A stretch of 32,000 bases of DNA from Alkanindiges sp. WGS2144 (GCF_043950625.1 NZ_CP171007.1); one strand, 5' to 3'; counted from the first letter of the stretch, positions 1 to 32,000 are shown. Program-made: numbers and translations. Notes: a model not told the origin generated them from the letters alone.

Positions 1-327
1 CGCCACATAATTAAAGGTACCCAGAGGAATAATTCCCAGACACACCTTACTATATCTCAATATCTGAGCCACAGCATTCAGGGTACCATCCCCACCCGCC
101 ACCACAATCAGGCCGCCTTGCTGCTCATGCCGGCTTAACGCCTGCTGTACCACTTGCTTTAACTGCTGGCACTCAGTAAGCACATATAAATCCACTTCAA
201 AATGATACTGCTTAAAATAAGCAACCAGCTGATGCGCCAAACGCATATATCCCTGCGCATGATGCCCGGCACTACTATTGATCAGCAGTGAAATCAGCAG
301 CTTGTCTGGTAAACTTATCGGCATCAT
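1..327 (-). CDS. Lipid/diacylglycerol kinase family protein (YegS/BmrU-like); N-terminal part only, the gene runs off the left edge
   Basis: Not in the ORF track because it is open at the window edge. Reverse translation from the ATG at 327 gives MMPISLPDKLLISLLINSSAGHH...QGGLIVVAGGDGTLNAVAQ...LGIIPLGTFNYVA. GGDGT and IPxGTxN are the signatures of the DAG-kinase catalytic domain. Confidence 0.7.
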   Translation of the reverse strand, partial: MMPISLPDKLLISLLINSSAGHHAQGYMRLAHQLVAYFKQYHFEVDLYVLTECQQLKQVVQQALSRHEQQGGLIVVAGGDGTLNAVAQILRYSKVCLGIIPLGTFNYVA

Positions 328-563
328 TGTTTCATCTGTTTATACTATGAAATGTCTAACTATTGACTAATATCTCTCACCATTAAAGAGTGTTTTAAGC
401 ATTCCAACCAGATATCATTTATTTTAATTTGTTGTAATTTATGCAAAACTATAAACTATTATTTTAATAACCTTTTTACACATCCTTGCTTGAAAAAATC
501 TCTGCTCTCCCAATAATGAATACATAGAACGATTTAAACCCAATTTAAAGATAAAACCGGCTT

Positions 564-1511
564 ATGACTGAACATTCTCAATCTCCCCAATTCATTACCG
601 TGGATCAGGAACACCTTGGCGGCCATGCAGTACACTGGCAACTACTGTCTACGCAACCCGATATCGATGTCCCAAAATGGTTGCAGCAAGCATTAACTGA
701 TGCAAATATGCCCTACGGTTTAAACCATGATAGCGGTCATTTGCCTCAAGACAGCTGGCTGATTAACGGGCCAGATCAAATGATACAGATCAGCCAGCTG
801 ATTAAAGTAAATTCTCAGCAACAACCAGTTAATTTGCTGACTGCTTTTCCCATCGTAAATAGTCCTTATACGATTCAGGGCACTATAAAACAAATTATTT
901 GCTGTAAGGAAGCCATGCAGGCAGTACTTAATATTAGTACCAGCGATAATGCCACTATTTATGCGTTTGATAATCTATATACCGTGAATCAAAACCAGTA
1001 TAAACAGGATCAGGTTTATAATATTGAGCTGGGTGGTTTTGCCTATGGACTGGAAACAGTAAAACCGGGCGAAACCATCGTTGTTGATGACCCAGCTGCC
1101 ATTAAGCACCATCGTGCCCTTAATGAAATTCTGGCTAACAATAACGGCATAGTACCTGATGACCTACAAGCCCAGATTGCGGCCTGGCAACCTCAAACTG
1201 AAGAAGATAAAGCACCAGTAACCCTGGATTTATCCAAAATGGTGGCGTATTTATATGGTGACCATTTAGGACAGGAAGACGAGGCCTGGTTTCAGGGAGA
1301 AATTCTGGGTTTATCGCAAACTAATTTTATGGATAAAACCATCGATTTAATTGATGTTGTCATCATTCGTGAACAGAATACTAAACCAGTAGTTATCCGA
1401 TTAGCTTATTTAAATTCTGACAAACAGACTAATTCTTTCAATGTAGGCGATTATATTCGCGGAAATATATGGATTCAGGCTACTATTTATGCTACTAATA
1501 CTCGTGAATAA
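564..1511 (+). CDS. Hypothetical protein, 315 aa, no recognisable motif
   Basis: Long ATG-initiated ORF with no competing antisense ORF. No signal peptide or TM segment. A hairpin terminator follows at 1774-1803. Confidence 0.6.
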   Translation: MTEHSQSPQFITVDQEHLGGHAVHWQLLSTQPDIDVPKWLQQALTDANMPYGLNHDSGHLPQDSWLINGPDQMIQISQLIKVNSQQQPVNLLTAFPIVNSPYTIQGTIKQIICCKEAMQAVLNISTSDNATIYAFDNLYTVNQNQYKQDQVYNIELGGFAYGLETVKPGETIVVDDPAAIKHHRALNEILANNNGIVPDDLQAQIAAWQPQTEEDKAPVTLDLSKMVAYLYGDHLGQEDEAWFQGEILGLSQTNFMDKTIDLIDVVIIREQNTKPVVIRLAYLNSDKQTNSFNVGDYIRGNIWIQATIYATNTRE

Positions 1512-1551
1512 TTCTTATTTGAATATTTTAATGATTTTATGAGTGCAGGTA

Positions 1552-1689
1552 ATGAAAATTATACGTGAATCCGCTCAGCAACAACTGGTTCAATCTATCG
1601 ATAAGCTGGCGATTGATAAACCTGCCTGCCTGTTTTTTATTATTGGCATGATCCTCGCTGCCTGTTTTTTGCAACTTCTATTTTCCTGA
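1552..1689 (+). CDS. Possible small membrane protein (45 aa)
   Basis: ATG at 1552 preceded by GCAGGT. Translation is MKIIRESAQQQLVQSIDKLAIDKPACLFFIIGMILAACFLQLLFS, with a hydrophobic C-terminal half. It is below the ORF-track size cut-off and has no other support. Confidence 0.25.
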   Translation: MKIIRESAQQQLVQSIDKLAIDKPACLFFIIGMILAACFLQLLFS

Positions 1690-1773
1690 GTATTAAATAA
1701 TTTATGGGGTATTTTAAATGCCCTGTTTATACCTGCCAGAATCCAAGCACCTACTCATCAATTGTTAAACCAT

Positions 1774-1803
1774 AAAAATGCCCACAATATCGTGGGCATT
1801 TTT
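1774..1803. terminator. Bidirectional rho-independent terminator
   Basis: The 8-bp stem ATGCCCAC (1778-1785) pairs with GTGGGCAT (1792-1799). An A-run lies on the left and a T-run on the right. It sits between the convergent plus-strand ORFs and the SCP2 gene. Confidence 0.65.
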
Positions 1804-1817
1804 GGCATGCACTTAAA

Positions 1818-2204
1818 TTATTCAGTCATGTCCAGTACGCGCTGGAACAGGTCTTTTTGTTCCTGGCTTGGACGCGCAGTTTGTAGCGCCATCAGCTGGC
1901 TCATATCACCCTGCACCTTGATTTTTCCGGTCATAAACGCCTGCATGGCTGCTGCCATATCAAACTCTAAAAACACCTTGCGCAGGGTTTCTTCGTCCAT
2001 GGACAAAGTGGTTTTTGCATTTGATGACAGGCCCTTTTGAATTTTTCCACCGTCTAAAGACAAATTAACATCGTCTTTGCCTGGCTCACTCACAGTCAGG
2101 TTTAGGGCCAGATCAGCCAGTGCTGGCGGCAGACTCAAATCACCTGCTTCAGCAGTCAGTTTATCTACAGAATCAAACCATTCATTCGTTAAAAATGCAG
2201 GCAT
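1818..2204 (-). CDS. SCP2 sterol-binding-domain protein
   Basis: The translation MPAFLTNEWFDSV...KTTLSMDEETLRKVFLEFDMAAAMQAFMTGKIKVQGDMSQLMALQ shows the typical SCP2 C-terminal pattern. I chose the ATG at 2204 because GAGGAC lies 6 nt upstream; the ORF-track start at 2222 lacks a Shine-Dalgarno (SD) sequence. Confidence 0.8.
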   Translation of the reverse strand: MPAFLTNEWFDSVDKLTAEAGDLSLPPALADLALNLTVSEPGKDDVNLSLDGGKIQKGLSSNAKTTLSMDEETLRKVFLEFDMAAAMQAFMTGKIKVQGDMSQLMALQTARPSQEQKDLFQRVLDMTE

Positions 2205-2447
2205 GTTGCGTCCTCTATCCATTCATTGTAAACAGTAATTAACATTACTTGGCAACCAAAATAAAGCTAAGCCTTTAAAAATGCAATGCTTGTGCTGCTT
2301 TATAACAGAGTCCAGGCAGAGTGGATATGGCAAAAATTGTATCTTCTGGCTAAAAAATGTGTCAAAGGCAGAAAAACACTATGCCGCCTTACTGGACAGA
2401 TTCTGCCTAGTGGCTGCCTTAATGAATTCGCTGTTGAAGTCCCCTAA

Positions 2448-3350
2448 CTACATTAAGCTCAGATTTACCACATCCAAACGCTGTTTGAACTGTTCCAGTG
2501 CTTCAGGTGTTGTTTCTACCATTTCGGCCTGCAAGCTTTCAAAGTCAAACAATTCACGATCTGCCAGCTGGGAAGGTGATACATTTTGCAGCGCCCCAAA
2601 AATACTCGCCAGGCGTTTAGGGTATTGTTTATCCCATTCACGCAACATATCGTTAATCATGGCACGTTGCAGGTTTTCCTGTGAACCACACAAATTACAG
2701 GGAATAATGGGAAACTGGCGCATGTTGGCATATTTAATAATGTCTTTTTCTGCCACATATGCCAGTGGACGAATCAAAATATTCTTTTTATCGGTAGACA
2801 GCAGCTTGGGTGGCATCGCCTTTAAACTGCCCCCGTGAAACAGGTTTAAAAAGAACGTTGCCATGATGTCATCCCGGTGATGACCCAAGGCCACCTTGGT
2901 CGCGCCAATTTCCTGTGCAAAGCCATACAGGGAACCACGGCGCAAGCGCGAACATACTGCACAAAAGGTTTTACCTTCCGGCGTCAGGCGCTTGACAATG
3001 CTGTACGTATCTTTTTCCAGAATATAATGCGGAATATTACGCGCTGTCAGATAGTTGGGCAGTACATCCTCTGGAAAACCTGGCTGTTTTTGATCCAGAT
3101 TCACGGCCACAACTTCAAAATTAATAGGCGCGATTTGCTGAAACTGTAATAAAATGTCCAGCAGGGTATAACTGTCCTTACCACCAGAAATGCACACCAT
3201 GACCTTATCGCCCTCTTCGAGCATATTAAAGTCACGAATGGCATGTCCTACTTGCCTGCGAATCTTCTTTAACAGGCGGTGATAAGCGGTAGAAGTGGGC
3301 ACTTCAGGAACAAAACCAGAGTTTGCAGACGCATCAACAGGTAAAAACAT
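2448..3350 (-). CDS. ttcA: tRNA 2-thiocytidine(32) synthetase TtcA
   Basis: PP-loop motif SGGKDS, the [12 protein letters not shown] block, and the [10 protein letters not shown] and CNLCGSQ cysteine motifs closely resemble E. coli TtcA. The ORF-track start at 3371 is a TTG; the first ATG is at 3350. Confidence 0.9.
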
Positions 3351-3555
3351 GATTATCGCAGCAGTAAACAAAGCATTATTGGAGACGAATTGTACCCGAA
3401 ATTTTCCTCAATGAGCGCATGCTTTTTTAGAGGCTGTCTCTATTTTTGCCCTGTTTTCCTCCTTATTTTTCAGCCTTAATCACAAAACCTTATTACTTTG
3501 TCAACCCAAAATGACAAAATTACCTTTATTTTTGTGCATTCCTTCATCACTTAAG

Positions 3556-3590
3556 TTTTCCACAGAACCTGTGGATAACGATGGGGATAA
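3556..3590. promoter_or_regulatory. Cluster of three DnaA-box-like 9-mers, which also form an imperfect palindrome
   Basis: TTTTCCACA at 3556-3564 has one mismatch. TGTGGATAA at 3570-3578 is a perfect TTATCCACA on the minus strand. TGGGGATAA at 3582-3590 is TTATCCCCA on the minus strand. A weaker TTATCAACA lies at 3676-3684. Confidence 0.35.
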
Positions 3591-3877
3591 CTGAAAACTT
3601 GACAGGTGAGTGCAAAGATTTTGTAAGGGTTTGACACAATTCGATCACTTTTTAACCACTTTATTTTAACGATATTTATCAACAACTTATTAAATTCAAG
3701 TTATTTTTTTTAAATAATTTTTAGGTCGATGAGCCAGATGTTCATTAAATCTACTAATAATTCAACCTTGTATAATTTTTAACCTGATACATTGTAAGCA
3801 CTGGTCGGAAAAGGGTTACCTAAAGCTATATTTTTGCTACACTCCAGCAATATGTCAGGGAGATGAGTTAAAACTAG

Positions 3878-4714
3878 ATGAAAAATCGGACACCCTTTTA
3901 CCCTACTTCTTGCTCTACTATTACTGTTCTGCTGAAACGTTTTATGCCAGGTGCGGTTGCTGCCCTGCTAGCTAGCATGACCCTATCTGCTCATGCAGGT
4001 AACCTGTACGTACTCAAAAACAAAAATGGCGATACCCTGCTCACCAATGTCAGCAATGATCAGCGCTTTAAGGAATATAACACCAAGGTTAAGGTGACTT
4101 ATTATCCGGATACCAACGTACATAGCTATCGCAACTGGGGTGGTAGCGAAGCGGCTGTCCTGCCAAGCTACAGTAAAAACAAGAACCTGTATGACGGCAT
4201 TATCGCCCATGCAGCCAGTACGCATCGGCTGGATTCCGGTCTGCTTAAGGCTATCATGCACACTGAATCCGGTTTTAACCCTAATGCCCGCTCACCCGTT
4301 GGTGCGCAAGGGCTGATGCAGCTTATGCCGGCAACAGCCCGTCGCTTTGCCGTGACCAATGCCTACGATCCAGCACAAAATATTGCCGGGGCAGCAAAAT
4401 ACCTAAGCTGGCTGCTCAAGCGCTTTAATTACAATACCGAGCTTGCCCTGGCTGCCTATAATGCCGGTGAAGGCAACGTAGACAAATACAATGGCATCCC
4501 GCCGTTTCGTGAAACCCAAGATTATGTACGCCGGGTAATGAGTCGCTATAAAAACCTGTATGCTGGCGCGATGACTGCTGCCACTGCTTCCAGTTCTAGC
4601 AGCGCAGAATCTGCTACCACTCTGGCTCAGGTTGCTCCTGTCAAAAGCAAGGCACCTGTAAAAATTTATGCCGTTGATGGCGTCTATACTGCCTCGAGCA
4701 TTGATAGCTTTTAA
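3878..4714 (+). CDS. Lytic murein transglycosylase (SLT domain), exported
   Basis: SLT catalytic block HTESGFNPNARSPVGAQGLMQLMPATA followed by AYNAGEGNV. An N-terminal hydrophobic signal ends in LSAHA. The start could instead be the internal ATG at 3944. Confidence 0.85.
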   Translation: MKNRTPFYPTSCSTITVLLKRFMPGAVAALLASMTLSAHAGNLYVLKNKNGDTLLTNVSNDQRFKEYNTKVKVTYYPDTNVHSYRNWGGSEAAVLPSYSKNKNLYDGIIAHAASTHRLDSGLLKAIMHTESGFNPNARSPVGAQGLMQLMPATARRFAVTNAYDPAQNIAGAAKYLSWLLKRFNYNTELALAAYNAGEGNVDKYNGIPPFRETQDYVRRVMSRYKNLYAGAMTAATASSSSSAESATTLAQVAPVKSKAPVKIYAVDGVYTASSIDSF

Positions 4715-5021
4715 ATCCACCTTGCAGGGCTGGTTTTAGCTCAGCGCACCTTAAGCAATAGGTGTTACAGTACTCGGCTGCCTTGCTATTATTTGGTGAT
4801 AAGCAGCTTAACGTCATCTTAATTTTATAAAAAAAAGCCGGCTATTTTAATGGCAAATTGGCTATTTCTATTGAAAATCCCTCATAAAGCTCTACTTTAG
4901 CACTACAGTGTTTGAAGCTTTGATTGCAGTCAAAGCCAGAATGATTCTATAGCGAATATTTTTGCACCCTGTTTTTAGTTGATGGGTGTTTCATCCAAAT
5001 GTTTTTAAGAGGTAAGCGTAC

Positions 5022-5918
5022 ATGATGCGGATTGGTTTGTTTTTGCTGACCAACCTCGCGGTACTGGTAGTGGTTGGTATTATATTGTCTGTTCTGGGCG
5101 TGGGTTCTACGCATGGGCCTGGCGGTTTAAATTATACCAATCTGCTGGTGATCTGCTTTGTTTTTGGTATGGTAGGGTCAATGATTTCCCTGTTCCTGTC
5201 CAAATATATTGCCAAGAAAACCACAGGTACTCAGGTCATTGAAGTTCCACAAAACCCTGCCGAACAATGGCTCATGGATACTGTTGCTGACTTATCCAGC
5301 CGTGTGGGCATTAAAATGCCGGAAGTCGGTATCTTCCCCAGTTATCAGTCTAATGCCTTTGCCACTGGCTGGAACAAAAATGATGCGCTGGTATCCGTCT
5401 CTACCGGCTTGTTAGAGCGCATGAACAAGGATGAGCTGCGTGCTGTGCTGGCACATGAAATTGGTCATGTTGCCAATGGCGATATGGTCACCCTGTCGCT
5501 GATCCAGGGCGTAGTCAATACCTTTGTGATGTTCTTTGCTCGCATTATCGGCAATTTTGTTGACCAAACGGTATTTAAAAATGAAAGTGACCGTCCGGGT
5601 ATGGGATACTTTATCACCAGTATCGTGATGGATATTGTATTGGGCATTTTGGCTTCTGCCATTGTGATGTGGTTTTCACGCATTCGTGAATACCGAGCCG
5701 ATGAAGCAGGTGCACGTTTGGCAGGCAAGCAGGCCATGATCTCTGCCCTGCTGCGCTTGCAGGATGAGCAGCAAATGCCGGATCAAATGCCACAGGAAAT
5801 GAAGGCCTTTGCAATTAGTGCTGGTCAGCAACAAGGCTTTAGTATTGCAGCATTGTTCCAGAGTCACCCCAGCATTGAGCAACGGGTTGCGGCACTACAA
5901 CAACTGAATGTGCACTAA
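5022..5918 (+). CDS. htpX: Membrane zinc protease HtpX
   Basis: [14 protein letters not shown] is nearly identical to the E. coli HtpX N-terminus. The HEIGH zinc motif, NAFATG and four TM segments are present. Confidence 0.92.
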
Positions 5919-5940
5919 AAGTAGTTAAAACTGTGTTTTG

Positions 5941-5987
5941 CACCAATAAAAAACCCTGAATACCATGTTCAGGGTTTTTTATTGGTG
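5941..5987. terminator. Bidirectional terminator shared by convergent htpX and fadH
   Basis: Perfect 20-bp arms, CACCAATAAAAAACCCTGAA (5941-5960) and TTCAGGGTTTTTTATTGGTG (5968-5987), flank a 7-nt loop. A and T runs lie inside the arms. Confidence 0.85.
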
Positions 5988-6007
5988 CAAAAAATATCAA
6001 AAGACCG

Positions 6008-8038
6008 TTATAGTCTGGCAGCCAGTTCAGCCCCATCCCGAATCGCCCGCTTGGCATCCAGCTCAGCAGCCAGCTTTGCACCGCCAATCAGATGATAACG
6101 GGCACCCAGCTGTTCACCCTCGTTAGGCATGAGCTCACGCACCGACTCCTGACCAGCACATGTTACCACCGTATCCACCCGCAACAACTGGCTCTGTCCA
6201 TTAACGGTAATCCATAACCCTTCGCTACTAATGGCTTCATATTCCACACCACGCAGCATACGTACCCCGTGCTTTTTTAACTGGGCACGATGTACCCAGC
6301 CTGAGGTTTTGCCAAGACCCGCCCCTACCGGGGTCGTTTTACGCTGTAACAGATAAATTTGCCGCAATGGTGAATCAACTTGAGGACGTACCAGCCCACC
6401 TTCACTAATATAGTCCGGGCTGGAATCAACCCCCCATTCCCGCTGCCAGTCTGCCAATGGCTGGGGCTGCGGCACAGCCGGGTTATGCAATAAAAATTCA
6501 CCCACATCAAAGCCAATACCGCCAGCACCAATGATTGCTACGCGCTGACCGACTGGTGCACCTTGCAACACTTCAGTATAGGACAGGACATGCGGCAGAT
6601 TGGCACCTTGCAGCTTCAAAGCGCGTGGAACTACGCCGGTTGCGACAATGACATCATCATAGCCTTCACGTTCCAGTTGATCGCGGTTTATCCGTGTGCC
6701 CAGCCGCACCTCTACCCCATTTTTTTTCAACATGGTTTTAAAATAGCGTATGGTTTCATGAAATTCTTCCTTGCCAGGAATCACTTTGGCCAGATTAAAC
6801 TGCCCACCAATATCAGACTGTGCTTCAAACAAAGTGACCTGATGGCCACGGCCTGCAGCCACGGTGGCAGCCGTCATACCAGCTACTCCACCACCTACTA
6901 CAGCAATGCGGCGCGGCTTGCGGGTTTTGACATAAACCAGCTCGGTTTCATAACCAGCGCGCGGATTGACCAGACAGGTGCCACGCTTGTTTTCAAAGGC
7001 ATGATCCAGACACGCCTGATTACAGGCAATACAGGTATTGATTTCATCCACGCGATTGGTGGCAACTTTATTGACCCACTCAGGATCAGCCAACAGAGGA
7101 CGTGCCATTTGAATCAGATCTGCCTTGCCTTCGGCCAGAATACTCTCAGCAGTTTGCGGCATATTAATGCGGTTGGAAGCAATCACCGGGATGGAAACAT
7201 GTTGCCTGACATGCGCGGTAATATCCACGAACGCCGCTCTTGGCACTGAGGTGACAATGGTAGGAATGCGAGCTTCATGCCAGCCAATACCAGTGTTAAG
7301 CAAAGTCACTCCTGCCTGCTCCAGCGCTTGTGCGATGGTGATGACTTCATCCATGGTGTTGCCATCCTGTACCAGATCCAGCATGGACAGGCGAAATGAA
7401 ATAATAAATTTTTCACCCACTGCCTTACGAATGGCTTTGACAATCTCCACTGCAATTTTCATGCGGTTTTCAATTGAGCCACCCCATTCGTCAGTACGCT
7501 GATTAACATGCTGGCTTAAAAACTGGTTCAGCAAATAACCTTCCGAGCCCATAATTTCTACGCCATCATAACCAGCATATTTAGCCAGTCTGGCACAACG
7601 GGCAAAATCACTAATGGTCGCCCAGATCTCCCTATCTGATAACGCCCGTGGCTTAAACATCGAAATAGGAGATTTTATCGGGCTTGAAGACACTACAAAT
7701 GGCTGATATCCATAGCGTCCAGAATGTAAAATCTGCATTAAGATCTTGCCGCCATGGCGGTGTACTGCATGAGTCACCAGTCGGTGATTCAAGGCATCCC
7801 CCAGTGTATTCATGGTGCCACCTGCTGGTAACAACCAGCCTTGCCGGTTAGGTGCGATACCGCCAGTAATCATGAGTGCTACTCCACCCTTGGCACGTTC
7901 AGCAAAATAGGCAGCCAGTTTAGGGTAGTTATAAAAACGGTCTTCCAGGCCAATATGCATTGAGCCCATCACCACACGGTTTTTAAGCTGGGTAAAACCA
8001 AGATCCAGCGGCTCAAGAAGGTGGGAATACGGTTTCAT
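6008..8038 (-). CDS. fadH: NADPH-dependent 2,4-dienoyl-CoA reductase FadH
   Basis: Colinear with E. coli FadH along its whole length: LDLGFTxLKNRVxMGSMH, GYDGVEIMGSEGYLLNQF, INTCIxCNQACLD and VVGGGxAG. The ATG at 8038 is preferred over the TTG at 8044. Confidence 0.92.
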   Translation of the reverse strand: MKPYSHLLEPLDLGFTQLKNRVVMGSMHIGLEDRFYNYPKLAAYFAERAKGGVALMITGGIAPNRQGWLLPAGGTMNTLGDALNHRLVTHAVHRHGGKILMQILHSGRYGYQPFVVSSSPIKSPISMFKPRALSDREIWATISDFARCARLAKYAGYDGVEIMGSEGYLLNQFLSQHVNQRTDEWGGSIENRMKIAVEIVKAIRKAVGEKFIISFRLSMLDLVQDGNTMDEVITIAQALEQAGVTLLNTGIGWHEARIPTIVTSVPRAAFVDITAHVRQHVSIPVIASNRINMPQTAESILAEGKADLIQMARPLLADPEWVNKVATNRVDEINTCIACNQACLDHAFENKRGTCLVNPRAGYETELVYVKTRKPRRIAVVGGGVAGMTAATVAAGRGHQVTLFEAQSDIGGQFNLAKVIPGKEEFHETIRYFKTMLKKNGVEVRLGTRINRDQLEREGYDDVIVATGVVPRALKLQGANLPHVLSYTEVLQGAPVGQRVAIIGAGGIGFDVGEFLLHNPAVPQPQPLADWQREWGVDSSPDYISEGGLVRPQVDSPLRQIYLLQRKTTPVGAGLGKTSGWVHRAQLKKHGVRMLRGVEYEAISSEGLWITVNGQSQLLRVDTVVTCAGQESVRELMPNEGEQLGARYHLIGGAKLAAELDAKRAIRDGAELAARL

Positions 8039-8456
8039 AAACAATCTCTTATTGATAATTTAAGCATTAGGACAATTAGGCGAATATAGAATAAATAATG
8101 GCAACAAGCTAGCAGGATAAAGCAGTGTAATGGGTGGCTGTAGGCGTGTCAGTGACCAATTCGTCAGGATTGGGCACTTAAATTTTTCAACTACACCAAG
8201 TCGAAAGCAATACTAGTTTTCCATACAGGTCAATACCTGAAGCTTGAACCCGCAGGTATAAGCCTGCCCATGGTTTTTGGCAGTCAAGATGTGTTATTTA
8301 TATCAAATCAGATATTTTTTGTTGCGCATTGTATAGTTATGATTGAAGCCATATAGGCGCTTTAAAACAAATGCTATACACTGGCTTCAGAAAGCGCACT
8401 AAAATGATATTTTAGAGCTATCTGCCTAACTTCAAACCATCATGGAAAGACGACAA

Positions 8457-10010
8457 ATGAAAATGAAGTCCCTAGCCACCGCTATTGCGCTCACCATTGT
8501 GCCTGCCTCTAGTGTATTTGCCGCCGCCCTGGATCGTTCAGGACAGTCCATTGCTGCTTTCTTACAACCTGACAACTACTTTGAAGTAGGCATGTCAGTT
8601 CTTGACCCGGATGTATCAGGTAAAGAAGCAGGCACCAGTGCAACCCGTAGAAGCATTAGTGATATGGCAGATGATTATGCTTTTGGTCAGGCAGCCATTA
8701 AAGTACAACCTACTAAAAACTTTTCATTCGGTCTTTTGTACGACCAGCCATTTGGAGCAGATGCTACTTATTCTGGTAATAATATTTTTGTTGCCTCACC
8801 TACTGATACTATTTTAGGTGCAGAGCAACTGGCTGGGATTCGTCAGGATCAAATTACCAACAATATCAATGACCGTCTTCCGGGTGCTCTAGAAGCAAAT
8901 TTGGATGCTGGTGTTGACCGCACAGTTTCTGCACAGGCAGCTAATGCTATTGCTACTAACCCAGAATTGGCCGGTGTTCCGCAAGCAGTAGTAGAAGCTG
9001 GTATTCGCAATGATCCGGCAAAAATGGCAGCCATTACTGCTGGTGTAACTAATGCTATTACCCAACAAGTTACTGATCTAGTTACTGAAGCAGTCAATAG
9101 CGGCATTGATGATGTCAATGGCACTGTTGGCGGCACTGGTGGTGGTACTCATGTAGAAGTAACTACCCAAAACTTAAGTTTCCTGTTTGGCTTTCAACCC
9201 AATGAAAACTGGAACATCTATGCCGGCCCTGTGTACCAGACCATCAAGGGTACCTTAAAATTACGTGGTCAGGGTTACAGCCTGTATAACGGTTATGATG
9301 CCAGCATTCCAGAAGATAGCGCCTGGGGCTGGCTGGCGGGTGTGGCCTTCCAGATTCCTGAAATTGCTTTAAAAGCTTCGGTGACCTATCGCTCTGAGAT
9401 TGATTATGACACTAATATCAGAGAGACCATTCCGACCTTAGGTGCTTTGGCATTGCTGGGTCAGGATCCAACAGCTATTGCTAATGCTCAGGGCTTAACC
9501 TCTATTACTACGCCAAAATCTGTAAACGTTGACTTCCAGACCGGGATTATGGCAGATACAGTAGCCTTTGCTAACCTGCGCTGGGTGCCATGGTCTGACT
9601 TCTCCATCCAACCACATAAATTTGGTTTACTGTCTCAGGCAGTTGGCCCACTGGTTGGTCAGCCTAACGGCTTTAATCTGGTTGAATATGCCGATGACCA
9701 ATGGTCTGCCAACGTAGGTGTAGGCCGCAAACTGAATGATCAGTGGGCCGGCAATGTCTCTGTTGGCTGGGATTCAGGTGCTGGCAACCCAGTTACTACG
9801 CTTGGCCCAACTGAAGGCTATTGGAACGTTGGTTTCGGCGTACAATACAGCCCAGCCGCCAACTACTTTGTTGCTGGTGGCCTGAAATACTTCTGGCTAG
9901 GTGATGCCAAGGCTCAAACTGGTGCACAGGCAGGTACTAATGCTTTTGTTGCGGACTTTACTGATAACCACGCCATTGCGTATGGCCTAAAATTAGGCTA
10001 CCGCTTCTAA
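8457..10010 (+). CDS. Outer-membrane long-chain fatty acid/hydrophobic compound channel, FadL/OMPP1/TodX family
   Basis: Signal peptide MKMKSLATAIALTIVPASSVFA. The mature N-terminus ALDRSGQS resembles FadL. Alternating beta-strand pattern, and a C-terminal YGLKLGYRF ending in Phe. Transcribed divergently from fadH. The start is M6 of the ORF-track entry. Confidence 0.75.
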   Translation: MKMKSLATAIALTIVPASSVFAAALDRSGQSIAAFLQPDNYFEVGMSVLDPDVSGKEAGTSATRRSISDMADDYAFGQAAIKVQPTKNFSFGLLYDQPFGADATYSGNNIFVASPTDTILGAEQLAGIRQDQITNNINDRLPGALEANLDAGVDRTVSAQAANAIATNPELAGVPQAVVEAGIRNDPAKMAAITAGVTNAITQQVTDLVTEAVNSGIDDVNGTVGGTGGGTHVEVTTQNLSFLFGFQPNENWNIYAGPVYQTIKGTLKLRGQGYSLYNGYDASIPEDSAWGWLAGVAFQIPEIALKASVTYRSEIDYDTNIRETIPTLGALALLGQDPTAIANAQGLTSITTPKSVNVDFQTGIMADTVAFANLRWVPWSDFSIQPHKFGLLSQAVGPLVGQPNGFNLVEYADDQWSANVGVGRKLNDQWAGNVSVGWDSGAGNPVTTLGPTEGYWNVGFGVQYSPAANYFVAGGLKYFWLGDAKAQTGAQAGTNAFVADFTDNHAIAYGLKLGYRF

Positions 10011-10024
10011 GATACCGGCAATTG

Positions 10025-10057
10025 AAAAAGGCGCTATTGAATGTAGCGCCTTTTTTA
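10025..10057. terminator. Bidirectional terminator between the FadL-like gene and thrH
   Basis: GGCGCTA (10030-10036) pairs with TAGCGCC (10044-10050). A5 lies upstream and T6 downstream. Confidence 0.8.
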
Positions 10058-10105
10058 TTTAACTATTTGTTCAATACACTAAAAATAGTAACTTAACCAG
10101 CCAGC

Positions 10106-10723
10106 TTAAGCCGGAATATTTCTTTGTGACACGCTCCGAATCGCTTCTTTTAACGCTTCGTAGCCATGAATGGCTGGAAATTGTGGAAACTCGGCAATCA
10201 CATTGGCCGGGGCATCAAATAAAAAGCCATGATCCGCTTCACTCAGCATGGTGGTGTCATTATAGGAATCACCTGCGGCAATGACCCTGAAGTTTAGCTG
10301 GTGCAAGGATTTGACTGCTTCACGTTTTTGATCAGGCTGACGCAGCTTATAATGGGTGATCATGCCGTTGTCATCGACTTCCAGCTTATGGCAAAAAATA
10401 GTTGGCCAGCCTAGCTGTTTCATCAAGGGATGAGCAAATTCATAAAAGGTGTCTGACAGAATAATCAGCTGAAAATGAGTACGCACCCACTCAACAAACT
10501 CAAAAGCACCAGGCAGCGGCCCCATATCAGCAATGACTTCCTGAATGTCTGGCAATCCCAGATTGTGCTCACGCAGAATATTCAAACGCTGGGTCATCAG
10601 CACATCGTAATCTGGAATATCGCGCGTGGTGGCTTCAAGTGCTTTAATACCCGTTTTTTTGGCAAAATTAATCCAGATTTCAGGCACCAGTACCCCTTCC
10701 AGATCCAAACATACCAATTCCAT
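10106..10723 (-). CDS. thrH: Phosphoserine phosphatase / homoserine phosphotransferase ThrH (HAD family)
   Basis: MELVCLDLEGVLVPEIWI...TTRDIPDYDVLM...ILSDTFYEF...AAGDSYNDTTMLSEA is nearly colinear with Pseudomonas aeruginosa ThrH as I remember it. Confidence 0.85.
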   Translation of the reverse strand: MELVCLDLEGVLVPEIWINFAKKTGIKALEATTRDIPDYDVLMTQRLNILREHNLGLPDIQEVIADMGPLPGAFEFVEWVRTHFQLIILSDTFYEFAHPLMKQLGWPTIFCHKLEVDDNGMITHYKLRQPDQKREAVKSLHQLNFRVIAAGDSYNDTTMLSEADHGFLFDAPANVIAEFPQFPAIHGYEALKEAIRSVSQRNIPA

Positions 10724-10980
10724 GATGACTCCAAATCTTCAAAAAAGTTTAATATAAGCCGGATTTATGCGTCGCAACTGTACATGGGTTTTTGAGTTTG
10801 GTCGAGCCTTAATGCGTTGGCTGCTTTTCTATAATCCAGTTTTTATTTTTTCTCAAGTGAGCTTATCCCTAATAAAATAGCCAACTTTACTTTATAATTT
10901 TATACGCTTGCTTTAGGGGCTTTTTTTAAAGCATCTTTTTATGCGTGTTGCTTATGCCCAGCCTTTTGCCAGGAGTTGTT

Positions 10981-11715
10981 ATGACTGTTATCCCAACCAT
11001 TGACCAAACCCAGGCACTGGCTTTGACCTACGCCGATCGCTCACCGCGAGAAATTCTGGAACTGGCCCTAAACCAGCCGGGAGAAACAGCCATTTCTTTT
11101 AGTGGTGCCGAAGATGTCGTACTTATTGATATGGCCTCCCGCATTGGTAAGCCATTTCGCGTATTTAGCCTAGATACTGGACGCCTGCATGCACAAACTT
11201 ATCAGTTTATGGAAACCGTACGCAAGCATTATGGCATTACTATTGAGTTTTGTTTTCCAGAAGCTACTGCTGTTCAGGCGCTGGTTAATGAAAAAGGACT
11301 ATTTAGTTTTTATACTGATGACCATAAAGAATGTTGTGGAATTCGTAAAGTTCAGCCCCTGCGTAAAAAACTGGCAACTCTTGATGGCTGGATTACTGGT
11401 CAGCGTAAAGATCAAAGCCCAGGCACCCGCGATGATATTCCCGTCATTCAGGCTGATCCGGGCATGGCAGGCCCTGGTCGTGAACTGATCAAATATAACC
11501 CACTGGCTAACTGGAGCAGCAGCGATGTCTGGAATTATATTCGCATGATGGAAATACCATTTAATCCGCTGCATGAGCAAGGTTTTGTGTCCATTGGCTG
11601 CGAACCATGCACCCGTCCGGTTTTACCGAATCAGCATGAGCGCGAGGGTCGCTGGTGGTGGGAAGATGCCACTAAAAAAGAATGCGGCCTGCATGCGGGT
11701 AATTTACAAGCATAA
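10981..11715 (+). CDS. cysH: Adenosine 5'-phosphosulfate (APS) reductase, Fe-S type CysH
   Basis: The PAPS/APS reductase fold carries the extra cysteine pairs KECCGIRKV and IGCEPCT, plus the catalytic ECGLH near the C-terminus. The ATG at 10981 is preceded by CCAGGAG; the ORF-track start at 10945 has no SD. Confidence 0.88.
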
Positions 11716-11728
11716 ATACGACGCATAG

Positions 11729-11771
11729 TCTGCCTGAATAACACTTAATCCATTCAGGCAGATATTCTTTT
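11729..11771 (+). terminator. cysH terminator
   Basis: 11-bp stem TCTGCCTGAAT (11729-11739) pairs with ATTCAGGCAGA (11752-11762), followed by a T-rich tail. Confidence 0.65.
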
Positions 11772-12049
11772 AAGCAGAAAATATAAATAAATTGTCAGAC
11801 AGTCGTGATCAATTTAAAGGATTCCAACCAGAAAACAAGACTCAATATATTCATTTTAAAAAAGTATTTTCTTTAAATTAAACAGGTTAATAAACATTTA
11901 ATTTTCCTGATATACATACATGCGATGATAAAATATCGTGCTACAATGCAAAATATTGTCTTACAGTTAGTAAAAACAGGTGTTCTTGCGTCAAGATGGT
12001 GCTGGCACTGGTAAATTATATAAGAAACTACAGCTTGGAGAAGTTTAAC

Positions 12050-13438
12050 ATGCGTCCGCTCAGTCCCATTGACTTTATTTTTCTAACTCTGGAAAAACGT
12101 CAGCAGCCTATGCATGTGGGTGGCTTGTTTTTGTTCAAACTTCCAGAAAATGCACCCGCCGACTTTGTCCATCAGCTAGTTGAAGACATTCGTAATTCAC
12201 GTGCTGTTCCTGTGGCACCATTTAACCAGGTGCTTAATGGCCTGCTCTGGGGCGAAGATGAAGAGTTCGACCTGGATCAGCATTTTCGTCATATCTCCCT
12301 ACCACATCCGGGGCGTATCCGCGAATTACTGGTATATGTATCCCAGGAACACAGTGCACTGATTGACCGCGCCAAGCCCCTCTGGGAATGCCAGATTATT
12401 GAAGGTATTGAAGGCAACCGCTTTGCAATGTTCTTTAAGATGCATCACGCCATGGTGGATGGTGTAGCCGGAATGCGATTACTGGAAAAATCGCTCTCCC
12501 ATTCGCCTACTGAAAACAGCATTGTGCCGCCATGGTGCGTCAAGAACAATAAGCTTAAACGTCCAAAAACCAGCCCAATTAGCAAAACCACCAAACTGTT
12601 GCGACTGGTCACCGACCAGATAAAAACCGTTCCTAACCTAAGCCGCGAGTTAACCCATACTCTGGTTCATGAGATGCGTAGCAACCCGGATTATGTCTCT
12701 ACTTTTCAGGCGCCAAAATGTATTTTTAACCAGCCAATCAGTGCATCACGACGTTTTGCCGCACAGTCTTATGAACTGGCGCGTTTTCGTACTATTGCCA
12801 AAAAGCTGGATGCCACCATTAATGATGTGGTGCTGGCAGTATGTTCAGGCGCCTTACGCTCCTATCTGATTGGGCAGCGAGCCTTGCCTAAAAAGCCCCT
12901 TATTGCCATGGTACCCATATCGATTCGTCAGGATGACAGTGACAGCGGCAACCAGATTTCCATGATTCTGGCCAATCTGGGCACCCATAAAGGTGATCCA
13001 ATGGAACGCCTGAATATTATTAAACGTAGTGTTTCCAACGCCAAAAGCCGTTTTGGCCGTATGAATCCCACTGAAATTCTAGGTTATAGCGGTGTGGTCT
13101 ATGCCATGGCAGGCCTCAATTTGCTTTCTGGTGCCATGCCACGTCATCAGGCTTTTAATCTGGTCATCTCCAACGTGCCCGGGCCACGAGAACCACTGTA
13201 CTGGAATGGTGCCAAGCTGGATGCGCTTTATCCGGCTTCGGTACTCATGGATGGTCAGGCGCTAAACATTACCCTGACTAGTTATCTGGATAAACTGGAA
13301 GTAGGTATTACTGCCTGCCGCAGCACCCTGCCACGGGTACAAAGCCTGCTGGCCTTGCTGGAAGAAGAAATTCAGACCTTTGAGCAGTTAACCCGGCATA
13401 TCACACTACCAGCCAGTCCATCCAACCTGGTTTCTTAA
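12050..13438 (+). CDS. atfA: Wax ester synthase / acyl-CoA:diacylglycerol acyltransferase (WS/DGAT)
   Basis: MRPLSPIDFIFLTLEKRQQPMHVGGLFLF and the catalytic HHAMVDGVAG motif closely resemble Acinetobacter baylyi AtfA. The ATG at 12050 is preceded by GGAGAAG. Confidence 0.9.
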   Translation: MRPLSPIDFIFLTLEKRQQPMHVGGLFLFKLPENAPADFVHQLVEDIRNSRAVPVAPFNQVLNGLLWGEDEEFDLDQHFRHISLPHPGRIRELLVYVSQEHSALIDRAKPLWECQIIEGIEGNRFAMFFKMHHAMVDGVAGMRLLEKSLSHSPTENSIVPPWCVKNNKLKRPKTSPISKTTKLLRLVTDQIKTVPNLSRELTHTLVHEMRSNPDYVSTFQAPKCIFNQPISASRRFAAQSYELARFRTIAKKLDATINDVVLAVCSGALRSYLIGQRALPKKPLIAMVPISIRQDDSDSGNQISMILANLGTHKGDPMERLNIIKRSVSNAKSRFGRMNPTEILGYSGVVYAMAGLNLLSGAMPRHQAFNLVISNVPGPREPLYWNGAKLDALYPASVLMDGQALNITLTSYLDKLEVGITACRSTLPRVQSLLALLEEEIQTFEQLTRHITLPASPSNLVS

Positions 13439-13466
13439 AATTACAGATTTACTGGCTATTTTTAAC

Positions 13467-13492
13467 AGGGGGCATTTAAAGCTCCCTTTTTT
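13467..13492 (+). terminator. atfA terminator
   Basis: AGGGGGC pairs with GCTCCCT (7 bp including one G-U), followed by T6. Confidence 0.6.
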
Positions 13493-13620
13493 ATAGCATT
13501 TACTGATTAACACTTAATCAGTTGAGCCCTCTTTGCTACTTTTGGAGTTTAGTCTCACGTCCAAAATTGCTATATATTTTATTAAACCACTGATTTTCAT
13601 TTTTATAATCTGGATATGTT

Positions 13621-14802
13621 ATGTCAGCTTCCATTCTGGTGATTAATTGCGGTTCTTCTTCCATTAAATATGCGCTTATTTCTGATAAAAAACATCCACG
13701 CATTTATGGGCTTGCCGAAAATCTGGGAACCGAAACTGCACGTATTAAAGGCATAACGGTAGGTGGCAAGCCACTACTGCTGAGTATTCCCTATGCCGAT
13801 CATGCCAAAGCACTAGAAACCCTGCTGAGACGACTGGCTGACTATACACCGCAGGCTATTGGACACCGGGTAGTACATGGAGGCGAAAATGTCACCAAGG
13901 CGGAGAAAATTACCCCAGAACTGGTTCAGATTATCAAGGAAGCCTCCCCCTTGGCACCCCTGCATAACCCGGTTAACCTGATTGGCATTCGTGCCACCTT
14001 GAAACTGTTTCCCGAATTACCTCAAGTCGCCGTTTTTGACACTGCATTTCACCAGACCATGCCGGCACATGCCTTTTTATATGCCTTGCCGCAATCACTG
14101 TATCATGACCACAGTGTACGTCGTTATGGCTTTCATGGAACCAGTCATGCGTATGTTAGTGAACGCACCAGCATACTGGCGGGTAAGCCTGGTCAAGGCG
14201 GCTGGCTAACCGCGCACCTGGGCAATGGCTGCTCAACCTGTGCTGTCTGGAATGGCCAAAGCCTAGATACCAGCATGGGCTTAACCCCCCTTGAAGGCGT
14301 AGTTATGGGAACCCGTAGTGGTGATGTAGACCCTGGATTACATCGTTTCCTGACAGACAATCTGGGCTGGTCTATCTCCAAAATTGATGATGTACTCAAT
14401 CGTGAAAGCGGACTTCTGGGCCTATCTGGCCTGTCCAACGATATGCGCACCCTGGTAGAGGCTGCTGACAGCGGCAATAACGCTGCGCACCTGGCTATTG
14501 AGGTGTTTTGCTATCGTCTGGCCAAATCACTGGCTGCCATGAGTTGCGCCCTGCCTGTGCTTGATGGTCTGATTTTTACTGGTGGTATTGGTGAAAACGC
14601 GGCCTTGGTGCGTCAAAAAACGATTCAACACTTAAATTTGCTGGGCTTTAAACTTGATGAACAAAAAAACCAGGCCATGGTAGGCGGTCAGGAGGGGCGT
14701 ATTGATCAGCCTCAGGCGACCGCGCCTCAGATTTGGGTCATTCCAACAGATGAGGAAGGCCAGATTGCTGCCGAAACCCGTCAGGTTTTAAACCTTGATT
14801 AA
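13621..14802 (+). CDS. ackA: Acetate kinase
   Basis: [36 protein letters not shown] and GGIGENA are canonical acetate kinase motifs. Confidence 0.95.
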
Positions 14803-14870
14803 ATGGTTAAGGGTCGGATTCACTAAACCTGGCCTCTTAAATCTTTAGCTAACGAATAATAGCAACGACA

Positions 14871-17042
14871 ATGGATAAACGCATGAAAACTTTTTTATTA
14901 ATCCCCTCTGGCGAAGGCGTAGGCCTGACGTCTGCCTGTCTTGGCCTGATTCACGCACTGGATTGCCTGGGTATTAAGGCAGGCTTTTTAAAACCCTTTG
15001 TTCAATCCGAGCCAAATAGTAATGGCCCTGATCGTTCGTCGGCTCTAGTCGGTCGTACCTTTAACCTCAACCCACCGCCAGCAATTGGTCAGCATCAGGT
15101 TGAGCGCATGCTGGGAGATAACCAGCTGGATGAACTGCTGGAAAAAGTAGTCAGCCTGCATCGCAATGCTGCACAGGATAAAGACATTGTGGTGGTTGAA
15201 GGTATCGTACCAACCGGTGAAGCCAGCTATGCTGCCCAGCTCAATAGCGCACTGGCACAGGCGCTGGATGCTCAGGTCATTCTGGTGACCACTGCCGACA
15301 TCAATCAGGCTGAAGCACTGGCTGACCGTATTGACATGCACTTGCGTCCGTATGGGGGCACTGCTTCATCACGTGCTGTTGGCGTCATATTGATGCGGGT
15401 ATGTGGTCTACCCTCCAGCGATCCTTTAATCCCGCTAGCGACCGATAATTCATTACGTTTAACAGAACCCCTGAATGAATTAATTCAGCAGGTGCAGCCG
15501 TTTTCTCCTTTGGTAGGCACAAAAAAATTTCCCATAATTGGTTTGGTGCCATTTAGCAGTGTGCTGAGTGTACCCCGTACACTGGATGTGGCTGATGCTA
15601 TTGGCGCACGCTGGCTGAATACCGGCGATGCAGAAAAACGCCGGGTACAGCGCAGTACCCTCACTGCCCGTACAGTAAGTAATGCCTTGTCCAGCTTTAA
15701 ACCGGGTACCCTGATTGTTACGCCGGGCGACCGCGATGATCTGCTGGTTGCCGCAGCACTATCCACCATGAATGGTATGCCACTGGCAGGCGTTTTGCTC
15801 ACAGGGGGTTATATGCCCAGTGAGGAAATTATTGAACTATGCCGCCCGGCTTTAAAAACCGGACTGCCCGTCCTATCGGTAGATACTGATTCTTATGAAA
15901 CCGTTAGCCGCCTAAGCCGGATGAGTAATGAAATTCCCAGTGATGATCTGGAACGCGCTGAACAGGTCACCCACTTTGTTTCCAGTCATATTGATCTGGA
16001 CTGGCTAAAAGTGCACACCGCACTTGATTATGTGACTCGCCTGTCACCCTCTGCATTCAGGCATGAACTGGTACAACTGGCTTTGGCGCAACGCAAGCGT
16101 ATTGTGCTGCCCGAAGGAAGCGAACCAAGAACTATTCAGGCCGCTGTGATCTGCCAGGCACGGGGTATTGCCCAGTGTGTGCTGCTGGCAAAGCGGGAGG
16201 AAGTGGAAACCATTGCCGAAGCACGTGGCATTGAGCTGCCGGATGATCTGGAAATCATTGATCCGGATACCATTCGCCAACGCTACATTGCCCCTATGGT
16301 GGAGCGACGCAAGGGCAAGCTGACTGAACCCATGGCCGAGGCTCAGCTACAGGATAGCGTAGTACTGGGCACCATGATGCTGGCATTAGGTGAAGTAGAC
16401 GGACTGGTATCGGGTGCTATTCACACCACTGCCAACACCGTACGCCCGGCATTTCAGTTAATCAAAACTGCACCCGGTTACTCACTGGTCTCTTCAGTAT
16501 TCTTTATGTTGCTGCCGGATCAGGTGGTGGTTTATGGAGACTGTGCCATTAACCCTAACCCCAATGCTGAGGAACTGGCAGAAATTGCCCTGCAAAGCGC
16601 GGACTCTGCCCAGGCATTTGGCATTGAGCCACGTGTTGCCATGATCAGCTACTCCACCGGTGAATCTGGCTCTGGTAGCGAGGTTGACAAGGTTCGGCAA
16701 GCCACCCAGATTGCCAGACAGCGCCGTCCCGATCTGATTATTGACGGCCCACTACAGTACGACGCCGCTGCCATTGAAAGTGTCGGCCAGCAAAAAGCGC
16801 CCAACTCACCTGTAGCAGGTCGTGCTACCGTGTTTATTTTCCCAGATTTAAACACGGGCAACACCACCTACAAAGCCGTTCAGCGTAGTGCCAATGTGCT
16901 CAGTGTCGGCCCCATGTTGCAGGGCCTGAACAAACCGGTGAATGACCTGTCGCGTGGTGCACTGATAGATGATATTGTTTATACCATTGCCCTTACCGCC
17001 ATCCAGGCCATGCAGCCCAACAACACAGACAATAATATGTAA
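14871..17042 (+). CDS. pta: Phosphate acetyltransferase (long form with an N-terminal regulatory domain)
   Basis: The N-terminus LLIPSGEGVGLTS resembles E. coli Pta. The C-terminal PTA domain shows GLVSGAxHTTANTVRPA and SVGPxLQGLxKPVNDLSRG. The start may instead be the ATG at 14883. Confidence 0.95.
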   Translation: MDKRMKTFLLIPSGEGVGLTSACLGLIHALDCLGIKAGFLKPFVQSEPNSNGPDRSSALVGRTFNLNPPPAIGQHQVERMLGDNQLDELLEKVVSLHRNAAQDKDIVVVEGIVPTGEASYAAQLNSALAQALDAQVILVTTADINQAEALADRIDMHLRPYGGTASSRAVGVILMRVCGLPSSDPLIPLATDNSLRLTEPLNELIQQVQPFSPLVGTKKFPIIGLVPFSSVLSVPRTLDVADAIGARWLNTGDAEKRRVQRSTLTARTVSNALSSFKPGTLIVTPGDRDDLLVAAALSTMNGMPLAGVLLTGGYMPSEEIIELCRPALKTGLPVLSVDTDSYETVSRLSRMSNEIPSDDLERAEQVTHFVSSHIDLDWLKVHTALDYVTRLSPSAFRHELVQLALAQRKRIVLPEGSEPRTIQAAVICQARGIAQCVLLAKREEVETIAEARGIELPDDLEIIDPDTIRQRYIAPMVERRKGKLTEPMAEAQLQDSVVLGTMMLALGEVDGLVSGAIHTTANTVRPAFQLIKTAPGYSLVSSVFFMLLPDQVVVYGDCAINPNPNAEELAEIALQSADSAQAFGIEPRVAMISYSTGESGSGSEVDKVRQATQIARQRRPDLIIDGPLQYDAAAIESVGQQKAPNSPVAGRATVFIFPDLNTGNTTYKAVQRSANVLSVGPMLQGLNKPVNDLSRGALIDDIVYTIALTAIQAMQPNNTDNNM

Positions 17043-17065
17043 TAAGAACTTACATTTTCCTGTTA

Positions 17066-17103
17066 AAAATTCGGCGCTTTTTTAACCACTGCGCCGGTTT
17101 TAT
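17066..17103 (+). terminator. Probable pta terminator
   Basis: CGGCGC (17072-17077) pairs with GCGCCG (17091-17096), followed by GTTTTATT. The loop is long, so this is only a moderate call. Confidence 0.45.
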
Positions 17104-17128
17104 TCACTAACTGTATAAAAATAAATCA

Positions 17129-17182
17129 ATTAATATAACTTAAAGCAAATTTGAAAATTTTACTGCTTTAAGTTATATTAAT
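17129..17182. repeat. Perfect 19-bp inverted repeat
   Basis: ATTAATATAACTTAAAGCA (17129-17147) pairs with TGCTTTAAGTTATATTAAT (17164-17182) across a 16-nt spacer. It lies immediately upstream of rsfS. Confidence 0.8.
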
Positions 17183-17195
17183 AGTGCCTAACTGT

Positions 17196-17666
17196 ATGGA
17201 TTTAATTCACTATATGAATATTGAACCTTCTCCAGGTCAATCATCAACATCTGATAATACTTACGGCAACACAGGTATTATCGCAGATTCAACGGTTTCC
17301 CCAGTTTCCTCCAGCGAAAAAAGTGCCCAAGAATGCCTTGATATCGTTCGCTTTGCCTTGAATGATGTCAAGGCACAGAATATTGTCGAGCTTGATGTCA
17401 GCAACATTACCAATATTGCCGATATGGTGGTTATTGCCAGCGGTACCTCTACCCGTCATGTTAAAGCACTGGCTGACAACGTGATCGAAGAAGCCAAAAA
17501 GCGTGGCTATCGTCCGGTCGGTGTAGAAGGCGAACGTGACGCTGAATGGATTTTAATTGATTTAAGTTTTGTAGTAGTACATGTCATGTTACCTACAGCG
17601 CGTAAGTTTTACGATCTTGAAAGCTTATGGCGCCCTGTTGATCAACAGTCTATTTCCTCACAGTAG
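17196..17666 (+). CDS. rsfS: Ribosome silencing factor RsfS (iojap family) with a Ser/Thr-rich N-terminal extension
   Basis: The C-terminal 110 aa (ALNDVKAQNIVELDVSNITNIADMVVIASGTSTRHVKALADNV...WILIDLSFVVVHVM...FYDLESLW) match the RsfS pattern. The start is uncertain: GTG 17184, ATG 17196 or ATG 17214. Confidence 0.8.
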   Translation: MDLIHYMNIEPSPGQSSTSDNTYGNTGIIADSTVSPVSSSEKSAQECLDIVRFALNDVKAQNIVELDVSNITNIADMVVIASGTSTRHVKALADNVIEEAKKRGYRPVGVEGERDAEWILIDLSFVVVHVMLPTARKFYDLESLWRPVDQQSISSQ

Positions 17667-17704
17667 TCTGAATTACCCGCATTTGTTCCATCATGTGCGG
17701 ACAG

Positions 17705-17741
17705 AAAAAAGCAGAGTCTAATATTTCACTCTGCTTTTTTT
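17705..17741 (+). terminator. rsfS terminator
   Basis: AAAAAAGCAGAGT pairs with ACTCTGCTTTTTT across a 10-nt loop, followed by a T-run. Confidence 0.8.
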
Positions 17742-17901
17742 GTGCCCCAAATATGCACTTTAAAAATCTGATTTTGTCATAAGCATAGCATTTTATTTTA
17801 TAAGCCTTATCAGCCAATTGCGGGTAAAGCACCACGCCGTCGGCTCCGAATTGTGCTACTATTTTGCCCCGTTCTTACATTCCCTCTTGCTGGATAATTC
17901 A

Positions 17902-18810
17902 ATGACTGAGGAAAAACTGACTCATCTCAAACAGCTAGAAGCTGAGAGCATTCACATTATTCGTGAAGTAGCCGCCGAATTTGATAATCCGGTGATGCTG
18001 TATTCTATTGGTAAAGACTCCGCAGTGATGCTGCATCTGGCAATGAAAGCCTTTTATCCAGCCAAGCCCCCTTTTCCGCTCATGCATGTGGACACTGGCT
18101 GGAAATTTAAAGAAATGATTGCCTTTCGGGATCAACTAACTAAAAGGCTTGGGCTTGAATTGATTGTTCATCAGAACAAAGAAGGCCGTGACGCAGGAAT
18201 TAACCCGTTTGATCATGGCAGCTCTAAATATACTGACATCATGAAAACGCAAGGCTTAAAGCAAGCACTGGATAAACATCAGTTTGATGCAGCGTTTGGT
18301 GGCGCACGCCGTGATGAAGAAAAATCACGTGCCAAAGAGCGTGTTTATTCTTTCCGTGACAGCAAACATCGCTGGGATCCCAAAAACCAGCGTCCTGAGC
18401 TTTGGAATATTTACAACGGCAAAGTGAACAAGGGCGAAAGTATTCGGGTATTCCCATTGTCCAACTGGACTGAATTAGACATTTGGCAATATATTTATCT
18501 GGAACAAATTCCAATTGTACCGCTGTATTACTCGGCCAAGCGTCCTGTGGTTGAGCGTAATGGCACCTTAATTATGGTGGATGATGAGCGTATGCCACTG
18601 CATGAAGGCGAAGTGCCCGTGATGAAGTCTGTACGCTTCCGTACCCTGGGCTGCTATCCATTAACAGGTGCAGTTGAATCAACCGCAGATACGTTGCCTG
18701 AAATTATTCAGGAAATGTTGCTCACCACCAGCTCGGAGCGTCAGGGTCGCATGATTGATCACGACGAATCTGGTTCGATGGAAAAGAAAAAGCAAGAAGG
18801 CTACTTCTAA
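17902..18810 (+). CDS. cysD: Sulfate adenylyltransferase subunit 2
   Basis: [27 protein letters not shown]...YSIGKDS...[21 protein letters not shown]...KKKQEGYF is nearly colinear with E. coli CysD. The true ATG is at 17902; the ORF-track 5' extension is not supported. Confidence 0.95.
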
Positions 18811-18816
18811 GAATGA

Positions 18817-18849
18817 GCAAGGATTAGTGAAACATTGTTTCACCCTTGC
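18817..18849 (+). other. Strong intercistronic RNA hairpin just after the cysD stop
   Basis: GCAAGG-atta-GTGAAACA-t-TGTTTCAC-CCTTGC gives 14 bp in two helices. No T-run follows, so it is not a canonical terminator. Confidence 0.45.
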
Positions 18850-18972
18850 GCAAGAAGGATAGTACGAAACACACTTTTGCCTATCCAGCCTCATACCGTC
18901 TTGCACTGACCTCCTTGCTTGCACTTTTCCCAGCTTAATGTAGGCAACTTATAGAATATTGGAGTTTTACTA

Positions 18973-20586
18973 ATGTCTCATCAGTCCGAGCTGATTAGCC
19001 AGGATATTTTGGCGTATTTGAAGCAACATGAACAAAAAGACCTGCTCCGCTTTTTAACCTGCGGTAATGTCGACGATGGCAAAAGCACATTAATTGGTCG
19101 CCTGCTATATGATTCAAAAATGATTTATGAAGATCATTTGCAAGCTGTTACCCGCGACAGTAAAAAAGTAGGCACCACAGGTGATGCACCTGACTTGGCA
19201 TTACTGGTAGATGGCCTACAAGCAGAGCGTGAGCAAGGCATTACTATTGACGTGGCCTATCGCTATTTTTCAACCGAAAAGCGCAAGTTTATTATTGCCG
19301 ATACCCCAGGGCATGAACAATATACGCGTAATATGGCAACAGGTGCGTCCACGTGTGACTTAGCCATTATTTTGATTGATGCACGACATGGCGTACAAAC
19401 TCAAACACGTCGTCACAGTTATATTGCAGCGCTACTGGGCATTAAGCATTTAGTCATTGCTGTCAATAAAATGGACTTGGTGGAATATTCCGAAAACCGT
19501 TTTAATGAAATTCAAGCGGATTACTTAGAATTTACCAAGCAGTTGGGCGAACGCGTGCCGACTGATATTCGCTTTGTGCCAATGTCTGCGCTAAATGGCG
19601 ATAACGTGGTTAATGTTTCAGAGCATACCCCTTGGTATCAGGGTCAAACCTTGATGAGCATTTTAGAGAGCGTGCAAATTAACCGCGACACCAGCAAAAA
19701 AGACTTCCGCTTTCCTGTGCAATACGTCAATCGTCCGCATCTCGATTTCCGTGGTTTTGCAGGCACTATTGCCCTTGGTAGCGTACGCCCTGGTGATGAA
19801 ATTGTGGCTTTGCCTTCTGGTAAGCGTAGTCGCGTCAAAGATATCGTCACCTATGATGGTAACCTGGAACAAGCCGTTGCTGGCCAAGCCGTGACCTTAA
19901 CACTAACTGATGAAATTGATATCAGCCGCGGTAACATGATCACCCGTGCAGAAGCGCTGCCACAAATTTCACAGGCAATACGCGCTACAGTGGTGTGGAT
20001 GACCGAGCAACCACTGATTAAAGGTAAGCTATATAACATCAAGGTTGGCACGCAAAACGTCCCTGCAGTAGTTAGCCAAATTAACTATCGCATCGATGTA
20101 AACAGCCTGGAGCGTAATACAGCAGAACAGGTCGAGCTTAATGGTATTGCCGATGTAGTGATTGAATTTAATGCGCCTATTGTGTTTGACCGCTATTTAG
20201 ATAGCCGTCATACAGGTGCGTTTATTTTTATTGACCGCTTGAGCAACGTGACCATTGGCGCAGGTATGATTGAAGAGTGCGTGCAGCAATCTAATCAGCA
20301 GCATGCTGTTACGAGTGAAGAACGTGCAGCTCGGTTGGGTCAAAAGCCTGCGGTATTAGGTTTACCTGAGCAACTAATGCAGCAAGGTGAAGCCCTAGAG
20401 CGCCTATTGTTAAAAGCTGGGATTGTGGCTCTGATTAAGCCAAATTTAACTGATGCTGAGATTGCATTATTGCGTAGTACAGGTATTGCTGTGCTGGTTG
20501 GTGAGCAAGCTCAGGCTGATTCTCGTGTGACTGCAACTGGTATTGAACAAGCTGTTGAGCAAATTGTAGAGTTTGTAAGGCTTTAA
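18973..20586 (+). CDS. cysN: Sulfate adenylyltransferase subunit 1 (GTPase) with a roughly 90-aa C-terminal tail resembling a P-loop-less APS kinase N-terminus
   Basis: [34 protein letters not shown] and NKMD are the G1, G3 and G4 motifs. The protein is colinear with E. coli CysN up to about residue 440. After that comes the tail [24 protein letters not shown]... Confidence 0.93.
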
Positions 20587-20591
20587 TTGAA

Positions 20592-20645
20592 GACAAAACC
20601 TCCTTGTAAACTGGATAAAATTTTCCAGCTTGCAAGGGGGGTTTT
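20592..20645 (+). terminator. Probable cysN terminator (imperfect long hairpin)
   Basis: AAAACCTCCTTGTAAACTGGA pairs imperfectly with TCCAGCTTGCAAGGGGGGTTTT, mainly through CTGGA/TCCAG and CCTTG/CAAGG, and ends in TTTT. Confidence 0.45.
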
Positions 20646-20673
20646 AACATACCGCAGCTCGCATCAATACTTC

Positions 20674-20826
20674 CTAATAGGTTTCCTGACGGAAATGACC
20701 ATGATATCGGTATTCTCTACGACCACCAATTTGACTAATTACATATATAGAAAAAATTGGTTCAGTATTGAAATAGCGGATTAACCATAATGCGCCCATT
20801 ACATCCTGAATATGATGAGAAGTCAT
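20674..20826 (-). CDS. Possible small ORF (50 aa), unknown
   Basis: Translation from the ATG at 20826 is MTSHHIQDVMGALWLIRYFNTEPIFSIYVISQIGGRREYRYHGHFRQETY. It is below the ORF-track cut-off, I see no SD, and I recognise nothing in it. Confidence 0.15.
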   Translation of the reverse strand: MTSHHIQDVMGALWLIRYFNTEPIFSIYVISQIGGRREYRYHGHFRQETY

Positions 20827-21032
20827 AAATTTATGTAAAAATTAGATTATAAGATACCCATTTTGCTCAAAAATGATTAGTCATGCAATATATTAATTAT
20901 TTTTCATGGGTTTTGCATAAAAATCATTAAAGGCAAATAGGATGAATTAGTGTCTGTTTTTGCTAAACACTAAGCTGGTCAAGTCATACATATACATCAA
21001 TATTGTGTTAACCCGCTTATAAATATCCTCCT

Positions 21033-21147
21033 GATCAACAACACACTGTAACCAGCGAAGAATGTGCAGCAAGGTGAAATTTTAGAGCGTCTATTATTGC
21101 AAGCTAGTATTGTTTCTATTGCCTTTACTAAACTATCTGCGCGTTAA
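21033..21147 (+). pseudogene. Diverged, frameshifted remnant of a cysN 3' end
   Basis: By hand alignment, 21033-21070 matches 20293-20330 at 29/38 nt and 21071-21119 matches 20384-20432 at 36/49 nt. A 53-nt gap, bounded by a TGCAGC direct repeat, separates the two blocks. Translations are QQHTVTSEECAAR* and, in the other frame, GEILERLLLQASIVSIAFTKLSAR*. The intact CysN has [12 protein letters not shown] and [18 protein letters not shown]. Confidence 0.75.
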
Positions 21148-21278
21148 ATTACCCTACTCTACAATACTTTTACTACCATGCCAGCGATAACCAAGCTTAG
21201 ACTGGCTCTTTTGTTAGTGCAAAAAATACTTAAAAACTCTGCAAACAGATTTTAAGATTTGTTAGGTCATAAATATAA

Positions 21279-21303
21279 TAAAAAGCGGCTTAAGCCGCTT
21301 TTC
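21279..21303 (-). terminator. Terminator of the four-gene operon
   Basis: Perfect 16-nt palindrome AGCGGCTTAAGCCGCT (21284-21299). On the minus strand a T-run follows it (the A5 at 21279-21283), about 15 nt after the stop of the last gene. Confidence 0.8.
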
Positions 21304-21317
21304 TATTAACTAAATTC

Positions 21318-22790
21318 TTAACAGAACGTTAAGCCACCATAGCAGTTAGGCCTTACTTCCTGATTTTTTAGTTGTTGATTTTCCAATGTGATTCTGGCTG
21401 GATTGGCTAAAGTATAATCATTTAGATCAATAATAATTTGTTTAGTGATAGGATTATTAGCAACGGCGCCTAAAGCCTCACCAAAGTCCACATAAATTCT
21501 GTTTTCCTCTTTCATCAGATCTTGAGTTATTAACGCTGCAACCTGAGGTAGAACTGAACTAATATCAACCTCATTACTTGCTTGCAGATAGCCTAATTGC
21601 ACAGGCTCAGCAAAAGACATCCACCATCCCTTTTGCGCTACATCGCTTTGAGTCATTTGGGTAATATTAGTTTTACTATTATCAGCAGCATCTACGTAAG
21701 CCCCTGGCCATAATAAAGCTTGTTGCTGTAAAGATAGATAGCCACCTGTACCAGTTAAAGGGATATTATGAATCATACTTAAAGCCTGCTCAAAAGTAAT
21801 ATTCATATTTAAATTAGTAATTTTCGAGCCTGTTCCCATTTTAAAAGTAGCTTCATCTACAATGCAAACGATAATTTTTACGCATGGGTCCACAGCAACT
21901 TGTAATTGATCATTAGCGAACATACTTGCTGCATAATTTGGATTTCCTGCAGCAAGGGGAATTTCACCAATTTTAGTAGTGACATTGTTTGCAACTGCTT
22001 TGGTTTGGCGCTGCCCATTGACCTGAAAAGCTGGTAAATTAAACTCTACATTACTCATGCTAGGAACCGTAATCCCTGTGGTTTTGCTATTGCTAGGTAA
22101 ACTCGTAATTCCACGATTTCCAAATAGGGCAATATCAATTAAGCCACTAATAGCTTGATTTGCAGCCCCTTTACCAAATTTAGTAGCCTGAGTAGTGACA
22201 TCTCCTGTGGTAGCTGCAATACGCATAAAACCACTTAAAGACTGGATACCATCTGTACTTGAAGGAGTAGCACTGTTCAGAAGACCTGCAGTTAATAAGC
22301 CAGTAATTTTTTCAGCGCTTGCTCGAAAACCAACTACCTCTCTAGTGGAAGCCGTCTCAGGGTTTTTAATCGCAAACTCCATAAATGGATTAGTTAGCTT
22401 AGCACTTGTTGAAGGTCTACCATTATTATAAACAGGATTTCCATTTGCATCATAGCTATCTGGCAAGCCACTTAATGACAAATTTTTAATGTCAATATCA
22501 CAGGCACCTGCACCGTTAGTACCGCCACACCCTAATTGCAAGTTTCTAATGTTAGCATTAAGTTCCATTTCTGCTTCCAGACCCAACTTATAAAAACCTA
22601 CATTACCATTGCGGGTATTACCTGTATCGTTAGGTGCAATATAAGACATATTAAATAGTGCTTGACCTGTCTCAGCAGCCATTTCATCATCGGATAAACT
22701 GGTTAGTCCTATTTCAGCATAAGACGTAGCACTGATTGACATCAACATACCTATAGAAGTTGCCAAAGCCATATGTTTAAATTTCATCAT
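21318..22790 (-). CDS. Secreted cluster protein 4 (about 490 aa), unknown function
   Basis: Signal peptide MMKFKHMALATSIGMLMSISATSYA. The mature N-terminus is EIGLTSLSDDEMAAETGQALF. Cys pairs are C-x8-C, C-x5-C and a terminal C-x6-C, with C as the last residue. The ATG at 22790 has AAGGAT 8 nt upstream; the ORF-track extension to 22853 overlaps the upstream gene and is rejected. Confidence 0.85.
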   Translation of the reverse strand: MMKFKHMALATSIGMLMSISATSYAEIGLTSLSDDEMAAETGQALFNMSYIAPNDTGNTRNGNVGFYKLGLEAEMELNANIRNLQLGCGGTNGAGACDIDIKNLSLSGLPDSYDANGNPVYNNGRPSTSAKLTNPFMEFAIKNPETASTREVVGFRASAEKITGLLTAGLLNSATPSSTDGIQSLSGFMRIAATTGDVTTQATKFGKGAANQAISGLIDIALFGNRGITSLPSNSKTTGITVPSMSNVEFNLPAFQVNGQRQTKAVANNVTTKIGEIPLAAGNPNYAASMFANDQLQVAVDPCVKIIVCIVDEATFKMGTGSKITNLNMNITFEQALSMIHNIPLTGTGGYLSLQQQALLWPGAYVDAADNSKTNITQMTQSDVAQKGWWMSFAEPVQLGYLQASNEVDISSVLPQVAALITQDLMKEENRIYVDFGEALGAVANNPITKQIIIDLNDYTLANPARITLENQQLKNQEVRPNCYGGLTFC

Positions 22791-22809
22791 CTTGCTCATC
22801 CTTAGCCGA

Positions 22810-25242
22810 TTAATTACGTGGCACAATGCCGAGTTGACTGGAAATGCGTCCACCAGTAATAACCATTTCGCCTAACCGTTGTGGTGCACCTGTGCTAAAT
22901 GTTGCACCTGATCCTGTACCTGTTTGTACACTGGGATATAAATTAATATCTTTTACTCTAAATACTTCTGCAGGTTGATGATCTGGATTAAATGTAAATT
23001 CTGCATTAAACCCTACTTTACCTTCACCAGGATTAAGCGTTCCTGCTGTAGTAGAGTTCCTGCTAATTGCAATAGAGTTGTTAAAACGTATTTTGCCAAC
23101 AATATTGTCGAAGCCTAATACTGAACCATCTGTAGGTTCACTAATCTGAATCGTATTACCCACAGTGTCAGCAGGCATATTAAAATCACCCACAATGGAT
23201 AACTTTGCACCATCATCAATGTTGTTATTTGGAATCAAGGAGAAGTCCATAGCACCCTGTAAGCGCAATTTTAAACCAAATAATACATCATTATTTGAGG
23301 CAAAGTTAGTATCGCTTACTTTCACACCTGATGAGTTCATTGCACCTGGTAGATACCCAGCAGCTACCTGACCCGCCATAACAATTAAAAGATCAGGTAA
23401 GGACATATTAACTGAACCATTCTCAAAGCCCATGCTGCCTGTACCTTTAAGCAACATGTCAATATTTCGTAAACCTATGTATTGATTGTTTACCGCATCT
23501 ACCACCATAATTGAAGTGGTTTTGCTGCCATCGTCGCTTAGGCCTTGGGCGCTTAATGCTAAAGACAGCCCTAGACGTTGTGTATTACTAACAGTGCTAC
23601 GTACTACATTATTGTTATTATCTAACGCAAAAATCGGTGTATCGCTAGCACTGGTAGTACCCGACAGCGCTAAGTTAGCATTTACATTATAGAAAGGTAG
23701 ACCTAAACCCCACTTATTGTCTGTACCGCCTATAAATGTATGAGCTGGCGAATTTCCAGCGGTAGAGGTAAAGCGGCCACGCTTAGACACTGCCTGAAAA
23801 TCCATGCCGCGGACAGCAAGTACCATAGCATAAGGATTTGTATTGCCAGTTCCCGTATGAATATACTGGGTATAATCATCTGCTGAAGTTACTGTTCCGT
23901 TTGCACCAAACTTTGCAGCATTGAGTGCAGCATTTTGTGGCATTAACAATTGTTTAGTATCAGTCAGGTTAAGGTATACATTGCCACTATCAAAATAAGC
24001 ACGCTGAGAACTCCCTACAACCAATGGTGATAATTCACCAAATTCAAAGCCATAAGTATTATCACCTGCACCGCCAATTTCAAGTGTAGTTGCCTCACCA
24101 CCGCCTGCTAGCATACTATCCCCAGACTTGGTAAATTCAGCGTACATCCTTGCTGCAATCCCTGTGCTTCCAATCACCGTAGCATTATCACCCGATGGCG
24201 TAGGGTTCACTCCTGTGGTGGCCTTGCCTAATATATTACCCATGCTAGAGCCTGCAGGATCAGCTGCCCCTGTTGCATTGACGCCACGCACCTGTAATGA
24301 CGCATTGACTACACGACCATTTGCGCCCACGCGGATCAATCCTTTAGCATTATCCAGACTGTAAGGATCGCCCAATGTCATGTCGGCATCTTTTTTGGTC
24401 ATGAGTTCCAGATTAAGCCCAGAGGTAGTACCATTATAAGTACCTCCAGCTGGCGTACCGACTAACTTAGCTACTCTTGTTAAATCTGCATAACCATAGA
24501 TATTATTTGGAGCTTGATTTAATGAAGCAGGTGTAGCACTTCCCACATTGGTTTGTAATACCAAGCCGCCACTATCAGTAATAAAAATAGCGCCCTTTGC
24601 AGCAAAGTTAAAATTCAAATTTTTAAGAATAAGTTGGTTATTAAGATTAGAGCCAGTGGGCGAGGCATGACTAATATACACATTATTATTGACTAGGCCT
24701 AAATTAATGGTCGCCTGCTTGTTCTGGTTAAACAGGCCGTCACTAGTAACTAGTGAAATTTTACTTGGTGATGTTGACTCTATGGCCAATGAGCCCAATG
24801 AACTACCACAAATTCCAGGTTCTGTATCACAGATATTTAAACTATTTACCGTAATTAAAGATGGGTTGGACTGTAGACTCAATGACAAGCCCGCAGTGCT
24901 GCCATTACTACCAGCATCAAGTTCTAGTACAGTACCTGGTGCTACCCCACTACTGTTTGCTTTAATTACAACGCCATTGGCATTTGCGCGCAGTTCTTTA
25001 TCTACACCTGCGGCATTAGCAACGGTACCTGAACTGCTGCCTGCGTTATCTTGCCAATACAACTGATCCAAGTCCACTTGATCATACTGAACGGTTACTT
25101 GGACGCCGTCCTGCCCATCTATTTTGCGTAGGTCTTGCTCACTCATTTCTTGCAAAGCATACGTTGGCAGATTCAGCAGTATTAAACTACTAGCTAATGC
25201 AGACAAAGCAAAATACCGAGAAGTTACATGTTTAAATGTCAT
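22810..25242 (-). CDS. Secreted cluster protein 3 (810 aa), Gly/Asn/Ser/Thr-rich, unknown function
   Basis: Signal peptide MTFKHVTSRYFALSALASSLILLNLPTYA. The mature N-terminus is LQEMSEQDLRKIDGQDGVQV. A single Cys pair lies in NICDTEPGIC. Few charged residues, and a beta-rich repetitive texture. AGGGA SD upstream. Confidence 0.85.
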   Translation of the reverse strand: MTFKHVTSRYFALSALASSLILLNLPTYALQEMSEQDLRKIDGQDGVQVTVQYDQVDLDQLYWQDNAGSSSGTVANAAGVDKELRANANGVVIKANSSGVAPGTVLELDAGSNGSTAGLSLSLQSNPSLITVNSLNICDTEPGICGSSLGSLAIESTSPSKISLVTSDGLFNQNKQATINLGLVNNNVYISHASPTGSNLNNQLILKNLNFNFAAKGAIFITDSGGLVLQTNVGSATPASLNQAPNNIYGYADLTRVAKLVGTPAGGTYNGTTSGLNLELMTKKDADMTLGDPYSLDNAKGLIRVGANGRVVNASLQVRGVNATGAADPAGSSMGNILGKATTGVNPTPSGDNATVIGSTGIAARMYAEFTKSGDSMLAGGGEATTLEIGGAGDNTYGFEFGELSPLVVGSSQRAYFDSGNVYLNLTDTKQLLMPQNAALNAAKFGANGTVTSADDYTQYIHTGTGNTNPYAMVLAVRGMDFQAVSKRGRFTSTAGNSPAHTFIGGTDNKWGLGLPFYNVNANLALSGTTSASDTPIFALDNNNNVVRSTVSNTQRLGLSLALSAQGLSDDGSKTTSIMVVDAVNNQYIGLRNIDMLLKGTGSMGFENGSVNMSLPDLLIVMAGQVAAGYLPGAMNSSGVKVSDTNFASNNDVLFGLKLRLQGAMDFSLIPNNNIDDGAKLSIVGDFNMPADTVGNTIQISEPTDGSVLGFDNIVGKIRFNNSIAISRNSTTAGTLNPGEGKVGFNAEFTFNPDHQPAEVFRVKDINLYPSVQTGTGSGATFSTGAPQRLGEMVITGGRISSQLGIVPRN

Positions 25243-25267
25243 GATTTTTATCCCTAAACTTGTCTAT

Positions 25268-25951
25268 CTAGCAACGTGGATGCCCAGAGTCACAGCTAAA
25301 GACTTTAATCGTCCCTGCTACAGAAAGGTTACCATTGATATTAAGGCCTGTAAAACCTGTTTCACGGCCAAAATCAAATTGGTTAGTGGTATCGGTATAC
25401 TTACCATTAACATAGGCTGTTGCTCCCGCTCCACCACTGCCCGCAGCTAAATACCCTGGTGTTCCACCTTCGTTAACTTGCTCGTCAGTCTCAATGGATA
25501 GGGCACTAAAACCAAGATTACGTATTTGAATTGGTTTTTTGGGATCAAAACTTAATTGAACGCTCGGTTTAATGATATTGCCATATGCCAGATCAACACC
25601 TTCCAATGCCATTTGCTGGACATTGATAGATCCTTGAATGCCCTTAAATACCAACCATAACTTTTTACCCGTTGCTGATGGAGTACGTACACCATTTAAG
25701 TCATACGTATCTTGAGTCCCATCATGATATCTATTATTAATTGCTAAAGCCAAACGACAGTACTTGAGATCAGCACAGCCTACATCATCAAACACGCCAG
25801 GGGAGGTATGATTTAAACGCAAGTCCAGATTAATATAGGCGCCTGCTTGTCCATCAACTTGCTGCATATCACTATTGGTTAATACCTCTAAAGCTGCATT
25901 TGCAGAAGCTGCAAAGCATAGTAAAGAGGAAACGATGATTAAATTTTTCAT
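25268..25951 (-). CDS. Secreted cluster protein 2 (227 aa), candidate small/major subunit, unknown function
   Basis: Classical signal peptide MKNLIIVSSLLCFAASANA. The mature N-terminus is ALEVLTNSDMQQVDGQAGAY. Cys pairs lie in GCADLKYC and in a terminal CDSGHPRC, with C as the last residue. A GAGGA SD overlaps the upstream stop. Confidence 0.88.
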   Translation of the reverse strand: MKNLIIVSSLLCFAASANAALEVLTNSDMQQVDGQAGAYINLDLRLNHTSPGVFDDVGCADLKYCRLALAINNRYHDGTQDTYDLNGVRTPSATGKKLWLVFKGIQGSINVQQMALEGVDLAYGNIIKPSVQLSFDPKKPIQIRNLGFSALSIETDEQVNEGGTPGYLAAGSGGAGATAYVNGKYTDTTNQFDFGRETGFTGLNINGNLSVAGTIKVFSCDSGHPRC

Positions 25952-25961
25952 TGATTTTTCC

Positions 25962-27941
25962 TCATAGTCCTTTAGTGGTGATTTTCATATGCTGAATCAA
26001 CAATCCGTCGATAACTGCAGAACCAAAATTATTATCAAAAGAAATAGGGGCTGAGATAGTAGGAGTAGGCGGCGGCGCTATACCAGCAGAGGTTTCGTTG
26101 GTATAACCAAGCGCAGCATTAGTTGCGGGCATCCATATTGCATTAGATAGGCCCCAGTTACGGTTATTAGCTGTAGGAAGTTGTGCATTACTTGGATTTG
26201 TATTCTTAGCAGGCACTGGCTTAGGGTCTAAGGCACTGTAGCTATTAGGTTGACCTGATTTATACTCCCAATCAGTTATTGTGCCCGTATCACACCGGTT
26301 CAACCAATTACAATTGTATTGCCAAGTTCTATTACGCGGCTGACGGTAACGTGACTCCACCTCGGTATATGACTGACTTGCTGTATTTGTAGTTGTATTT
26401 AAAGATCCAAATGAAATCCCAATAGCTTCTTCGCCTTTATAGGCTTCCAAAGAATTAGTAGCTGCATTATATACGGTTGAACCAATGCTAATACTACTAT
26501 GAGTTGCATTTGAGCCTTGATAAGTCACACCGTCAAGCGTGACATCATTACCACACTTATAAATATTACAAGTCGACCCATAATAGCCACCATTTGTTGC
26601 AGGATTAGAATTGGCATAATTTGTATAGACTTTTTTATAGATGCTCTCTTTATTTGGAATACGCGCGAGTTCAAGCGTAATGTTATTTCCATCTGTACCA
26701 ACGGTAAGGGGTTGATATAATGAACCCAATACCAAATTAACATTTAAATTGTAAATAAACAAACCTTCAGTATTATCAAAAGTAGGTGCCTGTCCGCCAT
26801 TGATTGCAGGAGTACTCAATAACCCTTGACCTGTACCTGTTTCACGTGTACTTAAACGTAATACACTACCAGATGAGGGAGTAATTGTTTTAGTTGAAGT
26901 ATCTATTGTTTCCCGCTTTCTAACTTGAAATTGACAGCCAGCACTGTAATTTGGCGCAACGCCTGCATTACCATTGTTACAGCTTGCACCAGAATTAAGT
27001 TTACCTGCATTATTACCATCATGCAGCATTTGCCAATCTCCTGCACGCGTTTTCTTCTCTGTAATTATTGCGCGTACTGTTTCACCATCACCACTATTTA
27101 GCCTCAGAGTACCTGCCATACCCAATGTATTATTATAAAACGTACTCATCCCTTTTTGATTGGTAGCACCGCCCAATGTTTGGAATAGTTTGAGGTTACT
27201 TCCATTAATACTCAAACCGTCCCATACAGCTTGTAGTCGCAAGCGGTTTGCACGATTGGCTCCCCCTAAATCAAATTGAGTGCCTGTAGCTGCCATATCC
27301 TCTTTAACTTTAGGATCACGCACAAAAATATCAGCCCAAGCGCCCAATTTTAGATTGTATGCTGATTTTTCTGCATCAGACAAAGCACTGATATTTTTAT
27401 CATACAAAGGTGCTTCTAACATAAGATAGGTGACATCACCCTTACCCGAATCAGTAGGAGATGTGGCAGAGAAATTTGGCACATCATTTTCAGTCGTTAC
27501 TTTTAACAACCAAGGGTTAATTGCACTTCCCCAAGAATCAATATTACGCCCGAACCTGTTATTCCAGTCAGTAGCGTCACGGTTGGCGCCGTAGTTTTTA
27601 TTGGACTGGGAAATAGCAAAACCGTATAAGAAGATATCAGCCTTGCCTGCCCCACTTGCTGATGCTTCAGGAGTTAAAGGACCTACGGGAATTAAGCGAA
27701 TATAACCCGTATCATTGGCGCGATTGTCTAAATAGGCTTGATCAGGATTAGTATTATTAGCACCCTGCATTACCATACTAAATTTTTCAGGTAAAACTGC
27801 AATCCCCTCACCTGTAGATTCTGCCAAGTCTTCATCATCAATGGCTTGTAGCGCAAAAGATGCAGTCGACATTAAAGACAGGCTGATAGATAACGCCAGT
27901 GTGCTTAACTTAAAACCAGACTCAAGATGTAAATTAGACAT
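25962..27941 (-). CDS. Secreted cluster protein 1 (659 aa), unknown function
   Basis: Signal peptide MSNLHLESGFKLSTLALSISLSLMSTASFA. The mature N-terminus is LQAIDDEDLAESTGEGIAV. Three short Cys pairs (C-x14-C, C-x4-C, C-x5-C). Asn/Gly/Thr-rich with a Pro-rich stretch near the C-terminus. AAGGAAGG SD upstream. Confidence 0.85.
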   Translation of the reverse strand: MSNLHLESGFKLSTLALSISLSLMSTASFALQAIDDEDLAESTGEGIAVLPEKFSMVMQGANNTNPDQAYLDNRANDTGYIRLIPVGPLTPEASASGAGKADIFLYGFAISQSNKNYGANRDATDWNNRFGRNIDSWGSAINPWLLKVTTENDVPNFSATSPTDSGKGDVTYLMLEAPLYDKNISALSDAEKSAYNLKLGAWADIFVRDPKVKEDMAATGTQFDLGGANRANRLRLQAVWDGLSINGSNLKLFQTLGGATNQKGMSTFYNNTLGMAGTLRLNSGDGETVRAIITEKKTRAGDWQMLHDGNNAGKLNSGASCNNGNAGVAPNYSAGCQFQVRKRETIDTSTKTITPSSGSVLRLSTRETGTGQGLLSTPAINGGQAPTFDNTEGLFIYNLNVNLVLGSLYQPLTVGTDGNNITLELARIPNKESIYKKVYTNYANSNPATNGGYYGSTCNIYKCGNDVTLDGVTYQGSNATHSSISIGSTVYNAATNSLEAYKGEEAIGISFGSLNTTTNTASQSYTEVESRYRQPRNRTWQYNCNWLNRCDTGTITDWEYKSGQPNSYSALDPKPVPAKNTNPSNAQLPTANNRNWGLSNAIWMPATNAALGYTNETSAGIAPPPTPTISAPISFDNNFGSAVIDGLLIQHMKITTKGL

Positions 27942-28278
27942 GTGGCAAGCCTTCCTTTTTTAATGCATAAATGCACACGCAGTGTGCTTTATTTCAATGA
28001 ATCCCTGGCGCATCAAAAGGATATTATTGTTTTTACCTTCTGAGACATATAGCATGATATACAATACTACACTTTGTATTATGCGGTTTATTTATAAAAA
28101 TGCAAAAAATGTTTTGTTGTTAAGCAGTCATAAGGTCTGCTGTGACACAATTTATTTTTATTTTATAAATACAAAACAATTACTTAATCAAGGAAAACCG
28201 TTTATCGGGTTATTTTTCCACCTATCACAACCCAGGAAAGTCTCAATAGAGCATGAAAATGCTAACCCAAATTGCTAC

Positions 28279-28887
28279 TTATTCGGAAAGCTGTTCAGGT
28301 TCTGCCAACTGCTCAGCTTTTTGCTCCTGCCACTTCAGCATATCTTCATTTTTCACCCGCTCGTAAATAGCCGATACTGTGGTCTGTAGCCCAATAGATT
28401 CAAATATTACTGCATCATCCAAATAAAAATGCTCAGATTGCCAGCCATTACTACGCCGTTGAATTTCCACATCCACAAAGTCTTGTTCAATCAAGATATA
28501 TTCTTGTAGTGTGGGAATTTTTATATATTGGTCGCGTTTGAAAGTCTTGTCATGCTGACGGGTAGATTTTGATAAGACCTCGACAATAAGCGTAGGACTT
28601 TCGGTAAAATAACCGTCCACATCGGTGCAGTCCACCATTGCATCAGGATAAAAGTATTTACTGCCAATCTTAACTTTCATATCTGAGGTATAAGGCTGGC
28701 AGGGTTTAGTTTCCAAGTGGTTTGCCAATTTTTTCAACAAATTAACACTAATCACATTATGGTTGCTGTGCGCACCTACCATGGCATAAACATGGCCATC
28801 TATATATTCATGTTTAATATCACTCAGCTGCTCACCAGCCAGATATTCTGCTTCACTGATAGTAGAAAACTTGCTGACAATATTCAT
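28279..28887 (-). CDS. Uma2-family (DUF820) putative PD-(D/E)xK endonuclease
   Basis: YLAGEQLSDIKHEYIDGHVYAM...PDAMV...PTLIVEVLSKST...D...K...Y...IPTLQEYILIEQD matches the Uma2/DUF820 pattern (HEYxxG, then D...EVxS). AGGAGAAG SD upstream. Confidence 0.75.
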   Translation of the reverse strand: MNIVSKFSTISEAEYLAGEQLSDIKHEYIDGHVYAMVGAHSNHNVISVNLLKKLANHLETKPCQPYTSDMKVKIGSKYFYPDAMVDCTDVDGYFTESPTLIVEVLSKSTRQHDKTFKRDQYIKIPTLQEYILIEQDFVDVEIQRRSNGWQSEHFYLDDAVIFESIGLQTTVSAIYERVKNEDMLKWQEQKAEQLAEPEQLSE

Positions 28888-28949
28888 GGCAATAACTTCT
28901 CCTAGTTCTGGCTACAATAAGACTGGCTAAATATTAGACTAGCGAATCC

Positions 28950-29519
28950 TTAAGCTTTAGGCAAGGTGACGCCAGTTTGACCCTGATACTTACCGCCACG
29001 GTCTTTATAGCTGGTTTCACAGGTTTCATCGCTTTCAAAAAATAGCATTTGCGCCACGCCTTCACCCGCATAAATACGCGCTGGCAAGTTGGTGGTATTA
29101 GAAAACTCTAAAGTGACATGGCCTTCCCATTCTGGCTCCAAAGGCGTTACATTGACAATAATGCCGCAACGCGCATAGGTAGATTTGCCCAGGCAAATGG
29201 TTAAAACATTTCGTGGAATGCGGAAGTACTCAACCGTGCGGGCCAGTGCAAATGAGTTGGGTGGAATAATGCACACGTCAGATTCAATATCAATAAAGCT
29301 TTTATCGTCAAAGTTTTTAGGGTCAACAATGACAGAATGCACATTGGTAAACACTTTAAACTCACGGGCACAGCGCACATCGTAACCATAGCTGGACACG
29401 CCATAAGAAATAAGTTTTTGGCCATGTTCATCCACACGCACTTGTCCATCAGCATATGGTTCAATCATGCCATGCTGTTCACTCATTTCACGAATCCAGC
29501 GGTCTGACTTAATACTCAT
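28950..29519 (-). CDS. dcd: dCTP deaminase
   Basis: [12 protein letters not shown]...[13 protein letters not shown]...[18 protein letters not shown]...[10 protein letters not shown]...[16 protein letters not shown] is nearly colinear with E. coli Dcd. Confidence 0.95.
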
Positions 29520-29630
29520 TATTATTCCTAAACAACCATTAAAAAATTGCAGCTACTTTACCTGAAAACACCTTATTTGGCATCACAATGCCTATTTTTG
29601 CCGCTTTGAAGCATTGATAAAAATGTGCCC

Positions 29631-30320
29631 CTAAGACTTTAATAAATTTTGCTGACTCAGTGCCGAATATATTATTTGAATAAGCTCATCGGCCATATTC
29701 ATTTTTTTTAGGCATTGTCTTAAGTAGTTCTCATCTTGAATTAACAGCAAGGAGGCATGAAAAGCTTTAACCACTGCCCCACCGTAGGCTTCTTCTGCTT
29801 TGCTCCATGCTTCTAATGGAATGCTTCCCCAATGGTGAATCATCATTGCAATATCAATAATATCCCTGCTAGCAGTTGATTTATCCAGCCCCCTGTCTGT
29901 ATTGGCAAGCAGTTTTTCAGCAAACATGTCATGTCTTGATAGCAAGGGAATATTAAAATGAGGATAATGATCACCAGAAATTGGAATACGCCCCTCGCTG
30001 GCAATTTCAAATTTTATGGGCGTGCCGTTAATTTCAATGAAAGTTCGAATACCATAACGATCCGTGCGAACTTCACGTAATAATTTAATGGGTTGTTTAA
30101 ATAATGCGCCCAGCGTATTGGGTGAAACTGTGTTGCGTAATAGGCGGCAGCCATGCTTTGAAGCGCATAAAAAATCAATATCAACCGACTCTCTGTATTC
30201 CTCAAGCAGCAGCGTAATTGCTGTACCCCCTGCGAAATAACATTCAGCTTCCTGCAATAACTCTGAATTAAGCAAGTTTAATGCCTGACTAATATGCTGA
30301 TGGTGCAGCCGCTTAAACAT
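29631..30320 (-). CDS. Nucleotidyltransferase, AbiEii/AbiGii (DUF1814)-like putative toxin
   Basis: The N-terminal NTase signature FAGGTAITLLLEEYRESVDIDFL (GGTA...DxD) is followed by a helical C-terminal half. It overlaps the upstream small ORF by 8 nt. Confidence 0.65.
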   Translation of the reverse strand: MFKRLHHQHISQALNLLNSELLQEAECYFAGGTAITLLLEEYRESVDIDFLCASKHGCRLLRNTVSPNTLGALFKQPIKLLREVRTDRYGIRTFIEINGTPIKFEIASEGRIPISGDHYPHFNIPLLSRHDMFAEKLLANTDRGLDKSTASRDIIDIAMMIHHWGSIPLEAWSKAEEAYGGAVVKAFHASLLLIQDENYLRQCLKKMNMADELIQIIYSALSQQNLLKS

Positions 30321-30528
30321 TCATCACTCCGTGACCAAATTTATTGCTCAGCTCGGTAATTAGTTGTCGTTCATGCGGCTTTAACGTTGCCTCGTCAATA
30401 TAGCGCCAGTTACGCTCATAAAGCGCAAATGCCTCCTCTTCCACAATAGCATCACATCCCTGACAGTGCCATGCAATGAGCTTGAGTTGGGGATAGTCTT
30501 GTAAAACAACTATATTTGCTATAGTCAT
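30313..30528 (-). CDS. Small protein (71 aa), putative cognate antitoxin/partner
   Basis: MTIANIVVLQDYPQLKLIAWHCQGCDAIVEEEAFALYERNWRYID... contains a CxxC. Its stop overlaps the start of the NTase gene in ATGAATGTTTAA, which suggests translational coupling. Confidence 0.55.
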   Translation of the reverse strand: MTIANIVVLQDYPQLKLIAWHCQGCDAIVEEEAFALYERNWRYIDEATLKPHERQLITELSNKFGHGVMNV

Positions 30529-30620
30529 GCCCAGTCTCCCTGAGAAAACGGAACCTCATACTATATTATCATAACATGTTGGCTGATACAGTGGCGTGTA
30601 CCCATCAGGCAAGCAGGCCA

Positions 30621-31904
30621 TCAAAAAATCCGATTGTCATCCCGCGTGCGCTGCGGAACTTTGGCCAGTTGTACCAGCATGGCCATGACAATGTCCTTAT
30701 AGTGCTGGGCTGCACTGTCTTTTGCAACCACGCTTGGCTGCCCCTGATCGGCATTTTGGCGAATACTCGTACTTAAGGGCAATCTGCCCAGTAGTGGCAC
30801 CTGATAGGTTGTGCTGAGCTTATCGCCCCCCCCTGCCCCAAAAATCTGGTCTTCATGACCGCAGCTGGAGCATATATGGGTAGACATATTTTCTACCACA
30901 CCCAGCACTGGAATATTCACCTTATTGAACATTTCAATGCCCTTTTGTGCGTCCATTAGCGCAATATGCTGCGGTGTGGTCACAATAATCGCCCCAGTAA
31001 CCGGGATGCGCTGCGCCATGGTGAGCTGGATATCACCAGTTCCCGGCGGCATGTCAATTAGCAGGTAGTCCAGATCCGGCCAGGCAGTCTGGCTAAACAG
31101 CTGCATCAGTGCGCCGGTTGCTTTTGGCCCACGCCATACGACTGGCGTATTATCATCGCCAAGCAGATTGCCAATGGACAGCACGGCCATATCAAAGGCC
31201 TCCAGCGGAATAAACTGCTCATTTTCAATAAGTGGGGTTTTTCCTGCGGTACCCAGCATGGTAGGGATACTGGGGCCATAAATATCCGCATCCAGCACAC
31301 CAACACGTGCGCCAGTTTGCTGCAATGCCAGTGCCAGATTAACAGTCGTGGTCGATTTACCCACGCCACCCTTGCCGGATGACACCACAATGACATGTTT
31401 AATGTGCGGATGGGCTTTAAGCTGACTTTGCACGGGAGGCGCTGGCCGCCTGGAAGTGAGTTCAGCCTCTCGTTGTACTGCACTGGAAACGGGTGGTTCT
31501 GGTGGTGTAGATTGTGGTAGAGCGTTCTCACCCGCATTGATCACTGGCGGCAGGTTATTTTGCTGTTGTTGGCTCAAGGCCAGCTTGTTCCCGCTGACCT
31601 TTTGCTCTACCAGATGTAAATTAAGCTCTTTGATGCCGTACTGTTGTAATTCATCAACCAGCTCATCATGCAGCTGATGCAAGTCACTTTCACATGCGGT
31701 ACTGTCATATCCTACAGGCAATTTCAGCGTTAAGGACAGGATGTCATTTTGCTGCTGGTGCTGAGTAATCAGCTCAGCGATGCTGGTCTGAGTCCCTGGC
31801 AGGATATGCCTGGTAAAAACTTGATCTATCTGGGCGGCGTCAGGCGCTGAATCAAATTTGGCAAATGGCGCAAATTCCATTTTTTTGGACTTAAACCATG
31901 ACAT
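30621..31904 (-). CDS. apbC: Fe-S cluster carrier ATPase ApbC/Mrp
   Basis: The deviant Walker A VVSSGKGGVGKSTTTVNLALA, DADIYGPSIPTMLG, DMPPGTGD and the CSSCGH CxxC motif are present. A Gln/Pro-rich linker follows the N-terminal domain. Confidence 0.92.
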   Translation of the reverse strand: MSWFKSKKMEFAPFAKFDSAPDAAQIDQVFTRHILPGTQTSIAELITQHQQQNDILSLTLKLPVGYDSTACESDLHQLHDELVDELQQYGIKELNLHLVEQKVSGNKLALSQQQQNNLPPVINAGENALPQSTPPEPPVSSAVQREAELTSRRPAPPVQSQLKAHPHIKHVIVVSSGKGGVGKSTTTVNLALALQQTGARVGVLDADIYGPSIPTMLGTAGKTPLIENEQFIPLEAFDMAVLSIGNLLGDDNTPVVWRGPKATGALMQLFSQTAWPDLDYLLIDMPPGTGDIQLTMAQRIPVTGAIIVTTPQHIALMDAQKGIEMFNKVNIPVLGVVENMSTHICSSCGHEDQIFGAGGGDKLSTTYQVPLLGRLPLSTSIRQNADQGQPSVVAKDSAAQHYKDIVMAMLVQLAKVPQRTRDDNRIF

Positions 31905-32000
31905 AACAGTGACTCCAATAAGACAACAGCGGGCAATTTTAGCAATGAAGCATGCTATATTAACGGGTATTGCAAGATTACCAAGAGAGTAAACGTCCGT

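Follow-up and report, generated by a model that had tools for sequence, protein, structure and literature searches.

A four-gene operon of predicted exported proteins in Alkanindiges sp. WGS2144 sharing a FilA-type leader: candidate cargo of a Fil-type secretion system

Organization of the operon and its products

The window, a 32,000-nucleotide stretch of Alkanindiges sp. WGS2144 DNA (NZ_CP171007.1), contains four minus-strand ORFs encoding proteins of 659, 227, 810 and 490 aa (A to D), with intergenic gaps of 10, 25 and 19 nt and purine-rich SD-like sequences (AAGGAAGG, GAGGAAAAA, TAGGGATAAAAA and TAAGGATGA) 5' of each ATG. The features of the locus are:

27942..28278, minus strand: AT-rich upstream region (GC 0.32 at 28000-28299 versus ~0.40 in coding sequence)
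28106-28078, minus strand: promoter-like site TTTGCA-17-CATAAT from a consensus promoter scan, which as a sequence match is no proof of function
25962..27941, minus strand: gene A, 659 aa, predicted exported beta-rich protein without a Pfam family past its N-terminus
25268..25951, minus strand: gene B, 227 aa, small DUF6160 protein
22810..25242, minus strand: gene C, 810 aa, large beta-rich DUF6160 protein with the legacy name 'heme utilization protein'
21318..22790, minus strand: gene D, 490 aa from its ATG, predicted exported protein with a C-terminal C483-x6-C490
21280..21303, minus strand: intrinsic terminator closing the operon (10-bp stem with 5 GC pairs, 4-nt loop, T-rich tail)

The four-gene operon proposed by the sequence-only reading, with a separate SD for each gene, an AT-rich upstream region and a strong terminator, was confirmed by ORF, gap, GC and hairpin analysis. 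A mechanical ORF call places the start of gene D at a GTG (22853), giving a product of 511 aa and an overlap with gene C. The 20 other ORFs of the window that were scanned with Pfam are housekeeping or toxin/endonuclease genes or have no Pfam match, and none belongs to a Fil-type machinery family. The four proteins themselves gave no match to a chaperone, usher, secretin, ATPase or barrel domain, and the claimed absence of assembly machinery from the window was borne out, using Pfam and NCBIfam for the four proteins and Pfam for the 20 others. The four-gene set is conserved in Alkanindiges, Acinetobacter (including A. baumannii) and other Moraxellaceae, where its existing annotation is only hypothetical, DUF6160 or 'heme utilization protein'. 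In Alkanindiges and Acinetobacter it adjoins dcd, at a locus separate from fil.

Protein A is 45% identical to its orthologue, a 677-aa hypothetical protein of the A. baumannii complex (Ab677), and has 555 homologues at E <= 0.001, the named ones from Moraxellaceae except for two MAGs labelled only Pseudomonadota. Its AF2 model (pLDDT 82, pTM 0.72) has a mostly beta fold with no structural neighbour in the PDB (TM <= 0.08). The family of protein B, which is 40% identical to Ab241, comprises 83 representative clusters and is characterized by an invariant Cys59-Cys65 pair and a C-terminal C220-x6-C227. The AF2 model of protein C (pLDDT 86.9, pTM 0.84, 53% strand) has no fold neighbour in the PDB or BFVD. 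Protein D, which has no match in Pfam or NCBIfam, is 40% identical to Ab492 and has 1087 homologues; in Acinetobacter its gene is the first of the locus and is sometimes duplicated, with a tandem copy in locus L006.

All four N-termini contain a hydrophobic core followed by a small-x-small site (SFA, ANA, TYA and SYA), and these sequence features support the Sec-type export signals attributed earlier to all four products. The composition of the proteins (G, N, S, T and A each 6.6-11.7%; D+E+K+R 14-17% in total) and the spacing of their conserved cysteine pairs (median 7-8 residues, with only 8 of 441 pairs more than 20 apart) agree with the earlier description of low-charge, G/N/S/T/A-rich proteins with short-range cysteine pairs.

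A shared leader follows the signal peptide

Directly after the predicted signal peptides, the four proteins carry a common segment:

27807..27854, minus strand: leader of A, A30-E45, A|LQAIDDEDLAESTGE, directly 3' of the signal peptide (residues 1-30); leader-model score 26.4
25847..25894, minus strand: leader of B, A20-Q35, ALEVLTNSDMQQVDGQ, following signal peptidase site ANA; leader-model score 25.0
25111..25158, minus strand: leader of C, A29-Q44, A|LQEMSEQDLRKIDGQ; leader-model score 25.1
22662..22709, minus strand: leader of D, G28-Q43, GLTSLSDDEMAAETGQ, two residues past the SYA site; leader-model score 23.9

Only these four ORFs of the window score with the leader model, which itself includes them. 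Profile-profile comparison of the orthologue families (hhalign) aligns the N-termini of A and C (E 7e-8), B and C (E 4e-7), B and D (E 6.6e-6) and A and D (E 2.7e-5), the A-D and B-D alignments reaching ~100 columns. The A-B comparison is weak (E 9.5e-5) and the best C-D alignment is not N-terminal, and both results count against the interpretation as Fil cargo developed below. The motif common to the four products is real and beyond chance in these comparisons; together with its conservation in 155 unique orthologue sequences, they confirm the single motif at the mature N-terminus that the sequence-only reading had claimed.

Numbered back from the end of the leader, the 155 unique sequences contain L/M at -15 (98%), L/M/I at -12 (100%), D/E/N at -10 (99%), D/E at -8 (58%), L/M at -7 (100%), V/I/T/S/A at -4 (90%; V/I alone 47%) and G at -2 (94%). 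Position -1 is occupied by Q (73%) or E (26%), G being found there in only two sequences. Conservation extends to positions +1 to +3 ([ADG]-[GLI]-hydrophobic). In the AF2 models of A and C the leader is detached from the fold, with pLDDT <50 at residues 1-44 of A and 23-43 of C, and is predicted to be helical (residues 35-43). By these models, the motif appears to behave as a targeting or processing signal and not as part of the fold, in line with the targeting role first suggested for it.

Relation to DUF6160 and the fil operon

The suggested link to DUF6160 and the Acinetobacter Fil locus proved real. The Pfam DUF6160 model (PF19657, gathering cutoff 27) scores 29.7 bits with B, 26.8 with C and 14.8 with A and does not match D, and its matches span only the signal peptide and leader region. 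HMMs of all four families match the FilA N-terminus, comprising signal peptide and motif (E 7e-14, 3.9e-7, 1.4e-5 and 1.6e-3), and the first ~210 residues of protein C are homologous to FilA (A3 HMM, E 7e-14 across 210 aa). Similar N-termini had been suggested for the FilA-FilF locus; this holds for FilA, which alone among them bears the motif, but not for FilB-F, which neither the family HMMs nor the leader model match.

The Acinetobacter fil operon is covered by NCBIfam models NF050077-NF050081 and NF033645 ('putative pilus system'). Its FilA has the same signal peptide and leader (AM|QSMDDAALSAATGQDG) and a DUF6160 domain, and it shares both genomes and genus with the four-gene set, but differs in encoding FilB-F, which are absent from the window operon. 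The literature found on the Fil system consists only of FilF expression and vaccine studies; as for the thick pili with which the sequence-only reading linked the locus, the one review found assigns them to twitching motility, a type IV pilus function.

Identity of the four proteins with FilA was rejected: against the 279-position FilA model (NF050077, cutoff 220) the best score is 35.6 bits for C, followed by 15.9 for A, 12.3 for B and none for D, compared with 330 bits for a true FilA. On these NCBIfam scores and the lack of a FilB-F match, the four are not FilA-F orthologues. Nor is the window locus a filA-F operon, as neither the four proteins nor, by Pfam, the 20 flanking ORFs scanned include a FilB (C39), FilC (FapF-like), FilD (FadL-like), FilE or FilF.

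The best explanation, to which we assign a probability of about 0.6, is that the four proteins are orphan cargo, whose processing and export fall in trans to a Fil-type secretion/assembly system, which in this explanation is a branch of a Fap-like hybrid pathway. A Sec signal peptide followed by a FilA-type leader is proposed as the hallmark of a Fil-cargo class, and all four proteins have both.

The C39 peptidase FilB and double-glycine leaders

FilB (NF050078; FapD match at 3e-31) is a stand-alone protein of 279 aa with a hydrophobic N-terminus and without ABC domains, alignable to the LahT150 double-Gly protease (6MPZ). FilC (NF050079) matches FapF at 1.5e-15, FilD is FadL-type and FilF is a lipoprotein. 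The statement in the sequence-only reading that no known pathway explains export was too strong, since the genus possesses a Fap-like route made up of the periplasmic C39 peptidase FilB and the FapF-like FilC.

To our knowledge, every characterized C39 substrate has G/A/S at -1. Because the leaders described here have Q/E at this position, their cleavage is something that we infer, and the exact site proposed below is likewise conditional. The leaders otherwise share the helix register of double-glycine leaders (LahT150, ComA; PCAT/AMS C39 domains), in which positions -12, -7, -4 and -15 are hydrophobic, -8 is acidic and -2 is Gly (consensus from PMC6363468). The hydrophobic -12 and -7 (with -4 and -15) and acidic -8 are found in the window leaders, as is G at -2, but not Gly/Ala/Ser at -1. 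Double-glycine leaders form the extreme N-terminus of a cytoplasmic precursor and are cleaved there by an ABC exporter through its C39 domain, whereas the window leaders stand behind a Sec signal peptide, and their recognition would take place in the periplasm; the cargo of the former is a peptide, that of the latter a protein of 227-810 aa. None of the curated double-glycine leader models scored with the motif. By this register (PMC6363468), a double-glycine C39 leader fits the motif better than the chaperone-usher N-terminal extension and curli N22 analogies drawn earlier. Those segments are likewise short, mature N-terminal and directed to outer-membrane machinery, but show no sequence or register similarity to the leader; N22 is Gly-rich and the pilin extension is a donor strand, whereas the window motif is predicted to be helical and C39-leader-like, and Pfam and NCBIfam show no CsgG/E/F, chaperone or usher among the four proteins.

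The residue at -1 and the conservation of +1 to +3 would also suit a tag for docking or chaperoning, one that its partner binds without cleaving it and that is kept as an N-terminal extension for subunit-subunit assembly, the alternative closest to the sequence-only reading. Its partner could be FilB acting in a C39-like manner, a periplasmic part of FilC or neighbouring subunits, and type 1 secretion systems are known to include non-catalytic C39-like domains that do no more than chaperone their substrates (PMC5557850). We regard this as unlikely, though the strongest of the alternatives: nine of nine aligned FilB/FapD-like sequences retain the catalytic Gln, Cys, His and Asp-Pro motifs, the leader is modelled as a helix and not as a donor strand, and the periplasmic FapD, for which the literature identifies no substrate, needs its catalytic Cys for secretion (PMC5557850, PMC6173800, PMC12822426).

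Association of leader genes with FilB loci

The interpretation as Fil cargo gains from genomic coupling of the leader to FilB-type loci in many genera. A leader HMM built from the four window families only, applied at a threshold score >= 8 to 2511 ORFs of 120 FilB loci from many genera (among the genome-scan matches listed), gave 89 matches adjacent to signal peptides and 0 in reversed sequences, with about three-quarters of the matches beginning at residues 18-45. A same-strand leader gene lies upstream of filB in 68 of the 96 loci having enough upstream DNA, including Acinetobacter (27/27), Pseudomonas (14/14), Ideonella (3/3) and Desulfatibacillum (1/1). It does not hold everywhere: a cargo gene upstream of filB was seen in 0/14 Marinobacter loci, which counts against the interpretation. 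In favour of action in trans, no cargo gene adjoins the filBCD operons of Marinobacter, Oleiphilus and Bermanella. In Fap-type loci, most FapE-like genes beside fapD-like genes encode a signal peptide and a leader of the form ...[ED][LM]..x.G-G or G-R.

Fil machinery is also present in Alkanindiges. A. illinoisensis has a full filA-F operon in which four filA paralogues precede filB (66-71% identity), filC (64%), filD (70%), filE and filF, and also holds homologues of A and C. Both loci occur in five of five A. baumannii chromosomes examined, ~135 kb apart in the two same-strand records. No FilB or FilC gene of WGS2144 itself appears in the window or among the genome-scan matches listed, which counts against the Fil-cargo interpretation.

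The same data bear on a further alternative, that the motif is no more than an N-terminal segment inherited with a paralogous DUF6160 domain (e.g. a beta-fold cap) and has no targeting role, the proteins being periplasmic or leaving by a general pathway, for instance type II secretion. The inclusion of the region in a 96-residue Pfam domain, the ~210-residue homology of C with FilA and the length of the A-D and B-D alignments all favour it. It is nevertheless improbable, and more so than the docking tag, given that the same 15-17 residues occur on proteins of 143 to 825 aa otherwise without detectable similarity, always abut the signal peptidase site, are unpacked in the AF2 models and track FilB-type loci across Proteobacteria classes.

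Comparison with other export systems

FilB and FilC are homologous to FapD and FapF, the latter a trimeric pore, of the Pseudomonas Fap system, in which cargo is likewise Sec-exported, export depends on a periplasmic C39 peptidase, and most FapE-like neighbours carry a double-Gly-type leader after the signal peptide, like the window proteins. The Fil system differs in adding FadL-type FilD, FilE and lipoprotein FilF, and the leader ends in G-Q/E as opposed to G-G. The window proteins are far larger than Fap subunits, and their beta folds are predicted to be globular or elongated. The cargo of FapF consists of small amyloid subunits in an unfolded state, and we know of no precedent in that family for cargo of 490-810 aa passing such a pore. 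Identity with FapB, FapC or FapE was rejected, as no Fap model or amyloid repeat family matches; Pfam and NCBIfam gave nothing beyond the N-terminal FilA/DUF6160 matches and two Pfam matches below threshold.

Passengers of type Va autotransporters are likewise beta-rich, G/N/S/T/A-rich and low in charge, with close cysteine pairs, which fit unfolded translocation through a 12-stranded barrel; FapF is structurally autotransporter-like. Such close spacing is said, after Leyton et al. 2011, to be a condition for passage of passengers through a narrow pore. The difference is that autotransporters have a covalent C-terminal barrel, whereas the pore for the window proteins would be a separate protein. 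Assignment as autotransporters or two-partner secretion exoproteins was rejected (no barrel or TPS domain in Pfam or NCBIfam, no significant fold match), as was assignment to chaperone-usher pili (no fimbrial family, PapD-like chaperone or usher in the four proteins, or by Pfam in the 20 other ORFs). That A, C or both are themselves outer-membrane beta-barrels or exporters, making the operon self-sufficient, is very unlikely: each model is a beta meander of long antiparallel strands, and the best Foldseek rows are mostly TonB-dependent transporters, LptD and FapF, but these are non-significant (every E-value > 0.009, TM-score <= 0.11), the C-termini (...TTKGL, ...IVPRN, ...HPRC and ...LTFC) lack a terminal aromatic beta-signal, Pfam and NCBIfam give no OMP match, and the four proteins carry the leader that the machinery proteins FilC-F lack.

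Proposed pathway and implications

In the proposed Fil-type route, each protein would cross the inner membrane via Sec, and signal peptidase I would then expose the 15-17-residue leader [A]-[LM]-x-x-[LMI]-[DSTN]-[DEN]-x-[DE..]-[LM]-x-x-[VIT..]-x-G-[QE], a putative short amphipathic helix in the double-glycine register. Recognition of the leader, and probably a cut after G-Q/E, would fall to a C39 cysteine peptidase of the FilB/FapD type in the periplasm, whose gene would lie elsewhere in the genome, and the still-unfolded chain would pass to the FapF-like outer-membrane pore FilC, with FilD, FilE and FilF as accessory proteins. Folding would follow extracellularly and yield beta-rich structures of the surface or matrix that may serve as fibres or adhesins.

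More tentatively, and at somewhat less than even odds, the G-Q/E-ended leader behind the signal peptide may be the long-missing signal by which periplasmic C39 peptidases of the FapD/FilB type recognize their substrates, marking a widespread and largely unrecognized outer-membrane export pathway of Proteobacteria. If so, a C39 peptidase, a FapF-like pore and a FadL-like protein would serve unlinked cargo genes genome-wide, their cargo would include large non-amyloid beta-proteins such as these four, and the pathway would appear to be prominent in hydrocarbon degraders.

The operon and its products

The four genes A, B, C and D (products A659, B227, C810 and D490) are separated by gaps of 10, 25 and 19 nt, with a purine-rich SD-like sequence 5' of each ATG, a terminator behind D and an AT-rich upstream region (GC 0.32, vs about 0.40 in coding sequence). 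ORF coordinates and sequence confirm this layout, sizes included, as it had been described in the sequence-only reading.

Features of the operon (coordinates in the window, strand, description)
25962-27941, minus: gene A, 659 aa
25268-25951, minus: gene B, 227 aa
22810-25242, minus: gene C, 810 aa
21318-22790, minus: gene D, 490 aa, counted from ATG
25268-25297, minus: C-terminal C-x6-C segment of B, invariant in the family
21318-21347, minus: C-terminal C-x6-C segment of D, invariant in the family
21303-21280, minus: terminator, 10-bp stem

The mechanical ORF of D starts at a GTG (22853) and overlaps C; this start was rejected for the ATG at 22790, because the SD, the 19-nt gap and the alignment of orthologue N-termini fall there. 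A 730-bp AT-rich non-coding gap (20587-21317, GC 0.31-0.34) separates the cysN stop from the operon terminator.

Signal peptides are predicted in all four products, read from the sequence as a hydrophobic segment followed by SFA, ANA, TYA or SYA. In all four, G, N, S, T and A are abundant and charges sparse (D+E+K+R 14-17%), and the cysteines form close pairs only, a property noted from the sequence that holds across the four families, where 433 of 441 sequential Cys pairs are <=20 residues apart (median 7-8). Autotransporter passengers reportedly pass a 12-stranded barrel only with such short Cys loops, and by analogy the close spacing would be circumstantial evidence for unfolded export through a narrow pore. 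A second feature, common to the B and D families, is an invariant C-x6-C that closes the protein chain (C220/C227; C483/C490).

Searched with Pfam and NCBIfam, the four proteins showed no domain that would define a chaperone-usher, curli, TPS, autotransporter or type II system, and these readings were set aside for that reason; the chaperone-usher and curli analogies of the sequence-only reading are not the best fit. The proteins likewise belong to none of FilA-F, FapB/C/E, chaperone-usher pilins, autotransporters and TPS exoproteins.

Distribution and genomic context

Alkanindiges sp. WGS2144 has proteins identical to C810 and D490, annotated as hypothetical. A, C and D have from hundreds to more than 1000 homologues each; those with a named source are nearly all from Moraxellaceae (Alkanindiges, Acinetobacter, Agitococcus, unclassified MAGs), annotated as hypothetical, DUF6160 or 'heme utilization protein', and the B family comprises 83 representative clusters. 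In A. hydrocarboniclasticus the order A-B-C-D is unchanged and flanked by dcd and cysN, and A-B-C-D is present in a Moraxellaceae MAG in other genomic surroundings. The gene order is dcd-D-A-B-C in the A. baumannii complex, which has a fifth, FilA-like gene in addition, and dcd-D-D'-A-B-C in Acinetobacter sp. ANC 3832. In none of the loci compared is the cassette accompanied by a transporter, chaperone or protease gene. Directly upstream of A-B-C-D in Moraxellaceae bacterium AER2_44_116 (L004 3682-6918) is a gene for a 1078-aa protein that had no Pfam match and no score with the leader model described below.

The cassette neighbours in the window are dcd, a Uma2 endonuclease gene, an AbiEii-like gene and cysN/cysD. 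In the interval from apbC/mrp to the operon, the Uma2-family endonuclease and AbiEii-like toxin genes (28279-28887, 29631-30320) lie around dcd and look like small insertions because A. hydrocarboniclasticus is without them at that position. Elsewhere in the window, the sizeable ORFs 564-1511 and 8442-10010 (315 and 522 aa) had no Pfam match, and a WS/DGAT wax-ester synthase gene (11996-13438) fits an alkane-degrading lifestyle.

A conserved leader after the signal peptide

After the predicted signal peptide the four products carry a conserved leader of 15-17 residues. Profile-profile comparison of orthologue families aligns signal peptide and motif in A-C (E 7e-8), B-C (E 4e-7), B-D (E 6.6e-6) and A-D (E 2.7e-5), so that the common mature-N-terminal motif first seen in the sequence stands for these pairs; the A-B alignment is weak (E 9.5e-5) and that of C-D is not N-terminal. 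The resemblance to DUF6160, suggested in the sequence-only reading, was borne out, as Pfam DUF6160 matches three of the four proteins at the N-terminus, with 29.7 bits in B, 26.8 in C and 14.8 in A; only B counts as a DUF6160 member. The NCBIfam FilA model matches that N-terminal stretch only, far under its cutoff.

Residue frequencies in 155 unique leaders, with the conserved G set as position -2
-16: A 61%
-15: L/M 98%
-12: L/M/I 100%
-11: D/S/T/N 89%
-10: D/E/N 99%
-8: D/E 58%
-7: L/M 100%
-4: mostly V, T, I, S or A
-2: G 94%
-1: Q 73%, E 26%

Judged from these residues, the register is that of a double-glycine leader. Unlike such leaders, the window leader is preceded by a Sec signal peptide and has Q or E at -1, and it thus departs from their definition at that position and in cellular compartment. 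The signal peptidase site adjoins -16/-15, which would leave a periplasmic pro-protein with a minimal 15-17-residue leader at its start. Bare 30-residue leader segments searched against NCBIfam and Pfam (E <= 10) matched FilA/DUF6160 and an unrelated PTS family (E 0.13), and no curated double-glycine leader family; the likeness therefore rests on register, not on family match.

The Fil operon and its Fap relatives

The A. baumannii fil operon encodes FilA, a C39 peptidase, a 'pilus assembly protein', an outer-membrane transporter, FilE and the lipoprotein FilF (PMC4751259, Supplementary Table S3). Complete fil operons were recovered from metagenome contigs with the published filF sequence as query. 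Compared with L016 (7037-10001), locus L017 (9529-10001) is missing about 2.5 kb between filC and filF, most of filD-filE, either as a natural deletion variant or as an assembly artefact; L016 was used in its place.

FilB (NF050078) also matches FapD at 3e-31, FilC (NF050079) matches the FapF pore at 1.5e-15, and FilD is FadL/OmpP1-type. FilB aligns to the double-glycine protease LahT150, and its Gln, Cys, His and Asp-Pro motifs are intact in the alignment with FapD-like proteins. FilA combines DUF6160 with the same leader as the window proteins (AM followed by QSMDDAALSAATGQDG), and the HMM of each of the four window families, compared with FilA-F, matches FilA alone, always at the N-terminus, the homology of the C810 family reaching about 210 residues. 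FilC, FilD, FilE and FilF are without the leader by family HMMs and leader model, so that the link to the Fil locus suggested in the sequence-only reading holds for the FilA N-terminus and not for FilC-F. In the literature searched DUF6160 is mentioned once, incidentally, no mechanistic work covers FilB, FilC or FilD in Acinetobacter, and nothing confirms that the thick pilus is FilA.

FapF is AT-like. FapD resides in the periplasm, and secretion depends on its catalytic Cys; its substrate has been in question since 2017 and is still described as only 'thought to' be FapE, with the FapE N-terminus suspected (PMC5557850, PMC6173800, PMC12822426). A tblastn search of FilB against PLSDB found FapD-like genes in Cupriavidus, Polymorphobacter, Croceicoccus, Aeromonas, Indioceanicola, Photobacterium and Vibrio, on chromids and mislabelled chromosomes. 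In most of these Fap-type loci (L025-L031) the fapD-like C39 gene is directly followed by a FapE-like gene that encodes a signal peptide and a leader, near-canonical double-glycine in type and ending G-G, G-R or G-K (e.g. LGLASLTDDEMSSLRGG, ITDYELATMRGG), as often does a small gene before the peptidase gene. These leaders bear on the FapD substrate question. PLSDB files whole chromosomes as plasmids (A. baumannii, 3.7-4.1 Mb; Aeromonas caviae, 4.9 Mb), among them NZ_CP104448.1, NZ_CP064203.1, NZ_CP077849.1 and NZ_AP026896.1.

Association of the leader with FilB loci

Species-representative genomes scanned with a degenerate DNA pattern that encodes D[YF]SCGSAALTT, the catalytic motif of FilB, yielded at least 120 FilB loci, and among the 120 matches listed FilB is encoded in 120, FilC in 105 and FilD in 88. 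A strict regular expression for the leader gave 7 matches and missed FilA-type variants, and an HMM of 20 positions was used instead, built from the four window families only, none of them filB-adjacent. Among 2511 ORFs in the 120 loci listed, this model gave 89 matches at score >= 8, and 0 on the reversed sequences of those ORFs; about three-quarters of the matches begin at residues 18-45, right after the signal peptide. A same-strand leader-bearing gene lies upstream of filB in 68 of the 96 loci with >=1.5 kb of upstream DNA (among the matches listed), and the tagged proteins (143-445 aa) are otherwise dissimilar.

Loci with a leader gene upstream of filB, by genus
Acinetobacter: 27/27
Pseudomonas: 14/14
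Thalassolituus: 3/3
Ideonella: 3/3
Desulfatibacillum: 1/1
Marinobacter: 0/14

Among the matches listed (L035-L154), hydrocarbon-degrading genera dominate: Marinobacter, Alcanivorax, Oleiphilus, Oleispira, Thalassolituus, Bermanella, Alkanindiges and Acinetobacter, with species such as Desulfatibacillum alkenivorans, Ideonella benzenivorans and Pseudomonas benzenivorans/nitroreducens. The impression is one of apparent enrichment in hydrocarbon and oil degraders, which together with the FadL-type FilD suggests a link to hydrophobic substrates and hints at a role in attachment to them.

Machinery encoded away from its putative cargo

The genus Alkanindiges has Fil machinery. Two A. illinoisensis genomes among the matches listed together show four tandem filA paralogues (L036 3536-7432), each with the leader and directly upstream of filB, followed by filB-F, with identities to Acinetobacter of 66-71% for filB, 64% for filC, 70% for filD, 31% for filE and 25% for filF; A and C homologues likewise occur in A. 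illinoisensis. PLSDB contains five A. baumannii chromosomes, each of which carries the dcd-linked cassette as well as the fil operon, 133-138 kb apart in the two records with both on one strand. In Marinobacter (0/14), Oleiphilus and Bermanella (L096, L131, L039, L051 and others), filB-filC-filD is followed by a lipoprotein-like gene and adjoined by no leader-bearing gene, so that the cargo there would be encoded elsewhere or be more divergent. From the separate loci of A. baumannii and these cargo-less filBCD loci, unlinked Fil cargo therefore seems common.

A candidate export route

With a probability of roughly 0.6, the operon encodes Fil-system cargo exported by way of Sec, FilB and FilC. 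The four proteins would be exported by Sec, and cleavage by signal peptidase I would expose the leader, to be recognised by periplasmic FilB and probably cleaved after G-Q/E; the proteins would then be threaded through FilC and fold outside the cell. The operon would thus work like the cargo of a Fap-type hybrid system, by what resembles a periplasmic version of double-glycine leader processing. Leader cleavage and its site, the pore, and the location and function of the products are what we infer. That the tag is bound and left uncleaved agrees with the Q/E at -1, but is unlikely given the conserved catalytic residues.

The confident AF2 models of A659 (pLDDT 82, pTM 0.72) and C810 (pLDDT 86.9, pTM 0.84) are antiparallel beta meanders, C810 with 53% strand and 13 strands of >=12 residues; in both, signal peptide and leader fall below pLDDT 50 and the motif is a short isolated helix. 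These models, and the occurrence of the tag on unrelated proteins next to filB, contradict the idea that the tag is an inherited structural piece and nothing else, which is accordingly quite improbable. Foldseek found no neighbours for A659 and C810 in the PDB or for C810 in BFVD (best E 0.009, TM <= 0.11), so the fold is left unnamed, and a sequence search of all four proteins against the PDB gave nothing relevant. That A or C is itself a barrel is very hard to credit, as neither has a beta-signal or a significant fold match and the tag is absent from the machinery proteins.

Significance for Fil and Fap systems

The literature searched seems to contain no description of the leader-peptidase link, the G-Q/E variant or the orphan cargo operon. 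A conserved leader that co-occurs with periplasmic C39 peptidases offers a concrete peptide for the substrate question, and allows genome-wide prediction of Fil-system cargo. In A. baumannii, a priority pathogen, the predicted Fil cargo would comprise at least FilA and five conserved dcd-adjacent proteins; FilF of this species is already pursued as a vaccine antigen, and it shows up-regulation in pellicles and biofilms.
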